Shown here: positions 1 through 64,000 of the stretch, one piece after another | How the letters are laid out: every line of letters begins with the position of its first letter | How positions within the stretch are numbered: the first letter of the stretch is position 1 | DNA from: a virus | Lineage: Duplodnaviria; Caudoviricetes | Direction: 5' to 3' (one strand) | Length of the DNA stretch: 64,000 nucleotides | IMG/VR virus record: IMGVR_UViG_3300009031_000221 | Location: 256,001 to 320,000 of that record | Made by a program: the position numbers and the translations under genes | Notes under the pieces: generated by a model | What the model saw: the letters and a program-made list of their open reading frames with translations, nothing else | What the model was told of the DNA's origin: nothing | Database searches by the model: none

Positions 1-70
1 GGACTAGGAGGGAATCGAACCCTCTGACAATCGGCTTGCAAAGCCAATCCGCTACCCCATAGCCAAGCCC
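1..70 (-). tRNA. tRNA-Ala(TGC), 3' end cut by window edge
   Basis: T-arm GAGGG-TTCGATT-CCCTC; anticodon arm TTGGC-TTTGCAA-GCCGA; G3:U70 Ala identity pair; D-arm and position 8 atypical. Confidence 0.65.
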
Positions 71-74
71 ATTG

Positions 75-151
75 TGGCGACCCCTGTCGGACTTGAACCG
101 ACGACCTCTTGCGTGACAGGCAAGCGTTCTAACCAACTGAACTAAGAGGCC
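75..151 (-). tRNA. tRNA-Asp(GTC)
   Basis: Canonical cloverleaf, loop CT-GTC-AC, encoded CCA. Confidence 0.95.
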
Positions 152-159
152 ACAATAAG

Positions 160-303
160 ATCCCTGACTGGATTCGCACCAGCGACCTCCCACGCCATAG
201 TGGGTGCTCCACGGTCTATTCCTTCCATGGGGGCACTTGGTTACCCTTCCGCGGTGGCAACCGAATACATTCCCATTTATTGAATGCCTTGAGCTACAAG
301 GAT
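160..303 (-). ncRNA. tRNA-like RNA with 81-nt structured D-loop and abnormal anticodon loop
   Basis: Acceptor ATCCTTG/CAGGGAT, TA linker, D-stem GCTC/GAGC enclosing 210-290, stem CCCAC-TATGGC-GTGGG, T-arm GCTGG-TGCGAAT-CCAGT. Confidence 0.7.
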
Positions 304-378
304 GGCGGGACTGAAGGGAATCGAACCCTCCTACAGGACATAGACAGTGTCCTTGCGCCTCCAGGCGCATCCAATCCC
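303..378 (-). tRNA. tRNA-Asp(GTC), atypical isodecoder
   Basis: Cloverleaf with CCA, loop CT-GTC-TA (U37), G8, extendable D-stem TGCGCC/GGCGCA, G73. Confidence 0.8.
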
Positions 379-528
379 ATTAACGGACAAAGCTCATCGG
401 CCAATGGCCTTGCTTCTACAGTAGCTTCACCGACTGGTTCCACTTTTCGTCTTGCAAATTTGCAACCTTGCAAGATACCCATCAAGGCACCGTCATGCCT
501 TCTGAGTGACGGCGTCGTGTCGTCACCT

Positions 529-603
529 TGGTGGGCTAGGTGGGAGTCGAACCCACAACCAACAGATTAAGAGTCTGCTGCGCTTCCATTGCGCCACTAG
601 CCC
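529..603 (-). tRNA. tRNA-Lys(CTT)
   Basis: Cloverleaf, loop CT-CTT-AA, CCA. Confidence 0.95.
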
Positions 604-608
604 GATTT

Positions 609-688
609 GAGTAGCCTAGGTCCTCAGTTATTCCCCGGCAAGGAGGACTCCACGCACGCCGGGTCAGATGTTTCCATGTCAACTACTC
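609..688 (-). ncRNA. Putative structured RNA with H-type pseudoknot inside a closing stem
   Basis: GAGTAG/CTACTC closing stem, ATG-GAAA-CAT hairpin, interleaved CCCGGC/GCCGGG and GTCCTC/GAGGAC stems. Confidence 0.45.
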
Positions 689-723
689 TGGGAAACCCAC
701 GCATCGTTCTCCCCTTGAGGAGA

Positions 724-800
724 TGGTCGGGGTAGCCGGATTCGAACCGACGACCACTAGTCCCCCAGACTAGTGCGCTACCAGGCTGCGCTATACCCCG
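724..800 (-). tRNA. tRNA-Pro(GGG)
   Basis: Cloverleaf, loop CT-GGG-GG, CCA. Confidence 0.95.
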
Positions 801-937
801 ATTTCCAGCTATCCCTCGTGTACTTTGAGATCAAGTTTATCATGGGAGGTCGGGCGTAAAGGCCTCTCCTCTTCGATTCACCCCCATGCACGGAAGCTTC
901 AACCCATGACACCGCTCTGGATTAGCGGCTAGATCCT

Positions 938-965
938 ATCTACGCACTTCTCGGGGAAAGTAAGT
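938..965 (-). promoter_or_regulatory. Phage promoter motif CTTAC-N15-CGTAG
   Basis: ACTTAC-TTTCCCCGAGAAGTG-CGTAGAT, inside the tRNA array. Confidence 0.75.
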
Positions 966-983
966 CCCCGGTTATCATTAAAG

Positions 984-1056
984 TCAGGGTAGAGAGACTC
1001 GAACTCTCAACCTCATGCTCCCAAAGCACGCGCTCTACCATTAGAGCTACACCCTG
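984..1056 (-). tRNA. tRNA-Pro(TGG)
   Basis: Cloverleaf, loop TT-TGG-GA, no encoded CCA. Confidence 0.93.
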
Positions 1057-1068
1057 ATTACTAGACAC

Positions 1069-1142
1069 GGCTGGGGATGAAGGGGTCGAACCTTCGTTGA
1101 CGGAGTCAGAGTCCGGTGTCCTGCCAATTAGACGAATCCCCA
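1069..1142 (-). tRNA. tRNA-Gln(CTG)
   Basis: Cloverleaf, U1:A72, loop CT-CTG-AC. Confidence 0.92.
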
Positions 1143-1152
1143 ATTAACTTAG

Positions 1153-1227
1153 CGCCCACGGCAGGATTCGAACCTGCAACCTCTTCGTTCGTAGCGAAAC
1201 GCTCTATCCAAATTGAGCTACGCGGGC
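1153..1227 (-). tRNA. tRNA-Arg(ACG)
   Basis: Cloverleaf, loop CT-ACG-AA. Confidence 0.95.
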
Positions 1228-1329
1228 ATATTTCCCGGCTTTCCATCGTGGCCCCGAAGGAAAGTGTGCTGTAAGTGGTCCCCGGCAATGACCGGTTCAA
1301 GACTTCAAGCATCGCCCCGGGTGGGCGAT

Positions 1330-1403
1330 TGGCTGGGGTACAAGGATTCGAACCTTGATAAGCAGCTTCAAAGGCTGCCGTCCTGCCGTTAGACGATACC
1401 CCA
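1330..1403 (-). tRNA. tRNA-Gln(TTG)
   Basis: Cloverleaf, loop CT-TTG-AA, CCA. Confidence 0.95.
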
Positions 1404-1410
1404 ATATCTA

Positions 1411-1484
1411 GGTACTCCCAGAAAGAATTGAACTTTCATCGCACGGATATCAGCCGTGTGCTCTAACCGTTGAGCTATGAGAGC
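1411..1484 (-). tRNA. tRNA-Ile(GAT)
   Basis: Cloverleaf, loop CT-GAT-AT. Confidence 0.92.
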
Positions 1485-1485
1485 A

Positions 1486-1560
1486 TGGAGCGGACGACCG
1501 GATTCGAACCGGCGACGATTTGCTTGGCAAGCAAGAATTCTACCACTGAATTACGTCCGC
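1486..1560 (-). tRNA. tRNA-Gly(GCC)
   Basis: Cloverleaf, loop TT-GCC-AA, CCA. Confidence 0.95.
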
Positions 1561-1571
1561 ATAGACTAACC

Positions 1572-1647
1572 GGTCGGAATGACAGGATTTGAACCTGCGA
1601 CCCCTTGCTCCCGAAGCAAGTGCGCTACCAGGCTGCGCTACATTCCG
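1572..1647 (-). tRNA. tRNA-Pro(CGG)
   Basis: Cloverleaf, loop TT-CGG-GA. Confidence 0.95.
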
Positions 1648-1650
1648 ATT

Positions 1651-1699
1651 ACAGGTTCCGTACCCTCACGAGTATGGGTCGGGCTACCTGTGGAGCCCG
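1651..1699 (-). ncRNA. Perfect 6+6 bp H-type pseudoknot with hairpin in loop 3
   Basis: CGGGCT/AGCCCG and ACAGGT/ACCTGT interleaved, ACCC/GGGT hairpin; ends 3 nt before tRNA-Pro(CGG). Confidence 0.5.
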
Positions 1700-1708
1700 T
1701 CACAACAA

Positions 1709-1784
1709 GGCTTACCCTGTGGGAATTGAACCCACGACATCCTGCTTAACAGGCAGGCACTCTGACCATCTGAGTTAAGGGCAA
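1709..1784 (-). tRNA. tRNA-Asn(GTT) copy A
   Basis: Cloverleaf, loop CT-GTT-AA, G73. Confidence 0.92.
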
Positions 1785-1841
1785 GATCGCTAGGTATTTA
1801 TCAGGGTGTCTCAAACTGCCGAGATTCGATGGCAGGAGATA

Positions 1842-2498
1842 TTATCCGCGACGGTCACGATTGATGTCCGACCAGTTACTGGGGCCTGCCATTTCTTCTT
1901 CGTCTTTCTTCTTGATATTCCATTTCGCAGGTTCTTCTTTACGAGAAGGCGCTTTGACAGGTTCGTCCTTCTTAGCCCTATCCGCCCGTTCCTTCTTCAT
2001 CTTTTCTTCGTGTGCCTTGTCGCTCTGTTGCGCCTTGTCCTTCTCCGACCATTCCTTCACATCCGCATCTTCCTTCTCGCGTTGATTCTTGCGCTCGATC
2101 TTATCAACATGGTCCTTGGCGAGGTCTTGCGGGCTCTTCTTAGCAGGAGAACCTTTACCCTTTGCTTTGTCAATCAGACTCTGCGGGGGCTTCTTGGCAC
2201 CCGGATGATCCTTCCGATACTTCTCCCAAAGACCCTTCAAACCATCTAGCAGCCCGGCATCATGCCCGGCAGCGGCAAGCCGAAGTGCCGGGATGATCTC
2301 ACTACGTGACGCAGGGTTTTCGCTAGCTACCCTAAGCAGGGATTCACGGAGGAATGCAACCTTGTTGCCGTCATCATCCTTGTCATCTTCACCCTTGTCA
2401 TCTTCACCTGCCGCCTGACGGAGGATGGGGATTAGATGCTGGCGGATGCCGTCGGGATTGTTATGTGCTAGGCGTAACAACTTGTTATAAAGTGACAT
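1842..2498 (-). CDS. Hypothetical protein with duplicated helical motif and Lys/Glu/Asp-rich tail
   Basis: LLRLAHNNPDGIRQHLIPILRQAA and LLRVASENPASRSEIIPALRLAAA; GGAGA upstream of ATG 2498. Confidence 0.75.
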   Translation of the reverse strand: MSLYNKLLRLAHNNPDGIRQHLIPILRQAAGEDDKGEDDKDDDGNKVAFLRESLLRVASENPASRSEIIPALRLAAAGHDAGLLDGLKGLWEKYRKDHPGAKKPPQSLIDKAKGKGSPAKKSPQDLAKDHVDKIERKNQREKEDADVKEWSEKDKAQQSDKAHEEKMKKERADRAKKDEPVKAPSRKEEPAKWNIKKKDEEEMAGPSNWSDINRDRRG

Positions 2499-2600
2499 TT
2501 CCAAATCTCCGAATTAGGGGCATCCCCATAGCAATCATTGCTGACGGGCATGTTACCTACTGGATGTTTGGCTATAGAACCAATATTGATTCTAGGGAAA

Positions 2601-2676
2601 GGCTTACCGGGTGGGACTCGAACCCACGCACAACAAGGTAACAGCTTGTCGCTCTAAGCCGCTGAGCTACCGGTAA
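2601..2676 (-). tRNA. tRNA-Asn(GTT) copy B
   Basis: Cloverleaf, loop CT-GTT-AC, G73. Confidence 0.92.
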
Positions 2677-2692
2677 AACGTAGGCTTAATGC

Positions 2693-3178
2693 CTACAAGG
2701 TGGTGTGCATGCCCGCATGTACCTCACGGTGACATCGACAGCATAGCAAGTCACATTTGTCTAGTTCCGGTTGGACGGTATCCCATTTGCGATAATGCCC
2801 GTCCCGGAGGGAGAATTCCTTGCCCGCCGGATCCCTATGATGGAAATCCAGGGCGTCCGCACACTTAGCATAACCACATATTGAACATTTCCCGCCTTTG
2901 TATGCTAGAGCCTTAGCCTTGATTCGTTTCCGTACTTCCATGACGGAACATGAATTGCACTTGGATCGGTGGTGTCCCGCTGTGCGATTATAGATGTAAT
3001 CTCGATCACATGTAAGGCAATGTCCAACCGTATCGTCATCCATAGGAATCCGTCTCGTATTGTGCATCCCGAAAGGTGAACACGTGAGGCAATACTTTCG
3101 ACTGCCCAGATTCTTGTGTTCGCCGTTAATGATGACTCGAGTTGAGAACTTCGAGTCGCATTTCTTACATACAGGCAT
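2693..3178 (-). CDS. HNH endonuclease (Cys-rich, free-standing)
   Basis: CSICGY..C...LDFHH.DP..KEF...ELDKCDLLCCRCHREVH. Confidence 0.85.
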   Translation of the reverse strand: MPVCKKCDSKFSTRVIINGEHKNLGSRKYCLTCSPFGMHNTRRIPMDDDTVGHCLTCDRDYIYNRTAGHHRSKCNSCSVMEVRKRIKAKALAYKGGKCSICGYAKCADALDFHHRDPAGKEFSLRDGHYRKWDTVQPELDKCDLLCCRCHREVHAGMHTTL

Positions 3179-3237
3179 GATTGTAACCTAGTGCTATAGG
3201 TTAGCACACTCTAGCACTAGGCATAAACAATCTATTG

Positions 3238-3311
3238 GGCTCCCCGAGTAGGATTCGAACCTACGACTATCGCATTAACAGTGCGAAACTCTACCGCTGA
3301 GTTATCGGGGA
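3238..3311 (-). tRNA. tRNA-Asn(GTT) copy C
   Basis: Cloverleaf, loop CT-GTT-AA, G73. Confidence 0.95.
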
Positions 3312-3317
3312 ATCTTA

Positions 3318-3394
3318 TGGGGTGAACGATGGGATTTGAACCCACGTAGACTTGCTTCACAGGCAAGCGCCTAAACCACTCGGCCACGTTCACC
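3318..3394 (-). tRNA. tRNA-His(GTG)
   Basis: Encoded G-1 opposite C73, loop CT-GTG-AA, CCA. Confidence 0.95.
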
Positions 3395-3858
3395 ACCGGA
3401 GGCGATGACCGTTCCTGGCTTAATACCAGGATACAGGTCATCGCCTTCGCAATGCTCATTCAGTTGTCAAAGACCCTGTCCCGTTTCCGGTGGCAGAGCG
3501 TATTCAACCCCCGTAGAGATTGAATGACGGGGCGTTGCACAAAGCATTGCCCCAAAATGCAGAAGGCCGGGTCACCCTTCGGTGCCCGGCCTTCATCGCG
3601 TCCAGTTGTTCGGACGGTCAGAAGTCGGGCACCCCCTGCGGATCGCGGCCATTACCTTCGCGGGCGGCGGCGACTGCATGTGGGGGATTGCTAATCCCTT
3701 CGGGCATGCAGGGGCAAGCAAGTACGACAATCGCTTTCGCGACGGTCGTTTGCTGCTTTTGCCTATGTCCGAAGAATACAAACACGTCCTACTCCTAAAT
3801 GTCCCACCGGCATTCCGGTGTTCAACATGACCCATGAAGCCAGTTCCCCGTGGGGATG
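3395..3858 (-). ncRNA. Large unidentified structured RNA or leader at the head of the tRNA array
   Basis: Dense hairpins, e.g. 14-bp stem 3562-3594; GAAA and GAAG tetraloops on minus strand; no credible ORF. Confidence 0.5.
3469..3483 (-). promoter_or_regulatory. rrn-type boxA-like antitermination element
   Basis: TCTTTGACAACTGAA on the transcribed strand, 75 nt before the first tRNA. Confidence 0.55.
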
Positions 3859-4401
3859 TCAAGCGCTAATCGACGCTTCCGGCAAATAAAATCCCTTCGA
3901 TCGAATTTCGGTCAGAACTGAGTTGGGGACCATCCCCTCTACCTCATGAATCCTGCCACTTCGGATGGAGTCCCGTACCAAGGTGCTTCGCTCTGGCCCC
4001 TGATCGGGAACCACTAGCAACTCTACCATCTTGGTAATGTCATCCCATCGGCGCCATTTGCTGTGGCACTCCAGGTTGTCAGGCCCAATGATCATTACGA
4101 ACTGGGCGTGGGTGTAATTACGGACAAGGAATTCTACGAAGTCCACCGTATAGGTGATATCGAGCGCCTTCTCCATACTGTTCACCCTGACGGGCGAATG
4201 CATTCCGAATACCTGTTCGATTGCGAGTGTTGTCATTCGCAATCGATCTTCAAACGGAAGCATGTCCTTACCGAATGAGTGCTTCCACGCAGGATGCACC
4301 CACAGAGAATCGAGGTTCCCTACAGCCATGGCATGAGTCATGACCTTCAGGTGCCCAATGTGTGGGGGGTTGAACGCCCCTCCATACAATCCGATCCTCA
4401 T
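3859..4401 (-). CDS. nadD: Nicotinate-mononucleotide adenylyltransferase
   Basis: GLYGGAFNPPHIGH (HxGH), R..M, IIGPDNL..W..W, STLVR. Confidence 0.88.
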   Translation of the reverse strand: MRIGLYGGAFNPPHIGHLKVMTHAMAVGNLDSLWVHPAWKHSFGKDMLPFEDRLRMTTLAIEQVFGMHSPVRVNSMEKALDITYTVDFVEFLVRNYTHAQFVMIIGPDNLECHSKWRRWDDITKMVELLVVPDQGPERSTLVRDSIRSGRIHEVEGMVPNSVLTEIRSKGFYLPEASISA

Positions 4402-4442
4402 TACATCGTCCTTGTGACCCCTCGCTCGGGGGCCACATTGGT

Positions 4443-4470
4443 ATCTACGCACTTCAGTCAGGAAGTAAGT
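4443..4470 (-). promoter_or_regulatory. Phage promoter motif upstream of nadD
   Basis: ACTTAC-TTCCTGACTGAAGTG-CGTAGAT. Confidence 0.8.
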
Positions 4471-5160
4471 CTACACCTCGAAATAAACCCCGACCTCAGT
4501 CAGACGGGCATATGCGTCACGGTCAAAGCTGTACATCTTCGCACCCTTACGTCCCGTAGCACTTGTCTCCCGAAGCACCCCGTAGTTCAGGATCTTGCGG
4601 CGAAAGTTCCGCCGATCGATGGGGCGTGCCAAGACAATCTCATAGAGGCGCTGCAATTCCAGCAACGTGAACTCCTTGGGCAGGAACTCGATGCCGATCG
4701 GATGCCACCGAATCTTGGCGCGGAGCCGCTTGATCCCCGTGGCGATGATCGCGGAATGGTCAAAAGCAAGGGGGGGAAGTTTATCTACCGACCACCACAC
4801 GGCTTCTTTCGCGTCGTCCGCACCTTTCACCGCAGCAGTCTTGATCAATGCCATGTATGCCATCGAGATGACACGACCGCGAGGGTCACGGTCGGGGTCA
4901 TCGAACAGTGCCAGTTGTTCCATATAGGAGGCAACGAGCCCTGTTTCCTCCCCAAGTTCCCGATGAACTGCGGCAAGGGAAGTCTCTTTCTTTCCGATAT
5001 CAACGAAGCCGCCGGGCAAAGCCCAGTGCCCGTAGAAGGGTTCCCCTTCCCGGCCACGGAGGATCAAGAGGATCTTCAGGGCGTGTTCGGCAAAGTCTAC
5101 GCCGAAGACAACGGCATCTACCGTGTGAGATGCTTGTTCATGTTTGTAAGTGAATGGCAT
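4471..5160 (-). CDS. nrtR: NrtR-family Nudix + winged-HTH regulator (ADP-ribose sensor, possibly active pyrophosphatase)
   Basis: TVDAVVF, WALPGGF, RELGEETGL, RDPRGRVIS, LAFDH, FTLLELQRLYE, DRRNFRRK. Confidence 0.92.
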   Translation of the reverse strand: MPFTYKHEQASHTVDAVVFGVDFAEHALKILLILRGREGEPFYGHWALPGGFVDIGKKETSLAAVHRELGEETGLVASYMEQLALFDDPDRDPRGRVISMAYMALIKTAAVKGADDAKEAVWWSVDKLPPLAFDHSAIIATGIKRLRAKIRWHPIGIEFLPKEFTLLELQRLYEIVLARPIDRRNFRRKILNYGVLRETSATGRKGAKMYSFDRDAYARLTEVGVYFEV

Positions 5161-5169
5161 TGGGTATCC

Positions 5170-5742
5170 TTACAGGAGGTTGAGGGCTTTGAAGATTTCC
5201 ATGTACACGTGATACTCATGATCCGTGAACATGACGAAGGTGATCTCATCCATGTCCCATTCATCCGCAAGGCAAGCGCTTGCCGCCGCGAATGCCCCCG
5301 TCGTGATCGGGCATCCGTAGATGCCGCAGGAAATCGCGGGGAATGCAATGGTGTAGATGTCGTGTTGCTTGGCGGTCTTGAGGCAGTTGAGGTAGGTATT
5401 GACCAGGGCGACTTCAGGCATGATGTCATCGGGGAGAATCTCACCCGGGCGGCTTTTGCCTTGGCGCTCGAAAACGGGGCCAACCGTATGCAGGATGCGA
5501 TGCACATTGAGGTCATGCCCGCCGGTAACCTTCACGTCGCTGATTTCGCAACGAACTCCATTGGTGACGGGGAACTTCTCGCACTCTTCGCGGAGACCTG
5601 GGCCTGCAGCACGATGAATGGCACCATCCACGCCACCCCCGCCTAGCAGGCTCGGATTGGCGGCGTTGACCACGGCATCGCCAGTGAACTTGGTAATGTC
5701 CCCTTGGATGATTCGAATGTTTAGGCCCGGGTTCCGTTTCAT
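5170..5742 (-). CDS. Macrodomain protein (YmdB-like ADP-ribose hydrolase)
   Basis: GDITKF.GDAVVNAANPSLLGGGGVDGAIHRAAG, HTVGP, AFPAISCGIYG. Confidence 0.95.
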   Translation of the reverse strand: MKRNPGLNIRIIQGDITKFTGDAVVNAANPSLLGGGGVDGAIHRAAGPGLREECEKFPVTNGVRCEISDVKVTGGHDLNVHRILHTVGPVFERQGKSRPGEILPDDIMPEVALVNTYLNCLKTAKQHDIYTIAFPAISCGIYGCPITTGAFAAASACLADEWDMDEITFVMFTDHEYHVYMEIFKALNLL

Positions 5743-5776
5743 GGTTGCTCCTGGGAGGCAGTGCCCCCAACGATAT

Positions 5777-5804
5777 GTCTACGCCGGTAGATCATAAAGT
5801 AAGC
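5777..5804 (-). promoter_or_regulatory. Phage promoter motif upstream of macro-nrtR
   Basis: GCTTAC-TTTATGATCTACCGG-CGTAGAC. Confidence 0.75.
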
Positions 5805-6393
5805 CTTCCCCGTAGGCTTTTGCCGGATGATGTTGAACGGCAATGCCAAGACTAGGCTGAATCGGGGTATCCTTGATTGGGCCTTCTTGCATGCCGTGCC
5901 GCCGATGCTGGAAGCAGTCGCTAGTAAGGCTGCCATGCGCCATGATGCCATAGGCACGGACACGCCCATGCCATCTACCGTTGACATTGACGCAGTGCCC
6001 TACGTCCCCTGACTCTCGTTTGAACCAACCACAGTCATTGCATGAACCATCGATTTCCTGCATCCATATGATGTGTTCCTTGTAGAGCGGGCGGCAACCC
6101 TTATGGATGAGGAACCACGTAGGCCACCAATATCCTGCAAGGATGTCCGCTTCGGACCTATCGGCAACGGGTTCACTGCACAGGTAGCATTGCGTGCCTG
6201 ACCAGACTGCCCAATTACGTTGACCTTGGATCCAAGCCAGGACATGGGGCTTCTTGCCGTCCTTCACCTCGAGTTCCCGGGCGACCTCAGAATCTTCAAC
6301 CCCACGACGTGCCATCTGGCGTTCGGTTTCAGGATCCGTGCCGTCAAAGACAAGGTTGAAGAATCTATCCCGGTCATTCTTGGTGTCTATCAT
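5779..6393 (-). CDS. Hypothetical protein with CxxC motifs
   Basis: 204-aa ORF in operon orientation. Confidence 0.65.
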   Translation of the reverse strand: MIDTKNDRDRFFNLVFDGTDPETERQMARRGVEDSEVARELEVKDGKKPHVLAWIQGQRNWAVWSGTQCYLCSEPVADRSEADILAGYWWPTWFLIHKGCRPLYKEHIIWMQEIDGSCNDCGWFKRESGDVGHCVNVNGRWHGRVRAYGIMAHGSLTSDCFQHRRHGMQEGPIKDTPIQPSLGIAVQHHPAKAYGEGLLYDLPA

Positions 6394-6401
6394 GGATTGG
6401 G

Positions 6402-6782
6402 TTACTCCTTGACAGGAACTGCCTTGATGGAACCATCCGTGTTTCGTGCAATAGCGACGTACACGACTTCCGCCGCAGTCACGGACACGGGAACGACCTC
6501 CCCATCCCGGCTGGATTCAACTTCCACCTTGACATGGATGGACGTAGTTCCAATCTTGATCAAGCTTGTCCAGAAGGTCACAACTTCCCCGACCTTGACG
6601 GGACTCTTGAACACGACCTCCTTGACTGCCATCGTGGCAACGTCATGCTTGGTGTGCAAGCGTGCCTCAACGGCTCCCGCCAAGTCAATCTCCGCCAGGA
6701 TTGCACCGCCGAAGATTTCCCCACGATGGTTCGTATCACGGGGAAGGAGGATACGCCTAATTGAAATGTTACGATTTTCCAT
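6402..6782 (-). CDS. Hotdog-fold acyl-CoA thioesterase (YciA-like)
   Basis: LPRDTNHRGEIFGGAILAEIDLAG, FKSPVKVGE, IGTTSI.V.VEV, YVAI. Confidence 0.9.
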   Translation of the reverse strand: MENRNISIRRILLPRDTNHRGEIFGGAILAEIDLAGAVEARLHTKHDVATMAVKEVVFKSPVKVGEVVTFWTSLIKIGTTSIHVKVEVESSRDGEVVPVSVTAAEVVYVAIARNTDGSIKAVPVKE

Positions 6783-6972
6783 TGTTTCCTACCTTGGTTA
6801 CAGGTTTGCGTTCCGTGAGAACTCGATCCAGACACTGGCTGAAACGTCCCCAGGCGGGCTTATCATACTCGGGTGACTCATGGCAATGCCCCCATAGTAG
6901 ATGAAGCAGATGTCGGACTTCCGCATCCAATTCCACATCTTTCAATTCATTGACACTCTTGGGATCCGCCAC
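6769..6972 (-). CDS. Hypothetical protein
   Basis: Short ORF coupled to neighbours. Confidence 0.55.
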   Translation of the reverse strand: MADPKSVNELKDVELDAEVRHLLHLLWGHCHESPEYDKPAWGRFSQCLDRVLTERKPVTKVGNNGKS

Positions 6973-6980
6973 AATTCCTC

Positions 6981-8726
6981 CTACTTCATCTTCAGTTTGA
7001 GCACCTTGTTGCCCTGGTATGCAACAAGGGATCCGGCATGCTTTGCCAGGATCATATCACTGGACAGGGCTTTGTCTTCCACCGTCTTGACGGACGGTGA
7101 CCCCTTACGTACGGAGAACATTTCGAGTTTGTCATCCTCGTTGAGGCAAATGCACACCCCGTTATCCAGTGTGACGAAGTTCAAGTCCATGAGGCTGCTA
7201 GGGACAACCCGCACGTCATAGGTGTCATCGGAATCGAACCGGAACACTTGACGATCGTACTTGCCTGCCTTTTCCGTAAGCACCATCAGGACGCCTTTGT
7301 CAAACTTGGCGTATACGATACGGAATCCGTCAAGTTCATTGACGCGAACCTGATGGGCGGATCCCGAATTCACGAACATGGAAACGTAAGTCGCCCCAAG
7401 CATGGATTGAATGGCCACGCCAGAGTACATATGCGTAGCGTGAGGCATGACATTTGCCACGGCCTTGGTAGATGCAATCACCTGTGCCCCAGCATCCGTC
7501 AGGATAACCTCATGGATCTGTTCATTCGTGCGGACGTAGATCCGACCGTCATAGGACATGGCATCTTTCACGTCCAAATCAAACGGGATTACCGCACGAT
7601 CGCTCAAGTTGTACAACATGAGCTTGGTTCCCTGTATCCCGCCAACCACCGCCCGATTGGCCTTATTGGTATGCCCACACACGGACACATGGCTAAATGG
7701 AACCGGGACAAGGCCATTGCCCAGATACACCTGGGTCGTTGTCGTCATGACGGGATTGCCCCCAGGAATCGTGCTGCCATACAACCCCGTAACAGGGAAC
7801 GGCAAGTCCCACAATTCCGAGATGTCGATGAGCGCTCCCATAATCGCTTTGACCGTCGGGACGAACATGATAACGCCCGTCATTCCCGCAGTGTGTGGGG
7901 GGATGCACCGCTTGCCCTGGACAAACATCGCTTCGTACCATTGCAGGTATTCACGGGGGATAGCGGTCAAGGGATAGGCGGAAGTTGGAACCCCAACTTC
8001 CGGATGCATGACTGAGATGTTCCCCTTCATGCGGCGCCGGGTGACGGCAAACGCATCATCATCCGGGTCTGTAGGAAGCTTGCCCCGGAATTCCGCTTTT
8101 GATCCGTGGTACTTGCCACGGTATGGATGGATGCCCATGAACATCTGGAAGGACAGGATGCCAAAGGAATACCAGTCCGACAGGGTCGTCCATTGGTGTC
8201 CCTGAACGGACCAATCCCGAATGGATTCCATGATTGCTTGTGTGGGGTAGCCCTTTGTCTGGTAGCTATCCACGTCGATGAAGAACACGTCATCGAACTT
8301 CTTGGGAACCATGAAGTTCATTTCGTTCAGGTCAACGATCAATGTGCCAGTTTGGTGAATGCCGTTGATGCTTTCCTGCATCTTGGCAACCAACTCAAGC
8401 ATCATGTCCTGGGTGATACCTTCCCGGTCACGGAAGGCACGCGGGAACAACTGGCATAGAGGATAACCCCCATCGATGAAACGCATCGTGTAGCCCACGA
8501 CAGCGCCCTTGGCGTCTACCAGCATGTCCTGTGGACGAATGACCCGGGGATCTTTGATGGCAGCAAGCTCATGGAACTTGCCAAGAGGGATCATCTTGGA
8601 AGGGTCGTGGTAGATCTTGTATGCCGTATGGCCCTTGACATAAACGGAACCTTCTCCCCCTTGGGCGAGGTAATCCTTTTGTGTCAAGTCAACGGTAATG
8701 CCTGACCCTTTGATGAATACCTTCAT
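6981..8726 (-). CDS. Ser/Thr kinase-like protein (YegI/TerY-P type) with C-terminal beta-rich region
   Basis: LAQGGEGSVY, AYKIY, H....IVDLNEMNF, FIDVDSYQ, SDWYSFGIL.FQ...GIHPY.G. Confidence 0.85.
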   Translation of the reverse strand: MKVFIKGSGITVDLTQKDYLAQGGEGSVYVKGHTAYKIYHDPSKMIPLGKFHELAAIKDPRVIRPQDMLVDAKGAVVGYTMRFIDGGYPLCQLFPRAFRDREGITQDMMLELVAKMQESINGIHQTGTLIVDLNEMNFMVPKKFDDVFFIDVDSYQTKGYPTQAIMESIRDWSVQGHQWTTLSDWYSFGILSFQMFMGIHPYRGKYHGSKAEFRGKLPTDPDDDAFAVTRRRMKGNISVMHPEVGVPTSAYPLTAIPREYLQWYEAMFVQGKRCIPPHTAGMTGVIMFVPTVKAIMGALIDISELWDLPFPVTGLYGSTIPGGNPVMTTTTQVYLGNGLVPVPFSHVSVCGHTNKANRAVVGGIQGTKLMLYNLSDRAVIPFDLDVKDAMSYDGRIYVRTNEQIHEVILTDAGAQVIASTKAVANVMPHATHMYSGVAIQSMLGATYVSMFVNSGSAHQVRVNELDGFRIVYAKFDKGVLMVLTEKAGKYDRQVFRFDSDDTYDVRVVPSSLMDLNFVTLDNGVCICLNEDDKLEMFSVRKGSPSVKTVEDKALSSDMILAKHAGSLVAYQGNKVLKLKMK

Positions 8727-8729
8727 GAT

Positions 8730-9011
8730 CTACTCCTCCAAATCGCCATTAGGGTCTTGAAGAGGGACTACCTCATCAAGGGCTCCCGCAAATGGGAGGG
8801 TGAGTTGCTTCGTTGGGATGTAATAGGTTGATCCCTCGCCGTAGTAGATATCCCAATCCTGATTGTTCCATCGAATATGAGGAGGAATGGGATCCTCGAA
8901 ATCTGCCCACTTGAAGATTCCTTGGCTGGAATCGACGAAAGGGATGTTATGCACATGCCAAGACATGACCAGTCCTTTCGCCCCGAAGACGCAAGTAAGC
9001 ATTGCGCTCAT
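8730..9011 (-). CDS. Hypothetical protein
   Basis: Short ORF in operon; start uncertain. Confidence 0.45.
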   Translation of the reverse strand: MSAMLTCVFGAKGLVMSWHVHNIPFVDSSQGIFKWADFEDPIPPHIRWNNQDWDIYYGEGSTYYIPTKQLTLPFAGALDEVVPLQDPNGDLEE

Positions 9012-9372
9012 CCTCGATCAATCCCGTATTCCAACCCTCGATACCCATGTTCCGATCGATGGTATCCTGTGCCGCCTTGGGCAGGGACTCATAGTTCAGA
9101 GGGCGGCGCAGGGCCAGTTCGAAACTCAGGTGGTACTTGGGCGGCTGTGCGAGCGGCAACGCATGCGTGATGGTGTCGTTGACGTTCATGCAAACCCCTT
9201 GGCCCATCGTCCCATTCTCGTTGACTTCCTGGGCAGACTCCGCACCGGTCTTGATCAGGGTAATCCAGGCAGGGTGATCATAGTTCGAGAAGACATCTCC
9301 CCAACCCTGAAACCAAGTGCCGATTGGAAGGTCTTTGAAATTCATGGCGTGACCCCTTGCTTGGATTTCCAT
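8947..9372 (-). CDS. Hypothetical protein
   Basis: ORF in operon; start probably 9345. Confidence 0.6.
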   Translation of the reverse strand: MEIQARGHAMNFKDLPIGTWFQGWGDVFSNYDHPAWITLIKTGAESAQEVNENGTMGQGVCMNVNDTITHALPLAQPPKYHLSFELALRRPLNYESLPKAAQDTIDRNMGIEGWNTGLIEDERNAYLRLRGERTGHVLACA

Positions 9373-9644
9373 TCATCTTTGGTAGGCAGTTGCGCCTTCA
9401 CATCATCCGTGAGTTCCCCGACAGATGTGATACGGTTGTAGCATGAAAATTCCGGCATTGGGTTTTCCGCTTCACATTCCGGGCATGTGAAGCATACCTC
9501 TCGCTTTTGCCATTTCCAGAAGAGGAACCCTCGCGGGGCCTGCACGACGTAGATGTCTTCAACAACCACTTCCAACAGGGAAGTGCAATGATGGCATAGC
9601 CATCGTTCTCGCCAAACCGTGTTTTTCCCGCCGATTACTCTCAT
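9342..9644 (-). CDS. Zn-ribbon hypothetical protein
   Basis: CHHC...CPEC; overlapping start and stop with neighbours. Confidence 0.6.
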   Translation of the reverse strand: MRVIGGKNTVWRERWLCHHCTSLLEVVVEDIYVVQAPRGFLFWKWQKREVCFTCPECEAENPMPEFSCYNRITSVGELTDDVKAQLPTKDEWKSKQGVTP

Positions 9645-10429
9645 GGGGTTTCCTCCGTTTCAATAAGGATTGCCCCGACTGAGAAATCATCGTAATGATC
9701 CCAGCCTTGGTTTTTGCAGTAGGAACCCAGGAACCGTTTGGCACGGCGTACCATGAATTCCCCCGCGTTTGATTGCACGGCAATCACTTGGGCCACGATG
9801 TCCTGAACTGAAACAGGGTCATGACCCTTGCGGAAGCTAACCATCCCATCCGTAGAAAGGACGGCAAGGTCGTATTCCGACTTATACAGGGACAAGGACA
9901 AACCATCCCGCGGCCTGCCTCGCTCTGTTGCGCCATTGGCATAGGTGATGATGGGTTGGTAATTGTCCAACTGCATGAAGGAGGCTTCTCGATCCAAGTC
10001 AATCATGTAGTTCGGGTAGAAAGGCGCACCGTTGGGGTACTCAACCTGAACGATTTCAACTTCCCCCGTCCGCCGGCGGCAAGCCAGCACGCCATCCCCA
10101 TACATATGAACTTGGATAGTATTTCCGTCAAAATGCTCATAGGCTACCAGGAGCGTTGCATCCAAGCAGTAGGAGGGCATGAGCATTGCCCCCGCCCAGG
10201 TTCGGGCTTGAGCAATGATGGATTCGATGTGGAAGGGGATGCCTTGGATGATGAAGTATTCCGCAGCCCGTACGAGGAAACGTGCCCCGATGTCCGTATC
10301 CTTGGAGGACGAACAACCATCGGACACAATGGCATAGGCACGCCCATCCTTGGTCTTGCCGGTACGGACGTAGTCCTGGCAAACCGTATGGGAAGAACCA
10401 ATTGCGAAGTATCCGTCAGCGTGCGTCAT
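9641..10429 (-). CDS. PP2C-like protein phosphatase (YegK type)
   Basis: G.SH.VCQDY, IVSDGCSSS, DATLL, GDG, LSTDG, DDFS. Confidence 0.88.
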   Translation of the reverse strand: MTHADGYFAIGSSHTVCQDYVRTGKTKDGRAYAIVSDGCSSSKDTDIGARFLVRAAEYFIIQGIPFHIESIIAQARTWAGAMLMPSYCLDATLLVAYEHFDGNTIQVHMYGDGVLACRRRTGEVEIVQVEYPNGAPFYPNYMIDLDREASFMQLDNYQPIITYANGATERGRPRDGLSLSLYKSEYDLAVLSTDGMVSFRKGHDPVSVQDIVAQVIAVQSNAGEFMVRRAKRFLGSYCKNQGWDHYDDFSVGAILIETEETP

Positions 10430-10604
10430 GATTATCCCCCTGCTTCTTTGCCTTCTCTTCATCGTAACGTTTCCGCAAATCCCTTGCATGTTGGCAATAT
10501 GGGCGTGCCCCGAAGGAATCGGTTTCCGGTTTCACATTGAAGTGCTGGCAAAGTTCCAGGTATTCTTCGGTATCATCTTCTACTACGGCTTGCCCACATG
10601 ACAT
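10416..10604 (-). CDS. Hypothetical protein
   Basis: Short ORF in operon. Confidence 0.5.
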   Translation of the reverse strand: MSCGQAVVEDDTEEYLELCQHFNVKPETDSFGARPYCQHARDLRKRYDEEKAKKQGDNHDAR

Positions 10605-10616
10605 GATGTTTTCCTA

Positions 10617-11339
10617 TTAGTCTGTGCCTTGGAACCCATGGCGAATCCGCCGCCGATCCCGGCTATTCCACTTAGCGATGTCGTTCAAAGCATCTTGGGC
10701 GCTTGCCATGTCCGCGAACAATGCTTCTTCGGCACCGTCATCGTTCCCGTCAATTCGGACTTTGACGGGCTGCTCAACCGATGGGTACAAGGACACGTCG
10801 ATCTTGTACAAGGACTGCTCATACTTGGATCGCTCAAAGGGCGTCATTTCAGACAACGCCTCCGTCAGCATTTCCTCGGTCAATTGTGACCCTTGGCACA
10901 CTGTATCGCCGATCTTGCACAGGAGGCGTGCCTTGTACTTCTCGCCGATCCGGTACGGCAAGTTGTAGAACGACGTTCGATTCCGTGCTACCGTATGCTG
11001 GATGTTTTGAGCGGTCGTGGGCAGGTCATACGGCACAAGGTCGTCCATCCCATCCCAGTCTTCGTAGTCGGTATGCCCTTCCGCGATGGTAATCTCCCGA
11101 CGACCTTTACGAACTGTGTACGTGCTGTAGTCGGTGATGCTGACGCGACCATAGTTGCCCGGCCAAGCCCCACCCGGAACCCATTCGCCTTCGGGGAACT
11201 GCAGCATCAGTATTGTGTCGCTATCCCTTTCGGTCTGACGATCGAGGTATTCCAGCAGCTTCCCATCCGTGAGTTCCTGGAGGAACTTCTCACGGTATGC
11301 CTGGGGGGTCATTAGGCGGTCATTTGGAAGGTTTCGCAT
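10617..11339 (-). CDS. Hypothetical protein
   Basis: 240-aa ORF in operon orientation. Confidence 0.7.
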   Translation of the reverse strand: MRNLPNDRLMTPQAYREKFLQELTDGKLLEYLDRQTERDSDTILMLQFPEGEWVPGGAWPGNYGRVSITDYSTYTVRKGRREITIAEGHTDYEDWDGMDDLVPYDLPTTAQNIQHTVARNRTSFYNLPYRIGEKYKARLLCKIGDTVCQGSQLTEEMLTEALSEMTPFERSKYEQSLYKIDVSLYPSVEQPVKVRIDGNDDGAEEALFADMASAQDALNDIAKWNSRDRRRIRHGFQGTD

Positions 11340-11340
11340 G

Positions 11341-11652
11341 CTAGGCCCCCTGAGTCACGCTGCCGACGATAGCGGGACGCCACTCAAGCAACTGCTCGCG
11401 GGTCAGCGAAACCGTCTTGCGATTCAGGCTGCCCACGCCAATGGTGACGATGAGCGGAGCCCGGTTGTTGTGGAGGTGCTTGTTGTCCGCACAAGCACGC
11501 TTGCGCTTCACGTCTCGTTCCTTGACGACGCCGCAGCGATGTCCGGTCTCCTTGGTCTGATAGCGGACGATATCGCCAGCCTTGATGTCCCGGAATTCCG
11601 TTTCGGACACGGGGAGCACTTTCTCAGTTGCGATGACGATACGGGCGTTCAT
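11341..11652 (-). CDS. Hypothetical protein
   Basis: Downstream of promoter motif at 11696. Confidence 0.6.
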   Translation of the reverse strand: MNARIVIATEKVLPVSETEFRDIKAGDIVRYQTKETGHRCGVVKERDVKRKRACADNKHLHNNRAPLIVTIGVGSLNRKTVSLTREQLLEWRPAIVGSVTQGA

Positions 11653-11695
11653 GGGATTCTCCAGGCAGGGATGTCGTTTGCCCCCTGCACACCCT

Positions 11696-11723
11696 ATCTA
11701 CGCTAGACTTTAGGAAAGTAAGT
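11696..11723 (-). promoter_or_regulatory. Phage promoter motif
   Basis: ACTTAC-TTTCCTAAAGTCTAG-CGTAGAT. Confidence 0.8.
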
Positions 11724-11724
11724 T

Positions 11725-12063
11725 CTAGGTCCAATGAATGACTGGGATGCCGTGAGTCCACTGTCCCACATTCGTATGATCCTTCTGGGTTGCTGTCCCG
11801 TCTACCACCCTATTGAACAATTCCTTCACCGGAGTGGGCGGGTCTACTACCACGTACTTGTTGGTGTTCGTAGCCGTTACCGTGGATACCGATGCAGTAG
11901 CTACCTGCTTGGTATAGACCACCCGGAGGCGTTGCAACTTCAGCTTTGGGCTAATTGCGAGTACGCGGTATAGAATCATTCCGTATTCAGCGGCAGTGTT
12001 GCCCTTGCCACCCGTAGCTACCCAGCTACCAGGATAGATCCCTTGTCCGATGAAGTCTTGCAT
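11725..12063 (-). CDS. Hypothetical protein
   Basis: GGAGA RBS, 112 aa. Confidence 0.65.
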   Translation of the reverse strand: MQDFIGQGIYPGSWVATGGKGNTAAEYGMILYRVLAISPKLKLQRLRVVYTKQVATASVSTVTATNTNKYVVVDPPTPVKELFNRVVDGTATQKDHTNVGQWTHGIPVIHWT

Positions 12064-12081
12064 GGGATCTCCTCAGTATCT

Positions 12082-12117
12082 CCCATGGGGAGGCTCATGG
12101 CTGAGCCTCCCCATGGG
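12082..12117. repeat. Perfect 16-bp inverted repeat (hairpin) downstream of the vWA gene
   Basis: CCCATGGGGAGGCTCA-TGGC-TGAGCCTCCCCATGGG; no U-tract. Confidence 0.85.
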
Positions 12118-12123
12118 GAAGTG

Positions 12124-12870
12124 CTAGAAGGTCAGGGACTGCGATCCGCCGCCAGTGCCCAGAGCCTTCGACTGGCTGCTCATGCTGAGCGAGATGAATC
12201 CGCCGACCTTGGCGAGGGTCTTCTCATCCGCGTCACCAATGGCAACGTACTGCTGGAATCCCGCCTCATCCTTGAAGGCCTGGAGGTAGGAGTTCAGGGA
12301 ACCCGTAGCGCCAACGCCGATGAGGACGGACATCAAGGACTCGAGGGCCTCCGAGTGCGTGGCCTCCGCGAATGCATCCTTGCACATCTTCGCCGTAGAC
12401 CGGGACATGTTGTCCTCGCCGTCCGTGATAACGAAGATGGCGGCATTCACGGTGTAATCGTGGGACGACAACTGCTTGCCGTACTCGATGCAGGAATGCA
12501 CCGCCTCGTAAACCGCATCGTACAGGCACGTGTACCCGCCGGGGACGCAGGAATCCACGTAGTCCAACTCGTTGCAGTTCGGCAACGGCTTGAACCCGTG
12601 ATACTCCTTGAGTTGCGTATCGAACGTCACAACGCGAAGCATCATGCTATCGGCACGCGGGTTGAGGCGGCACGCCTTCACGATCTCGGCGAGGGCGGAT
12701 TCCATCTGCTTGCGGTAGCCTGCAGTGGAACCGGAAACGTCCACAACCACAACGCCAAGGGTGTACATCTCCGCGCCAAGTGCTTTGATATCCGCAGCAG
12801 TGAACGCGAAGGTCGAACCCCCGATATTGTGTGTTGCCATTGCAACACTGTCATCAACAAACTTGGGCAT
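12124..12870 (-). CDS. vWA domain protein (TerY-like)
   Basis: MIDAS VDVSGST, GGYTCLYDAV, FVITDGEDN. Confidence 0.88.
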   Translation of the reverse strand: MPKFVDDSVAMATHNIGGSTFAFTAADIKALGAEMYTLGVVVVDVSGSTAGYRKQMESALAEIVKACRLNPRADSMMLRVVTFDTQLKEYHGFKPLPNCNELDYVDSCVPGGYTCLYDAVYEAVHSCIEYGKQLSSHDYTVNAAIFVITDGEDNMSRSTAKMCKDAFAEATHSEALESLMSVLIGVGATGSLNSYLQAFKDEAGFQQYVAIGDADEKTLAKVGGFISLSMSSQSKALGTGGGSQSLTF

Positions 12871-12941
12871 CTCTATTCTCCTTTCAATCATGTCCATAAG
12901 GCTTGGGGCAGAGCCTATCCCTACCCCAAGCCCTAGGAGAA

Positions 12942-13853
12942 CTAGGCCAGGAATTCAACCGTGGTGCTGGTCTTCATGCCCTTCTTGAGCATGTCCTGAA
13001 CGAACGCATCGCCGAGGAAATCGAACCCGCCCACGTTGGAAGTCGCATCCGTGAGGAGGACGAGCTTCTCAACGTACTTCGGGTTGCTGAAGCAGCTTGC
13101 GATGTCGCGGCCCGTGTTGGCAACGCAGTGCGAAAGCGCCTCGCCGCCCAAGGCGATGATGTCGGCCTCTTCCAGCGACGTGATCAGGTTGGTGTTGACC
13201 TGGGTCGAAGGGTCATTCGGATCAGGGACTTCCGCCTTGACTCCCGAAAAATGCTCCGTCCAGGGGTTGTTCCCCTTGACAACGTAGTTCACGCGGGCGA
13301 ACTGCTGGATCTCCCATTCGCACAGAGCCTTGGACAGTTCATCCACGATGCTCCAGCCCCAGGTACCGACAACGCAGTGGATCGGCCAAATGACGTGAGG
13401 GTAACGGCCCTTGAGCGCCAGCGCCTCCAGGTAGCCGAAGCTGCCCGTGCCCTTGTCCGAACCCGCCTTGCGAGCCGGGCCACCGCTATGCAGCATGGAC
13501 GGCAGGAAGGTCGTGTACTCCTCATCGGTGTAGACCGGGGCGCCCGTGCTGAAGTCGATCTTCACGATCCGCTTGCCGTCCGGGTGAATGCCCAAGGCGG
13601 TGAAGGGGGTCGGGAGGGCGCCATCACCCACGCGCTTCCACCAATTCGGGCGCTCGATGCCGATCGACTGGTGGGAGTCCAACGTGACGGTGATGTCATC
13701 GATGCGGGAGCCGAGGCGATTGATCATGGTGGCGAAGCGAGCGCAGTCCGCCGCAGCACCGGGAACAACCAAGGTTCCCTTGTTGCCATGACCGTCGTCA
13801 GCCACAACGAAATCCTTCTGAGGGTCAACGATAAAAACGTGCGTCTTCAACAT
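12942..13853 (-). CDS. pncA: Nicotinamidase-like cysteine hydrolase (isochorismatase family)
   Basis: IVDPQKDF, TLDSH, WPIHCV, VKG.N..TEHFS, GEALSHCV catalytic Cys. Confidence 0.8.
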   Translation of the reverse strand: MLKTHVFIVDPQKDFVVADDGHGNKGTLVVPGAAADCARFATMINRLGSRIDDITVTLDSHQSIGIERPNWWKRVGDGALPTPFTALGIHPDGKRIVKIDFSTGAPVYTDEEYTTFLPSMLHSGGPARKAGSDKGTGSFGYLEALALKGRYPHVIWPIHCVVGTWGWSIVDELSKALCEWEIQQFARVNYVVKGNNPWTEHFSGVKAEVPDPNDPSTQVNTNLITSLEEADIIALGGEALSHCVANTGRDIASCFSNPKYVEKLVLLTDATSNVGGFDFLGDAFVQDMLKKGMKTSTTVEFLA

Positions 13854-13904
13854 GGTATTTGTCCTTCTATCTATGTCCCCCGGAGGGGACTGTTGCTACC
13901 TGCT

Positions 13905-13932
13905 ATCTACGAGGATGTCCCGTAAAGTAAGC
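13905..13932 (-). promoter_or_regulatory. Phage promoter motif upstream of pncA-like gene
   Basis: GCTTAC-TTTACGGGACATCCT-CGTAGAT. Confidence 0.8.
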
Positions 13933-13937
13933 CTTGC

Positions 13938-15029
13938 CTAGATGCCGTAATCGGCGAAGTTGTCCGACAGGATGCCCTTCATAACCAGATCCGTACGGCA
14001 ACCCAACTGCGGGATGTTGGGATTGAGCTTGTGGCGGGTCTGCTTCTCGGCTTTGCGGGCACCCTTGAGCAGTGCCTCGAGTTGATCGTAGCCCAGCCCC
14101 GCATCCTTGAAAGCGTCACTGAAGACCGCACGACCCAACAAGTCCCGCATATCCTCCTGCGACAGGGTATCCCCGAACAGGACATCCTCGTTGGTCTTGC
14201 AATCCAGGATGATGTTCGAAACATTCTCATCCAGGAACCGGGCCACCCGCTCGATGGTGCCGATCTTGTAGACCTTGCCGGTGTCAGGATCGAGCTTGCC
14301 GTACGTGAACGCAGCGCCTGTCCAGTTCTTGATCTCCGACTCATCGTTGTGGGTGTCACCATTGCCCCACAGGTCCGCCGAAGGGATGGCACCGATGGTT
14401 TCCGCATAGGCAGCCTTGGCGCCCGTGTTGCCATTGTAGCCCTCAAGGGTTTCGCCCAGCTCGAAGCACAACTGGTAGACCTCGGCCTTCGAGAGCATCG
14501 CAATGGGGTTCGAATCCACTTCCCCATCGCCACCCTTCTGGTAGAAACGCAGGAAGCGATCCTCGCACTCGTTGCCCGTACCGTGACGAATGCCGCCACC
14601 CGTAATGCGGTTGTAGCCACGGCCAAGCGGGGCACGCAGGCACGAACGAACGCTACCCAGGATGGTCGGGTCGGCAGCGAGGCGGGCTTCAATCTCCGCC
14701 ATGTCGAATCCCGCCGCCTGCAAGGTGCGCTTGATCTCCGCAAGGATCGTGTTGTAGGACTCCGTGAAGTCGCCAACCGCCAACTTGCAACCCAAGGCAT
14801 TCGCAAGGCGAATCGCCCGGGCGGTCTGGACGGGATTGGAGTTGATGGCGAGGTGCGCCAACGTGACGTTCTCGGCACCCTGTGCAATCACGAGAAGTCC
14901 CGCCAAGGCAGCGGAATCGATGCCGCCGGACAAGTCCAACTCGGCACGCAAGATGCCCGCATCGGCATGCATCTTGCGAATGGCATGAACACGATTTTGC
15001 AATAGGGCTTTGGGATTCAAAACTGGCAT
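13938..15029 (-). CDS. nadE: NH3-dependent NAD+ synthetase
   Basis: LSGGIDSA PP-loop, N/S.R..LR, GTGNECE, FYQKGGDG, PIAMLSKAEVY, PSADLW; no glutaminase domain. Confidence 0.9.
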   Translation of the reverse strand: MPVLNPKALLQNRVHAIRKMHADAGILRAELDLSGGIDSAALAGLLVIAQGAENVTLAHLAINSNPVQTARAIRLANALGCKLAVGDFTESYNTILAEIKRTLQAAGFDMAEIEARLAADPTILGSVRSCLRAPLGRGYNRITGGGIRHGTGNECEDRFLRFYQKGGDGEVDSNPIAMLSKAEVYQLCFELGETLEGYNGNTGAKAAYAETIGAIPSADLWGNGDTHNDESEIKNWTGAAFTYGKLDPDTGKVYKIGTIERVARFLDENVSNIILDCKTNEDVLFGDTLSQEDMRDLLGRAVFSDAFKDAGLGYDQLEALLKGARKAEKQTRHKLNPNIPQLGCRTDLVMKGILSDNFADYGI

Positions 15030-15069
15030 GGGGCAATCTCCTTTTGTGTGGCGGTATTCGCCTTGTGTT

Positions 15070-15097
15070 AGCTACGCAGGCACTGGGAAAAGTAAGT
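15070..15097 (-). promoter_or_regulatory. Phage promoter motif upstream of nadE
   Basis: ACTTAC-TTTTCCCAGTGCCTG-CGTAGCT. Confidence 0.8.
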
Positions 15098-15990
15098 CAC
15101 ATAGGGTGTAATGTTTTCACCTGAATCAGGGCAGGAGCCAACTCCGCAGCTTTACGGGCATTCGGATGGCTATCGGTAACGATGATCTGGTCAATGCATG
15201 ACTTGCGGAATTTTTCAACCGCATTCCCTACGAAGACCCCGTGAGTTGCGGCGCACCTAACAGTCAAGGCACCGCGATCCTTGAAGGCCTGGGCTGCTTT
15301 GATCATCGATCCACCCGTAGCAATCATGTCATCAAAGATGACCACATTGCATCCATTTACGTTATCGCCAAGGACGTTCAGGATTTTGGTTTCCGAACCG
15401 GACAGGCGCTTCTTCTCGATGTGTGCAAATCCAACGCATGCAGCATCCGCCAACTTCTTGGCCTCATACACACCGCCATCGTCTACCGTGGCATATACGA
15501 GAGGGTGGACAGGCTGATCCATCCGGGTACTGCGAATCGCACGCTCGAGTAATGGACGGTAGATCAGGTTCTTCGTGACAACCGGGCCTTCAAAGTAGTG
15601 GAGGACGAGATCCTTGTGGAGTTCCACGAAGTACAACCGGACGCCAGGGAATACATTGCCCAGGCCCGACCATTGACGGGCTTGGAACTTCGCCAGTGCC
15701 GCAAATTCGCCGTCTACCCGTTCGGAACGGGCATGGCGGAAGTAGGTGTTGATCACAGAGAAACGATGTGGCCCTTGGCTGGCAATCTCATACGCCGCTG
15801 CCAAGAACAGTTCCGATGCTGCAGCCGAAGAACATTCGCCAATCAAGCAGATTTCGTCGTCAGGGGAGATCATCGGAATGGATACCGCATTCTCCCCATC
15901 CGGGAAGGTCTTGATGACAACCCGGTTGTCGTAGCCAATGTTAGCCCCATAAGGGATCGAATCCGGCATGTAGATATTACGCAGTGCCAT
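15097..15990 (-). CDS. prs: Ribose-phosphate pyrophosphokinase (PRPP synthetase) family
   Basis: FPDGE, YFRHARSER, VELH, D.GG, KKR, IFDDMIATGGS, ATHGVF. Confidence 0.88.
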   Translation of the reverse strand: MALRNIYMPDSIPYGANIGYDNRVVIKTFPDGENAVSIPMISPDDEICLIGECSSAAASELFLAAAYEIASQGPHRFSVINTYFRHARSERVDGEFAALAKFQARQWSGLGNVFPGVRLYFVELHKDLVLHYFEGPVVTKNLIYRPLLERAIRSTRMDQPVHPLVYATVDDGGVYEAKKLADAACVGFAHIEKKRLSGSETKILNVLGDNVNGCNVVIFDDMIATGGSMIKAAQAFKDRGALTVRCAATHGVFVGNAVEKFRKSCIDQIIVTDSHPNARKAAELAPALIQVKTLHPM

Positions 15991-16002
15991 GACGGTAGCT
16001 CC

Positions 16003-17457
16003 TTATCCCAGGTTGGCCTGGATTTGGTCCTCAATGGCCTGTGTCATCGGGGAGAGGGATGTAATGATGTTGCGGGGTTCATCGAAGTCGTAGCAACTGA
16101 TGGGGTGGTAATTCTCCACGGTCTCGCCTTCCTGAGCGATGAGGTGAATCAAGTCCCCGCCGAAGCCATAGATCTCCAGGATGACCGGTTTGCCGGTGAT
16201 GCTCTTCTTACCCTTCGATCCCGAGAACTTCTGCTTGGGATCCCCCGCCGACATCGCCAACTTGTACGCCGCCGAAGCCACGTCCCGGTTGTAAGGGGTC
16301 AAAGCCGGTTGCGACGTGAAGAATCCACCGTAGCCGTACAACCGCTTCTCCCGAGGCCAACCGTGGGAATCGCAGAAGGCTTCGTTCTTGGCGGTCTTTT
16401 CCGCATTGTAGCTATCCTCGAAGGGCAGCATGGGGTAGATACCCAGCTTGTCGCAGCCCTCTTTGATCAGCAAGAACTGTTGATCCTGATCCCCCGAATC
16501 GAATCGCATCGAACATGGACGATCCGGGTCTTCCGCCATGACTTCCAGGGCAGCGGGGATACCCTTGTTCATGGGGTCGGTTGTATCGAACAGGTAGGAT
16601 GGAGGCTCCGGCCGCATGTCACGGATAGCACGGTAGCCATGACGGTCATCCGCATTCTTGCCCCCCCACCGCATTTGGTGCTCATGCCCCGTCGTACCGA
16701 CCGGAATCATGTACAACTTCCATGCTCCGAAGACGTTGGAAGTCTTGCGAATGCCGAGGTTCTCGCACAACTGCAACACCATCAGGTGCTGCTGCATGCA
16801 GGTTGCCGCCCGAAGGCCAACCTCAAATGCCCGATGTGCGTCACCCTTCAGAGCAGCGATGACCGCCTGAATGTTGGTCTTCACACGGGCAAGGTATCCT
16901 TCCGTATCCATGGTGATATGGATCTCGATATCCCGACCCAGCATAGCGGCGACCGCATCGCGAGAGGCCAGAACGATATCCGCTTCATCTTGGCAAGTTA
17001 CCGTGAATTCGGTTTCCCCCTTCTTGATTGCCGTGGCAATCTGGATGGGGTACTGCAGCATGATCATCTTGTCTTCCAACCAGGACACCAAGAAGGATGC
17101 GCCACGGTTGGTCAGGACGGGTTCGCCCTTGCCAATCCATGCACCCTTGGGCGGGCACACGACATGAACAGGGCGCTGCAATGCCATATCCATTGCCGTG
17201 GTCATGGGGTAGCCATTCGCCGTCAGGAACCCCGCCTCTTTGGTGGATGGCAGGGACGGAAGCATGAACTGCACGATGGCATTCAGGTCGAAGGGATTGT
17301 AGAACGGCCCGCCCCTACGGAAGCAAAGGGCGAAGATTTCCTCCCGGAGCGGGAACCCTGCCTGTGCCATGGCAAGCTTGTAGGCATCCACCATCAAGGC
17401 AGACGCCTTCTCCTGGCCTAGGATTGCTTTGGCGATTCGATATTCGATGGACTCCAC
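16003..17457 (-). CDS. pncB: Nicotinate phosphoribosyltransferase (PncB type)
   Basis: DAYKLAMAQA, EVGLRAA, TSNV, GTTGH, LFDT, RFDSGD, AYKL; GTG start after AGGAGGT. Confidence 0.85.
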   Translation of the reverse strand: MESIEYRIAKAILGQEKASALMVDAYKLAMAQAGFPLREEIFALCFRRGGPFYNPFDLNAIVQFMLPSLPSTKEAGFLTANGYPMTTAMDMALQRPVHVVCPPKGAWIGKGEPVLTNRGASFLVSWLEDKMIMLQYPIQIATAIKKGETEFTVTCQDEADIVLASRDAVAAMLGRDIEIHITMDTEGYLARVKTNIQAVIAALKGDAHRAFEVGLRAATCMQQHLMVLQLCENLGIRKTSNVFGAWKLYMIPVGTTGHEHQMRWGGKNADDRHGYRAIRDMRPEPPSYLFDTTDPMNKGIPAALEVMAEDPDRPCSMRFDSGDQDQQFLLIKEGCDKLGIYPMLPFEDSYNAEKTAKNEAFCDSHGWPREKRLYGYGGFFTSQPALTPYNRDVASAAYKLAMSAGDPKQKFSGSKGKKSITGKPVILEIYGFGGDLIHLIAQEGETVENYHPISCYDFDEPRNIITSLSPMTQAIEDQIQANLG

Positions 17458-17474
17458 TCCGCACCTCCTGGTAT

Positions 17475-17514
17475 GTGTGTATACAGGACACACTGTATCG
17501 TGTCAAGCGGACAC
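17475..17514. promoter_or_regulatory. Tandem palindromes matching the NrtR operator core GT-N7-AC
   Basis: GTGTGT-ATACAGG-ACACAC (17475-17493) and GTGT-CAAGCGG-ACAC (17500-17514) between promoter and pncB RBS. Confidence 0.6.
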
Positions 17515-17535
17515 ACCAACAAATCATCCTAGGAC

Positions 17536-17563
17536 ATCTACGCAGACGGTGTGAAAAGTAAGT
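17536..17563 (-). promoter_or_regulatory. Phage promoter motif upstream of pncB-prs
   Basis: ACTTAC-TTTTCACACCGTCTG-CGTAGAT. Confidence 0.8.
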
Positions 17564-17576
17564 GTGGCCTTGTCAG

Positions 17577-17604
17577 GCTTACTATTCGAAAGTTCAGCGT
17601 AGAT
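17577..17604 (+). promoter_or_regulatory. Phage promoter motif (divergent partner) upstream of ardC-like gene
   Basis: GCTTAC-TATTCGAAAGTTCAG-CGTAGAT. Confidence 0.8.
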
Positions 17605-17639
17605 GATATGTGGCACGGATGATGCCGAGGAGACGGACG

Positions 17640-18560
17640 ATGGCAACGAAAACATTCGAGAAGCGTGACCATTACGCAACGGTCACGGATCAGATCGTGG
17701 CAGCCCTGGAAAAGGGTGTGGCGCCGTGGGTGTGCCCGTGGGACAAATCGCAAGGGATGCCGCACAATGGCTCCAATGGCCATCAGTACCAGGGCATCAA
17801 CGTGTGGCTGTGCTGGGCATCTGGTTTTGCCGATGCCCGCTGGTATACGTTCAACCAAGTTCGCGAGTTCGGCGAGTCATGCGTCCGCAAGGGCGAGAAG
17901 GGCACGCACATCGTCAAGTGGCTGTTCCTGGACAAGGACGAGACGAATGCGGATGGCAATGCCGTCAAGCGGCACATCCCCATGCTCCGCACCTTCGTGA
18001 TCTTCAATCACGCCCAAATCGATTGGGAGGCGGGCAAGGAGCCCAAGCTGCCGGAAGCAAAGCTGGAATTCGACCCGGCTACGGTGTGTGCGGGTGCCGC
18101 ATCGCTGTTGGGGAAATCGGGTGCCAAGGTTGAGCATGGCGGGGCACGGGCTTACTACAGCCCGAGTCAGGACAGCATCACCTTGCCGGTGACTTCGACC
18201 TTCAATACGCCGGAAGGCTATTGGGCAACTATGCTGCATGAGTTGACTCATTGGACGGGTCACGAAAGCCGTTGTGATCGCAACCTGTCTGGCCGGTTTG
18301 GCAGCCACATGTATGCCGCTGAGGAACTCGTGGCGGAAATGGGTTCGGCGTTCCTGTGTGCAGAACTGAAGATTCAGGGCGGGTTGCAACACCCCGAGTA
18401 CATCGCTTCCTGGATCAAGTGCCTCCAGGGTGACAAGTACGCCATCTTCACGGCGGCTCGCCTGGCAAAGGAAGCGGCGGAGTTCCTCAAGGGCGCCAAT
18501 GCCGAGGATGATACGGCGGAACCGGAAGCAGGCGTTACGGAAATGGACCAAGTCGCCTAA
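17640..18560 (+). CDS. ardC: ArdC-family antirestriction protein (ssDNA-binding + zincin-like domain)
   Basis: LEKGVAPWVCPW, YQGINVWL, WYTFNQ, VRKGEKG, AYYSP..D.I.LP, HELTHWTGH, YAAEELVAE. Confidence 0.93.
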   Translation: MATKTFEKRDHYATVTDQIVAALEKGVAPWVCPWDKSQGMPHNGSNGHQYQGINVWLCWASGFADARWYTFNQVREFGESCVRKGEKGTHIVKWLFLDKDETNADGNAVKRHIPMLRTFVIFNHAQIDWEAGKEPKLPEAKLEFDPATVCAGAASLLGKSGAKVEHGGARAYYSPSQDSITLPVTSTFNTPEGYWATMLHELTHWTGHESRCDRNLSGRFGSHMYAAEELVAEMGSAFLCAELKIQGGLQHPEYIASWIKCLQGDKYAIFTAARLAKEAAEFLKGANAEDDTAEPEAGVTEMDQVA

Positions 18561-18565
18561 TAGAG

Positions 18566-18593
18566 ACTTACTTTCCCCTGCGACAGCGTAGAT
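18566..18593 (+). promoter_or_regulatory. Phage promoter motif
   Basis: ACTTAC-TTTCCCCTGCGACAG-CGTAGAT. Confidence 0.8.
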
Positions 18594-18629
18594 GATACGT
18601 GCCCCGCATGGGGTTAATGAAGGTCGCAG

Positions 18630-18899
18630 ATGAGCAACATTGGATGGCCCGCAGCACGCGAACCGAACAATCCCGCACACGTATTCTACATGTACGGAAT
18701 TGCGGGCAACCCTAACGGCGAATGGGAACTTGTTGAGAACAAGCGGGAATGGACGGCAAACGGAAGCCGCAGCCTGTCCGATCGCTTCATGGGCACAGTC
18801 TACGGCAATGGCAAGAAAGGCTGGCAGAAGGCCAATGCCGCCCTGTCAACGATGAACAAGGACATCAAGCGTCCTGCTACTTGTCCTGCGGATCACTGA
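18630..18899 (+). CDS. Hypothetical protein
   Basis: Follows promoter motif. Confidence 0.6.
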   Translation: MSNIGWPAAREPNNPAHVFYMYGIAGNPNGEWELVENKREWTANGSRSLSDRFMGTVYGNGKKGWQKANAALSTMNKDIKRPATCPADH

Positions 18900-18929
18900 T
18901 CCGTGAACAAATGTAAATAGAGGTCAATC

Positions 18930-19502
18930 ATGCGTGGATCATCCGCACACATTTCGTTGCGTCAGCACCGCAACAACGCGCCCAATCTCCTATTGCCCGA
19001 ATTTCAGCGGGGCATCGTGTGGACTGCCGAACAGGTCATGTCCCTGATCGATTCCGCCGAACGGGGCTACCCCTTGGGGCAGTTGCTTGTGTGGGAGGTC
19101 TACGAGGGTTCTATCCGCCGGCAGTACGTACTGGACGGTCAGCAACGCCTGACCGCTCTGACGGGTCGCAAGGTCGGGGAAACCCAGGCAACTTGGGACG
19201 TGTGGTTTGACATGGATGCCAAGGGTTGGGTGCTGGGCAAGCCGAAGCGGGGTTTCCCGCTGTGGCCTATGGACAACCCCATGGATGATTTGCACGTCAT
19301 GGAGGAGGCCGGGATATTCACCGATCCCTATGGGAAGCAAGCGTGCCAACGTCGGGATGACCTGAACTACTGCACCAACTTCCCGGCCTTTGTGGTCGAA
19401 GGTGGGACGACCCAGGATGTGTTGGAAATGTTCCTGCGGATCAATACGGGCGGAACTCCTTTGGATCCCAAGTTGGTTCAGTGGCTGAAGGAAAAGAAGT
19501 AG
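18930..19502 (+). CDS. Stand-alone DUF262 (GmrS/ParB-like) protein
   Basis: PEFQRGIVW, GYPLGQLLVW, LDGQQRLTAL, MFLRINTGGTPL. Confidence 0.88.
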   Translation: MRGSSAHISLRQHRNNAPNLLLPEFQRGIVWTAEQVMSLIDSAERGYPLGQLLVWEVYEGSIRRQYVLDGQQRLTALTGRKVGETQATWDVWFDMDAKGWVLGKPKRGFPLWPMDNPMDDLHVMEEAGIFTDPYGKQACQRRDDLNYCTNFPAFVVEGGTTQDVLEMFLRINTGGTPLDPKLVQWLKEKK

Positions 19503-19530
19503 ACTTACTTCCCCGTTTAGCAGCGTAGCT
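19503..19530 (+). promoter_or_regulatory. Phage promoter motif
   Basis: ACTTAC-TTCCCCGTTTAGCAG-CGTAGCT. Confidence 0.8.
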
Positions 19531-19568
19531 ATGATGCGGGCACGGACGATGCCCTAAAGGAATCAACG

Positions 19569-19865
19569 ATGGGAAGGCATAACAACACCGGACTTCATCA
19601 ACTGCGGGTGGCATTCCCCAAGGAAGCCGGTTGGGTGGTGCGAGGCATCGGCAGCCAAGCTGCGGAAGTGTGGCACCCTTTGGATTACGTCGGCCTGATC
19701 AGTCAGGACAAGACGACGGGCAAGTGGGCGTGTACGCACAATGCTTGCATGAACGATGGGGATGAGCGCTTCCGCTTCGATTCCCCCAAGGCTGCGGCGT
19801 ATGGCTACTACAGCCGCTTCCCGGACATCGCCAAGCCCGGAACGTTGGCGGCGCTTCAATCATGA
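19569..19865 (+). CDS. Hypothetical protein
   Basis: AGGA RBS, follows promoter motif. Confidence 0.6.
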   Translation: MGRHNNTGLHQLRVAFPKEAGWVVRGIGSQAAEVWHPLDYVGLISQDKTTGKWACTHNACMNDGDERFRFDSPKAAAYGYYSRFPDIAKPGTLAALQS

Positions 19866-20134
19866 GCATCTTCCGCCGTCTATGGCCTAGGCCAGATCCA
19901 GGCCCATTCACTCGGCCTCCCTTGGTAGATCGGGTAACTCGCTTGGATACTGCCTTGGCGAAAATCGCGGAGGAGGAATTCCACGGGAAGGTGAAGCAAG
20001 TTTACTTCGGGCATCCCATGTTGGGCGTACAAAGCCGGATCCTATTCGGATTCAATGGTGAATGGCTGGCGGAACTCCGGGAAGATACGGATGGTTCATT
20101 TTTCCGAGTTCGGTTGGAATCACACGAAGGATAA
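19862..20134 (+). CDS. Hypothetical protein
   Basis: ATGA-coupled to upstream ORF. Confidence 0.55.
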   Translation: MSIFRRLWPRPDPGPFTRPPLVDRVTRLDTALAKIAEEEFHGKVKQVYFGHPMLGVQSRILFGFNGEWLAELREDTDGSFFRVRLESHEG

Positions 20135-20137
20135 TCT

Positions 20138-21157
20138 ATGCGAACTGCTTCTGCTGTAGCTGTCATCGTTCAAGATGAAAAGGTACTTCTCCTCGAGCGT
20201 GCCCCAGGAGATTACGCATTCCCAGGTTGGTGTCTGCCAGGTGGTCACATCGAATCTGGAGAAACCCCCGAGGAGGCATGCCTCCGGGAACTCGGGGAAG
20301 AGACGGGACTGACGGGCAAAATCATTGGCACGTTGCCGGATCGGTTGGCGCATTCCAAGAATGGATCCTATGACATCAAGGTGTTCCGCGTCGAACTGGA
20401 TGACCCCAAAGCAAAGGTCGTTCTGTCGCATGAACATTCCCGGTACCAGTGGCTGGAATTCGTGGATGCGTTGACGAATTGGCAACTAGCCGGGAACGCA
20501 ACGCGATCCATTGTCACGGAACTGCGGATCCCTCGCCATGTTCTCTACTGGCCTTTGCTGGGATATCAGCCCATGTTCCCGGATGAGATCGGCATGTTCG
20601 GGGTTGAACGTCGACATGAACATCATTCCGGCATTGACCTTTACTGTGAACTGGGCACAAAGATCATCGCCGTCGAAGATGGGGAGGTCATCGCCATCGA
20701 ACATTTCACGGGACCTTTGTCTACTCCCACTTCCCCTTGGTGGAATCCGACGCAAGCCGTCCTTGTCAAGGGCAAGAATGGTGTGGCGGTCTATGGGGAA
20801 ATCACTGCCCTGGTAGAAGTCGGGCAGAAGGTTCGCGGGGGTGAGGTCATCGGCATCGTGAACAAACCCGTACTGCGTCACTTCAAGGGACGCCCCACGG
20901 TGATGATGCACTTTGAGTGGCTGGAAATCTGGGCAACCAAGTCCGAAACGTGGCCCTTGAACGAACTGTGCCCGGATACGCTCCTGAGCCCTGGGATGAT
21001 CTTGTGCCTTGCGGCAGGTTGCGTGGCGCCTTCAAAGTTCGATTTGTCCAAGTATGACGGCAAGAAGTTCAACGATCCCACGTCCCTTCACAAGGCTAGC
21101 CCTTGGTGGGCCGTTTGGGGTGGAGCACCTGACTTACTTCTAATGCTTGATGCGTAG
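20138..21157 (+). CDS. Nudix hydrolase fused to an M23 peptidase-like domain
   Basis: GGHIESGETPEEACLRELGEETGL; HSGIDLY...AVEDGEV...MMHFE. Confidence 0.82.
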   Translation: MRTASAVAVIVQDEKVLLLERAPGDYAFPGWCLPGGHIESGETPEEACLRELGEETGLTGKIIGTLPDRLAHSKNGSYDIKVFRVELDDPKAKVVLSHEHSRYQWLEFVDALTNWQLAGNATRSIVTELRIPRHVLYWPLLGYQPMFPDEIGMFGVERRHEHHSGIDLYCELGTKIIAVEDGEVIAIEHFTGPLSTPTSPWWNPTQAVLVKGKNGVAVYGEITALVEVGQKVRGGEVIGIVNKPVLRHFKGRPTVMMHFEWLEIWATKSETWPLNELCPDTLLSPGMILCLAAGCVAPSKFDLSKYDGKKFNDPTSLHKASPWWAVWGGAPDLLLMLDA

Positions 21158-21159
21158 CT
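21132..21159 (+). promoter_or_regulatory. Phage promoter motif
   Basis: ACTTAC-TTCTAATGCTTGATG-CGTAGCT. Confidence 0.8.
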
Positions 21160-21211
21160 AGCCTGACTCCCATCATCAACCGGGTAGAAGTACCTGGAGG
21201 ACAATATACAC

Positions 21212-23704
21212 ATGGCAAATTACATTCACGTCAATTCCCCATCGTACACGCAACGGGGGAATGATCGGCACGCTCACAATACGAAGAGCGAGAATATCCA
21301 TCTGTTCCTGAAGGAACACTACCCGGACGTGAATCGGCAAGGTGGCGTTGTGTATACCGGAAAGGCACAGTTGCCGAAAGTGGATCTGTCTGAGGATTAC
21401 GCCTACGCTGTTTTTGATGGGACTGTGGATTGCCATCTTTTCGGCGAACATATCTTCATTGGCGCATGGGATACCTATCTCCGTGAGGAAGGCCCGTTGG
21501 ACAAGAAGGGTCGTCCGACCTTTCTCCCTCAGCCCCGTTATGAACGGGTGGATACGGTTCCTGTTACGATTGAAGTGATTGGTGAAGCCTTCACGAAAGA
21601 AATCCTGCATGAGGAATGGAATGAAGTGAACCGGAAGTGGGTGCAAAGTACTTCCCTGCATACCTATAACCTGACGGACGATGAAGGAAATGCCACGATC
21701 CAGGTGCCAATGGCATATCTGAACCTGCGCTTCTCGGCTGCGGCTGCGGAATCGCAGGATGGGACGTTTGCTTTCTGTCAGCCTTGGAGCGGCGTTGCCG
21801 TGTTGGATCCTGATGGAGGCCCCGAAGTCACGGTCACATCGAATTTCTACGGGATGACGCGGACTTGGAAGGAGTCATTGCTGTTCAAGGTGGTAATAAC
21901 TCGGACGCTACGTCCGACCTCACCGTACAGTTACTATGGGAACAATCCAAGCTACTACGATTTGAAGTCAGTCCATGATCCCATGCCTTCTATGCAACGG
22001 CACCTGAAGAAGAGCATCCTTACGGATGGCAAGGATGCATGGTGGGATCGGTTCTTCAAGATCAATCCCGATCTCGCCAATCTGGCAGTGGATCCTGACA
22101 AGGGACTTGCAGCGATTTTCAAGAAGAAGGACATCAAGGCAAATATGGAACGCCTTGCCGCAGATGACCCTACGGGGTTCGCATTCTTCCAGTGGCTCCG
22201 TGACGGGCGTACCAAGGAAAAGCGGTGCAACAACAACCTGTTGGTTGCGATGCTGAACACGGTCGGTACGGATTTCGACAAGCTGAAGGCGGCTCTTCGT
22301 GATGCACGCAACGAGGCATTCACGGAAGATGGGATCGATGGTGTGTCATCGTATAGGGCTTCGGAGAATTGGCAGGCGGACAAGTCAAACAGCCAGGATT
22401 TCTGGTTTGGCACCCGCCGGCGGATTTGCTTGTCCTTGCCTGGTTCCAAGGAACGGAATGACGATCTTGCCGCAAAGGCGGATTGGTCCAAGCAGAAGGA
22501 TTTGGGCAAGCAGGCGGATGGTCTTGGCGTTGATGAGGGCAAGTTCCCGCTTCTCCGCAAGGCAATCGTGGAGGGCAAGATCCCCACGGCGATCTTCCGG
22601 CAGCCCAACATGTCCCCTGTCAACATGGAGTTCCCCATCTGGGAGAAGTCCTTGGCACGTCCTGGATGGGACAAAGTGATCTATGAAATCACTGCTGACG
22701 CAGGTCGGCGTGGTACGTACGATCGCGATGTCACGCCTTACTTGGCGTTCCTGTTCCGCATTGAAAAGTACCTGGATCGCCACGCTCCCGGTTCCAACAA
22801 GAAGAGTTGGAAGGCGATGCCTACGTATGTTGAGTCGCAGTGGGCTCTTGAGATGGATGATGATGCCGGTACCGGCACCATCAAGCGCCGGTCGGCATTC
22901 ACCCCTGTTGCGGATAATGACACCCTCGTTATCACGGTGCCTTACGTTGCCGTGTGCGTTTCGGGTGTGCGTACGCAGTGGTGCTATTCTCAGTACTACC
23001 ACGTCTTCGAGGAAGGCATGACCGACCCGGAGAGCGGCGGCATTGTGGTCAATGATTATGAGGAGAAGCTGAACGGGCGGGATGACTACGGTCTGTGCTA
23101 CTACACCTTGACGGGAACGGATACCGCACGGGGTTATCCGACCCTCCTCATCATCTTCGAGCGGTTGCGTAGCCATGTCGAGATCCAGCCGCAAGCTGGG
23201 ACCAAGAAGGTCCCGGGTCTTGTGGGCTATGGTATCCAGGAGAAGACCCGCGTTCACTTCCACCGGGTTCGTCCGTGTCGTTCCAAGGATGGCATCATCA
23301 CCCCGGCATGCAAGTTGGTGGAGGCGTGCTATCAGTTCATGGCTGGCAACGTTCCCGCAACGGATATCGCTGCACAGCAGGGTGACCTCATGTTCATCCA
23401 ATGCACCAATGATCCCATCAAGGCGGGGGCAAAGGTTGCGGCGGAAGTTCAGGAAGGTCGGGCACTGGAATTCGAGTCCCACAAGTTCCTGCCCTTGGGC
23501 GAGAACGGCTTCATGAGGCTCTACGAAAGCGAGGCCAAGCAGCCTGCCAATCGGTTGGGATTTTTGTGGGCGCCGAATGGCTTGAAGGTTGAACACCCGG
23601 AGCATGAGAACATCCCCGCCTTGGCGGAAGGGTGGTGGGAAATCCGCCGGGCTAAGTCATGGGAAGCAAACCCGAAGGCCATTTGGAGCCGCACGATCGA
23701 TTAA
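21212..23704 (+). CDS. Large hypothetical protein (830 aa) with C-terminal QGD...HPEH...G.W domain
   Basis: Long ORF, GGAGG RBS. Confidence 0.85.
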   Translation: MANYIHVNSPSYTQRGNDRHAHNTKSENIHLFLKEHYPDVNRQGGVVYTGKAQLPKVDLSEDYAYAVFDGTVDCHLFGEHIFIGAWDTYLREEGPLDKKGRPTFLPQPRYERVDTVPVTIEVIGEAFTKEILHEEWNEVNRKWVQSTSLHTYNLTDDEGNATIQVPMAYLNLRFSAAAAESQDGTFAFCQPWSGVAVLDPDGGPEVTVTSNFYGMTRTWKESLLFKVVITRTLRPTSPYSYYGNNPSYYDLKSVHDPMPSMQRHLKKSILTDGKDAWWDRFFKINPDLANLAVDPDKGLAAIFKKKDIKANMERLAADDPTGFAFFQWLRDGRTKEKRCNNNLLVAMLNTVGTDFDKLKAALRDARNEAFTEDGIDGVSSYRASENWQADKSNSQDFWFGTRRRICLSLPGSKERNDDLAAKADWSKQKDLGKQADGLGVDEGKFPLLRKAIVEGKIPTAIFRQPNMSPVNMEFPIWEKSLARPGWDKVIYEITADAGRRGTYDRDVTPYLAFLFRIEKYLDRHAPGSNKKSWKAMPTYVESQWALEMDDDAGTGTIKRRSAFTPVADNDTLVITVPYVAVCVSGVRTQWCYSQYYHVFEEGMTDPESGGIVVNDYEEKLNGRDDYGLCYYTLTGTDTARGYPTLLIIFERLRSHVEIQPQAGTKKVPGLVGYGIQEKTRVHFHRVRPCRSKDGIITPACKLVEACYQFMAGNVPATDIAAQQGDLMFIQCTNDPIKAGAKVAAEVQEGRALEFESHKFLPLGENGFMRLYESEAKQPANRLGFLWAPNGLKVEHPEHENIPALAEGWWEIRRAKSWEANPKAIWSRTID

Positions 23705-23746
23705 CAAACCCCAGGCCAGGGTAACAACAGGCCAATAAAGGAAGCA

Positions 23747-24388
23747 ATGGACGCGAATCGTACTTTCATCAGTGTTGTTCTTGACCGCTCCGGTTCTATG
23801 GCATCTACGCAAAAGGACACCATCGGAGGTTTCAACACCTTCGTGGCTGCACAAAAGGCTGTGCCGGGCAAGGCGGATCTGTTCCTCGTTCTGTTCGATC
23901 ATGAATACAACATTCTGTACGACATGGTTCCGTTGGATCAAGTCGAGGATCTCACGGTGGCAACCTATGTGCCTCGTGGAGGCACCGCCCTCTTGGACGC
24001 CATTGGTCGTACCCTGATGGATTTGCGTGCTAGGATTGCGGCGCTTCCGGAGGATGAACGCCCGGGCAAGGTCATCGTTGCCATCATCACGGATGGCGAA
24101 GAGAATTCGTCCAAGGAATTTAACCATCCTCAGGTTCTGGCCATGCTCAATGCATGCCAGCAGGCGCCTGATTCCTGGGAGGTTGTGTACTTCGGCGCCA
24201 ATCAGGATGCGATTCAGGTCGGGGCTTCCTACGGGGTGAAGGCTGCAAATGCCGTCCACTACGTAGCGGATGCGGAGGGGACTCAGCGTTCCTACGGGGA
24301 TCTGTCCTTGCGGGTTACCCGGTCACGGACTTGCATGTTCCCTGACGGCATTGGCGGCAGTGACAAAAAGGAAGAAGGAACCTTCTAG
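23747..24388 (+). CDS. vWA domain protein
   Basis: VLDRSGSM, PRGGTALLDAIG, IITDGEENSS. Confidence 0.9.
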   Translation: MDANRTFISVVLDRSGSMASTQKDTIGGFNTFVAAQKAVPGKADLFLVLFDHEYNILYDMVPLDQVEDLTVATYVPRGGTALLDAIGRTLMDLRARIAALPEDERPGKVIVAIITDGEENSSKEFNHPQVLAMLNACQQAPDSWEVVYFGANQDAIQVGASYGVKAANAVHYVADAEGTQRSYGDLSLRVTRSRTCMFPDGIGGSDKKEEGTF

Positions 24389-24397
24389 GAGTACCCC

Positions 24398-25129
24398 ATG
24401 TCATCGATCATCATTGGTAAATTCGGGCCTTCTGCCTGTCAAATCCTGGAAGCCGCTATTGCGGTGGCTTCTCGTCCAGACACCAAGTTGGTTGTCAAGT
24501 CCATGCCTGAAGGTTCCACCGTATTGGGCGGGGCTGAATGGGGCGGTCGGCGCAAGAAGGACTACGAGCGTGGTCTTGGCTACCTGCATGAGTTGTCCGA
24601 ACGGATGAACCTGAAGAATCAGGTATTCCTGGGTGGTGCGTGTGGTGTGCCTTGGCGTGAAGATGCCATCAAGGAATTGGATGCCCGGGGTTGTAGTTAT
24701 TACAACCCTGAGGTTGCCGACTGGGATATCCAGGATGCGGCCTTGAAGGCGAACGGATTGAAGGGCGGCATTATGGAACTGGAGGCGATTCACAAGACGT
24801 CATCCTATGTCCTGCTGTTCGTCTTCGATCCCGGTACCCGTGCCCTTGCCACCTTGAACGAGTGCGTCGAGTTCATGATGGCGGGGAAGCAAAAGATGGT
24901 CATCGTTGAGGCCTACGTAGCGCCTGGAACGATTATCGGTGGTCAACTCGTGACCCTTGAGGAAGCCACTGACATCAACGAGGCCCGGGAGCGGTTGTTT
25001 GCCTTGGCGGACAATCATGGCATTGCCGTCCTGTCAACGGTGGCAGACGCAATCAATGAATGCGTCGATTTGCTTCAGGAAATGGCCGAAGATGTCGAGA
25101 TTGAAGAAGCAGAGGATGTTGCAGCATGA
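24398..25129 (+). CDS. Nucleoside 2-deoxyribosyltransferase-like protein
   Basis: VFLGG.CG..WR, YYNP.V.DW, E...K......LFV.D..T.A.ATL.E. Confidence 0.6.
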   Translation: MSSIIIGKFGPSACQILEAAIAVASRPDTKLVVKSMPEGSTVLGGAEWGGRRKKDYERGLGYLHELSERMNLKNQVFLGGACGVPWREDAIKELDARGCSYYNPEVADWDIQDAALKANGLKGGIMELEAIHKTSSYVLLFVFDPGTRALATLNECVEFMMAGKQKMVIVEAYVAPGTIIGGQLVTLEEATDINEARERLFALADNHGIAVLSTVADAINECVDLLQEMAEDVEIEEAEDVAA

Positions 25130-25557
25130 GCATTGGACCTCCCCGCCCTCACCTGGGCATCAACACGGATACCGTTCACTTGATGGCCTTGGATGATCAA
25201 CTCCGGCAGTTGAATCTATGGGTAACTGCGGCACGCACAACTGTCCAGGTTCTGCTGGCTAAGCGTGCCCCTGAACCACAGCCTGAACCTATCATGACTT
25301 CGCATCCGTTTTCGCCTCCTCAGTTATTGGACGCGGATCCGCCCGAATATTCCCGTGTACAGGAACCTACCAAGGCAGCCTTGATGGAACAAGGGCTTGC
25401 CCTTGATATCCCTGAAAGCGTTCTCCGGGATCCCAAGTACTTGAATGGGACTTCCCGTCCTTCCAAGGAAGGGTTGAAGGCCACGCAAGTATTCCTCGGG
25501 CAAGTCAAGGCATTGAAGGCTGCAGGGCAGGATCCATCTCCCCTGTGGGAGGCCTGA
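25126..25557 (+). CDS. Hypothetical protein
   Basis: ATGA-coupled ORF. Confidence 0.55.
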   Translation: MSIGPPRPHLGINTDTVHLMALDDQLRQLNLWVTAARTTVQVLLAKRAPEPQPEPIMTSHPFSPPQLLDADPPEYSRVQEPTKAALMEQGLALDIPESVLRDPKYLNGTSRPSKEGLKATQVFLGQVKALKAAGQDPSPLWEA

Positions 25558-25596
25558 GGATTTTCGGTATCTATCCGATAGAACCCTAGTGGTGGA

Positions 25597-26217
25597 ATGA
25601 TTGAACCCATTCCTATTCCACCACTAGGAGCCCATCAAATGTCAGCTACCAAAATATGTAAGTGCTGCGGTATCGATAAACCGGTGTCTGACATGACACC
25701 TAGGAAAAAGAACGGTAGAACGTATTTTACAAACCATTGCAAGAAGTGTGAAAGCCTGCGAACGCAGGGGTGGCAAAAAGGTAATCCTGAAAAGTACCAA
25801 GCACTTCAAGAAAGCACCAAACTTCTACATAAACATATCCGGGTTCACCAACGGGATAGGGCTATCCTATTTGATAGCCGACACACAGACAAAAAGTCGG
25901 GTTTAATCAACGATCTCGACAGGAAATTCATCCAGGGGGAAATCCTAAAAGGGTGCTATTATTGTGGGGATACGCAGATTCAGATGACTCTTGATCGAAT
26001 AGACAATACGGTGGGACATTTGAAAACTAATGTTATGCCATGTTGCATCCGTTGCAATGTCACCCGCAGAAACATGCCCTATGAAGCCTGGTTGGTTGTT
26101 GCTAAAGGAATGCGGGAAGCACGGCAAAGGGGCCTATTTGGGAACTGGGCTGGATCATCTACAAAAGCAAACCCTGAGGAGCTTACTTTTGATACATCGG
26201 GCGTAGATCCTACATAG
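25597..26217 (+). CDS. HNH-like homing endonuclease
   Basis: CYYCG...TLDRIDNTVGH...NV.PCC.RCN; AT-richer than flanks. Confidence 0.8.
   Translation: MIEPIPIPPLGAHQMSATKICKCCGIDKPVSDMTPRKKNGRTYFTNHCKKCESLRTQGWQKGNPEKYQALQESTKLLHKHIRVHQRDRAILFDSRHTDKKSGLINDLDRKFIQGEILKGCYYCGDTQIQMTLDRIDNTVGHLKTNVMPCCIRCNVTRRNMPYEAWLVVAKGMREARQRGLFGNWAGSSTKANPEELTFDTSGVDPT
26181..26208 (+). promoter_or_regulatory. Phage promoter motif (embedded in 3' end of HNH gene)
   Basis: GCTTAC-TTTTGATACATCGGG-CGTAGAT. Confidence 0.75.
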
Positions 26218-26223
26218 GGCACA

Positions 26224-26904
26224 GTGCCCGGAGGTTCTTCGATGAATACCCCAGCGCAAGATGTTGTACAACGGCACATCAAACAACTGGCAGTTATGCG
26301 TGGGTGGCTCGATGGTCGAGGATACTTCAAAGCAGCGGACGCCCTGGAATTTGTAAGGGGTTTGGAACAAGGGACAAGAAAAGATAATTTGACTCCTAAG
26401 TTTCACCACCAGTTGAGCATTGCCCGGTTGGTTGCGACCCTGGCGCCGCACCTTGCCATGCCGGAAGAGACGCTGGCGGCTGCGTTCCTGCATGACGTAC
26501 TGGAAGACCACAGTGACAAGGTCACCCGTGGAGACCTGGAAGCCCGCTTTGGCAAGGTCATCGCTGACGCCGTGTGGAAGCTCAGCAAGAAGTGCGGCGG
26601 ACTGGTCAAGACCTACGACCTCTACTTCGCGGAGATGGCTACATGCCCCATCGCAAGCATCGTGAAAATCGCTGACCGGGCGCATAACGTGCAGACCATG
26701 GTCGGCGTGTTCACGATTGCCAAGCAGAAGGAATACTTGGCGGAAGTGGACACCTACTTCTTCCCCCTGATTCGCCAAGGTCGCCGCAACTTCCCTCGCC
26801 AGTACGGCGCCTACGAGAACATCAAGATCCTGTTGCGGAGTCAGGCCCGCCTGATTCGCCAAATCCATGAGGCCATGCCGAAGGACGCCAGCCATGAATG
26901 TTGA
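26224..26904 (+). CDS. HD-domain (p)ppGpp hydrolase-like protein (SpoT/Mesh1 type)
   Basis: RKD..TP...H, AAFLHDVLED, VWKLSK, VKIADRAHN. Confidence 0.88.
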   Translation: MPGGSSMNTPAQDVVQRHIKQLAVMRGWLDGRGYFKAADALEFVRGLEQGTRKDNLTPKFHHQLSIARLVATLAPHLAMPEETLAAAFLHDVLEDHSDKVTRGDLEARFGKVIADAVWKLSKKCGGLVKTYDLYFAEMATCPIASIVKIADRAHNVQTMVGVFTIAKQKEYLAEVDTYFFPLIRQGRRNFPRQYGAYENIKILLRSQARLIRQIHEAMPKDASHEC

Positions 26905-27292
26905 TGCTATGATCAATCTTGCCAAACCCCTTGTTCCTAGGATGAGGGCTCAAGAGGCACAGCTAGCGGATCAAAGAGTGGCAGCCGCAAAGGCTTTCGA
27001 ACAAGATGTCATTTCCGCGATTCCGATAGTTGAAAAGATCCTTCAAAAAGCGTTGGAGGAATCCGCTAAAACGGGGGGTCTAGTCGACATATCGTTTATG
27101 CACGAGAGTGATGATCTTAGATGCCACCTCGTCTACCAGGATCTTTTTGCAGTAAAGGAAGCCGTGCGTCGAGTATTGGTGGAAACCAATGATAAGGTGC
27201 GCCCACAGGGATTTTCAATTCATATCGACACGTTGTCCACCGCCCGGGGGGAAACCCGAGTCCGGCTTAAGCCATCCTGGGTACGCCGCTAG
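26894..27292 (+). CDS. Hypothetical protein
   Basis: ORF in operon. Confidence 0.55.
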   Translation: MNVDAMINLAKPLVPRMRAQEAQLADQRVAAAKAFEQDVISAIPIVEKILQKALEESAKTGGLVDISFMHESDDLRCHLVYQDLFAVKEAVRRVLVETNDKVRPQGFSIHIDTLSTARGETRVRLKPSWVRR

Positions 27293-27302
27293 GAGGATCG
27301 CC

Positions 27303-27722
27303 ATGAATGCTGAACCCCTTGTCCCACTCACCCTGACCTCCGATGAGGTGCGGTGGCTGAACTTGCCCGCCATCAACCTGACCCAGTTCTACCGTGACGA
27401 ACACGGCATGGATTGGAATGCTTGGCACTACTTCCCCAGTTCGGGAAGGGCTATGGATCCCGACTTCTACCCAGGGCAATTCTCCGATGGGCATAGCCAT
27501 GGGGATTGCCACATGGAAGGGCCGCATGAGGGTTGGACTCTCATCAACAAGTCTGAAATTAAGATGTTTACCATCAAATACATCGTGGCCATGAAGCGGG
27601 AACTGGAAGCGGTGCAATTGGAATTGCACAAGGCGGCACGTTCGAAGAAGCAGGTAGACCGGCAGAAGGCTGCTGGAATGCTGAGTGCCCGGTTGAACGA
27701 TGTCATCCAGATGCTTAGGTAG
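27303..27722 (+). CDS. Hypothetical protein
   Basis: AGGAGG RBS. Confidence 0.65.
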   Translation: MNAEPLVPLTLTSDEVRWLNLPAINLTQFYRDEHGMDWNAWHYFPSSGRAMDPDFYPGQFSDGHSHGDCHMEGPHEGWTLINKSEIKMFTIKYIVAMKRELEAVQLELHKAARSKKQVDRQKAAGMLSARLNDVIQMLR

Positions 27723-27774
27723 GTACGATATCTGTCCCGATAGGGTAACGGAATAAACCTGTGAGGAACCGAAA

Positions 27775-28275
27775 ATGACGTATTGGAAGTTTGTGCGACG
27801 TAACGTAATGATGTTCGTGATGAGCATGGTGATCTTCGCCCTGATCCTCGGAATTTTCTCCAACATTTCGAAGCTGGCGGAAACCATTGCAACCCGTATT
27901 GGAATCGCCAATACCTACCACGGCAGCTTCTACGTAACCATGGCGCTGTTGGCGATTGGCATCATTATCGGCATTGCCCTTGCACCCTTCACCGCCAAGC
28001 GGCTATTCAATCACGACCTGTTGGCGCCGAAGACTCCTCCGGTTATATCAGGCACTCGTATTGTTCCCCGTTGCCCAAACAGGGCCTCCCGTTGGAAGCA
28101 CGTCAAGCGTGGAACCTACTACATCGTGGATTTCCTTGCGGAGGGCAAAGGTGAAGGGATGGATGGTAAGCATTATGTCATCTATCACGCTGTGGTAGGA
28201 TATGGTTCCTATGCACGAGAACTCGCGGAGTTCATGGACGGGCGCTTTGTGCAAGAGGAACTTCCGAATGTTTGA
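27775..28275 (+). CDS. Membrane protein with C-terminal DUF1653-like SH3 fold
   Basis: Two hydrophobic helices; WKHVKRGTYY...VIY...YAREL.EF..GRF. Confidence 0.6.
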   Translation: MTYWKFVRRNVMMFVMSMVIFALILGIFSNISKLAETIATRIGIANTYHGSFYVTMALLAIGIIIGIALAPFTAKRLFNHDLLAPKTPPVISGTRIVPRCPNRASRWKHVKRGTYYIVDFLAEGKGEGMDGKHYVIYHAVVGYGSYARELAEFMDGRFVQEELPNV

Positions 28276-28900
28276 ACTGAACTGCACCACCGATCGCTAC
28301 GATGACATCTACGCGCCCTGGTTGGCCCGTGAATCGAATCTATTGAAGCTGTCCGGTTATCGACCGGGTGACGCCTTCCTAGACCTCTGCGGAGGCTCTG
28401 GAGGCGTTGCCAAGGAAGCGATCAAAATGGCTTCCTACGGAGAAGTAGATCTCCTGGATCTGAACCCCCGCTGCGACAACAAGTTTGTTCGATGCCACAA
28501 AGGGCGGGCGGAAGACGCCTATCAGATATTCAATCCCGGACAGTTCGACGTGGTCATTTGCCGTCAAGGCCTAGGATACCTGCAGTTGGAACCTACCTGT
28601 TATGCCATGGCGCAGATCATCAAGCCGGGCGGCAAGTTCGTGTTCAACACGTTCAAGAAGCCCACTCGGTTTGGTGTCAAGAACTACCAGTTCGACGGAT
28701 GCGTCTACGATGAGGTTCACCTGTATCTGTTCGGGCGTATCATCCATCTTCAGCACAAGCAGGATAATGCTAGCGATGTTACGATGTTCCGCTACCACAG
28801 CCCTGAGGAAATCCTTGATGCGGTATCCCCTTGGTTCAACGTGGAATTAGTGACATCGAAATCATCATTGCGTTGGGTTTGCACAAGGAAACCGAAATGA
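28268..28900 (+). CDS. Class I SAM-dependent methyltransferase
   Basis: FLDLCGGSG, LLDLN, GRAED, FDVVIC, IIKPGGKFVF. Confidence 0.88.
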   Translation: MFELNCTTDRYDDIYAPWLARESNLLKLSGYRPGDAFLDLCGGSGGVAKEAIKMASYGEVDLLDLNPRCDNKFVRCHKGRAEDAYQIFNPGQFDVVICRQGLGYLQLEPTCYAMAQIIKPGGKFVFNTFKKPTRFGVKNYQFDGCVYDEVHLYLFGRIIHLQHKQDNASDVTMFRYHSPEEILDAVSPWFNVELVTSKSSLRWVCTRKPK

Positions 28901-29586
28901 AAGTCTACAAGCTGACGGATCCCAAGATGTGTACCTACGGGAGATGCCAATGGCACATTGACATCCCTCGGGTTACATCTGGGGAAAGGGGCTTGTGTGG
29001 CGGGGGTTGGCTCCACTGGTATACGGATCCCAAGTTGGCGTTGTTCTTGAATTCCATTCACGGGCAATTCGAACGGGAATACCTCAGGCTGTTTGAGGCG
29101 GAAGCCGAGGGCCGAATCTTGCATGACAAGCCCTTCAAGGGAGGGTCAACCAAACTGACCCTCACAAGGGAAATCACGGATTTCCAACGCCCCACGGATG
29201 AACAATTCATCTACTTTGGCATCCTTTGTGCCAAGCACGTCTACAAGGACGTGGAATGGAATGCTTGGGCGGATAGGTGGATTTGTGGAGATCGCTCCAT
29301 GAATATGTCCTGGGAGGCTGAGAAGGTATCGTATGTTGCCAACTGTGCATATGAGTATCGAAAGGATTATGCCGCGAAATCAGCATTCTTGGCTGCAAGG
29401 GCAGCGTTGTCTCACTTCGATGGAAGGGTGCATATCTACCACGCATCAAGGGCTGCTGACTATGCTGTCAAGTCGTACGGGTTTCGGAAATTGTCAATGT
29501 TCATGACTTCCTTGAAGTGCGCGAATTTCATCAATCTGAAATCCATTGCGGATCGGGCATTGGAATACGACATCAACAAACTGTAA
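28897..29586 (+). CDS. Hypothetical protein, distant relative of the MKAYWFS paralogues
   Basis: MKVYKL..., C..GWLH, LFEAE..G, Ala-rich helical tail. Confidence 0.7.
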   Translation: MKVYKLTDPKMCTYGRCQWHIDIPRVTSGERGLCGGGWLHWYTDPKLALFLNSIHGQFEREYLRLFEAEAEGRILHDKPFKGGSTKLTLTREITDFQRPTDEQFIYFGILCAKHVYKDVEWNAWADRWICGDRSMNMSWEAEKVSYVANCAYEYRKDYAAKSAFLAARAALSHFDGRVHIYHASRAADYAVKSYGFRKLSMFMTSLKCANFINLKSIADRALEYDINKL

Positions 29587-29595
29587 GGGGCAATC

Positions 29596-30132
29596 ATGGA
29601 TTTCGATACCTACTTCAAGTTGCACCCCGAAGCCCTCATCCCTTACGGGGATTGGATTCGACCATCCGAGAAATACCAGGCCATTCGGGCGGGTGTCCTT
29701 CAGTTCAATGATGACACCGCGTGCTGCTGGGGGGGCCCTTTCCCTGGCAATGTCGCAGGCTTTAGCCTCTACGATGTTCGGGTTGCGTATCCCAGTTACA
29801 AGGGCAAACCCCTTGCGGAAGCCCATGCCACGGCCTTGGTGCAAGTCGCAAAACTGAAAGAATCGGATATGCGGTATGAACACCAGCCGTATTGGGCAGA
29901 ATTGTTTGCTCGAGTCCAAGCAGGAGATGCCGCCGCAATCCATGTCATCAATGAGTGGGGAACCCTGGAGCATCCGTTCACGCTTCACGTATTCGGTAAT
30001 GATGACTGCAGCTACTCCAAATGGTTCGCAACGCAGGCTGAAGCCGAAGCTGTGTTGGACCTGCTTGAGGCAGGGCAACCCCTAGATATGTTCAAGGACT
30101 TCCACCCATTCTATTTTGTGTTCACCAACTGA
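29596..30132 (+). CDS. Hypothetical protein
   Basis: 178-aa ORF with RBS. Confidence 0.7.
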   Translation: MDFDTYFKLHPEALIPYGDWIRPSEKYQAIRAGVLQFNDDTACCWGGPFPGNVAGFSLYDVRVAYPSYKGKPLAEAHATALVQVAKLKESDMRYEHQPYWAELFARVQAGDAAAIHVINEWGTLEHPFTLHVFGNDDCSYSKWFATQAEAEAVLDLLEAGQPLDMFKDFHPFYFVFTN

Positions 30133-30138
30133 GGCACC

Positions 30139-31296
30139 ATGAAAGTCTTGATTACCGCCGGCCCCGTCTATGGGAGGCTTGACGACAACAAGTTGGTCAG
30201 CAACCGCTCCCGTGGCATATGGGCAGAGAAGTACGCGGAACGCCTATGTGATCAAGGGCACGACGTTACGCTATTGGTTGCGGATACCTACCCTGAGCCC
30301 ATGTGGCACGGAATCCTTCATCGTATCGGGGATCCCGTGCCAAAGGTCCTTCGGCAAACGGGGTTTGATGACTACCGTGCCCAGTGCATGGCGTTGGCGC
30401 CGGAGATGGATGTTGCCATTATGGCAAGCGCTGTCGTCAACTGGATCCCGGCGGAACCCATCAAGGGCAAGATGACCACCAAGGGCTACAAGCCCGGTGA
30501 CCGGGTCAACATTCCGTTCTACTTGGCCCCGCATGTCATTGACGAGATGAAGAAGCTGAATCCCCGTATAACATTGGTCGGTTGCAAGATGACTTCGGGG
30601 GCTGAATACCAAGACATGATTGATGCCGCCTACGATGTCATCCTGCACGCCAAGGCGAATGTTGTCGTAGCCAATGACCTGACGCACGGTCTCAAGGATA
30701 AGTTCCTCGTCTACCAGGACAAGACCGTCGTCCCTTACCGAAAGGACTTCAAGGGTTTATTCCGTGACCTGGATGCCGTATTGGCAGATGAACATTACCA
30801 TACGAAGGTGACTTCACCCGGGTCTTTCACAAAGGTTGAGGGCGGATCCACCTTTGACCGTATCGTGGCCAAGTACTGGGATCGGTTCATCCATCGTTCT
30901 GCTACGGATAACATGGTGCTCGGATCGATTTGTGTTCCACAGGGCGATAATGAAACGTGGCACACATGGCTCCTGTCCCCACGGGAGAAGGGCGGAAAGT
31001 CCTTTATTAGCTATGATGCGTCAATCGTAGTAGACATCGATGGCAGGGAAATCAAAACCGATGGATGCAAGGCAACCTTGAATGCCCCACTTCTCACCCG
31101 TGTTTGCGGCAAATACCCCACGGCAACCGCTATCCTGCATTTGCACGAACAACTGCCGAATGTCCCGACTGTCCCCTATGCCCCACCGGGTACTGTAAGG
31201 GACAATGACCGGGAGATCCCTGGGCCGATATTCAACATCGAAGGGCATGGATTTATTGCATGCTTGGATGATAACCTGGAAATCTGGAGAGTTTGA
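30139..31296 (+). CDS. CoaB-like (phosphopantothenate-cysteine ligase) domain fused to class II aldolase-like C-terminus
   Basis: VLITAGPV...D....SN.SRG, IMASAV..W.P...GK, P.VI..., LVGCK, VVAND; C-terminal AILHLH. Confidence 0.7.
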   Translation: MKVLITAGPVYGRLDDNKLVSNRSRGIWAEKYAERLCDQGHDVTLLVADTYPEPMWHGILHRIGDPVPKVLRQTGFDDYRAQCMALAPEMDVAIMASAVVNWIPAEPIKGKMTTKGYKPGDRVNIPFYLAPHVIDEMKKLNPRITLVGCKMTSGAEYQDMIDAAYDVILHAKANVVVANDLTHGLKDKFLVYQDKTVVPYRKDFKGLFRDLDAVLADEHYHTKVTSPGSFTKVEGGSTFDRIVAKYWDRFIHRSATDNMVLGSICVPQGDNETWHTWLLSPREKGGKSFISYDASIVVDIDGREIKTDGCKATLNAPLLTRVCGKYPTATAILHLHEQLPNVPTVPYAPPGTVRDNDREIPGPIFNIEGHGFIACLDDNLEIWRV

Positions 31297-31469
31297 ACAC
31301 CATGAAAGAGTACCTGATTCGCTGTGCCCTGAATGACCTCTTTTCTTGCCGCCCTTTAGATCCCAGCAACCCGTGGGATGCGTTCTTGCTCAAGTGCCGC
31401 GATGATATAGATGAAATCGTCCTGAATGATTTTAATAGGATTTGTGCTGAAATATCTGGGAGGTAGCCA

Positions 31470-32033
31470 ATGCGAGTTGCAGTCTATGCCGGTAGCTTTG
31501 ATCCCCCGACCCTTGGGCATATGGATATCATTCGTCGGGCTGGGGAGCAATTCGATAATGTTGTCATCCTTGTGGCATGCAATCCCGCCAAGAAAACGGG
31601 AATGTTCAACCAGATGGAACGAATGAACCTTCTGTATAGCCTCCTCATGGAGGAGTTGGGGGATGCGGGCACGCATCTTATCTGGCGGCACTCGAATGAC
31701 CCTATCCTGGAATCGGAGCCCAAGTACATGATTCGGGCTATCGGTGAAGATGTGGCAACGGTTAATGTTGCACGGGAGATGGGGGCGCATACCGTCATCC
31801 GGGGTTTGCGATCCATGATGGACTTCGAGAAAGAATTCGGGATGGCACTGGTCAATCGCAAACTGGCGCCAACGGTTGACACGGTATTCCTCATGACGGC
31901 ACATGAACACATGTTCACGTCATCATCAACCGCAAAGGAAGTTGCCTTCCTGAAGGGCGACTTGACATCGTTCGTTCATCCGTGGGTTGCACAGCAAATG
32001 ATGCAAAAGCTCGAGGCCGCAAGGCATGCCTAA
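31470..32033 (+). CDS. coaD: Phosphopantetheine adenylyltransferase
   Basis: AVYAGSFDPPTLGHMDII, NPAK..MF...ER, IRGLR..DF..E..MA..N, SSS..KEVA. Confidence 0.9.
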   Translation: MRVAVYAGSFDPPTLGHMDIIRRAGEQFDNVVILVACNPAKKTGMFNQMERMNLLYSLLMEELGDAGTHLIWRHSNDPILESEPKYMIRAIGEDVATVNVAREMGAHTVIRGLRSMMDFEKEFGMALVNRKLAPTVDTVFLMTAHEHMFTSSSTAKEVAFLKGDLTSFVHPWVAQQMMQKLEAARHA

Positions 32034-32427
32034 GACCCGTGTTGCGATTGTGGGATCCCGAAATTTCAACAACCCCGCATTAATCACGGCCTTTGTCAAC
32101 AGGCTTGCCGTCAAGCTCGATGCACAGAATCTGGTTGTGGTATCGGGCGGGGCAAAGGGTGTAGACTCCTATGCGGAAGCGGCGGCTCGATCCCTTGGCA
32201 TCGAAGTAGAAAGCATCAAGCCTGACTGGGCAACCTACGGGAAGCGAGCCGGGTTTCTACGGAACACCACCATTGTAGAACATGCTGATCGTATTGTGGC
32301 TTTTCATGACGGAATTAGTCGGGGCACTATGGACACTGTTTGGAAAGCCTTCGATTCGGGGAAACCCGTAGTGGTTTTGAATGATGAAGGTCACATAGTC
32401 CCTCAAGATAAGTGGCCCCCTCGATAG
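32026..32427 (+). CDS. SLOG-superfamily (YspA/DUF2493-like) protein
   Basis: IVGSRNF, VSGGAKGVD..A, W..YGKRAG..RN, AF.DG.SRGT. Confidence 0.85.
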   Translation: MPKTRVAIVGSRNFNNPALITAFVNRLAVKLDAQNLVVVSGGAKGVDSYAEAAARSLGIEVESIKPDWATYGKRAGFLRNTTIVEHADRIVAFHDGISRGTMDTVWKAFDSGKPVVVLNDEGHIVPQDKWPPR

Positions 32428-32483
32428 ATTTGACATATTAATCAATATCGTTCCTCGCGTGGGGGTATAGCCATGGAGGTTTC

Positions 32484-33266
32484 ATGAGAGCTATTGATTT
32501 GACGGGTACTCAATTTGGCAAACTTACAGCAATACGGGCAACTTCCGAAGGTTCTATTCGGAAGTGGATCTGTCGTTGTACGTGTGGTACGGAAGCGGCT
32601 TATTCCACGGGGCAACTAAATTCAGGAAAGCGGCAAAGCTGCGGATGTTCTAGATTCATGAACTTGGAGGGACAGGTTTTTGGTTCATTACTTGTATTGC
32701 ATGAAGATGTAAACGCCAAAACGCATAGAACCAAATTTCTATGCCAGTGTGTTTGTGGGGGAAACCGCTTAGTTGAAGGCACTAAGTTGAAAAATGGAAG
32801 GGTTCAAAAGTGTCTTCTTTGTGCGAAATCTGTAGATAGATCCAGCAAATACCGATTGCCGGACGGACAAGCATTGATTAATCGGGCATTTGCTAGCTAC
32901 CAACACAATGCCCGTACTAAGGGGTTAGCTTTCAATCTACCTAAGGAAATCGCGCTTGAATTATTTGCTCGTGATTGTTTCTACTGTGGTTCTCCGCCGT
33001 CAAACACCCTCACGCATCCAAAGCATAGAGGATCATTTACCTATAATGGCATAGATAGACTAGATAATTCGAAAGGGTATGAACCGGAAAATTGCGTGAC
33101 ATCTTGCCAAATATGCAACTTCATGAAGAACTCTTGGCATGTTGATGCATTTCTGACAATAGTTCATCGCATTGCCAATACGTGTTCACATGTGATAGAT
33201 AATACCGACATGCCAAAAAGCACACCCCTAACGAGACGAAAATCTAGCTGGCCTCAGCCCACTTGA
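32484..33266 (+). CDS. Homing endonuclease (two CxC...SCGC-type repeats + HNH-like domain)
   Basis: DLTG.QFGKL, CRCTCG, SCGC, CFYCG, GIDRLDNSKGY...NCV..C..CN. Confidence 0.85.
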   Translation: MRAIDLTGTQFGKLTAIRATSEGSIRKWICRCTCGTEAAYSTGQLNSGKRQSCGCSRFMNLEGQVFGSLLVLHEDVNAKTHRTKFLCQCVCGGNRLVEGTKLKNGRVQKCLLCAKSVDRSSKYRLPDGQALINRAFASYQHNARTKGLAFNLPKEIALELFARDCFYCGSPPSNTLTHPKHRGSFTYNGIDRLDNSKGYEPENCVTSCQICNFMKNSWHVDAFLTIVHRIANTCSHVIDNTDMPKSTPLTRRKSSWPQPT

Positions 33267-33307
33267 TTTGTGGGTATTGTTTCTGAACATCTAAAGGAAT
33301 ACAAGAC

Positions 33308-34123
33308 ATGGCACACGAACCTGACGCTATTTGCACCGGCACCTATGTACGCAGTGAATATGATGCAGAAGATCTTGGGCATCTAGTTCACGATGAATAC
33401 ACCTATTGCCCGGTTCATGATCCTAGCACATTGAAAAAGGATACGCCCCATCCGATGGATATGTCGGCACCAATCATGGTGGAGTTCCTTTGTGATGAAC
33501 TGTCCAGAACGGACAACACCATCAAATGCGATGTGAAGCAGGCTTTCAAGGATGCAGCACAAACCATCAAAGACTTGCGGGAAGAAGTGGAATATCATCG
33601 GCAAATGAATGCCGATCAAGGGCATTTGATTTGGTGGGCTCTGCGGAAGGCTTTGTACGGTAGGGAAAAGGGCGGGCCGGACTCAAATAAGATCCCCGAC
33701 ATCATCTCAGGGATGCCCCAGGAATGGGAAGTAGTTCAGGAAGCCATCAAGCGATTGGAAGATTCCGACCCTCCATTCGGTTTGGACGCCTACCAGCTTG
33801 GTTGCGCTACGACGGCAAATTATCCTGAAGCCGGAACCGGTTCCATTGCAGCCATTACCTACTGTGTTCTCGGCTTGACCGGTGAAGCCGGGGAAGTCGC
33901 AGACAAATGGAAGAAGGTCATTCGGGGTGACCATGGAGAGGGTGTATTGACTCCTGAAGTCAAGGCATTGATGATCAAGGAAGTCGGGGACACCACGTGG
34001 TACGCCGCTAGGTTGTCCGCTGAACTTGGCGCCCGCCTTTCTGAAGTAGCTCAAGGGAACTTGGATAAGCTCGCATCCCGCAAGGAACGGGGCGTAATCA
34101 AGGGTTCTGGCGACTTGCGCTGA
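33308..34123 (+). CDS. Protein with C-terminal MazG-like NTP pyrophosphohydrolase domain
   Basis: LGLTGEAGEVADKWKK, KEVGDT.WY, N..KL.SR..RG. Confidence 0.85.
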   Translation: MAHEPDAICTGTYVRSEYDAEDLGHLVHDEYTYCPVHDPSTLKKDTPHPMDMSAPIMVEFLCDELSRTDNTIKCDVKQAFKDAAQTIKDLREEVEYHRQMNADQGHLIWWALRKALYGREKGGPDSNKIPDIISGMPQEWEVVQEAIKRLEDSDPPFGLDAYQLGCATTANYPEAGTGSIAAITYCVLGLTGEAGEVADKWKKVIRGDHGEGVLTPEVKALMIKEVGDTTWYAARLSAELGARLSEVAQGNLDKLASRKERGVIKGSGDLR

Positions 34124-34126
34124 TAG

Positions 34127-34154
34127 ACTTACTTCATGTGAATGCGGCGTAGAT
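34127..34154 (+). promoter_or_regulatory. Phage promoter motif upstream of PheRS
   Basis: ACTTAC-TTCATGTGAATGCGG-CGTAGAT. Confidence 0.8.
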
Positions 34155-34161
34155 CCATCCC

Positions 34162-35208
34162 ATGAAGAACAACTGCACAGAACATATTTTAAGTCACATG
34201 CCACGGGCTAAACACCGTAGGCACAATCATCCTATCGAGATTGTCAAGCGTTTGGTGGCGGAACAATTCCCGGGATTCTTCCTGAGGGATACGTTCTCTC
34301 CTTTCGTTTCAGTCGTAGATTGTTTCGATCGTCTGCGGATTCCCGCAGACCACCCTTCTCGAAGTATGTCCGATACGTACTACTTCGATGATGAAACTGT
34401 TCTCCGTACACACATGACGGCGCACACTGTTCCGATGGCTGACACTCGTAAAGGGGAGGGTCTAGCATCTTTTCTCACCTGTGGCGAGGTCTACCGTCGG
34501 GACGAGATCGACCGGACACACTATCCTGTGTTCCATCAACTGGATGGCTTCTGCGTCACGCCCAATGCTGCCGAGGATCTCCTAGCACGATTGCTTGGTG
34601 TTGCCAAGGCTTTGTTCCCCAATGTCCCCGTTCGAGTCCTGCACGAAGGGGTAGATGCGGGGATCTACTTCCCGTTCACGACACAATCCATCGAGATTGA
34701 AGTGGAACTCAACGGTCAATGGGTTGAAATCCTGGGGGGTGGTGTCGTTCATCCTGACATCATGAAGGCCATCGGGCGCAAAGGTGAAGAGGCCTGGGCG
34801 TTCGGTATGGGGTTGGAACGAATCGCCATGGCCATCTGGGACATTCCAGATATTCGTCTGTTCTGGTCGATAGACTCGAGGTTCCTTGATCAGTTCAGCT
34901 ACGAATCAAGGGCACCATTCAAGCCGTTCTCGAATCATCCCGTATGCTACAAGGACATTGCCTTCTGGTATGACGGTGAAATCCAGGACAATGACCTGTA
35001 TGAGATTGTTCGGGGTATTGCCCCGGACATCATCGAACAGATCAAGCTGCTGGATACATTCACGCATCCGAAGACAGGGCGGAAGTCCAAGTGCTATCGG
35101 ATGGATTTCCGCGATCTCTACCGGACATTGACCAATATAGAAGTCAATGATATCAATGACAAGATTCGAGAGGCAGCGGCATTGACTTTGAATGTCGAAC
35201 TGCGGTAG
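34162..35208 (+). CDS. pheS: Monomeric (mitochondrial-type) phenylalanyl-tRNA synthetase
   Basis: FD.L.IP.DHPSR..SDTYY, LRTHMTAH, VYRRDEID..HYPVFHQ, YFPFT, EILG.G, AFGMGLER, C-terminal ferredoxin-fold anticodon domain (KD..FW, HPKTG..S.CYR). Confidence 0.92.
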   Translation: MKNNCTEHILSHMPRAKHRRHNHPIEIVKRLVAEQFPGFFLRDTFSPFVSVVDCFDRLRIPADHPSRSMSDTYYFDDETVLRTHMTAHTVPMADTRKGEGLASFLTCGEVYRRDEIDRTHYPVFHQLDGFCVTPNAAEDLLARLLGVAKALFPNVPVRVLHEGVDAGIYFPFTTQSIEIEVELNGQWVEILGGGVVHPDIMKAIGRKGEEAWAFGMGLERIAMAIWDIPDIRLFWSIDSRFLDQFSYESRAPFKPFSNHPVCYKDIAFWYDGEIQDNDLYEIVRGIAPDIIEQIKLLDTFTHPKTGRKSKCYRMDFRDLYRTLTNIEVNDINDKIREAAALTLNVELR

Positions 35209-35215
35209 CCCTTAG

Positions 35216-35243
35216 ACTTACTTCTGCATGATTGAGCGTAGAT
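35216..35243 (+). promoter_or_regulatory. Phage promoter motif
   Basis: ACTTAC-TTCTGCATGATTGAG-CGTAGAT. Confidence 0.8.
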
Positions 35244-35280
35244 GATGTAGGACCTGCAATATGCGGGCGTATAGGAATCT

Positions 35281-35865
35281 ATGACCCAGTTCTCATTCAC
35301 ACTCTCGATCGCATCCCTTGCCCGAACCTTCGCCATCTGGGCGCATGGGGACCAGAAATATGGGGACTTGCCATACGTCCATCACTTGGACGAGGTCGTG
35401 GAGGTTCTCAAGGAGTACGGCTACACGGACGATGATTCGTTGGCGGCGGGCTACCTCCATGATGTGCTGGAGGACAGCAAGATTGCCCGCTACGATGACC
35501 TCGGCTTCGTGTCGCAGGAAGTTCGCTACGCCCTGATGTTTTGCAAGGATGCGGAGGGTCACAACCGCGTCACCCGCAAGGCCGCGACCTATGAGCGATG
35601 CCATCGGGATATCGGGCGGTGGTTGCTGAAGCCCCAGTGCCTGACCTTCGCCCAGGATCCTGATTCCATGGCGTACATCCCCCTTGCCATCCGTACGAAG
35701 GTCGCTGACCGCATCGCCAACGTCCGTAGCAGCAAGGGCACGAAGTCGAGCCTGTTCCACATGTACAAGAAGGAGCGGGACGCATTTCGCTTGGGCTTGT
35801 ACACTCCCGGCGTTTGTGACGCCATGTGGGTCGAATACGATCAACTCCTGGGGGCGCAGGGATGA
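35281..35865 (+). CDS. Second HD-domain alarmone-hydrolase-like protein
   Basis: AH.DQKYG..PY..H..EV, AGYLHDVLED, KVADRIAN. Confidence 0.88.
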   Translation: MTQFSFTLSIASLARTFAIWAHGDQKYGDLPYVHHLDEVVEVLKEYGYTDDDSLAAGYLHDVLEDSKIARYDDLGFVSQEVRYALMFCKDAEGHNRVTRKAATYERCHRDIGRWLLKPQCLTFAQDPDSMAYIPLAIRTKVADRIANVRSSKGTKSSLFHMYKKERDAFRLGLYTPGVCDAMWVEYDQLLGAQG

Positions 35866-36770
35866 ACGGCATTAACCCCAAGGACATCCCGTACCAGTTC
35901 TCCCAGGTAACAGGGGGACATGCGGAACATGTATCCAAAACGGTGGTGAATCCGGAAGCCCGCTTCCGGGCTCATCCCGTTGGGGCTGCCTACATCCACA
36001 GCTACTATGGCCCCTATGGTTCCAATGATCGCGATTCATTCCGATGGGATGACCACTGGAATCATGTTGACCCTAAGATCTTGCTTGCGGTCTTCACCAT
36101 GGAAGAGTGCTGCCGTCTTTGGACGGATTGCATCTTCATGTCCGACATGTCCAAGTACTGCGAAGATGAACACACGCTCCTGTGGAAAATCAACAATATC
36201 CACTGGCAGTTTGGGTGCCAGCGTAGCTGGAATCTCCTTGTGCGGAACTTGGATGCATTGAAGCGGCTGGACTTCGGCGTGCCGGGGTTTGACGTGCGAA
36301 TCACGCATCCGTGCTCCATCAACATGGTAGGCAGGGCTGCACATGGCCCCTACCTGTACTTGGATGGGGCGCTTGGATTGCTGTTGTACTACAAGGGGGA
36401 ACACGTCCTGACGGTTGGTTTCTCGGTGAATACCGATGGGGTCTACATCGCACAAGTACAACTCCGGCAGAAGAAGGGCAACCGTTTCATCTACAAGCTT
36501 CCCGATCATTACATGGACATGGTATTGGACATGTTCAGGCGTGCTTTCCATGAGGATGACCTGTGGCTCGTGGAAGGGAAAAGCGCTGCTGCCGCAGTGG
36601 TGCGATCCTACGGCAACGGCCCGCATAACGTCACGCCAGAAGTCGAACAACGTATCGTATCGTTGTACAATCGCCCGTTGAGTTCATTCAACAGGACAGA
36701 GCCCGCTTATCAGAGTGGGCGTAATTACACCCGGTTAGTCCCGGCCAAGACCCAAGCACTCGCCGCTTAG
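35862..36770 (+). CDS. Hypothetical protein, weak VirK/YbjX-like stretch
   Basis: L.L.YKGEHVLTVGFS...VYIAQVQ; family call weak. Confidence 0.6.
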   Translation: MNGINPKDIPYQFSQVTGGHAEHVSKTVVNPEARFRAHPVGAAYIHSYYGPYGSNDRDSFRWDDHWNHVDPKILLAVFTMEECCRLWTDCIFMSDMSKYCEDEHTLLWKINNIHWQFGCQRSWNLLVRNLDALKRLDFGVPGFDVRITHPCSINMVGRAAHGPYLYLDGALGLLLYYKGEHVLTVGFSVNTDGVYIAQVQLRQKKGNRFIYKLPDHYMDMVLDMFRRAFHEDDLWLVEGKSAAAAVVRSYGNGPHNVTPEVEQRIVSLYNRPLSSFNRTEPAYQSGRNYTRLVPAKTQALAA

Positions 36771-36780
36771 GAGATTCGTC

Positions 36781-37041
36781 ATGATCAGTTCATTGCTGCC
36801 TGTCAAGGCATTCGATCAGTACACCGTTGCCGAACAAGAGTTCATCGATCAGAGGACTCGTCAGTTGACGACCAACTGGGCGGATCAACAAATCCAGTTC
36901 GGAACCATGCCCAAGGATGATGGCAGGGGGTTGGGATTGGTCTACTTCGAGTACGCCAAAGCCAAGAAGTGGCTCAATGCTGACGGCACCAAGTTGACTT
37001 CCGCCGGCCTCATGGTTGCCGCCCGCTTCCTGAAGCGCTAG
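36781..37041 (+). CDS. Hypothetical protein
   Basis: GGAG RBS. Confidence 0.55.
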   Translation: MISSLLPVKAFDQYTVAEQEFIDQRTRQLTTNWADQQIQFGTMPKDDGRGLGLVYFEYAKAKKWLNADGTKLTSAGLMVAARFLKR

Positions 37042-37304
37042 GTCGTAATTCATGGACAAGGTAATCCTCCTCGCCGTTGTGTACCGGGGTCAATCAACAT
37101 TGCAAGCATGAGGAAATTCTCCTGCTTGGAATCATTGAAGGACTATATTGAAACGAATCAAGGGCCCGCATCTTCCACCCTGGTAGCCAGCTTGCATCAT
37201 CGTAGATTAGGCAGCTGGTCGGCTTGGTGGATCGAAGACGGGCACCGGAATATCGAATCCAAGCGTTTGACCCTTGATGAAATGAAGCAAGTCGGCCTTC
37301 GCAG

Positions 37305-38105
37305 CTAGGCTACTTCGACATGTGTTATCCGTACCTTGTGTGGATTGAACATTGCCACTTCGGGCACGTTATCTACAAGACCTGTCCCATAGTAGACAAC
37401 ACAGTCAAACCCCTTCTTCCTAGCAGCCCTTGCCTGTGCCCGGTTCGCAGTGACCAAGGTATTTTCGGCACGGACTGAAACCGTGTATACCTTCGGACGA
37501 TACTTGTCCGCGTCCAAACCTGCTTCTTCAAGTTGATCATACGCCCAATCGGGCATGCCTGTGCTTTGGCTGAACAAAGATAACGCCCCATCATCCTCTA
37601 TGGATGACTTGAGTTTGCTCCCGATGATGAAACGGCAAATGTCGGCAATTGTATTCGGGTCTACCCCGCCAGCTTCCTTCTCGAGGGCTTCTCCGTAATC
37701 GTCCCCTGGGCCAAGTCCGAAGTAATCCCGAGTCCAAATATCCCAAGCATCATCCCCATGCGTGTATAGCTGTTGCATGAAAGCGCCGGCGGCGTGGTTC
37801 TTCCTCTTCAAGTCATCAATGATAGATGGTTCGAACCCGATGTTCCTGTTAGCGTTGGCATACTTTTCGGCTACATGTTTGGAAGGAGTCAAGAATATGC
37901 CGACACCATAGTAGCTGTCCACTAGCTCCTGACGGCTCTTTTGCAAGTCGAATGTCTGAAATGTCTTGGTTGTCCCATGATAGAGGGTCACGTTTTGTGA
38001 TTCTGTCAAGCCTTCAAGGCCCCAATCTTCCAACCTGAATGTCCTAGCAGCGTGGAATGCCGAAGCTATGAATCTGGATGCGACGTTTTGATACGAAGGT
38101 CTCAT
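37305..38105 (-). CDS. ADP-ribosyltransferase-like protein
   Basis: LYHGT..F..FD, G.GIFLT...A..YA, YTVSV, GFDCVV, EVAMF. Confidence 0.7.
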   Translation of the reverse strand: MRPSYQNVASRFIASAFHAARTFRLEDWGLEGLTESQNVTLYHGTTKTFQTFDLQKSRQELVDSYYGVGIFLTPSKHVAEKYANANRNIGFEPSIIDDLKRKNHAAGAFMQQLYTHGDDAWDIWTRDYFGLGPGDDYGEALEKEAGGVDPNTIADICRFIIGSKLKSSIEDDGALSLFSQSTGMPDWAYDQLEEAGLDADKYRPKVYTVSVRAENTLVTANRAQARAARKKGFDCVVYYGTGLVDNVPEVAMFNPHKVRITHVEVA

Positions 38106-38130
38106 ACCTACTCTGGTCTATAGGGTCTCT

Positions 38131-38158
38131 ACTTACTTTTCCCACGGGATGCGTAGCT
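38131..38158 (+). promoter_or_regulatory. Phage promoter motif upstream of rIIA
   Basis: ACTTAC-TTTTCCCACGGGATG-CGTAGCT. Confidence 0.8.
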
Positions 38159-38194
38159 AGGATGTATGACCAATGATCCTAAAGGAAGTGCCGG

Positions 38195-40291
38195 ATGCAA
38201 GTTGCCCTAAGCAATCGTGATGTCAAATCAAGTGGTGTAGAAGCTCGTGGTACCTTTGGCATTAGCCACAAGGCACAAGCCCACATCATGACCATCTTGC
38301 GGGATACATTATATTCCGACAAGGTTTTGGCAGTCCTTCGTGAGTATGCTTCGAATGCCTGGGATGCACACAAGCAGTCCGGTAAGGGCCACATTCCTAT
38401 CGAAGTCATGATGCCTACAGCAATGAGCCCGAACTTGGTCATTCGTGACTTTGGTATGGGCATGTCGGAAGACACGGTATTCAACGTGTTCACGCAATAC
38501 GGAGACAGCACTAAGCGCGAGACGAATGACGCTGTGGGCATGATGGGCATCGGTAGCAAGTCCGGCTTCGCCTACTCCGATTCCTTCACGGTGACCTCGT
38601 GGCATGACGGAACCAAGAAAGTCTACATCGCTGTCCTGGATGATTCCGATGTCGGCGAGATCAACAAGATGCACGAGGAACCCTGCGACTTCGATGAAGT
38701 CGGTGTGGAGATCCAGATCGCCGTCCGCCCGGCGGACATCTATGAGTTTCAACGCAAGGCGATCAAGTTGTTCCCGTACTTCTACCCAACCCCCAAGATC
38801 AACTTGGAGATGCCCAAGTACAACCGGAACGTGACAACCCACGGATTCTTTTCCATCAACCGGGAAGAAGATGGGTGGATTGCCGTTCAGGGGTGCATCC
38901 CTTACCGTATCAATATCGCTCAGGTTCAGCCCGAGTTGGAAGCTGCCGGAATTTGGGACGCCCTGTCCCGTACCACCGGCGGATTGTTCTTCCCTATCGG
39001 CGGCGTTCAGGTCAGCGCTTCCCGTGAGGAACTCAAGTACAGCACTTCAACCAAGAAGGCAATCGTTTCCAAATTCACGGAAATGATTGAGTCCTACATC
39101 GCAGACGTGCTTGAAGTCCTGAACAAGGATGATCTTTCCGATTGGGAAAAGCGGCAGAAGGCTTGCTTCATGGAACATACCATGAAGATCGGTATCCCTG
39201 CCAAGTACAAGGATTGGGCACGCTATCAGGTGAACCTCTGGGGTCAAGGGACGGAGCATAAGGAACCGCAAACATTCATTCTTCTTCGTGGCAACTCCCA
39301 AACTAACAGTATCGGTGTGGATGTTCGGACTCGATTCGTCATCAAGGATGATCCTCGTTCCATGGAAGGGTTTCGGTTGGAACCCTCCGATGTAGTAGTT
39401 CGTTCTTTGCGGGATGCGCCTATTGATGCTGTGGTCGATGAATTGGAAACCTACATCGCTTTGAATCACCTGACGGGCATTCGGATTGCCCGAATCTCGG
39501 ATATGAATTGGAACCAGCCTTACCGATCACAGGCAATGCAAAGGAAGCAACAAGGTCCCGTCAACCAGAAGTACTTGGTCAAGAGCTTCCAGCTAAAGGA
39601 TGACACGCTCAACCGTTCCACGCTGTCTGAAAACTGGGATATTGTAACCCGGGAACCAACGGATGAGGACGTGTTTGTTATCATTGAGGCTTTCAAGGTT
39701 CCGGACGTGTCTGACTTTTACCGGCAAATGGTGAAAGATCGGGAAGCTGCCAAGGCCTTGGGCTTCACCATGCCCACGGTCTACGGCTATAAATCGACGG
39801 AGAAGACCCCCATCAAGGTCAAGGATTGCAAGGGCACGGAATACACGAAGTGGCGTGAGAAGTTCATCATGGACATGATGACTCCGAAGCGGATTGAAGT
39901 CCTTCAGCAACTCCGGTGGTCTACGTTGTTCCACGATATGCACGCCTGGGAGATTGCAGACCGCGGGGATCTTCCTGTGATTACTGCGGATCTGCGGAAG
40001 AACCTGGGAGAGCATCCTGTGACTCTCATGTTCGAGAAGCACGCGAAGTCCAAGGTGCTTCTCGCGGGATTGCCCCACGGCATTTCCACACACCTGTTGC
40101 ATCTGTTGGCAGGCGTGACATTAGAAGTCCCTTTTGACGGGCGTAATGCCTACAAGGCTGTGACAGACAACTATCCCCTCATCGCAGTAAGCGGCGGGGT
40201 TGCCCTCCTCTGCAAGGAACATCGTTTGCACTGGATGAATTACATCAAGCTGGTTGATCAGGTAGCTGCAATCGCTGCCCATAATGTGTAG
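38195..40291 (+). CDS. rIIA: rIIA-like protein (GHKL ATPase N-terminus)
   Basis: LYSDK..AVLREY.SNAWDAH, IRDFG.GM, YG.STK..TN...G.MGIGSKS.FAY. Confidence 0.85.
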   Translation: MQVALSNRDVKSSGVEARGTFGISHKAQAHIMTILRDTLYSDKVLAVLREYASNAWDAHKQSGKGHIPIEVMMPTAMSPNLVIRDFGMGMSEDTVFNVFTQYGDSTKRETNDAVGMMGIGSKSGFAYSDSFTVTSWHDGTKKVYIAVLDDSDVGEINKMHEEPCDFDEVGVEIQIAVRPADIYEFQRKAIKLFPYFYPTPKINLEMPKYNRNVTTHGFFSINREEDGWIAVQGCIPYRINIAQVQPELEAAGIWDALSRTTGGLFFPIGGVQVSASREELKYSTSTKKAIVSKFTEMIESYIADVLEVLNKDDLSDWEKRQKACFMEHTMKIGIPAKYKDWARYQVNLWGQGTEHKEPQTFILLRGNSQTNSIGVDVRTRFVIKDDPRSMEGFRLEPSDVVVRSLRDAPIDAVVDELETYIALNHLTGIRIARISDMNWNQPYRSQAMQRKQQGPVNQKYLVKSFQLKDDTLNRSTLSENWDIVTREPTDEDVFVIIEAFKVPDVSDFYRQMVKDREAAKALGFTMPTVYGYKSTEKTPIKVKDCKGTEYTKWREKFIMDMMTPKRIEVLQQLRWSTLFHDMHAWEIADRGDLPVITADLRKNLGEHPVTLMFEKHAKSKVLLAGLPHGISTHLLHLLAGVTLEVPFDGRNAYKAVTDNYPLIAVSGGVALLCKEHRLHWMNYIKLVDQVAAIAAHNV

Positions 40292-40327
40292 AACATAACG
40301 GACCCCTATTACAACTCAGAGGACACC

Positions 40328-41278
40328 ATGACCAAGATTTCATATACCATCACCAACGAATCCATCAGCGTCTTTTATGAAGGCCAGATGCACACCGTCC
40401 AGAACGGGACGCCCAACTTCAAGGGGCTGCAGCAGGCAATTATCAACGATGACTTCGATAGCATCCCCAAGTTCCTCACGGTTGCCAAGACCGTCGAGTC
40501 ATGGGCTCAGGGAGACTTCAAGGTCGAAGGCGAGAAAGTCCTGTACCAGGGCGAGGAACTCCCAAGCGAACTGAATGCCCGCATCCTTGCAATGGCCGCT
40601 CAGGGTTCCGACCCCAAGGGATTGCTGAAGTTCTGGGAGCGCCTGCAGTTGAACCCCTCCATGCGTTCCGTGGAGCAGCTCTACACGTTCCTCGTTCACG
40701 AGGGTATCCCCATCACCGATGATGGCTACTTCCTCGCCTACAAGGGCGTCCGCCATGACTACAAGGATGTCCACTCTGGCACGATCGACAACTCCCCGGG
40801 ATCTGAGCCCTTCATGGCACGTAACAAGATCAGTGATGATCCCCGCCAGCCTTGTCATCAGGGATTGCACGTTGGCGCCTTGCGTTACGCCAAGAGCTTC
40901 GGCCCTACGGTAGTCATCTGCCAGGTAGACCCGGCAGACGTTGTTTGCGTCCCCTACGATTCCAGCGCGGAAAAGATGCGGGTATGCCGGTACAAGGTCA
41001 TCGGAAACTACGGTTCCAAGCTGGATAACGTATCCATCGACGCGGCGGACTTGCCTCAGGTTGACGCCAAGACGCCCAAGGCTTCCAAGGCTGCCAAGGG
41101 AAAGCCTGTCAGCACCTCGAAGTTCGCCATCATGTCGGAAGCGGATCTCATGGAGCAGCACCTTGATGCACTCCGTAGCTACGCTGCCAATGAACTCAAG
41201 ATCGTGGGCGCATCGAAGATCCCCGGTGGCCGGTTGATGCTGGTCAAGCGGATCATCGAAGTTCGCGGCGAGGCGTAA
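40328..41278 (+). CDS. rIIB: rIIB-like protein
   Basis: NPS.RSVEQLY.F, ITDDG.FLAYK.V, C..GLH, V.P.DVV.VP.D....K.RVC.Y; follows rIIA. Confidence 0.88.
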   Translation: MTKISYTITNESISVFYEGQMHTVQNGTPNFKGLQQAIINDDFDSIPKFLTVAKTVESWAQGDFKVEGEKVLYQGEELPSELNARILAMAAQGSDPKGLLKFWERLQLNPSMRSVEQLYTFLVHEGIPITDDGYFLAYKGVRHDYKDVHSGTIDNSPGSEPFMARNKISDDPRQPCHQGLHVGALRYAKSFGPTVVICQVDPADVVCVPYDSSAEKMRVCRYKVIGNYGSKLDNVSIDAADLPQVDAKTPKASKAAKGKPVSTSKFAIMSEADLMEQHLDALRSYAANELKIVGASKIPGGRLMLVKRIIEVRGEA

Positions 41279-41281
41279 GTC

Positions 41282-41608
41282 ATGGCATCTAAATGGGACG
41301 GCAAAATTCCATTTGATGCAAATGGACGCCTATTGCCATACATTGACATGTACCATTGCAAAAACAACCTTGTGACTTGGAAAGACAACTTCAAGTTTGG
41401 TGCCGCTCTGCATGTGTCACATGCTTCAAGGGGTATGTATGCTGTCAATATCATCATGAAGGATGATGCAGACATACCGTATCCTTTGTCCCTTGCGGAT
41501 TTCATGAAGGTGGTGCCCAAGATGACGTTAGGGCGCATTGTAGCTCAGTGGACGTACGCCAAACGGGGTCAAAACTTCTTCTGCACTCCCGTCGAAGGAA
41601 CCTACTAA
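41282..41608 (+). CDS. Hypothetical protein
   Basis: ORF in operon. Confidence 0.6.
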   Translation: MASKWDGKIPFDANGRLLPYIDMYHCKNNLVTWKDNFKFGAALHVSHASRGMYAVNIIMKDDADIPYPLSLADFMKVVPKMTLGRIVAQWTYAKRGQNFFCTPVEGTY

Positions 41609-41610
41609 CC

Positions 41611-41913
41611 ATGCCATGCTGCGAATTTGCCCCCGAGAAGGATGATCTCCCAGGATTGATCCGGCATATGAAGGGTTCGCACCCGGAAATGACCGAAGAA
41701 ATCCAGACTTTGTCCGAAGAAATGGCTGGTTACGTGCGGGAAAGGTGGAAGGATACCTTTGGAGGCCCCCTGCAAGTCGACTTCGTGTGCATGAACCCTG
41801 CGAAGATGGAACTTCTCATGGCCACGATGGAGATCAGCGACCTTGTGCCCATGAGCTACGGTATGATGCCCGCTATTGGCCCGAATCGTTTCCGAGTTAT
41901 GATCGAGATCTAA
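41611..41913 (+). CDS. Hypothetical protein
   Basis: ORF in operon. Confidence 0.55.
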   Translation: MPCCEFAPEKDDLPGLIRHMKGSHPEMTEEIQTLSEEMAGYVRERWKDTFGGPLQVDFVCMNPAKMELLMATMEISDLVPMSYGMMPAIGPNRFRVMIEI

Positions 41914-41924
41914 AGGAATAATTC

Positions 41925-42617
41925 ATGAAGGCATATTGGTTCAGCAGTAATGGGGAAGCGAAGTATGGCACCGTGAAGGACTACCTTATAGGCCAAACCT
42001 ACAAGGTAGAAGGGGAAATCAAGCCTTGTTCCCACGGGCTTCATGCCTCCGTATATCCCTTCGATGCCTTGGGATATGCAGGACGTGGGCGTACATTGGA
42101 TATCGTGGAGCTTGGCGGAACCGTTGTCTCGGGGAACCCAGACAAACATGCCGCAAGTGAACGTACACATGTTCAACGTATTGATGCTACTGATATGCTC
42201 CAGGAGTTCGCCCGGTGGTGTGCATTGAGTGTGGCTTACCAATGGCCCGAAATGCCTGCAATCATCCGGCAATACCTTGAAACCGGAGATCGGGAGCTTC
42301 GTAATGAAGCTGCCACTTGTCACAATACCATTATGGATTCATGTGATTACGGCACGCAATCGTCATTGCGGGCTTCTGATGCCACCTACTACGCCTTCTA
42401 TGATATCGGTCTGGCGGCTCTTGGGGCGGAATATGCAGCCCAATCTGCCTTTGACGGGGAGGTTGAGTTCTACAGGAATGCACACGACGTAGATGATCCC
42501 GATTATGACTCCAATTTCCGGGACAAGATCCGGCAAAAGCAAAGGGACAAGTTTCAGGAACTCGCGGACAAGTACTTCGCACAGGCATTGACATATGCAA
42601 ACCCCGATCAAGTGTAA
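41925..42617 (+). CDS. MKAYWFS paralogue 1
   Basis: PCSHGLHAS, RIDAT...EFARWCAL, YLETGD shared with ORFs at 53347 and 54018. Confidence 0.8.
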   Translation: MKAYWFSSNGEAKYGTVKDYLIGQTYKVEGEIKPCSHGLHASVYPFDALGYAGRGRTLDIVELGGTVVSGNPDKHAASERTHVQRIDATDMLQEFARWCALSVAYQWPEMPAIIRQYLETGDRELRNEAATCHNTIMDSCDYGTQSSLRASDATYYAFYDIGLAALGAEYAAQSAFDGEVEFYRNAHDVDDPDYDSNFRDKIRQKQRDKFQELADKYFAQALTYANPDQV

Positions 42618-42917
42618 TGAATGCCAACAGATCCTGTTGTCCGTATGGCCTCTAGGGGATCCACGGGGGATCATATCTATGACCGGGTTCCAAGAGGATA
42701 ACGGCCCGCATGACCCAAATGTCCGCCAGGCACCAAATGTCCCTGGGCCTATCCGTTCCACAGCAATTCATGTTTTCGGTCATGAAGATTACGTTAGGAT
42801 CCTCGTCCGATGCGACAAATGCAGGTACGGTGAAGGCAGCCTAGACATCCCACGCCCAATTCGGGCAAAAACCAGTCCAAAGAGGCCCATTTGGGCATTT
42901 TGGCGCAAGGATCCCAA

Positions 42918-43259
42918 ATGATGATCGTTGACTTGACCAAATACCTCGAGGAAGCCATCCAAGGTGGCATCCGTACCGCCAAAATGGCAGAAGTTGCGGC
43001 AAATGATGCCGTTGCTTCCGCAGGAATCGACCCGGAAGCCCTTGTACACGCCGCCCAGGCTGCACAAGCCGCTACCGGGGCGCATGCCATCGTAGCGAAC
43101 ATGATCGCATCCATCCTGCCCTCACCGGATGAGGGCGGGGATTGCCTGGATTGCGACTGCGATGACTGCAATGACCATGACAAGTGTCCTGGAGATGACT
43201 GTGAAGGGTGCTGTGGATGCGACTCCGATTGCCCATGCGGCGGAAGGACGATCAACTAA
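42918..43259 (+). CDS. Ala-rich helical protein with Cys/Asp-rich tail
   Basis: 11 Cys within 33 C-terminal residues. Confidence 0.6.
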   Translation: MMIVDLTKYLEEAIQGGIRTAKMAEVAANDAVASAGIDPEALVHAAQAAQAATGAHAIVANMIASILPSPDEGGDCLDCDCDDCNDHDKCPGDDCEGCCGCDSDCPCGGRTIN

Positions 43260-43261
43260 CC

Positions 43262-43429
43262 ATGTATGAATACAAAGTCGTTGAATGTACGGGAGCGGGA
43301 AACGTGGCATCTGCATTGAATGCCCATGCCCTATTGGGTTGGCGTCTTGTCAGCACTTATCAGCCTGAACATCGGGAATCTGGCGGCGCCATCCCAGTGT
43401 GTCTCATTTTGGAACGCCCGAAGGTCTAG
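43262..43429 (+). CDS. DUF4177-like small protein
   Basis: YEYKVV, LN..A..GWRLVS. Confidence 0.65.
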   Translation: MYEYKVVECTGAGNVASALNAHALLGWRLVSTYQPEHRESGGAIPVCLILERPKV

Positions 43430-43432
43430 TAC

Positions 43433-44002
43433 ATGACAACCTACATTTCTATCGACATCGAGGCAGACGGACCCATCCCGGGCTCCTATTCGATGATGTC
43501 CCTCGGGGCTGCAGCATTCCAACTGGACAACAATGATCCAGGTTGGAAGATGATTGCCACATTCAAGCACAACCTCCTTCCTCTGCCCTCGGCGCAACGA
43601 GATCCGGACACCATGAAATGGTGGGGTAAACAAGGCCCCGCTTGGGAACGGGCTACCGTTGGGGCTATCGATCCCGGCCAAGCCATGAATGAATTCGTAG
43701 CTTGGTGCAAAGCGCTCCCAGGGCCACTAGTCCTTGCAGGCTATCCCATTACCTACGATTTCCAGTTCGTCTACTGGTACACCGTCATGTTCACCGGATA
43801 CCCGACACCATTCGGATTCCAAGGGCTAGACATCAAGACCTTGGCCTTTGACCGCATGGGATGCTCCTTCAAGGATGCCGCAAAACGAAACATGCCCAAG
43901 CGCTGGTTCCGTAATGCTCCCCCGCATACGCATGATGCTCTGGATGATGCTATCGGCCAGGGCATCCTTCTCATGAACATTCTCAATGATGAGGCACCAT
44001 GA
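43433..44002 (+). CDS. DEDDh 3'-5' exonuclease (Rv2179c-like)
   Basis: SIDIEADGP, YDFQFV, HTHDALDDA. Confidence 0.85.
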   Translation: MTTYISIDIEADGPIPGSYSMMSLGAAAFQLDNNDPGWKMIATFKHNLLPLPSAQRDPDTMKWWGKQGPAWERATVGAIDPGQAMNEFVAWCKALPGPLVLAGYPITYDFQFVYWYTVMFTGYPTPFGFQGLDIKTLAFDRMGCSFKDAAKRNMPKRWFRNAPPHTHDALDDAIGQGILLMNILNDEAP

Positions 44003-44286
44003 ATCCAGTTTGCGAAACTTGTAGCGGAAGATGCTGCACATTCAAGGAATTCGGCATTTGGCAGGATGTTTTCCACGGCAATATGAGGGCCAATCACCAT
44101 GATTGCCCCGATTGCAAGGATGGCACCAAGCCGAACCTCACCAAGAAGGGGCAACCCCGGAAACGGGTAGCCAAACTTGCAGTATTGACGCCGGAACAAG
44201 CTGCGGCTGAGAAGAAGGCCTTCTTTGAGCAATACCCCAAGGTCAAAGAGTACTTCGTGCAACACGTAGATCCCGACGCACAATGA
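43999..44286 (+). CDS. Hypothetical protein (CxxC motifs)
   Basis: ATGA-coupled ORF. Confidence 0.55.
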   Translation: MNPVCETCSGRCCTFKEFGIWQDVFHGNMRANHHDCPDCKDGTKPNLTKKGQPRKRVAKLAVLTPEQAAAEKKAFFEQYPKVKEYFVQHVDPDAQ

Positions 44287-44516
44287 TCTCGCCAGAAGAA
44301 CTTGCTCGCCTTCGGAAGATCGAACGTGTTGCAAAGGCTACCGTCAAAGCATTGCTGACCAATGAGGACAATGATCCTGATTGGGGGGATCAATGGATGA
44401 CGCTAGACGTAGAAGCCTTATGGAAACTGGTCGCTGTCATCAATCCTGATGCAGCACAACGTAACGAGGATGCCATCAGGGCAATTGAAACTCGTTGTGG
44501 GAGGAAACGCCAATGA
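44283..44516 (+). CDS. Hypothetical protein
   Basis: ATGA-coupled ORF. Confidence 0.55.
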   Translation: MISPEELARLRKIERVAKATVKALLTNEDNDPDWGDQWMTLDVEALWKLVAVINPDAAQRNEDAIRAIETRCGRKRQ

Positions 44517-44740
44517 AACTCATTATCAAAGCACACAAAGGGAAATTCCGTATATGGAATGTCACGCACGGTGGATGGCATAAGGTATTGGGCAAGCCCG
44601 TGGACTACCCAAGCCGCTATAAAGCCCAGTTTTACGTCAATCTATACCACAAAAACAACCCCGATACTGGATCGCAAACCCCTCCAAGTGCGTAATTGAT
44701 CATGCCCAAATAAGGGCTCAACACCATCGGAGTTCTATAC

Positions 44741-46216
44741 ATGTCTTCTCATCTATTTGGCATTCGTGCCACCGTCAAACTTCCAAAAGAAACCCAATGG
44801 GATCTGTTTGTCCCATTCACCCCCCAAATCGCAGTCCTCGAGGCACAACGCGACTCCAATAACCCGAACGAATACGCCAAATATGCCAAATTCGTAAGGG
44901 ATTTGAGGGCGATTGATTCTCTCAAGAACGTCGGATCACTCAACCTGACGGACAAGTTCACGCACCTGAACATCATCTCCGGTTATCCCGGGGACGCACA
45001 AATGGGCGCTATCATGTCATGCTTCGTTCATGATATGCCCTTCCTGAAAGATCACATGGATGATCTGTGGGATCGCCTGGACAAGGAAAAGGCCATGTGC
45101 TTCTTCCTCATCCAGCAAGACACCCGCTCCGCAAAGGACTTCCTCCAGGCTATCCAGGAAGCATCCAAGATGGTCGGCGAAACCAAGGCATGGTTGGTAG
45201 ACACCGATGCCCTGGATGATCGCTACCTCGTGCAAATGGATCATCCTGATGAGGCCTTCCAGAAGAACCTCCCCAAGCAAATTCATCGGTTCCGTAGGAC
45301 GAACAACACCCACTGGACGGTAGATGAACTGGGCGCCTTCAGGGCTTCCCTGGGTAAGGAGCTTCGTGTCCGCCACACGGAGGATCAGGAATCAGCTTTC
45401 GAGGAAAGCTTCCTCCGTATCGCAAAGAATGTCCGCGATCAGGCAACCCCCGGCAACAAGGAGCGCTCCCTGAGCGCTATCCGTGGCCGCATGTACCTCG
45501 ACGCCCGCTCAAGCACTGATCCCGTATTCTTCCGCCTCCTCAATACCGCTACCAGGATGGGCGGGGCAGAAGGTAGGGTGAAGTTCAATATCCTGGATGA
45601 CGTTGAATTCAAGACCCCTGCGGTGTCTTACACCGTAGAGGAACTCCGTCAGGCACACAATATCGAACAGGCTTCCGATAAGGTGACGACCATCGTAAAT
45701 GCCCCTGAACCCGTCATGGCACCCACGACGACTCTCAGTCAGGCTCTGGATGATCTCGCCCCTCAGGTCGTCACCAAGCCCCTCTCCGATTCACCGGCAA
45801 CCCCTGCCGCTATCGCAGCCATCAAGGAAACCCTTCCCACGGTTATCCCTGCAGATCAGGACACCGCAGCTATGGCAGCAGCACGTCAGGCTCTCAGGGA
45901 CTTGGAAGTCAATGAACTCCTCCGGACGGAACTCTCCTCCTTCAAGCATGACCCCTTCATGTACACGAAGAATGGTGGCCTGACCATCCAGGGTAAACGG
46001 GTATTCCTCCTGCCCGTCAATGACCCCCTCTGGGATGTCGTCCTCGCCGAAATCGTGACCCTTATCGCACACGTGCGGGATCTTATCGCGACACAGGAAG
46101 AAACCAAGGCACTGGCCAAGGCGGAAATCGAGCGCAAGCAGCACGCTATCAAGGCCAACTCCTTGGGTAATCGTATCCTTGAACTCCTCTCCGGTCTCCT
46201 CCCCAAGAAGATCTAA
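44741..46216 (+). CDS. Hypothetical protein (491 aa, Pro/Ala-rich linker, coiled-coil tail)
   Basis: Long ORF with GGAG RBS; C-rich codons. Confidence 0.8.
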   Translation: MSSHLFGIRATVKLPKETQWDLFVPFTPQIAVLEAQRDSNNPNEYAKYAKFVRDLRAIDSLKNVGSLNLTDKFTHLNIISGYPGDAQMGAIMSCFVHDMPFLKDHMDDLWDRLDKEKAMCFFLIQQDTRSAKDFLQAIQEASKMVGETKAWLVDTDALDDRYLVQMDHPDEAFQKNLPKQIHRFRRTNNTHWTVDELGAFRASLGKELRVRHTEDQESAFEESFLRIAKNVRDQATPGNKERSLSAIRGRMYLDARSSTDPVFFRLLNTATRMGGAEGRVKFNILDDVEFKTPAVSYTVEELRQAHNIEQASDKVTTIVNAPEPVMAPTTTLSQALDDLAPQVVTKPLSDSPATPAAIAAIKETLPTVIPADQDTAAMAAARQALRDLEVNELLRTELSSFKHDPFMYTKNGGLTIQGKRVFLLPVNDPLWDVVLAEIVTLIAHVRDLIATQEETKALAKAEIERKQHAIKANSLGNRILELLSGLLPKKI

Positions 46217-46217
46217 C

Positions 46218-46442
46218 ATGAAGTACTCGACCCTGTACATGGCGAAGTCTATGGGTGACATGACATTCACCCCTGAAGCCCTGGAATTCGCCAAAGAGGA
46301 TCTCCTCAAGAAGGGTGCCATCACCGTCACCTTGCCCAACGGGACTAAACAAACCGTATCCCTTGGGCAAGGTGACGTGCGTATCACGGATCAAGGCTTG
46401 GAACTCACCCTTGAAGTCCCTACTTCATTAAATCCGTTATAG
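46218..46442 (+). CDS. Hypothetical protein
   Basis: Directly after previous stop. Confidence 0.55.
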   Translation: MKYSTLYMAKSMGDMTFTPEALEFAKEDLLKKGAITVTLPNGTKQTVSLGQGDVRITDQGLELTLEVPTSLNPL

Positions 46443-46468
46443 GGCCTATAAAACCACCCTGAGCGGGG

Positions 46469-46966
46469 GTGGTTTCCATGATTCCAGGACAACTAAATCA
46501 AGCACAGAAGGGCGGTGGTTGGGCAGACTATAATGATGGTCCCCCACAAGCCATCATTGCGGATGTATGGACCCCATTGGTAAACAATGGGCTTGGACCA
46601 TTGACACAATTAGCATTCATGCCAAAGGGGGTCACTCAGTTGTGGGACACTGGCACGAATATGCTGGATTTATCCGGTTTGCGGGTTGGGGACATCATCC
46701 GACTCCGAACCGACTTGGTGGTCACCCCCACCGTGAACAACTCCTATTTCCATACTCGAGTATGGTTCCTAGGTGACGGAGGTTGGTCCTTGGAAAAACG
46801 AAATGCTCGTTTGGATAGCGGCGCGGGCATTGGTTACTCGATGATTGAAGACCTGCGGTTTTACATCGGATCTGAAAGTACCCGAACTTCAGGGGCACGT
46901 ATTGATGTAAGTTGTGGTTCTGATGCAAGTATTCAAGTCAATGGTTTCTTCATTTCCCTGGGTTGA
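46469..46966 (+). CDS. Putative virion beta-sandwich protein
   Basis: Gly/aromatic beta-rich composition; next to Ig/LamG genes. Confidence 0.55.
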   Translation: MVSMIPGQLNQAQKGGGWADYNDGPPQAIIADVWTPLVNNGLGPLTQLAFMPKGVTQLWDTGTNMLDLSGLRVGDIIRLRTDLVVTPTVNNSYFHTRVWFLGDGGWSLEKRNARLDSGAGIGYSMIEDLRFYIGSESTRTSGARIDVSCGSDASIQVNGFFISLG

Positions 46967-46975
46967 GGTGTCGTC

Positions 46976-47545
46976 ATGGCAATTCGCATCTACTATGATC
47001 CACTCAGTGGGCACGTTGTGTTTTACCCATCAAATGTAGACCCCAAGCCTACGTTCTGTTTGCATGCCTACGGTAATGACGACGGGTTGACGATTGATAT
47101 CCTAGCAACATATACAATAACCCGATTGGAAGTCGCCAATTATCCATGGACAGAAATCCAAGACATCAATGGGGATCCTGCGGGGGTCACCATAAATGAT
47201 GTCGTGAACTATTTGAATTCCCAATTCGAGGCATCAGGTGGTGGGGCAATTCCGGTCATTACATCCCCTTTGACCTCCAATGTGGTTGAGGGCCTGGCAT
47301 ATATCTACGCCATTGAGGCCGATAATTCCCCATCTTTGTATTTGGCTTCAGGGCTTCCGGAAGGATTGGTATGCAACCCCGTAACAGGCATCATATCAGG
47401 CGTAACCTCCGCGCTAGGCCCCCATGCCATATTGATTTCAGCCATCAATGCCTACGGTGGAGATACGGAAACGTTGAAGTTTCAGGCGGCTATCACAATA
47501 CATACTCAATCAAATTCCGCGACCATATCTACCAGCACCACCTGA
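46976..47545 (+). CDS. Protein with putative Ig (He_PIG-type) domain; probable N-terminal half of a frameshifted gene
   Basis: YAIEA.NSP..Y.ASGLP.GL..NP.TGIISG. Confidence 0.7.
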   Translation: MAIRIYYDPLSGHVVFYPSNVDPKPTFCLHAYGNDDGLTIDILATYTITRLEVANYPWTEIQDINGDPAGVTINDVVNYLNSQFEASGGGAIPVITSPLTSNVVEGLAYIYAIEADNSPSLYLASGLPEGLVCNPVTGIISGVTSALGPHAILISAINAYGGDTETLKFQAAITIHTQSNSATISTSTT

Positions 47546-48192
47546 CAGTCGATACGGATGCTGCCATCAACGATGGTTCCAACGATCCGTGGTCAATTTC
47601 TGCATGGGTCTACATGCGAAACATCAATACATTCATGGATCTGTTTTCACAAGGACTCATCACAGGTCAATATCGACACATTTACATGGACAATACAGGT
47701 CATGTAATCCTAAAGTTCTACCGTACCGGAACCCTGAGAACCTACCGGTCGGATACGGCATTGACGGCAGACACATGGATGCATATATCCGTGGTCTATG
47801 CCGCGGCTCCTTCATGTGCAATCTACTTCAATGGGGTAGCTCAAGCAGTTACCCTAGTGGATAACACCTTGGTAGCGGAATCCAAAGGTACAACCAATAT
47901 GCGAATCGGCCGTGGCACCGGGGCGGTTACGGATGCCTATTGGATGGACGGTTTTTTGGATGAATGGGTTTATTGGAACATCGCCCTGTCCGCAGGACAG
48001 GTAACCACCATATACAATGGTGGTGTTACACACGACCTGTCCCTGCTTGCTTTCGCGGCAAATATGGTTCAATGGCTATTGATGGGTGATGGCGACTCAT
48101 ACCCAACGTTGAATGACAATTCTATTGGAAACGGACACCCCGCAACCATGATCAACATGACAGCTCTGAATATTGTCAGCTTCACACCCTAG
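47371..48192 (+). CDS. LamG/concanavalin-like domain; probable C-terminal half of the same gene
   Basis: WSISAWV, WMHISVVY, IYFNGV, IGRG, MDG.LDE...WN.ALS..QV..IYN.G; first ~33 aa look off-frame. Confidence 0.75.
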   Translation: MQPRNRHHIRRNLRARPPCHIDFSHQCLRWRYGNVEVSGGYHNTYSIKFRDHIYQHHLTVDTDAAINDGSNDPWSISAWVYMRNINTFMDLFSQGLITGQYRHIYMDNTGHVILKFYRTGTLRTYRSDTALTADTWMHISVVYAAAPSCAIYFNGVAQAVTLVDNTLVAESKGTTNMRIGRGTGAVTDAYWMDGFLDEWVYWNIALSAGQVTTIYNGGVTHDLSLLAFAANMVQWLLMGDGDSYPTLNDNSIGNGHPATMINMTALNIVSFTP

Positions 48193-48448
48193 ATAAATAC
48201 CTAGCAGCAACCCGACGGTAATCCAAATTCAACCTAGTCCCTCCATAGGGACTAGGCTCCTCCCGTATCGGTACACGCTTCAACGTTCGCATATTGCCCC
48301 AGGACGCCTGCGCCTCATCTGACTGCAGCCCACTCGCATACAACGGCAATCCCTTGCTACGGGCCAACCACCGTGCCCCAAACAAGTACAACGCTCGCCC
48401 TATCCCCTGCCGCCTCATCTGATATACCGGACCCGTTGACTTATCCAT
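48182..48448 (-). pseudogene. N-terminally truncated GNAT-like fragment
   Basis: RRQGIGRALY motif A near the start, S..QSDEA.A.W; in-frame TAG three codons upstream. Confidence 0.45.
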
Positions 48449-48457
48449 TCCACCCTA

Positions 48458-48700
48458 TTCAAAATCGACCCCCAAAAAAATACCCCCAGCGGTACCAGGC
48501 AGATATTGATTTCACGTTCCCTTTTGAAATCGACCCCTATATCCCTCCAGAAATCTGACCCGCCCTTTCACCATAGACGTAGGACACAATAGGAATAAGC
48601 CCCTACCTATCTAGCTATCCCCCCAGAGAACGAACCCCTAGCTAACACCCGCCCGTCAGGGCATTGTAGATGTGGGTTTCAAGACCGTTTCAAAATCGAC
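48458..48700. repeat. Non-coding C-rich region with dispersed AAATCGAC repeats
   Basis: TTCAAAATCGAC at 48458 and 48689, GAAATCGACCC at 48526, GAAATCTGACCC at 48550. Confidence 0.6.
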
Positions 48701-48777
48701 TTCCTCAAAATAGGTACGGATTCAATACGGCCTTTTTGGCAAGGTACCATCCCCCGAATAGTTTACTATCCGGTATT

Positions 48778-49746
48778 TCAATATGACGTGGTGGTCGGGG
48801 AGATGCCATAATACAGAATCTGTTGCTTGACAAGACCTTCATAGACACCAAATCGATTTGCTATAATGGGTATTGGTACCCCTTGATCAATTAATACTTG
48901 AATTATTTCTTTTGGCAAACTGAGTTTGGGCCTGCGTCCTGTATATGTACTTGTGACCAAGTGATGGAGGTCTGCATCAGGCCATGTCCGCTGCCTACCT
49001 TTGGTATTACCAAGGGTGGATAGCGCTGTATGGATAAACCCTATAGGGACCTTCATACCCAGGGCTATATGCTTAGGGGTGCTGCCTGCATCGGTCAGTT
49101 GTCGTACTAGTGCTAGGTCAATCATGCTATTGACTGCATCCATGTCACGACAAAGAAACCCTGCCGCTAACTTATAGCGTAGGGTATCCAGGATATAAGG
49201 CTTGATGATATCGAGGAAGGCACGTGCTTGGACTTCTCCTCGAACCACGATACGTGATGAAGTCCCAACCTCAGCCATCGCTTGAATGCCGAAGTGTGCA
49301 AGGATGGCAAGGGCTACGTCATGACTACGTTCATGACATGAGAACGAGGGCCAGTGTTGGTGCATGCCGTCATCCATATACCACACTGCTAGGGCTAAGG
49401 GTGTCATCATAGGTATGACAGACTCATGGAACTTCTTACGGAGCTTGCCGTCACATGATGGCGTAGAATTGGCATAGAACATTTCCCACCAAGGAAGCAA
49501 TTCATCGTATTTCCGTACACGGAAGCCTACAGCCCCTTGATGAGTAGCCTTCTTTGGGGGTACCTCTGTTAATGTTCCTGCATAATCGCCCCAGTATGCC
49601 ATCTTCCACAGGACATATTCCAACTGCCCCTTGGCATGGAATTCACTATAGGACGCACCTGTGGCGCCACGGCCTAGGGATCCATCCCCAAGCATGGATC
49701 CCAGTAATATTGATTGTAGTGGTTCGGTCAAAACGAGATTTTTCAT
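48778..49746 (-). CDS. Free-standing LAGLIDADG homing endonuclease with C-terminal HTH-like region
   Basis: ILLGSMLGDGSL and LAVWYMDDG. Confidence 0.88.
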   Translation of the reverse strand: MKNLVLTEPLQSILLGSMLGDGSLGRGATGASYSEFHAKGQLEYVLWKMAYWGDYAGTLTEVPPKKATHQGAVGFRVRKYDELLPWWEMFYANSTPSCDGKLRKKFHESVIPMMTPLALAVWYMDDGMHQHWPSFSCHERSHDVALAILAHFGIQAMAEVGTSSRIVVRGEVQARAFLDIIKPYILDTLRYKLAAGFLCRDMDAVNSMIDLALVRQLTDAGSTPKHIALGMKVPIGFIHTALSTLGNTKGRQRTWPDADLHHLVTSTYTGRRPKLSLPKEIIQVLIDQGVPIPIIANRFGVYEGLVKQQILYYGISPTTTSY

Positions 49747-49954
49747 ACCATCAGGATACGCCTAATCACATCATTAGTCAAGATGAGATAATAAACTATG
49801 TGCCGATTACCAAGACGTTGATGCTCTATAGGGGTCAAAACCTAACCCATTTGGTATACCAAATGCCCCAGATAAATAACTCCGCCCTAATAGTATTAGG
49901 GGGTTAGTCTATTTCGAGTATTCGAGGTAGGTTTTGGCCCCTAAGGGAGCATCA

Positions 49955-49984
49955 ATATATTCGGCCCAGATATATTCGGCCCAG
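49955..49984. repeat. 15-bp tandem repeat x2
   Basis: ATATATTCGGCCCAG twice; CCCAGATAAA also at 49867. Confidence 0.75.
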
Positions 49985-49989
49985 ATAAA

Positions 49990-50916
49990 CTAGGACATGA
50001 AGGGGCTGAGTGTCCAGTTGCCGATAGTCTGGCGTAGGAACACTAGGGCACGGGATACAGTGGCCTTGCTGATGCTGAGGGACTGAGCTATCTCACCCCT
50101 CTCATATCCCTCAATGACCATAGGTAGGATACGTAGGGCCGTGGCCTCGAGTGCTTGGTCCTTCTTTGTAGTACTCTGTTCCTTGATGTACGTAATGAAA
50201 TCCCGCATCAGGATAGGGTCATGTACCTGTACACTAGAACCACCACCATTGAACTGCGTCTTGCCACAGGCATCTGCTACGTCCATCGACACAGCCTGCC
50301 CATCCTCATAGCCAATGATCCCTATCTGCTCAACAGACCTCTGCCTTGATACCTTGCGATGGTAATTCGACAGGATGCATCCTGCTACCATGTGGACGTA
50401 GTGCCCAAAGCTAGACTTCGCAGGATCCCACGCACACGTGCCACTGTTGCGTACCAGGAGCCCCTTATAGACCTCCTGCAATACATCCTCAGGCTCATAC
50501 CCCATCGCATAGATACGCCTGCCATACCCCGCAAATAACAACTTCGCTACCTCATGCCCTCTTCTCTGCAAATCTATCCCCTGACTCGGACTCTTGGCCC
50601 TAGGGGTATTTGGGGCTACCGTATTTGGGGCTACCGTAATTGATGTAGGCGATAGAGGCCCTGTAGCAAACATATCCAATATGGGAAACCCAGTAGTTAA
50701 TTGATTTTCGTATTTCCCCTGCCGGAAATACCTGTCCCATGTCCAATGCCTAGCCTCAGGATGTCCTGTCAATCCAATGAGTAACTGCCGTTTAGTGGGG
50801 AATACTTTTCCCTGAGCCTTGTATTTCCCATCAGGCAATAGGGCAATGGGAATGGCACCATCCTCATATCTGCTATAAATGGTAGATACCAAGCCAGTAT
50901 CAGCAACGGTTAACAT
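49990..50916 (-). CDS. ECF-like sigma-70 factor with N-terminal extension
   Basis: Region 2: EDVLQEVY..L...WDP.KSSF.HYV..VA...L.NY.RK; region 4: EGY...EIAQSL.ISKATV.RAL. Confidence 0.75.
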   Translation of the reverse strand: MLTVADTGLVSTIYSRYEDGAIPIALLPDGKYKAQGKVFPTKRQLLIGLTGHPEARHWTWDRYFRQGKYENQLTTGFPILDMFATGPLSPTSITVAPNTVAPNTPRAKSPSQGIDLQRRGHEVAKLLFAGYGRRIYAMGYEPEDVLQEVYKGLLVRNSGTCAWDPAKSSFGHYVHMVAGCILSNYHRKVSRQRSVEQIGIIGYEDGQAVSMDVADACGKTQFNGGGSSVQVHDPILMRDFITYIKEQSTTKKDQALEATALRILPMVIEGYERGEIAQSLSISKATVSRALVFLRQTIGNWTLSPFMS

Positions 50917-51195
50917 AGGTAGGCCCCCATAGACAATTTCCAGATTCTGTTGTTCGCGACTAGTTTCATTTTGTGTGGGGGTTTATTTGGCGCCCCGACA
51001 TATCCTTGGACCATCTCGCGGAACCCTGTGATTTGACAAGAACAGGGTTCAGGCGTGTCTGGTGGAAGTAGTACACTACTCGGAGAAGTAAGTCAAGGAA
51101 AGGGATGGAAAGGGGGTAAGAAGGGGGATATTTGTCTGGGTGATTTCTGGACGTAGTCTGTATAGGTGTTGTAGGGGGTAATGTGATATGACCCT

Positions 51196-51669
51196 ATGGT
51201 GTCTAATACCCAAACTGGAGGCGAAACGAGGATGGCGGCATATACGGATAGAGTGACGGTGATACGGGAGTTCAATACTCTGGGAGATTTGATGTGGCAG
51301 TTTCGCACGTGTGCCTGTGCGAAGCATCTCCTGGGCTACAATTCGAAGAAGTCGTGGTATTGCGGTACTTGCAAGATAGTTTTGGACCCGCCGGCGACGT
51401 GGTGGCCTGGGTTTATCTGGGACCATGTAGAGGGATGGTTTGGGGGAGACGTGGGGACGTGTTGTAAACGTGGTCATCCTTACGCAGAGCATACGTTGGC
51501 AGAGATCGCGGCGACGTATGACCCTCCTAGGGATCCTGACGAGTTGTTTAAGGCCTTGTTGGGATCTGGGGGTCACAAGGATTTGTTTCGGGTGATGACC
51601 GGGCTTTATCCTGTGGAGTTTGACGAGGACGGCAACGTAGAAGTACTTGAGGAGAAGGGCGATGAGTAA
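51196..51669 (+). CDS. Hypothetical protein (Cys motifs)
   Basis: G/T-rich codon usage; start may be 51229. Confidence 0.6.
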   Translation: MVSNTQTGGETRMAAYTDRVTVIREFNTLGDLMWQFRTCACAKHLLGYNSKKSWYCGTCKIVLDPPATWWPGFIWDHVEGWFGGDVGTCCKRGHPYAEHTLAEIAATYDPPRDPDELFKALLGSGGHKDLFRVMTGLYPVEFDEDGNVEVLEEKGDE

Positions 51670-52240
51670 TTGGTGGTTGACTTGGTATTTGACGTCTGAT
51701 TTCCTACCGAAGGCGGATAGGGTAGTCTTGGGGTGGTATCCGGATTGTGATTGGAGGCCTGGGGTTGTCTATGCGGTGTGCAGGGTCGAGTTTGACGGGC
51801 GTTCGGATGAGTGGCAGTCCGTGAATTTGAACATCAACATGCGGGACATAAAGAATCCGACTGGGGCTCCTTTGTATTGGCAGGAGTTGCCTACGGGGCC
51901 TGGGGGAGAGGATCCGTATGCGTCATGGGACCAGCAAACGGCTCATTATGAGATGCGGGTAAGCAAGCAGAAGTACGAGAGTGACCTTGTAGCGGCGATT
52001 ATGGGTAGCGATGGGGTAGAGAAGCGGGATTTCCGTATACAGCAAGTATGCCCAATGGAGTATCAGGGCATCGATACGGTGTGTTTGTCGTTTCACGATT
52101 ACACGGATCTACGGAAGTATCGTCGGGATTGTTTGCATGATGTAAATGACAATGAGGGGGATCGGGGCAAGTTGTTTGAAACGTCTGTATTGGTATCAGG
52201 GCAGGTACCATCAGGGACGATGTGGTGCGTCTTGAAGTGA
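51662..52240 (+). CDS. Hypothetical protein, tandem paralogue A
   Basis: VLGWYP, APLYW..LP.GP.GED.YA, GVEKR.F shared with next ORF. Confidence 0.75.
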   Translation: MSNWWLTWYLTSDFLPKADRVVLGWYPDCDWRPGVVYAVCRVEFDGRSDEWQSVNLNINMRDIKNPTGAPLYWQELPTGPGGEDPYASWDQQTAHYEMRVSKQKYESDLVAAIMGSDGVEKRDFRIQQVCPMEYQGIDTVCLSFHDYTDLRKYRRDCLHDVNDNEGDRGKLFETSVLVSGQVPSGTMWCVLK

Positions 52241-52252
52241 AGGAGAAGGGCG

Positions 52253-53011
52253 ATGAGTAACCTTGACAACAATAGTGACAAGTGGATTTCGGTATTGGAG
52301 ACGTTGCCTATAGACTGGCGATTTGTGTTGGGTTGGTATCCATCGGAGGATCCGAACGGGATCAACACGGTGTTTCGTTCTGAGGGGCGTTGGTGGGGAA
52401 TCAACCTGTGCAATTCGAGGTTTGGCAATGGTGATTGTGCTGCTCCTTTGTATTGGCGATATTTGCCGTCTGGGCCTAATGGGGAGGATGTCTATGCGCC
52501 GCACCCTGCGATAGCGGAGAGGGCAACGGCCTGGATCAAGGCGGAGGCGCTTGTGGCAGCGATTGTGAAGGCTGAGGGCGACGGAGTCGGGGTAGAGAAG
52601 CGAGAGTTTGGTAGTGTCCTGTCTCCTGATACCGATTGGAAGGAGATTGAAACGATATGTTTGTCCTTACCTGATTACTTGCATATTCGGCGTAACCATT
52701 TCGTGTCATTGACGGGTGTAAATGACACGAAGAGTGAACGTGGGGAGTTGTTTGGTGCGAATGACGGGGCATCCGGTACGCCTGGACAGATCCCGTGCCC
52801 AATCAGATGCCATTTGACGGCCTTCATCTACCGTCAGTCCCTGGGGCATGGCCAGTTCGATCATGTCCATGATGATCAGGACGTTCCCATCGTACATTTG
52901 CAGGTTTTGGATCCTCTGATCAACCACGAGGTCGAAGATCGGGCCATAGAATGTCTGCATGACCTGAATGCGAGGATCGTAATCCCGGCTGAATACCAGA
53001 TTGGCAACTGA
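52253..53011 (+). CDS. Tandem paralogue B; homology ends near 52750, then reads antisense to next gene
   Basis: Matches paralogue A to ERGELF, then diverges. Confidence 0.65.
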   Translation: MSNLDNNSDKWISVLETLPIDWRFVLGWYPSEDPNGINTVFRSEGRWWGINLCNSRFGNGDCAAPLYWRYLPSGPNGEDVYAPHPAIAERATAWIKAEALVAAIVKAEGDGVGVEKREFGSVLSPDTDWKEIETICLSLPDYLHIRRNHFVSLTGVNDTKSERGELFGANDGASGTPGQIPCPIRCHLTAFIYRQSLGHGQFDHVHDDQDVPIVHLQVLDPLINHEVEDRAIECLHDLNARIVIPAEYQIGN

Positions 53012-53317
53012 CCGCTCAGGGTCAAGGAACAGAACTCGGTTGTTTGGATCCTTGTCAATCCACCCCTTGGCGATTGCACGAAGAACTGTCGTTTTCCCCG
53101 TGTTCGCCTCGCCTGCGATAACATGGTCATTGGCGAAGGTACATTCATTTATCAGGCTACGGCCACCATCACCGTAAATGACGCCGAAGTTCATCGCCTT
53201 GGCCATTTGCCGATTCCGCTTCGGGTCAACCTTGGCCTCAACGGCACGGGGCAGGAAAGGCACAGCCATTGCGGCCAGGGCAGTGGCGAGGAAGTTACGG
53301 CGTGTCGGGTTCGTCAT
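52706..53317 (-). CDS. Chimera: Tat-like signal + PolA motif-B peptide + RecA/DnaB-like ATPase
   Basis: TRRNFL..., RQMAKAMNFGVIYG, GEANTGKT, LIIMD, GCPVI..QL. Confidence 0.7.
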   Translation of the reverse strand: MTNPTRRNFLATALAAMAVPFLPRAVEAKVDPKRNRQMAKAMNFGVIYGDGGRSLINECTFANDHVIAGEANTGKTTVLRAIAKGWIDKDPNNRVLFLDPERSVANLVFSRDYDPRIQVMQTFYGPIFDLVVDQRIQNLQMYDGNVLIIMDMIELAMPQGLTVDEGRQMASDWARDLSRRTGCPVIRTKQLPTFTLRVIYTRQ

Positions 53318-53346
53318 GGGGAGTCCTTGTATGTAGATCGATCTAT

Positions 53347-54021
53347 TTACGCAATTGGCGGGGCAATTAGGTCTACCTGATTGAACGCCGCCTCGATCAT
53401 TTCGTTGAACTTGGCACGCTGAATTGATTTTGCCTCATCATAGCGAGCTTCAATGCCAGTGTTGGTACGAAAGCCTCGTTCAGCAAATGCCTCTCGGGCA
53501 GCGCGGGCGGCGCTACGACATTCACGAACAACACTGCTAGGGGTATATCCCGTTGAAGCATGCACGGCAGCAAGGCTGGCTTGATAACCTGATTCAGTAC
53601 GGGTATTCAGCATGGCTTCGTATGCTATCTCACGTGATTCGGCACGAATGGTTTCATCCCCTGTTTCCAAGTAACGCTTGACAAGCTCAGGGCAATCCCA
53701 ATCGGAAACAACCTGAAGGACACACCAACGGGCATATTCACGGAGGGTTGAAGTTGCATCAATCCGTTTTAGGTGCGTCCGTTTACTTGCGGCAACCTTA
53801 TCCCCATGATGTTCTACGATGGTTCCGCCTAGTTCTACTAGGTCAAGCGTTGGGCTACCTGCGGCTGCATAATGCAGTGCGTCGTACGGGTCTACTGAGG
53901 CATGCAGGCCATTGTGGCAAGCAGTGATTTCGCCTTCCTGAATGTAGGGCTCAGGGCGAACCTCATAGATGATAGTGCCGTGCTGTGCAAGCCCTTTGTT
54001 ACTGAACCAGTAGGCTTTCAT
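53347..54021 (-). CDS. MKAYWFS paralogue 2
   Basis: ACHNGLHAS, RIDAT..REYARWC, YLETGD. Confidence 0.8.
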   Translation of the reverse strand: MKAYWFSNKGLAQHGTIIYEVRPEPYIQEGEITACHNGLHASVDPYDALHYAAAGSPTLDLVELGGTIVEHHGDKVAASKRTHLKRIDATSTLREYARWCVLQVVSDWDCPELVKRYLETGDETIRAESREIAYEAMLNTRTESGYQASLAAVHASTGYTPSSVVRECRSAARAAREAFAERGFRTNTGIEARYDEAKSIQRAKFNEMIEAAFNQVDLIAPPIA

Positions 54022-54653
54022 GGAGTTTCCTTGGCGAATGCTGCATCGATCATTTCGTTGAACTTGACACGGAGAGGAATGATGGCGATTTCATCCGCGA
54101 TTGTATGTGAAGTTGTAGCGTCGACGACAGCGTATGCGGCTTCTTCCGCATCCCCTGCGACAACGTTAGGGTGACATGCCATGCAGGCAGCCCTATTCGC
54201 ACGATGAACAACCGTACGATCACCCTTTACCATAAGCACCCTATTAGCATCATAGACGGCCTTGTATGCCTTCTTCTGAAGGGTAGGATCCCCCGTTTCC
54301 AGGTATTGCTTGACAACTTCCGGACATTCCCAAAGGTGAATGACCCGAAGGGCACACCAACGAGTAAACTCACGGATAATCGGAAGGGCATCGATACGCT
54401 TGATGTGCGTACGATGGCTTGCCACGTACTTGTGATTCAATCCTATACCGTGTTCCTTGATCTGGCCATCAAGCTCCACGATATCGACCATGTTCCCATT
54501 ATTGGCGAACAACAATGCTTGGAAAGGATCCTCACCGGCATGGAGCCCGTGTATACAAGGGACAACAGGCTCATCCTCTACAAAGGGCTCAGGGCGAACT
54601 GTGTAGGTGTTTCCGTGGGATCTTCCACCCTTGCTAAACCAATAGGCTTTCAT
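54018..54653 (-). CDS. MKAYWFS paralogue 3
   Basis: PCIHGLHAG, RIDA...REFTRWCAL, YLETGD. Confidence 0.8.
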   Translation of the reverse strand: MKAYWFSKGGRSHGNTYTVRPEPFVEDEPVVPCIHGLHAGEDPFQALLFANNGNMVDIVELDGQIKEHGIGLNHKYVASHRTHIKRIDALPIIREFTRWCALRVIHLWECPEVVKQYLETGDPTLQKKAYKAVYDANRVLMVKGDRTVVHRANRAACMACHPNVVAGDAEEAAYAVVDATTSHTIADEIAIIPLRVKFNEMIDAAFAKETP

Positions 54654-55216
54654 GCTTTTTCCTCACTCGATGGTTGCGTCATCCCACGGTCGAAGATCTC
54701 TACGTCAATGCGTTCTCCTGCCATGGCGGATTCGGCGGAATTCTTGACGCCCTGGTTTGCAACACCTCGCACGTATTCGATGATATCGGACAGTTTGTTC
54801 AAGGAATTCCGTGCGTCCTCATAGAGGGCTACGAATTGTTCGTTATCGTTGGTTACCCAACGGCGAATAGGGCTGCCATTTTGGGCTCTTGTAGATCCTA
54901 CTGCAAACTCCCCAAAGCCATACACCTTCATGGCGTTCTGGGTGCATTCAATGGTGGAAATGATCATATCTACATCGGTCAGGATGGTACGGGAAGTGTA
55001 GGCATGTCCGGTACGGACAAGCTTTTGGATGACATCTCGCCGAGTGAGGGCGATGAACATGGGGTTGTAATCCCTTGGAAGCTCAAACACATTCGTTCCC
55101 GCCATGGACTTCCATCGCACCATCCGTTGTTCAGCGGTTGTCCGTGACAGGACAGATACGCCCTTGAGAGCCCCAATGACAAGAAGGATGGCGATGAGGA
55201 TTCCAAGAAATTCCAT
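54650..55216 (-). CDS. Membrane-anchored hypothetical protein
   Basis: N-terminal hydrophobic helix. Confidence 0.7.
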   Translation of the reverse strand: MEFLGILIAILLVIGALKGVSVLSRTTAEQRMVRWKSMAGTNVFELPRDYNPMFIALTRRDVIQKLVRTGHAYTSRTILTDVDMIISTIECTQNAMKVYGFGEFAVGSTRAQNGSPIRRWVTNDNEQFVALYEDARNSLNKLSDIIEYVRGVANQGVKNSAESAMAGERIDVEIFDRGMTQPSSEEKA

Positions 55217-55252
55217 GACGGGTGTAGCTCCAATGCAGTCCGTTATTCTACG

Positions 55253-55522
55253 CTACCACTTGATGATCCAGGAGGTACTTTTGGGTTGGGACGTGTACGT
55301 GGGTTGGAATCCACGTTTTAGTAGATCCGCTTTGATGGATTCGGCACCATCGTCAACAAAGTCAAGATCGATACATACTAGGTTGAGGTGTGGATGTGTT
55401 TTCACCTGATTGCGGATCCTCTGATCGATGGCCCGCAAAGCGTCATTGATATTATTTGTGGAGTACTGCTGTGCCAACAGTTTTACCCCCGCAGCAGTCA
55501 GAAGATTATCATCCATGTGCAT
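55253..55522 (-). CDS. Hypothetical protein
   Basis: Follows promoter motif. Confidence 0.6.
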   Translation of the reverse strand: MHMDDNLLTAAGVKLLAQQYSTNNINDALRAIDQRIRNQVKTHPHLNLVCIDLDFVDDGAESIKADLLKRGFQPTYTSQPKSTSWIIKW

Positions 55523-55549
55523 TATCCTTATGAAGGTATCCCCAGGACG

Positions 55550-55577
55550 ATCTACGCAGGTTGGGCTAGAAGTAAGC
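55550..55577 (-). promoter_or_regulatory. Phage promoter motif
   Basis: GCTTAC-TTCTAGCCCAACCTG-CGTAGAT. Confidence 0.8.
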
Positions 55578-55584
55578 CCCGCGA

Positions 55585-56043
55585 TTAGACCTTGGGCTTG
55601 CCGTTGGTCAGATGGGCCAGGAGCGCCGCGAACTCGAACTTGTTGAGCCGACGGTCATCCGGCAAATCCTTCAGGCGCAACAAGATTTCGCTTTCGTCAC
55701 CCTTGGCGACGTTGAGGAATGCCAGGTCTTCCTCGGCGATGTCCACTTCCCACAGGGGACGGGCACGCTTGCCGACGAAGACGTAGGGCAAGTCGGAACC
55801 GGCGTAGGAACTGGAATGCCCGTGGTCGGGGACTTCGCCGCCCGGGGAGTGCATGTTGAAGGTTTCGCACACAACGACCTGATTTTCCCACATGACACGC
55901 AACGTGGTGCCCTCGGGGATGATCAGGGCATGCTTGCGGTCATGCGTGCCGGAGGCGGAAATGGACTCCTTGCGCTGGATGAAGCGGAAGCCCCAGTCAT
56001 TGCCCTCTGCCAATCGAATGAATTTCATCGGTTCCTCCACCAT
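55585..56043 (-). CDS. Hypothetical protein
   Basis: GC3-rich ORF after promoter motif; start probably 56028. Confidence 0.7.
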   Translation of the reverse strand: MVEEPMKFIRLAEGNDWGFRFIQRKESISASGTHDRKHALIIPEGTTLRVMWENQVVVCETFNMHSPGGEVPDHGHSSSYAGSDLPYVFVGKRARPLWEVDIAEEDLAFLNVAKGDESEILLRLKDLPDDRRLNKFEFAALLAHLTNGKPKV

Positions 56044-56082
56044 GTAGTTCGTGTGACAGGGTTTAGTCCATGTCTACACGTC

Positions 56083-56110
56083 ATCTACGCGATGGTTCCG
56101 GTAAGTAAGT
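56083..56110 (-). promoter_or_regulatory. Phage promoter motif
   Basis: ACTTAC-TTACCGGAACCATCG-CGTAGAT. Confidence 0.8.
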
Positions 56111-56279
56111 CATCCAAACAGAACGTAGTAGACGCTAGCGATAACGGTAAGCCCTACCACGAATCCTAGGAGCCTATAGCGTGTAGGGGAATAGGATACC
56201 TTGGTGGCTGGTGCGTCTGCCAAAGCTTCGTCCAACTGGGCATCGATCTCAGCGCTTGTCATGACCTTCATGCGACGTG

Positions 56280-56564
56280 TCATAGTGCCCTCGTGTCCTG
56301 TTCGGTTACTTCTGCCAGCCAATCCCGAAATCCTGTATTAGCCCACGGCATTGCAAGCCGATTGGTTTCATTCTTCAGGGTGCTAAATGACATCTTGAAT
56401 GGGTCATTCTGACCAAACAAGTCCAGATAGGCACGCTCCCATAACCGGCGTTGATCGGGCAAGCATCCATCTATGGCAGCTAGTTGCACGGCACGATAGT
56501 AAACAAAGGGATGTTTGAATTCCCCTTTATTTGCAAGCACACGTTCAAGATAGCCCGGTGTCAT
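56280..56564 (-). CDS. Hypothetical protein
   Basis: ATGA-coupled ORF. Confidence 0.55.
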   Translation of the reverse strand: MTPGYLERVLANKGEFKHPFVYYRAVQLAAIDGCLPDQRRLWERAYLDLFGQNDPFKMSFSTLKNETNRLAMPWANTGFRDWLAEVTEQDTRAL

Positions 56565-56941
56565 AGCGGGTCTTCCTCAATGTCATGCTGTGTCCCAAGG
56601 CAAAGGAATTCCAGTTCATCATGGATGTGATCCAGTTGGGCCTGCCGATACTGGGTCGCAGCGGCGATCAACATGATCTTCCTGGGACTCGAGTGATCGA
56701 ACAGCAATCCATAGTAGCCCAAAGCATCGGTAGACGCTTCCGCCAACTTCGTTGCAAGCTCGAGCACATCAGGCGTAGGAGGCCAGTTGAAGAAGTTCAT
56801 GACTGCCTCAGGCGTTTTCGTGACCGGATGCCCCGTACGACGCAGAAACTGCCCTGCATCCAACACACGGTTGCGGCCTTTGGATTCGTCGCTCTGCATG
56901 TAGGCGGAGATCAATTCAGATGTCAAGTAATCGTCAATCAT
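56561..56941 (-). CDS. Hypothetical protein
   Basis: Coupled ORF. Confidence 0.6.
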   Translation of the reverse strand: MIDDYLTSELISAYMQSDESKGRNRVLDAGQFLRRTGHPVTKTPEAVMNFFNWPPTPDVLELATKLAEASTDALGYYGLLFDHSSPRKIMLIAAATQYRQAQLDHIHDELEFLCLGTQHDIEEDPL

Positions 56942-57602
56942 TTGTGTATCCTTTATAGTGCGGGAACAAGGCGGAACGCGCTTGAATCCCTAGATTCTGT
57001 CCTCTGCAATCATCAAGGGGTTTGGTCGCATGCTTCCAAGGATTCCCGATAATGTCCTGTTTTTCCATAGGGGAGTCGGAATAGTATGCTGCCATGCCCA
57101 GTTGAGTGAATAGCACACTCACAGGTCCCTCCTGGGTATCCGAAATAGCTACGGGGTGTACCTGAATAGGGATACAAACTTGATTGACTCGTGGGTCAAT
57201 CTCGCGGGCGGTTCCCACCAAGGCAGTGATGCAGTCGTTCAATGAAATCCGCAGTGATTCAATGGCATTATTGGCAATAACCTCCATTGAATCACTGGGG
57301 TTTGTGTTGTATGCCAGTTCAAATAGCGGGATAGTTACCCTCCTGCCTGTCCGGTTCTCTAGAATATCGTTCCCATCCTCCCCGAGGAAGAATACAGGTG
57401 TGTTCGGATCTTTGTCATAGATAGGGGCACATCCTGAAGGCAAATCATCGAAATGAACGTGAATGGACTCCCATAGGATACCCTTTGGAAGGATGTTTGC
57501 TTTAGATACCAGGGGAGTGGCAAGGGATGATCGGGTTTGGAAGCCGAGAATGGCAGCGATCGATACTCCCAATGTATTGTGGAGGAATGTTCGACGATTC
57601 AT
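56934..57602 (-). CDS. Tat-like signal peptide fused to a possible major-capsid-protein fragment
   Basis: MNRRTFL + h-region; LP.G..PIYDKDP...FFLGEDG.DIL....RRV.IPLFELA.N recalled from large-phage capsid proteins, not verified. Confidence 0.6.
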   Translation of the reverse strand: MNRRTFLHNTLGVSIAAILGFQTRSSLATPLVSKANILPKGILWESIHVHFDDLPSGCAPIYDKDPNTPVFFLGEDGNDILENRTGRRVTIPLFELAYNTNPSDSMEVIANNAIESLRISLNDCITALVGTAREIDPRVNQVCIPIQVHPVAISDTQEGPVSVLFTQLGMAAYYSDSPMEKQDIIGNPWKHATKPLDDCRGQNLGIQARSALFPHYKGYTND

Positions 57603-57614
57603 GATCCCGTATCC

Positions 57615-57941
57615 TTATAGCGTGAAGGCGTATGGTCCCGTGGTCATAGGGACTTCCTTGACTGTACCGTATTCCTGCCGTGCCCATTGGCGGAGCAAAC
57701 GCCCAGGTTCGTCCGATGTACCCTCAATGAGATCCCAACGGACTGGAGGTCCGTCCACGTCCCCTTCATCATTTGTCGTGTCAATGACAAATTGTTCGAC
57801 TTGGTACATGTAGTCTATACCCGTTCGCCCCCCAACCATTGCGTACAAATTTCCTGGGGGTTCCGATGCGTCATAAATCTTCAAGAACATGCATTCCTCC
57901 TTAGTGCACGATGGGTTGCCCCATTTTGACCGGTAACCCAT
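57615..57941 (-). CDS. Hypothetical protein
   Basis: Probable start at MFLKIY after AAGGAGGA. Confidence 0.55.
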   Translation of the reverse strand: MGYRSKWGNPSCTKEECMFLKIYDASEPPGNLYAMVGGRTGIDYMYQVEQFVIDTTNDEGDVDGPPVRWDLIEGTSDEPGRLLRQWARQEYGTVKEVPMTTGPYAFTL

Positions 57942-58416
57942 CGTTCACGTCATGGACCGCGTAGGGTTCCGCCAATGGGTACGATTGAGCTATCCTTAGG
58001 GATGTTTCCAACAGGTCAGGGGTTGTCATATCAATCGCTTCTTTTCGCCGTTTACGATCTTTTTCATCGTTCAAAGTCCAAAGCGTCTTCGTGGATCGCC
58101 CCATGAATATTTCATGTTGGAGGATCTCAAAATTGGGACCAACAAATACACGGGCTACCAATGTGGGTGTCGGGGGTTCTTCATACCTCCCCAAAACGAA
58201 CATCCATATGCCGTCAAAACATGAATCAATGCTTATGCGAACCCACTTCTCTGGCATGGCATCACAGAGGTGATTTGTGGCAGCATGATCGGTTTTTGGC
58301 ATATTATTTTCCATGATTCCGTCGATTCTTCCCAATTGCCCGCGTCTTGATGTCGTCATGGATGACATAGACCGTAGCGATGAATTGTGCTGTCGTGATG
58401 ATACCGATAAGGGCAA
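57901..58416 (-). CDS. Hypothetical protein
   Basis: ORF in operon; start uncertain. Confidence 0.55.
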   Translation of the reverse strand: MPLSVSSRQHNSSLRSMSSMTTSRRGQLGRIDGIMENNMPKTDHAATNHLCDAMPEKWVRISIDSCFDGIWMFVLGRYEEPPTPTLVARVFVGPNFEILQHEIFMGRSTKTLWTLNDEKDRKRRKEAIDMTTPDLLETSLRIAQSYPLAEPYAVHDVNDGLPVKMGQPIVH

Positions 58417-58466
58417 TGCTACTTACGGTGAGTGCCGTAATGCTAGCTGCCTGCTTGATGGATTTT

Positions 58467-58907
58467 CTACTGAGCCTCATTGGTTTCTTCCTTCTTCTCA
58501 ATGCCCTGCATAGAGGCCATCAGGTTTATGGCGAAGATCCCAAAGGCATGACTCTCCGGTGAGTCATCAGGCGGAATGAACAGCCTTGGGTGTCCTTCCG
58601 CGATGGCCTTAGCCCTTGCCTTGGCCTCTAACGTGTACCAAGCAGGCAACTTGTGCCGATAGTTGGAAGTCGGGCCAGTGATGCACACCAAGTTCAGCAG
58701 GGTGGCACGATCAACGTCTACCGCATCAAGGATGGCATTCAGACCTTCGCAGTCATTGAGCATCCCGTTGAACATGATGTCTTGAATCGCCTCATATTCT
58801 CCGTCCGTCATATCCTCTTGCGAATAGAAGTTGATGGATTCCAGTGTTTCAGATGGCGTCATTTGATTTCCTCTTTCAGTTCGCCCATGGGTTGGAGATC
58901 CTTCCAT
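58467..58907 (-). CDS. Hypothetical protein
   Basis: Probable start MTPSET after GAGGA. Confidence 0.6.
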   Translation of the reverse strand: MEGSPTHGRTERGNQMTPSETLESINFYSQEDMTDGEYEAIQDIMFNGMLNDCEGLNAILDAVDVDRATLLNLVCITGPTSNYRHKLPAWYTLEAKARAKAIAEGHPRLFIPPDDSPESHAFGIFAINLMASMQGIEKKEETNEAQ

Positions 58908-59065
58908 TTTTCAGCCCCGGCGGAGGTCTCACGAAAGCTTATGATCGTTACGTCTACCCTGTAACCGTCAGGTGTGGAGTAGACGTAGGTAGGACAACCT
59001 CGGTTTGCCATGTCGGCACTATAGAATCCGTAGATCTTATTGCGTTTGCGGAATATGCGACACAT
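58859..59065 (-). CDS. Hypothetical protein
   Basis: First ORF after promoter motif. Confidence 0.55.
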   Translation of the reverse strand: MCRIFRKRNKIYGFYSADMANRGCPTYVYSTPDGYRVDVTIISFRETSAGAEKWKDLQPMGELKEEIK

Positions 59066-59088
59066 GTACCATAAACCTCTTCAGATTG

Positions 59089-59116
59089 ATCTACGCATAC
59101 ACGGGTTGAAGTAAGC
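59089..59116 (-). promoter_or_regulatory. Phage promoter motif
   Basis: GCTTAC-TTCAACCCGTGTATG-CGTAGAT. Confidence 0.8.
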
Positions 59117-59189
59117 CTATGCCCCTAGTTCGTTTATACACATTACCTCTGTAGAGACCCTCCTATATTGTAGGGCGCGGGAGGTTATT

Positions 59190-60068
59190 TTGGCTGGCGA
59201 AATCAAAGGAACCCAGATTAGCAATGAATCCATTGCTAAAACACACATGACTGTTGGGTTGCAGGGTGAACTTGATGCCAAGGCATTGGATTCGGCTGTC
59301 CTTAAGAAGGACGGATCCGTTGTTCTGACTGGGCCGTTGGCGGGAATCGCGGGTGTAGGGCCTACAGACCTCGTCACTAAATCCCAGTTGGATAGTGTTG
59401 CCGGCGGATCCCTAATCCGCAATCAAGTGCTAGATTCCCTGGCTGCTCAACCGGGACACGTTGAAGGCGCTCGATACCTTGCCACTGCTACAGCAGGCGA
59501 TTGGGTCATCAATCACCTCTATACGTCTCTTTTGGGCGTGTGGGTGGATGATGGCGCACCGGTTGTTGGTTGGCTGGTCTATGACATCGCGGCGGGGGAT
59601 TGGAAATATTTCGATGGTGTTAATTGGATACCGAATTTCCAAGGGTTTCAAGTAGTTCATGCAGGGAACGGTCTAACAGAAGACGGTGCCAAAAACTTCA
59701 ACGTGAATGTAGACGGCACTTCCATTCAGATCACCGGCGGCATCCTGGAAATTGTACCCAGTACCACAGCGCCCTTTGAGGCTATTATTGAATCCGTTCT
59801 AAGCCCTCACACGGCAATTGAATCTATGGTTCTTGTCAATCCTCCGGTTGCTATTGCTTTCACTGTCAACCTGCCGGCGGGGGCAACACATGCTACGAAG
59901 CGTGTAACCGTCAAAGATAAGAAAGGGATGTGCTCGGATATAACTACCCAAATCACCATCAATGCTTTTGCCGGGGAAACCATTGACGGGGATGCAAGCA
60001 TACAGATTGACAACAATAAAGCGGCTGTGTCGATGGTGTTTAGTGGCACCGAATGGAGTGTGATATGA
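59190..60068 (+). CDS. Putative tail-fibre/virion protein (DUF2793-like middle, tail-associated C-terminal domain)
   Basis: GARYL..A.GDW...GWLVYD.....YFDG.NW; TVNLP.......VTVKD.G......ITI....ETIDG...W.V. Confidence 0.65.
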   Translation: MAGEIKGTQISNESIAKTHMTVGLQGELDAKALDSAVLKKDGSVVLTGPLAGIAGVGPTDLVTKSQLDSVAGGSLIRNQVLDSLAAQPGHVEGARYLATATAGDWVINHLYTSLLGVWVDDGAPVVGWLVYDIAAGDWKYFDGVNWIPNFQGFQVVHAGNGLTEDGAKNFNVNVDGTSIQITGGILEIVPSTTAPFEAIIESVLSPHTAIESMVLVNPPVAIAFTVNLPAGATHATKRVTVKDKKGMCSDITTQITINAFAGETIDGDASIQIDNNKAAVSMVFSGTEWSVI

Positions 60069-61255
60069 GTTACCCAGGTTCTAACGTTCGTGTGGCTCAA
60101 TATGATGGTTCGATGTTTGGGGGTACTCGTGCCCACCAAGATTTAGCTGTATTTGAACGATTGCATGACTATCCGGGCGTTGCAACTGCATATGACACGG
60201 AATCCTACGGATTTGATACGGGTGGTGTCGTGGGTACGGCAACACATGTACCTAACACAGGATCCATTCGTCTGGCTTTGTCTGATGCTACGGTATCTAA
60301 GAAAGCTCGTTTACGGTCACACGATATCATCCGGTATCAACCGGGATGCATGCCTATTGTTCAAATGACGGGGGTGTCATCATCCAATGCAGGCATGATT
60401 TTGAAGTGTATTCGTCGGACATCCACGTCGGGTGTTCCTGTGGATAACGTTGAAGCGACCATTGCAGGCATTGATGCTGCAACCGAGAATAGGTATGAAC
60501 TTCGGTATGCCTACCTTGGTGTTCAAGGTGTTCAGTATTACGTCAATGGAAATCTGGTCCAAAACTCCATTTTGGCGGGAACATTGACGGTTCCTTTCAT
60601 GAAGACCCCACATTTGCCCATATCAGTTGAGATCCAAACTTTGGTCGATGGTTCACAAGTAATTCGACTTGGGGTTTTCGATGACTCTGATGGGTTGTTC
60701 TTTGAATGGTCTCGTGCCGTTGGGTCTGCCGCTGCATTTTCCTATGACTACAAATGTTCGTCAGGTCGATTGATTGGGGGGTCGGTATATCCGTTCCATA
60801 CTTATGGGATGACCAGGGCTACAACAGGTACGGGGGCTGCAATGATCCCATTGTTCAGTATTCGCCCAAAGGCGACTTTGAACGGTATCCCCTCCCGTGT
60901 TCAAATATTCCCGACTCAGGTTTCTTTCTTTAGTGAGTCTCAACCCGGTGCTTTGGCAATCATTATGAACACAACCTTAACAGGGCCTACATGGGTATCC
61001 GCTTCCCCTAGCCCTGCCGTGGAAGTGGATGTTGCCGCTACTCTTGTGGCCGGGGGGACTACTTTGTGGCAAGTAGGGCAAGGTGCCAATCAACAATACA
61101 CCTATGATCTATCCAAGCTATTCACCTTGATTGGTATCAAACTTCGTCACCAAGCCTTCACGGGGACTGAGGATATCCTAACTTTCGCCGTTCAACGGGA
61201 AGGGGCTGTCAATTTTGATCCCCGTGTGACAGTAACCTGGGACGAATTGCGTTAG
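60065..61255 (+). CDS. Putative virion structural protein
   Basis: 396-aa beta-rich ORF, ATGA-coupled to tail-like gene. Confidence 0.65.
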   Translation: MSYPGSNVRVAQYDGSMFGGTRAHQDLAVFERLHDYPGVATAYDTESYGFDTGGVVGTATHVPNTGSIRLALSDATVSKKARLRSHDIIRYQPGCMPIVQMTGVSSSNAGMILKCIRRTSTSGVPVDNVEATIAGIDAATENRYELRYAYLGVQGVQYYVNGNLVQNSILAGTLTVPFMKTPHLPISVEIQTLVDGSQVIRLGVFDDSDGLFFEWSRAVGSAAAFSYDYKCSSGRLIGGSVYPFHTYGMTRATTGTGAAMIPLFSIRPKATLNGIPSRVQIFPTQVSFFSESQPGALAIIMNTTLTGPTWVSASPSPAVEVDVAATLVAGGTTLWQVGQGANQQYTYDLSKLFTLIGIKLRHQAFTGTEDILTFAVQREGAVNFDPRVTVTWDELR

Positions 61256-61509
61256 CGCCAATGTCTAGCGGGGAGCCGTAAGGGATAAATAGCACGCGGT
61301 AGCTCGTGTGGCGTACAAGGTTGCGTCTGGGACCAATCCTGTCGTTTCGGATTTTCGTAATAGCTGATCACAGGCCCAAACTGAGTATGGGGTTTGGGCA
61401 CGTATCGTTTGTGCCTGTATTCCATCCCATGATCCCCACATCAATAAGCACATCGTGGCTACGGAAGCCCCGACGATCCAGATCCCCATTTTGGTACTCA
61501 TTGTAACCC

Positions 61510-61722
61510 CTACGTGTGTGCAACCCAATACCCGCCCGGGTGCTTGGTCAACAATACATACTCTGCGGTGGGGAGCTTGAACCGGACTCCCGTGGCACCC
61601 ACGGCGGTATCCGCATGTTTCATTGCATCCCGAAGGGTCGGATGGATAGTATATGTCGCGTCCACATAGTGAACCCAGGCCTCAAACTTGGCAGGGCCTA
61701 GATTGGGATCAAAACTTGACAT
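61510..61722 (-). CDS. Hypothetical protein
   Basis: Coupled small ORF. Confidence 0.5.
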   Translation of the reverse strand: MSSFDPNLGPAKFEAWVHYVDATYTIHPTLRDAMKHADTAVGATGVRFKLPTAEYVLLTKHPGGYWVAHT

Positions 61723-62063
61723 TATTTCTTCTCCTGTAGGATGTCTTGCAGGCCTTTGTAGGGGTCGGCGTGGGCTAGATCGCCTTGGGCAGAATCTGTC
61801 CGGTACTTCTTCGGCACGTCATCATAGGGAAGACGGAGATCAAGCTCCCGGTCAATCCATAGAAGGCCAGGATCTCCTAAGTGCGTGGTATAGATCAACT
61901 GTGCCTCTTCAAGGCTATTCGTTTCCCACTTCCCTTCTACGGGGACGAGAAATGGCCCAGAAAGGCTTGTCCATGTCAGAACGTATCGAGCGTGCGGGTT
62001 CGGCATTGGGCGTGTCATAGGGCTATTCCTCCACGGTAGACGCGAATCCCCACTCGAGGGCAA
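61722..62063 (-). CDS. Hypothetical protein
   Basis: Coupled small ORF; start uncertain. Confidence 0.5.
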   Translation of the reverse strand: MPSSGDSRLPWRNSPMTRPMPNPHARYVLTWTSLSGPFLVPVEGKWETNSLEEAQLIYTTHLGDPGLLWIDRELDLRLPYDDVPKKYRTDSAQGDLAHADPYKGLQDILQEKK

Positions 62064-62307
62064 GGACTAGTTCAAGGGCAACCTTCTCTTTCGTCATGGG
62101 CTCTTCTTTGTAATCCTCAATGTACTTGTCAACCTCATTGCACAGGTCATCGAAGGACAAGGACTTTGTGGAATCGAGCATGTGGACGATGAATCCGCAC
62201 TTGTCCCACGCATCGGATACCGCATAGTTTATGCCAGTCCCGTAGATTCTAAAATGCGGTTTCAAATCGCCACTGATATCATGTGTGGAACGGATGAACT
62301 TCGCCAT
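62023..62307 (-). CDS. Hypothetical protein
   Basis: TAATG-coupled ORF. Confidence 0.6.
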   Translation of the reverse strand: MAKFIRSTHDISGDLKPHFRIYGTGINYAVSDAWDKCGFIVHMLDSTKSLSFDDLCNEVDKYIEDYKEEPMTKEKVALELVLALEWGFASTVEE

Positions 62308-62519
62308 TAGTCTAACTCGCTATGGGGGATGAGTTTAGGTATCACTTGCTGTGCCATGAATATCCAAAGACCTTCAGGCCAGCAATCTAAATCCCCATCT
62401 GGGAGGTCTGAATTAACTGGGCATGGCCAGTACTTCGTTTTGACCCTTTGATCGATGGTGTCCGTATCCAGCATCTCTATTGTGCGTGTACTGGATGATT
62501 GATAGATTACAAGGAACAT
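62307..62519 (-). CDS. Small paralogue of next ORF
   Basis: LPDGDLDCWPEGLWI...V.P. Confidence 0.6.
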   Translation of the reverse strand: MFLVIYQSSSTRTIEMLDTDTIDQRVKTKYWPCPVNSDLPDGDLDCWPEGLWIFMAQQVIPKLIPHSELD

Positions 62520-62758
62520 CAGGGTACCTTCCAGGTCGTGATCATCTGCACCGGACGGGGGAGTACCAAGTCACCCTTGATGATCCATACGCCCAAAGGC
62601 CAGGATTCAATGTCACCGTGAGGTAGGGTGTCACTGCAGAACTTCTGTTCCCCATCCATACCCCACTCATTGAGCAAGGATTCAAGCTTGGTTTGATCCA
62701 TATGCTTGATGGTGAGTTCGTCGGGAGTCCGTTCGATGACAACATAATTTAGCCGCAT
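62519..62758 (-). CDS. Small paralogue of previous ORF
   Basis: LPHGDIESWPLGVWI...V.P. Confidence 0.6.
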   Translation of the reverse strand: MRLNYVVIERTPDELTIKHMDQTKLESLLNEWGMDGEQKFCSDTLPHGDIESWPLGVWIIKGDLVLPRPVQMITTWKVP

Positions 62759-62806
62759 GACGCTTGTTCCTTTTTAGCGGGTATGGTTCTAGGCATGGAG
62801 GTGCCT

Positions 62807-63814
62807 ATGTCTGATCTACCCAATATCATCGAATTCGCAGCTAGCGTTCTCGATATTCATCTAACACCCGTTCAATGTGTCATATTGAAAGCACATTACG
62901 GTATCCCGTTGGATACAGAGACCCTGTTTGAGATATGTACGCCCCAACTGGCGACGGGGCAATTTATCGTAAACACCTGGACGGAAGCAAAGTACTTGGA
63001 ATACTTGTACTATGAAGGCAGGTCGAATATCCGAGAGGTAGACCACGAACGGCGGGAACTCGTCTTGGCGAGCGGCAGACGGAGTGGCAAGGGGATGCTT
63101 GGGTGCATCATTGCTGCCTATGAGGCATACAAGTTGGCATGGAAGGGCGATCCGCAGGCCTACTACGGTTTGCCCCCAAGCACCGTCCTACAGATTCTGT
63201 TGGTGGGTACCGACAAGGATCAGGCGGGGCTCATTCTTCATGAGGTCAATGGATTCCTCCGTAGCACTCCCCTGAATGACCATCGTGCGAACAATACGCA
63301 GACCTACATGCGATTCCAGACACGGAAGGACATTGATACCTACGGGTCATGGGTGGATGACTTGACGGCAAAGGCCTCTATCAAGGTGACTGCAACGTCT
63401 AGCAATCACCAAGGGCTTCGTGGAGCCGGCAATATTTGTGTCATTTTAGATGAGTTGGCACATTACAAGGAAGCCGAGAACGTCTACCATGCCATCATGC
63501 CTTCGATCATGCTCTTCTCCAAGAAGGCGGAGGACAAGCGCACACCCGTTGGCTCATGTGAAGGGCGTTTGGTAAGCCTGTCAACCCCGAATGGGAAGCG
63601 TGGCATGTTCCACAAGTTGTTCATGGCGGGATTCAATGAAAAGCGTAGCGACAACATGCTGTGCTTGCAAATCCCGACTTGGGAAGCGAATCCGTCTATT
63701 CCGATGGAATTCTACACGGAAATGTACGAACGTCAGCCCAAGTACTTTGGCGTGGAATACGGGGCACACTTCGTAGACCTGTGTTGCCCTCAGTGCGGGT
63801 GCGAATTGGCCTAG
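62807..63814 (+). CDS. Terminase large subunit-like protein, ATPase domain only
   Basis: LTPVQ..IL, LVLASGRRSGKG (Walker A), VILDELAH (Walker B), LSTP.G..G.F, PTWE.NP, F..EYGA.F, then stop. Confidence 0.8.
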   Translation: MSDLPNIIEFAASVLDIHLTPVQCVILKAHYGIPLDTETLFEICTPQLATGQFIVNTWTEAKYLEYLYYEGRSNIREVDHERRELVLASGRRSGKGMLGCIIAAYEAYKLAWKGDPQAYYGLPPSTVLQILLVGTDKDQAGLILHEVNGFLRSTPLNDHRANNTQTYMRFQTRKDIDTYGSWVDDLTAKASIKVTATSSNHQGLRGAGNICVILDELAHYKEAENVYHAIMPSIMLFSKKAEDKRTPVGSCEGRLVSLSTPNGKRGMFHKLFMAGFNEKRSDNMLCLQIPTWEANPSIPMEFYTEMYERQPKYFGVEYGAHFVDLCCPQCGCELA

Positions 63815-63999
63815 GCCTTATTCGGATTATTCCGAGTGCACCATGCCAGGTATTCATCAAAATTGATTCCCGTAATTTGTTGGATAAGCACGCTAACGTC
63901 TCCCAGATGAGCGTCACCAAGAATCATCATGATCTTGTAGATTTGATCCTTGGTTTCTAGCTGCGGTTGGATTGCGGCGCACCATGCTTTCTTGATCGT
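63811..63999 (-). CDS. 3' end of a convergent hypothetical gene (partial)
   Basis: Open frame TIKKAWCAAI...NNPNKA*; stop shares CTAG with terminase-like stop. Confidence 0.55.
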   Translation of the reverse strand, partial: TIKKAWCAAIQPQLETKDQIYKIMMILGDAHLGDVSVLIQQITGINFDEYLAWCTRNNPNKA

Positions 64000-64000
64000 A

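Follow-up and report, generated by a model that had tools for sequence, protein, structure and literature searches.

A single-chain, mitochondrial-type phenylalanyl-tRNA synthetase gene in the genome of a tailed megaphage

The locus and its genome setting

The gene described here lies in a window of 64,000 nucleotides (the whole stretch of DNA that was analysed), part of a 536,053-bp IMG/VR record that CheckV rates as 100% complete. The record encodes a tail sheath, a large terminase, a portal, a head protease, a family A DNA polymerase and DnaB, and judged from its sequence it is the genome of a tailed megaphage. No close match to it was found among GenBank phages. An open frame of 348 codons encodes a single-chain phenylalanyl-tRNA synthetase (PheRS), with a MazG-like gene before it, an HD_4 gene behind it and copies of one promoter-like motif bracketing it (Table 1). 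The public call for this gene (P0002) has only 280 aa and apparently begins at an internal methionine, a truncation probably explained by the lack of a Shine-Dalgarno sequence at the start.

Table 1. Features of the PheRS locus (positions in the window)
Feature	Position	Strand	Basis or remark
MazG-like gene, upstream of PheRS	33308..34123	+	Order kept in sister contig L002
Promoter-like motif of two boxes with a 12-nt spacer between them	34125..34154	+	Starts at the stop of the MazG-like gene
PheRS-M-type single-chain PheRS gene	34162..35208	+	Domains, family cut-off, FARS2 alignment, AlphaFold model
Mitochondrial-type N-terminal segment, about residues 1-33	34162..34260	+	Stands where bacterial PheS has its tRNA-binding coiled coil
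Class II catalytic core, residues 16-245 (H84, R112, Q126, D128, F170-P-F172-T173, A213, R220)	34207..34896	+	
FDX-ACB anticodon-binding domain, residues 257-348 (D298, F300, S309, R348)	34930..35205	+	
Second copy of the motif, ahead of the HD gene	35214..35243	+	Starts 6 nt past the PheRS stop
HD_4 (RelA/SpoT-type hydrolase domain) gene, downstream of PheRS	35281..35865	+	Pfam

In the sister phage contig L002, a PheRS copy with 70% identity follows the same MazG-like gene. Other sister phages, reached through their terminase or clamp loader, showed no PheRS gene, an absence that carries no meaning because these fragments are 3-16% complete. Among 43 related loci, the neighbourhood of PheRS includes HD_4 in 17, Pth2 in 17 and Thg1 in 11, and within the largest clade of phages PheRS stands amid genes for Pth2, Thg1, HD_4 and DNA ligase. 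At the threshold used, the HD protein of the window clusters with the sister-phage copy only, and not with the HD proteins of the huge-phage clade that we call clade A. Elsewhere in the window, CoaB/DFP-like, CoaD-like (passing TIGR01510) and SLOG-family genes stand in a row at 30139-32427, and may represent a segment of a pathway for coenzyme A or nucleotides. A gene on the minus strand (37305-38105) carries an ART-PolyVal ADP-ribosyltransferase domain.

Eight other synthetase families (PF00587, PF00152, PF00133, PF00579, PF00749, PF00750, PF13393 and PF02091) have no match in the genome. On the families covered, PheRS appears to be its only synthetase. The B3/4 editing domain (B3_4) has no match in the genome either, and in this genome, rated as complete, the only match to the pheT model (TIGR00472) is the C-terminus of the PheRS gene itself.

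Domain architecture and family assignment

A preliminary description of this DNA had proposed a phage-borne, single-chain PheRS of mitochondrial type, in which a class II core is fused to a ferredoxin-fold anticodon domain within 348 aa. The open frame and the Pfam matches confirm the fusion (tRNA-synt_2d at residues 16-245, E 1e-47; FDX-ACB at residues 257-348, E 8e-19). The protein scores 345.8 bits with the NCBIfam model TIGR00469 (pheS_mito), above its cut-off of 258.35, and falls below those of bacterial pheS (TIGR00468, 162.8 bits against 237.45), of pheT (TIGR00472) and of SrmL (NF051887, 216.3 bits against 300). Its closest solved structure is human FARS2 (E 3e-77, the best PheS reaching E 4e-35). 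Residue 3 of the phage protein aligns with residue 28 of the human FARS2 chain, whereas most PheS chains align only from at least residue 22, and the N-terminal segment is kept in homologues. The AlphaFold model (pLDDT 95) superposes on closed-state human FARS2 (3CMQ) across both domains (TM 0.90, rmsd 2.9). Since such structures informed the model, this supports the fold of the protein and not its activity.

An ordinary bacterial PheS alpha was ruled out by the sub-cut-off score, the fused FDX-ACB domain and a genome without pheT. By all the features that can be tested (domains, family cut-off, fold, residues, lack of pheT and position in the tree), the phage protein is a member of PheRS-M, the monomeric PheRS of mitochondria and plastids, which reviews place in organelles (AARS Online, PMC11580382). 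The identity given in the preliminary description therefore holds.

Residues of the phage protein were numbered against human FARS2 by sequence alignment. In human mitochondrial PheRS, D364, F366, S375 and R414 read G34 (PMC7540514), and they correspond to D298, F300, S309 and R348 of the phage enzyme. All four equal the consensus of 237 single-chain homologues, as do R112, Q126, F170, F172, T173, A213 and R220 in the core. We take R112 and R220 to be the arginines of motifs 2 and 3, the FPF loop to form the phenylalanine pocket, and A213 to be the alanine at the para site; the residues for phenylalanine and ATP are thus retained. The amino-group site differs from that of the human enzyme (S121 to T86, Q124 to T89, E159 to D128). 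All three variants are found in other family members. T86 is present in 116 of the 237 homologues and D128 in 99, and these two also occur in Patescibacteria copies that are the sole PheRS of their genomes.

M85 and D128 are also reminiscent of SrmL, the 'PheS-related mystery ligase' of NCBIfam (NF051887), a family of uncharacterised function with bacterial and plasmid copies and at least one copy in a 634-kb phage. The phage protein might accordingly have shifted to another amino acid, or serve a non-ribosomal use of aminoacyl-tRNA in DNA or protein modification. The two residues are common to SrmL proteins, the SrmL model matches at 216 bits, and one study reports the use of aminoacyl-tRNA by phages in DNA hypermodification (PMC13219725). 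Yet the match is below the SrmL cut-off while that to pheS_mito is far above its own, and the FPF loop and anticodon residues, altered in two clear SrmL members (L138 and L139), are intact here. SrmL also forms a separate, very long branch, and the genome has no Leu/Phe-tRNA protein transferase. We thus regard an SrmL-like function as improbable. One of the two altered members is itself phage-borne (L139:2944-4020, in the 634-kb uncultured phage LR745206.1), with an altered FPF loop and 423 bits for NF051887; being above the cut-off, it indicates that phages hold both types of single chain.

Promoter-like motif and predicted transcript start

The preliminary description gave the gene a promoter motif of its own, and this motif is real. 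The genome contains 126 copies with the fixed 12-nt spacer. Base shuffles give 0-1, and the remaining spacings between 8 and 17 nt yield 2 in total. Its position and shape point to a promoter; a sigma-70 scan gave nothing above chance. Between 86 and 87% of the copies have a pyrimidine/purine step 5-6 nt past the second box, which is likely the transcription start site. Another copy, at C1:207984, stands at the front of the tRNA array with tRNA-Phe.

At the PheRS gene this step lies 2 nt before the ATG, which itself follows the motif by 7 nt, whereas most copies elsewhere in the genome are 33-41 nt from the ATG. As no Shine-Dalgarno sequence precedes the ATG and the predicted start is so close to it, the mRNA is probably leaderless. 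M13 was considered as an alternative start, since it lies at the usual promoter distance (43 nt). It was rejected because it, too, lacks a Shine-Dalgarno sequence and starting there would truncate the N-terminal helix, which is conserved; homologues start at the position of M1.

tRNA-Phe genes and codon demand

The preliminary description saw no tRNA-Phe. This is true of the 64-kb window and not of the genome, where the wider search that it recommended found three tRNA-Phe(GAA) genes (C1:210451-210843, about 45 kb before the window) among 68 tRNA calls and a tmRNA. Mitochondrial PheRS reads G1-C72, A73 and G34 (PMC9976931), and all these elements are present in two of the three phage tRNAs. 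The third (C1:210770-210843) has G37, the discriminator G73 and no CCA. One of the three carries a C31-C39 mismatch, and all three differ in the anticodon arm. G37 recurs in the tRNA-Phe of three related phages (G032, G003 and G026). The bacterial determinant U20 is kept in all three tRNAs and U59 in two, so that the host PheRS may charge them too.

Phenylalanine makes up 3.6% of the phage codons, with TTC more frequent than TTT; this demand does not look unusual and would not explain why the phage carries a synthetase for phenylalanine in particular. Five other phages with PheRS-M, in which tRNAs were called by ARAGORN on selected regions, all have tRNA-Phe(GAA) among the 34-55 tRNAs of the regions covered. 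A tRNA-Phe is nevertheless expected anyway in arrays of 34-68 tRNAs. ARAGORN also called two unusual tRNAs outside the window: one that closes the tRNA-Phe array has a four-base anticodon (tgaa; C1:213498-213586), the other a stop-reading anticodon (tta; C1:483473-483562). A related PheRS-M phage (G008) has a tRNA with anticodon AAA, which is unusual for Phe (L141:710-785).

The variation among the three tRNA-Phe genes, with the C31-C39 mismatch in one and G37 plus G73 in another, is one of several observations that could reflect counter-defence, a more specific form of the bypass of host PheRS inhibition or modification that the preliminary description had proposed. PheRS, variant tRNA-Phe and HD_4 would then escape or undo the disabling of PheRS or tRNA-Phe by the host, whether by a synthetase kinase, an anticodon nuclease, pyrophosphorylation of tRNA ends or the stringent response. 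Such a role would fit the HD_4 and MazG genes that flank PheRS, the recurrence of HD_4, Pth2 and Thg1 near related copies (17, 17 and 11 of 43 loci), and PheRS being the only synthetase found in the genome. But no host, defence system or PheRS-targeting toxin has been identified here, neighbours in accessory regions get shuffled, and the HD protein of the window clusters apart from those of clade A. This reading, a more specific version of our preferred explanation with the same chemistry, is tentative and seems to us somewhat unlikely.

Distribution of single-chain PheRS

Scans with single-protein patterns returned 1 viral and 0 bacterial loci, and only an alignment query recovered the family, giving 39 IMG/VR loci with a single-chain PheRS. 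About 9 of these are giant-virus or eukaryote-like by capsid matches, GVMAG labels or tree position. The other 30 or so are phage-like, 11 of their records holding a terminase-sized match, and there are additional phage-like contigs of 200-500 kb with PheRS-M. Some of the other PheRS-M phages have many further synthetases and some have none of those searched. Two records of 533 and 519 kb (G017 and G029; loci L023 and L040) encode many; the frames of several are unusually short, at 426-666 aa for class I enzymes and 232-375 aa for those of class IIa and His type, which suggests minimal synthetases.

In GTDB, single-chain PheRS is a second copy beside pheS in Bacteroidota isolates and in Fibrobacterota and Gracilibacteria MAGs. 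The Bacteroidota loci (L049-L069) come from Myroides, Sphingobacterium, Chryseobacterium, Elizabethkingia, Pedobacter and others, and cultured members of this group make direct genetics possible. At one of these loci the gene is divergent from an AraC regulator gene (L052); at another the protein is above both the SrmL and pheS_mito cut-offs, and its Phe-site and G34 residues nonetheless look intact (L049). Eight Patescibacteria MAGs, of completeness not given (L070, L071, L072, L074, L076, L077, L081 and L084), have the single chain as their sole PheRS-type gene and sole strong PF01409 match, with no PheT B5 domain. Where tested, Patescibacteria single chains are below the pheS_mito, pheS and SrmL cut-offs. 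Three further GTDB copies (L046, L048 and L085) are likely binning contamination in MAGs: the 'Berkiella' contig has the neighbours of phage clade A, the 'Methanobacteriota' copy falls among green plants and algae, and the 'Lapillicoccus' copy among fungi.

The single-chain form is therefore not specific to organelles. The preliminary description had treated it as typical of them, a view that needs correction now that Bacteroidota, Fibrobacterota, Patescibacteria and giant viruses, besides some 30 phage records, are seen to have it.

Phylogeny and selection

Trees were built from an alignment of 343 columns, from which human FARS2 is absent and partial and broken rows were left out. Four used LG+C20 (one careful tree of 46 rows and three quick ones, including an 85-row set), and a FastTree run had 245 rows. 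The eukaryote rows (n=13) comprise ten named by source, one by neighbours and two by length and position. For five 'phage' rows (P0004, P0012, P0014, P0080 and P0122) the label comes from length and tree position alone.

All four LG+C20 trees place the phage PheRS and its sister copy beside the huge-phage clade A, with supports of 89/93 in the careful tree and SH-aLRT values of 95-98 in the quick ones. An insertion of 6-7 residues before the FPF loop is common to the phage protein and clade A. The preliminary description had suggested a comparison with bacterial monomeric and giant-virus homologues, and its outcome is that the phage enzyme joins other huge phages and not eukaryotes. Nor does it group with PheS alpha, which that description had named, together with a need for PheT, as a result that would speak against it: the careful tree splits all single chains from the PheS+B8 outgroups at 100/100, and the genome has no pheT.

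FastTree, by contrast, placed the phage protein inside a mostly eukaryotic clade (97), which we rejected as a likely artefact because every LG+C20 tree and the shared insertion associate it with clade A. That placement, an HMT motif that two eukaryote-type sequences share with the phage protein, and an AU test that does not reject the query with eukaryotes (p 0.085) could nonetheless be taken to mean that an organellar gene was recently captured from a microbial eukaryote, or that the gene is an inert passenger. Four site-heterogeneous trees and the insertion shared with phages oppose capture, as do the lack of a presequence and a GC3 of 0.59 for the gene, against 0.57 +/- 0.08 for the genome. 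Comparison with the sister-phage copy gives dN 0.23 and dS ~2.8 (near saturation), a dN/dS of ~0.08, and by this measure the gene is under purifying selection. Such constraint, the gene order shared with a sister phage whose copy is 70% identical, and the putative phage promoter ahead of the gene speak against a passenger as well, and we consider capture or passenger status very improbable.

In the careful tree, Patescibacteria-type copies are sister to a crown (96/98) that holds the organellar sequences. Eukaryotes (93/84), giant viruses (97/97) and Bacteroidota (100/99) spread from this crown as a fan, together with several phage lineages. Within it, the PheRS of a 322-kb phage with a terminase (L034, from G026) is sister to all eukaryote rows (98/97), a relation absent in two other taxon sets. 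For the organelle question this is the copy most worth following; on the trees, organellar PheRS has closer relatives than the phage enzyme described here.

AU tests rejected a grouping of eukaryotes with the PheS of Sinorhizobium, the one alphaproteobacterium included (p 8e-10), which is expected given the long branch between the two architectures. They did not reject eukaryotes outside all viral and Bacteroidota rows (p 0.50), with giant viruses (p 0.43) or with Patescibacteria (p 0.27), nor all phages as one clade (p 0.26). The query at the PheS branch was not rejected either (p 0.14); this is in effect a re-rooting, and the root of the single chains is not fixed. AU thus appears to favour no donor among phages, giant viruses and Patescibacteria, and all scenarios survive. 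The expectation that the gene would be informative on the origin of organellar PheRS holds for the family, and not for this gene, which joins the huge-phage copies while AU picks no donor.

Discussion

Our results describe a known enzyme family whose presence in tailed phages seems unreported. We found no paper on the single-chain PheRS of tailed phages or Patescibacteria, or on SrmL, in a search that covered subscription journals thinly. Like human FARS2 and yeast Msf1 (PDB 3CMQ, 3TUP), the phage enzyme combines core and FDX-ACB domain with the N-terminal segment and without an editing domain, keeps the residues that read G34 and passes TIGR00469; its model fits human FARS2 at TM 0.90. Unlike human FARS2, it is phage-encoded, has no presequence, has 348 aa without the long stretch that the human chain inserts after motif 2 and ahead of the FPF loop, has T86, T89 and D128 at the amino-group site, and carries the 6-residue insertion of the phage clade.

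Nucleocytoviruses also encode an organellar-type PheRS without a beta subunit, proposed to be a monomer (Kijima et al. 2024, PMC11304981), in a paper whose main text does not contain the word 'phage'. Their enzymes belong to the same crown group, but giant viruses infect eukaryotes and form a clade of their own (97/97), whereas the present one joins viruses of bacteria. Huge phages with large tRNA sets and synthetases were described before, and for their host-related synthetases a role in charging variant tRNAs of the phage was put forward (Al-Shayeb et al. 2020, PMC7162821). Our genome resembles them in its large tRNA set and synthetase, but in its PheRS the similarity to organellar enzymes exceeds that to bacterial PheS; no organellar-type PheRS came up in the searched text of that work and its supplement. 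SrmL shares the two-domain single chain, from which the phage protein departs by its sub-cut-off score, its intact FPF loop and G34 residues, and its position outside the SrmL branch. With the bacterial (alpha-beta)2 enzyme (TIGR00468, TIGR00472) it shares a core homologous to PheS and an anticodon domain homologous to PheT B8. It differs in being one chain, with no coiled coil, no B3/4 domain and no pheT, scores below both cut-offs, and the 100/100 split from PheS.

The explanation that we find quite likely to be right as a whole is that the gene encodes a working PheRS-M monomer, of huge-phage descent, that would supply Phe-tRNA during infection. The monomer, its open-closed movement and the small identity set have been described for mitochondrial PheRS of human and yeast (PMC3275996, PMC9976931). 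By analogy with these mitochondrial enzymes, the phage PheRS would act alone to activate phenylalanine with ATP, and its FDX-ACB domain would swing open to read G34. It would need only G1-C72, A73 and G34, and so may accept a broad range of tRNA-Phe; lacking B3/4, it would do no editing. PheRS and the tRNA array would be expressed from the same class of phage promoter, and the enzyme may keep phage and host tRNA-Phe charged while host translation decays. It could thus be one piece of a translation-maintenance kit that includes the 68 tRNAs and the tmRNA, and in related phages the Pth2, Thg1 and HD_4 genes beside it. The gene would descend from a huge-phage PheRS lineage, with no recent capture from a eukaryote or from a host pheS. 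A PheRS-M gene takes about 1 kb, against about 3.5 kb for a pheST pair, which explains only why the single-chain form is carried and not why phenylalanine was chosen.

The trees also allow a broader reading, because eukaryotes are one subclade among several phage lineages and Patescibacteria-type copies branch first. Single-chain PheRS may have arisen once in bacteria or phages, diversified in huge phages, and from there given the organellar enzyme of eukaryotes and that of giant viruses. We hold this to be rather unlikely in its entirety.

Large phages represent an overlooked reservoir of mitochondrial-type PheRS, with about 30 phage records in several lineages. The phage copies, together with those of Patescibacteria where the single chain is the sole PheRS, change the set of taxa with which the origin of mitochondrial PheRS can be asked. 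The enzyme is compact (348 aa), free of a presequence, predicted to be free of editing and accompanied by its own tRNA-Phe genes; E. coli should suit its expression and testing, and it might be useful for charging phenylalanine analogues. The RNA polymerase, DNA polymerase and helicase of mitochondria are of phage type. If the phage-origin reading were true, organellar PheRS would parallel these enzymes, and would not derive from alphaproteobacterial pheST.

What the first reader, a model, noticed from the sequence alone, without database searches (positions are those of the whole stretch)
62807..63814. Terminase large subunit with ATPase domain only
Seen: Walker A, Walker B and coupling motif present. 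The ORF ends in CCPQCGC right after the ATPase domain, and a convergent gene follows immediately, so there is no adjacent nuclease half. It is not in a packaging or head gene context. Known: Avs/STAND immune receptors recognise terminase ATPase domains. Inference: a paralogous decoy or dominant-negative packaging modulator. This is one of three core-protein fragments in this region.
Basis: partly seen in the sequence, partly recalled or inferred. Interest (0 to 1): 0.6.

Follow-up and report, generated by a model that had tools for sequence, protein, structure and literature searches.

The report
Nuclease-less spare copy of phage terminase
A 536-kb groundwater phage keeps, far from its real DNA-packaging gene, an old and well-preserved second copy of only the ATP-binding half of that enzyme. 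This kind of accessory gene has been seen in other phages, and its role is still unknown.

Summary
ORF 62807-63814 (+) encodes 335 aa behind a GGAGG ribosome-binding site. It is a complete TerL ATPase domain: the AlphaFold model has pLDDT 95.9 and its best fold match is the P74-26 TerL ATPase. It stops 13 residues after the domain, in CCPQCGCELA, and its stop codon overlaps that of a convergent gene.

One correction: Walker A reads GRRSGKG and lacks the Mg-binding Ser/Thr. The arginine finger, Walker B DE and the STP coupling motif are kept.

The phage has a normal 653-aa TerL 165 kb away. No other nuclease half exists in the genome. Synonymous sites between the two copies are saturated (pS 0.82, pN 0.34), so the truncation is old and the gene is under selection.

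Its nearest kin are other short forms with the same C-terminal CPxCG knuckle. They sit among about 46 ATPase-only sequence clusters, of which 16 keep all five catalytic residues, against 47 of 49 full-length TerLs.

Short copies are sporadic: 2 of 25 related huge-phage records carry them. In two phages they lie directly upstream of terL.

My best reading is a non-motor, ATP-binding partner of the terminase. The decoy idea is untested and has a logical weakness.

This scan has already reported similar truncated TerL paralogs on other DNA, and phage T4 vs.8 is a published analogue.

The parts
62807..63814 (+). Short TerL gene: 335 aa plus stop, ATPase domain only
   Evidence: ORF list. E 3e-100 to the genome's own TerL. 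pLDDT 95.9. Best fold match is the P74-26 TerL ATPase.
62797..62803 (+). Ribosome-binding site GGAGGTG, 3 nt before the ATG at 62807
   Evidence: Read from the sequence. The 335-aa gene call P0001 uses this start.
63074..63094 (+). Deviant Walker A, GRRSGKG (residues 90-96). The P-loop Arg pair and Lys are kept; the Mg-binding Ser/Thr is replaced by Gly96.
   Evidence: Alignments. Column counts: 49 of 49 full-length relatives have S/T, against 35 of 46 short-clade members.
63419..63421 (+). Arg205 in GLRG, the position equivalent to the trans-acting arginine finger R139 of P74-26 TerL
   Evidence: In the profile alignment to 4ZNI and 4ZNJ (the R139A mutant), the family's LRG lies over the chain's NLRG / NLAG.
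63440..63454 (+). Walker B, VILDE (Asp215, Glu216)
63581..63589 (+). Coupling (C) motif, S259-T260-P261
63782..63802 (+). C-terminal cysteine knuckle CCPQCGC (Cys326, 327, 330, 332), in place of the linker and nuclease domain
   Evidence: Sequence. The same CPxCG ending occurs in P0013, P0069, P0081, P0101, P0042 and P0048 and in L131. Confidence is low in the model from about residue 321 (10-residue block means 74 and 48; residues 333-335 below 50).
63811..64000 (-). Convergent downstream gene. It is 139 aa and runs to 64230, beyond the window. Its stop codon overlaps that of the short TerL gene.
   Evidence: It matches phrog_20502, of unknown function. It is absent from 25 related records.
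62519..62758 (-). Divergent upstream gene (79 aa, unknown function), which leaves only a 48-nt intergenic gap
   Evidence: It is a tandem paralogue of the 70-aa gene at 62307-62519.

Best explanation
Shown: the gene is an old, selectively maintained paralog of the phage's own large terminase. It keeps the whole ATPase domain and has replaced the linker and nuclease domain with a 13-residue tail that carries a cysteine knuckle. It groups with many ATPase-only 'short TerL' proteins of uncultured huge phages. These co-exist with a normal TerL, evolve faster, and often lose hydrolysis residues while keeping the phosphate-binding loop.

Inferred: the protein still binds ATP but hydrolyses it poorly, because it lacks the Mg-coordinating Ser/Thr. 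It therefore probably works as a non-motor partner of the packaging machinery. It could sit in or on the TerL ring, or bind the TerS-like partner through the N-terminal region it shares with TerL. That would tune or gate packaging. It cannot itself cut DNA.

The C-terminal CPxCG knuckle has no conserved partner ligands inside the protein. It most likely binds a metal together with a second chain, giving either self-dimerisation or docking to another protein.
For: - Fold and identity.
- A full-length TerL exists elsewhere and there is no second nuclease domain.
- The divergence is old and under constraint. pS is 0.82 (saturated), pN is 0.34, and there is no gene-conversion tract. The protein carries the consensus residue at all 28 invariant or nearly invariant family columns.
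- Nearest kin are CPxCG-tailed short forms, with support 96/96 and 96. The tail itself was not among the tree's columns, so it is independent support.
- In the FastTree, a weakly supported (73) group of 48 sequence clusters holds 46 short forms.
- All five catalytic residues are intact in 16 of 46 short-clade members against 47 of 49 full-length TerLs (Fisher p 9e-11). The first two P-loop residues (Gly, Arg) are invariant in both groups and the second Arg nearly so.
- Terminal branches are longer in the short clade, median 0.87 against 0.53 (p 1e-9).
- In the short clade the N-terminal PVQxxILKxxYGxPLD stretch and the IPTWExNP stretch are as conserved as in TerL, or more so. The catalytic core is less conserved.
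- In two other phages, short copies lie co-oriented and directly upstream of terL. In L069 they sit between a gene homologous to the one upstream of this phage's terL and terL itself. The second case is L149.
Against: - No biochemical or interaction data exist, and these tools cannot model complexes.
- In this genome the gene is 165 kb from terL, on the opposite strand to both neighbours, in a genome-specific accessory region. Nothing ties its expression to packaging. The phage's common promoter motif is absent upstream.
- Four of the five catalytic residues are intact, including the arginine finger, so real ATPase activity is not excluded.
- An AU test could not reject a tree that joins this protein to the resident TerL group (log-likelihood difference 1.73, p 0.47). 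Membership of the short clade therefore rests partly on the shared tail and a shared deletion after Walker B.
- The gene is missing from all 11 near-complete relatives examined, so it is dispensable for packaging as such.
Confidence: 0.45

Rival explanations
1. Immune decoy or other anti-defence protein. On this reading it is a stable, ATP-loaded mimic of the terminase ATPase domain that soaks up or misleads terminase-sensing receptors (Avs1-3, Upx), so they do not fire on the real TerL.
For: - It lies in a genome-specific accessory region of small unknown genes.
- Its distribution among relatives is sporadic: 2 of 25 records.
- It evolves fast and loses hydrolysis residues while keeping the phosphate-binding loop.
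- Avs2 recognises the ATPase domain with its bound ATP. The authors speculate that stand-alone look-alikes may be anti-defence proteins (PMC13601566).
Against: - The only tested stand-alone TerL-ATPase look-alike, T4 vs.8, is toxic with EcAvs2. It activates the sensor rather than blocking it. A faithful mimic should trigger the receptor.
- Short copies inside packaging operons directly upstream of terL are not where anti-defence genes usually sit.
- The host and its defences are unknown. A full-text search found no paper with a terminase-mimic decoy as its subject; the two papers that hold all four search terms are a catalogue of anti-defence proteins and a review, and I did not read them.
Confidence: 0.15
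2. Active, independent ATP-driven DNA motor used outside packaging, for example DNA segregation, ejection or repair in a very large genome. On this reading the Gly at the Walker A Ser/Thr position is tolerated.
For: - The Walker A Lys, both P-loop Arg, the arginine finger, Walker B DE and the coupling motif are all kept.
- Its terminal branch is short for the clade: 0.42-0.44 against a median of 0.87.
- In record G018 a short copy lies between an actin-like Volactin gene and, by my reading of its motifs, a metallophosphoesterase-like gene. Neither Pfam nor any other search confirmed the second one.
Against: - From general knowledge of P-loop NTPases, loss of the Mg-coordinating hydroxyl usually cripples hydrolysis.
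- Two thirds of the clade have lost at least one catalytic residue. A motor function is therefore not what the clade as a whole conserves.
Confidence: 0.15
3. Weapon against competing phages: a hydrolysis-poor subunit that co-assembles with and poisons the terminase of co-infecting relatives, a form of superinfection exclusion.
For: It has the same features as a dominant-negative subunit, and its carriage is sporadic and strain-specific.
Against: It is closest in sequence to this phage's own TerL group (53% identity), so self-poisoning would be a problem. There is no direct evidence.
Confidence: 0.08
4. Functionless remnant of a partial terL duplication that is on its way to being lost.
For: It is dispensable in relatives and has one catalytic substitution.
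Against: - The 335-codon frame is intact although synonymous sites are saturated.
- It carries the consensus residue at all 28 invariant or nearly invariant family columns.
- The model has pLDDT 95.9.
- The gene has a strong ribosome-binding site.
- The same truncated architecture with the same tail is kept in distant relatives.
Confidence: 0.04
5. Split terminase: this ATPase works with a nuclease half that is encoded separately.
For: None beyond the truncation itself.
Against: tblastn with the full TerL finds only the terL gene. A 42-sequence nuclease-domain HMM run over all six frames also finds only terL. Its single marginal hit, at 9.5 kb, has only weak PHROG matches, all confined to its C-terminal ~35 residues (two families of unknown function and, faintly, an Arc-like repressor family); it shows no nuclease match. 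The phage already has a complete TerL.
Confidence: 0.02

Closest known systems
Large terminase ATPase domain of tailed phages (structure: Thermus phage P74-26 TerL, PDB 4ZNK / 4ZNL; precomputed Pfam label PF27249, MJ0330_N)
   Same: It has the same fold (Foldseek E 9e-13). The P-loop, arginine-finger position, Walker B, coupling motif and the EYGAEF domain end are all alignable. PF27249 is precomputed for it and its relatives.
   Different: There is no nuclease domain. The Walker A Ser/Thr is Gly. The gene lies outside the packaging module. It carries a cysteine-knuckle tail. The phage has a separate complete TerL.
Phage T4 vs.8, a stand-alone TerL-ATPase-like protein (Nat Commun 2026, PMC13601566)
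   Same: It is a stand-alone copy of the terminase ATPase domain, encoded away from terL, restricted to certain phage lineages, and of unknown function.
   Different: I take vs.8 to derive from the T4-type TerL, whereas this protein derives from the PF27249-type TerL of huge phages, so the origin looks independent; I did not test homology to vs.8. vs.8 is reported with conserved Walker A and B motifs. Here the Walker A Ser/Thr is lost and a CPxCG tail is added. Avs2 activation was shown for vs.8 and is untested here.
Truncated or 'dead' TerL-ATPase paralogs noted earlier in this scan (beside terL in jumbo phages, P1-like PacB paralogs, phage 186 W-like genes)
   Same: They share the general architecture, co-exist with a real TerL, frequently lose catalytic residues, and have no known role (AI notes). 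I saw the 'directly upstream of terL' arrangement myself in L069 and L149.
   Different: Those cases come from other TerL lineages. This copy is remote from terL and keeps four of five catalytic residues. It belongs to a subgroup with a conserved C-terminal CPxCG knuckle. I did not check the named phage records myself.
Non-catalytic paralogous subunits of ring ATPases (clamp-loader delta/delta', F1 alpha). This is an analogy from general knowledge.
   Same: These are paralogs of a ring ATPase that keep nucleotide binding but lose hydrolysis, and that serve structural or regulatory roles.
   Different: Nothing yet shows that the short TerL enters a ring with TerL.

Membership tests
Large terminase subunit (TerL) | ASCE P-loop ATPase domain of the terminase type | tested here: met
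   pLDDT 95.9. The top 25 or so PDB fold matches are terminase large subunits. PHROG terminase families match at 3e-12.
Large terminase subunit (TerL) | Canonical Walker A ending in GK[ST] | tested here: not met
   The motif is GRRSGKG. All 49 full-length relatives have S or T at that column.
Large terminase subunit (TerL) | Walker B Asp-Glu, arginine finger and coupling motif | tested here: met
   VILDE, the Arg of GLRG aligned to P74-26 R139, and STP.
Large terminase subunit (TerL) | C-terminal RNase H-like nuclease domain | tested here: not met
   The protein ends 13 residues after the ATPase domain. The nuclease HMM finds only the 653-aa TerL in the genome.
Large terminase subunit (TerL) | Encoded in the packaging/head module next to portal and small-terminase-type genes | tested here: not met
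   It lies 165 kb from terL. Its neighbours are small unknown genes on the other strand.
ATPase-only 'short TerL' paralog clade of huge phages (defined here) | The protein ends within about 60 residues of the EYGAxF domain end, at a true stop codon | tested here: met
   Stop codons were verified on DNA in the window and in L069, L111, L131 and L149.
ATPase-only 'short TerL' paralog clade of huge phages (defined here) | Groups with other short forms in an ATPase-domain tree | tested here: inconclusive
   It sits in a 4-member clade of CPxCG short forms at 96/96 and 96, and in a 37-row clade at 97. An AU test does not reject joining it to the resident TerL group (p 0.47). The shared tail and the shared deletion after Walker B favour membership.
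ATPase-only 'short TerL' paralog clade of huge phages (defined here) | Co-exists with a complete TerL in the same genome | tested here: met
   Seen in G000, and also in G014, G018 and L149.
T4 vs.8-type terminase look-alikes / Avs2 activators | Binds and activates, or blocks, a terminase-sensing Avs receptor | not testable with these tools
   This needs co-expression or complex modelling. Only the paper's data on vs.8 are available.
T4 vs.8-type terminase look-alikes / Avs2 activators | Sequence descent from the T4-type (Terminase_6N) TerL | not tested
   Its relatives carry PF27249. The phage-record search found no T4-like phages among the matches. I made no direct comparison with vs.8.

The most novel reading that the evidence does not exclude
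The short TerL proteins may be a so far undescribed class of non-catalytic, nucleotide-binding subunits of huge-phage packaging motors. On this reading they share the TerL N-terminal docking region. In place of the nuclease they carry interchangeable small C-terminal adaptors: a CPxCG metal knuckle, a roughly 45-residue GxDGIxVxK...GGWxVTTG tail, or a helical tail. These would make the terminase a heteromeric, tunable machine. The copy in this window would be one such subunit that has moved out of the packaging operon.
Probability: 0.25. Interest if true: 0.65.

Novelty: new variant of a known kind. Interest (0 to 1): 0.4.

Why it matters
Stand-alone copies of the terminase ATPase domain keep turning up in phages, and nobody knows what they do. 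They matter for two open questions: how the packaging motor is regulated, and how bacterial receptors that sense terminase are triggered or evaded.

This case adds three things. First, there are many such proteins in huge phages (a group of 46 sequence clusters in the tree). Second, there is a statistical signature: they keep the phosphate loop and the N-terminal region while losing hydrolysis residues. Third, a subgroup has a conserved cysteine knuckle in place of the nuclease. Together these give concrete, testable handles on function.

Tried and rejected
I could not fetch the contigs of the closest CPxCG relatives: P0172 on a 511-kb contig, P0168 and P0101.

Searches that led nowhere:
- Single-protein scans of viral contigs with P0172 and P0168 found nothing.
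- A back-translated WExxP...GAxF...CPxCG DNA pattern found nothing in viral contigs.
- The same pattern in metagenome contigs gave one true relative among 19 hits, L131.
- A scan with another short subgroup (A3) returned almost only full-length TerLs, plus L149 and L142.
- The alignments A4 and A5 of two further short subgroups were built but not used for scans.
- The 'empty site' test failed. The downstream neighbour is absent from all 25 relatives, so the region is genome-specific.
- NCBIfam gave no family.
- Literature searches for 'truncated large terminase' found nothing specific. The search for terminase decoys returned a catalogue of anti-defence proteins and a review, which I did not read.

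Expression signals: I found no sigma-70-like promoter or terminator for the gene. The phage's CTTACTT-N12-GCGTAG promoter is not upstream of it. The upstream 80 nt has no repeated motif elsewhere in the genome. Base composition is ordinary: GC 0.517 against 0.524 for the genome.

Readings rejected:
- Split gene or trans-acting nuclease.
- Recent truncation or gene conversion.
- An intramolecular four-ligand zinc site. The extra Cys in GSCEGR is shared only with P0013, not with the rest of the subgroup.

The first AU test, which held the whole short clade together, did not finish in time.

Full report
**What is there**

The window is positions 256001-320000 of a 536,053-bp virus record. Earlier notes of this scan call it a groundwater phage.

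The frame 62783..63814 (+) is open for 343 aa. GGAGGTG at 62797-62803 precedes the ATG at 62807, and the public gene call P0001 uses that start.

It is the only plus-strand gene between two runs of minus-strand genes. The upstream gene starts 48 nt away, at 62758. The downstream gene (63811-64230) overlaps it by 4 nt, so the two stop codons share a palindromic CCTAGG.

**Identity**

- PHROG terminase families match at E 3e-12. Pfam's TerL_ATPase matches just below its cut-off.
- The public protein collection labels the protein and its relatives PF27249, which the protein atlas names MJ0330_N.
- An AlphaFold2 model built on 113 aligned relatives has mean pLDDT 95.9 and pTM 0.93. Confidence falls only in the last 15 or so residues.
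- Foldseek's best matches are the P74-26 TerL ATPase domain (E 9e-13), then T4 gp17, Sf6 gp2, HK97 and D6E terminases.
- A profile alignment to P74-26 places the family's GRRxGK[TS] on that protein's Walker A. It places LRG on the arginine finger, because the R139A mutant chain reads LAG at that spot. It also places ILDE on Walker B, S[ST]P on the coupling motif, and EYGAEF on the last conserved element of the ATPase domain.

The window protein has all of these except one. Its Walker A is GRRSGKG, with Gly where the Mg-coordinating Ser/Thr should be.

**Is it a fragment of a split or broken gene?**

No. The genome has a complete 653-aa TerL at 151771-153732 (-). The family profile matches solved TerL nuclease domains (5TGE, 5M1F) over the C-terminal profile positions that the full-length members supply, this one among them.

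The short protein aligns to TerL residues 23-383 at 47% identity and stops where the linker begins. tblastn with the full TerL finds no other copy of the nuclease half. An HMM of the nuclease half, built from 42 relatives and run over all six frames, also finds none. Its one marginal hit, 309 kb away, has only weak PHROG matches confined to its C-terminal ~35 residues (two families of unknown function and, faintly, an Arc-like repressor family), and none to a nuclease.

**Age and selection**

Between the two copies in this genome, 82% of synonymous sites differ, which is saturation. Only 34% of non-synonymous sites differ. No window of the alignment shows raised synonymous identity, so there has been no recent duplication or gene conversion.

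The short protein carries the consensus residue at all 28 invariant or nearly invariant columns of the 113-sequence family alignment.

**Relatives**

An exhaustive search of 1.84 billion cluster representatives gave 1,059 hits. Of the 118 best hits that cover the whole domain, 63 end within 60 residues of the domain end.

In a FastTree of these 118, 46 short forms fall on one side of the midpoint root, in a weakly supported (73) group of 48 sequence clusters with one 'mid' form and P0016. P0016 carries an unrelated C-terminal domain instead of the nuclease. The full-length TerLs lie on the other side.

The window protein's nearest kin are P0042, P0081 and P0101. Support is 96 SH-aLRT in a 60-taxon tree and 96/96 in a 36-taxon tree with bootstraps. 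All three also end in a CxxC knuckle, as do P0013, P0069, P0048 and the metagenome locus L131. The tail was not among the columns used for the trees, so it supports the grouping independently. A shared 5-6-residue deletion after Walker B points the same way.

One caveat applies. An AU test does not reject a tree in which the window protein is joined to the resident full-length TerL group (log-likelihood difference 1.73, p 0.47). The ATPase-domain phylogeny alone therefore does not settle its place.

**What the short clade conserves**

| Measure | Short clade | Full-length TerLs |
|---|---|---|
| All five catalytic residues intact (Walker A Lys and Ser/Thr, arginine finger, Walker B Asp and Glu) | 16 of 46 | 47 of 49 (Fisher p 9e-11) |
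| First P-loop Gly and Arg | invariant | invariant |
| Second P-loop Arg | 44 of 46 | 47 of 49 |
| Median terminal branch length | 0.87 | 0.53 (p 1e-9) |

The window protein's own branch is short, at 0.42-0.44.

By region, the N-terminal PVQxxILKxxYGxPLD stretch and the IPTWExNP stretch are as conserved in short forms as in TerL, or more so. The catalytic core is less conserved. The family therefore looks like one that keeps nucleotide binding and some binding surfaces but not motor chemistry.

Tails vary within the clade. Some members have none. Eight of 48 have a CxxC knuckle; one of these, P0059, has a full CxxC...CxxC ribbon. Others have a roughly 45-residue GxDGIxVxK...GGWxVTTG tail, or a helical tail.

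**Distribution and context**

Of 25 related huge-phage records searched whole, all have a full-length TerL and only two have short copies. None of the 11 records estimated at least 90% complete has one.

- **G014 (locus L069):** two different short copies lie co-oriented and abutting, directly upstream of an intein-bearing terL. The portal gene lies downstream. Just upstream of the short copies is a 225-aa gene that is 41% identical to the gene upstream of terL in this genome.
- **L149:** one short copy again lies 15 nt upstream of an intein-bearing terL, with the portal gene downstream.
- **G018:** the short copy is 54 kb from terL, between an actin-like Volactin gene and a gene that I read from its motifs as a metallophosphoesterase. 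Its Walker B Glu is lost.
- **L131:** a CPxCG short form lies on the opposite strand to its neighbours, as in this window, and has Ser in place of the Walker B Asp.
- **This genome:** the surrounding genes have no matches in the 25 relatives and no family assignments. The exception is two plus-strand genes at 59190-61255 that have tail or virion-structural PHROG matches.

No promoter was recognised. The phage's own CTTACTT-N12-GCGTAG motif occurs 18 times exactly in the window but not upstream of this gene.

**Mechanism**

Shown: this is an ancient, maintained, nuclease-less paralog of the resident TerL. It lacks the Walker A hydroxyl and carries a C-terminal cysteine knuckle. It belongs, by tail and by best tree, to a group of short TerL forms that tends to lose catalysis.

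Inferred: it binds ATP but turns it over poorly. It acts by binding partners of the terminase, namely the TerL ring, the TerS-like protein, or DNA. The knuckle has no conserved intramolecular partner ligands, so it probably completes a metal site with a second chain. I put this reading at about 0.45.

The decoy idea (0.15) fits the accessory location and the sporadic distribution. It also fits the published fact that Avs2 reads the ATP-loaded ATPase domain. However, the only tested look-alike, T4 vs.8, activates Avs2 rather than inhibiting it (PMC13601566), and operon positions beside terL argue for a packaging link.

An autonomous motor (0.15), a weapon against competing phages (0.08), a dying remnant (0.04) and a split terminase (0.02) are less likely, for the reasons given under rivals.

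**Novelty**

Stand-alone TerL-ATPase paralogs are already known. T4 vs.8 is published, and this scan holds 33 notes on similar genes in other genomes, several with follow-ups. The kind is therefore not new.

What is new here:
- the independent origin from the PF27249-type TerL of huge phages;
- the number of short forms, in a group of 46 sequence clusters;
- the quantified loss of catalytic residues alongside a retained P-loop;
- the conserved CPxCG tail.

Cultured relatives are distant. The best is Tunturiibacter phage Tunturi_5 TerL at 27% identity. The closest GenBank record is an unannotated 485-kb uncultured phage.

This limited the context analysis of the nearest short relatives.

Noticed in passing
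window 62307-62758 (-): Two adjacent small genes (70 and 79 aa) just upstream of the short TerL gene are tandem paralogues. They share an LPxGDxxxWPxGxWI motif (pairwise E 8e-8). Neither matches any family.
   Followed up: partly
window 59190-61255 (+): Two co-oriented genes have PHROG matches: baseplate or tail-fibre for the 292-aa gene (E 2e-5) and 'virion structural protein' phrog_1645 for the 400-aa gene (E 5e-21). They lie far from the main head and packaging module.
   Followed up: no
window 63809-63816: The short TerL gene and the convergent 139-aa gene end on overlapping stop codons inside a palindromic CCTAGG. No terminator was predicted between them, so transcripts of the two strands should run into each other.
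   Followed up: no
L069 8450-11656; L149 7569-10901; records G012, G015, G017: Several related huge phages have a terL of 1041-1110 aa that is interrupted by an intein. P0024 carries Pfam Intein_splicing, inserted right after the Walker A GK. In both loci where a short copy lies directly upstream of terL (L069 and L149), that terL carries an intein.
   Followed up: partly
L111 (record G018) 41-3721: Here a short TerL copy with Walker B LDG lies between an actin-like Volactin gene (PF25216, E 2e-62) and a 444-aa protein with metallophosphoesterase-like motifs (GDxxSG, GNHG, GHFH, by eye). This hints at a DNA-handling context other than packaging.
   Followed up: partly
P0016 (543 aa, metagenome protein): This member of the short-form clade has an unrelated 197-residue C-terminal domain where TerL has its nuclease, and a Walker B reading FDD. 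Pfam finds nothing in it.
   Followed up: no
L142 3965-6267: A 507-aa protein joins a roughly 200-residue N-terminal extension to a short TerL ATPase domain. It is followed by a 257-aa gene with no nuclease or PHROG match.
   Followed up: partly
G000:C1:151084-154911 (L002), outside the window: The resident full-length TerL has a roughly 34-residue insertion in its N-terminal region that close full-length relatives lack. The 226-aa gene upstream of it is conserved (41% identity) upstream of the terL region in G014. It matches no family, so it is only a positional candidate for the small terminase.
   Followed up: partly
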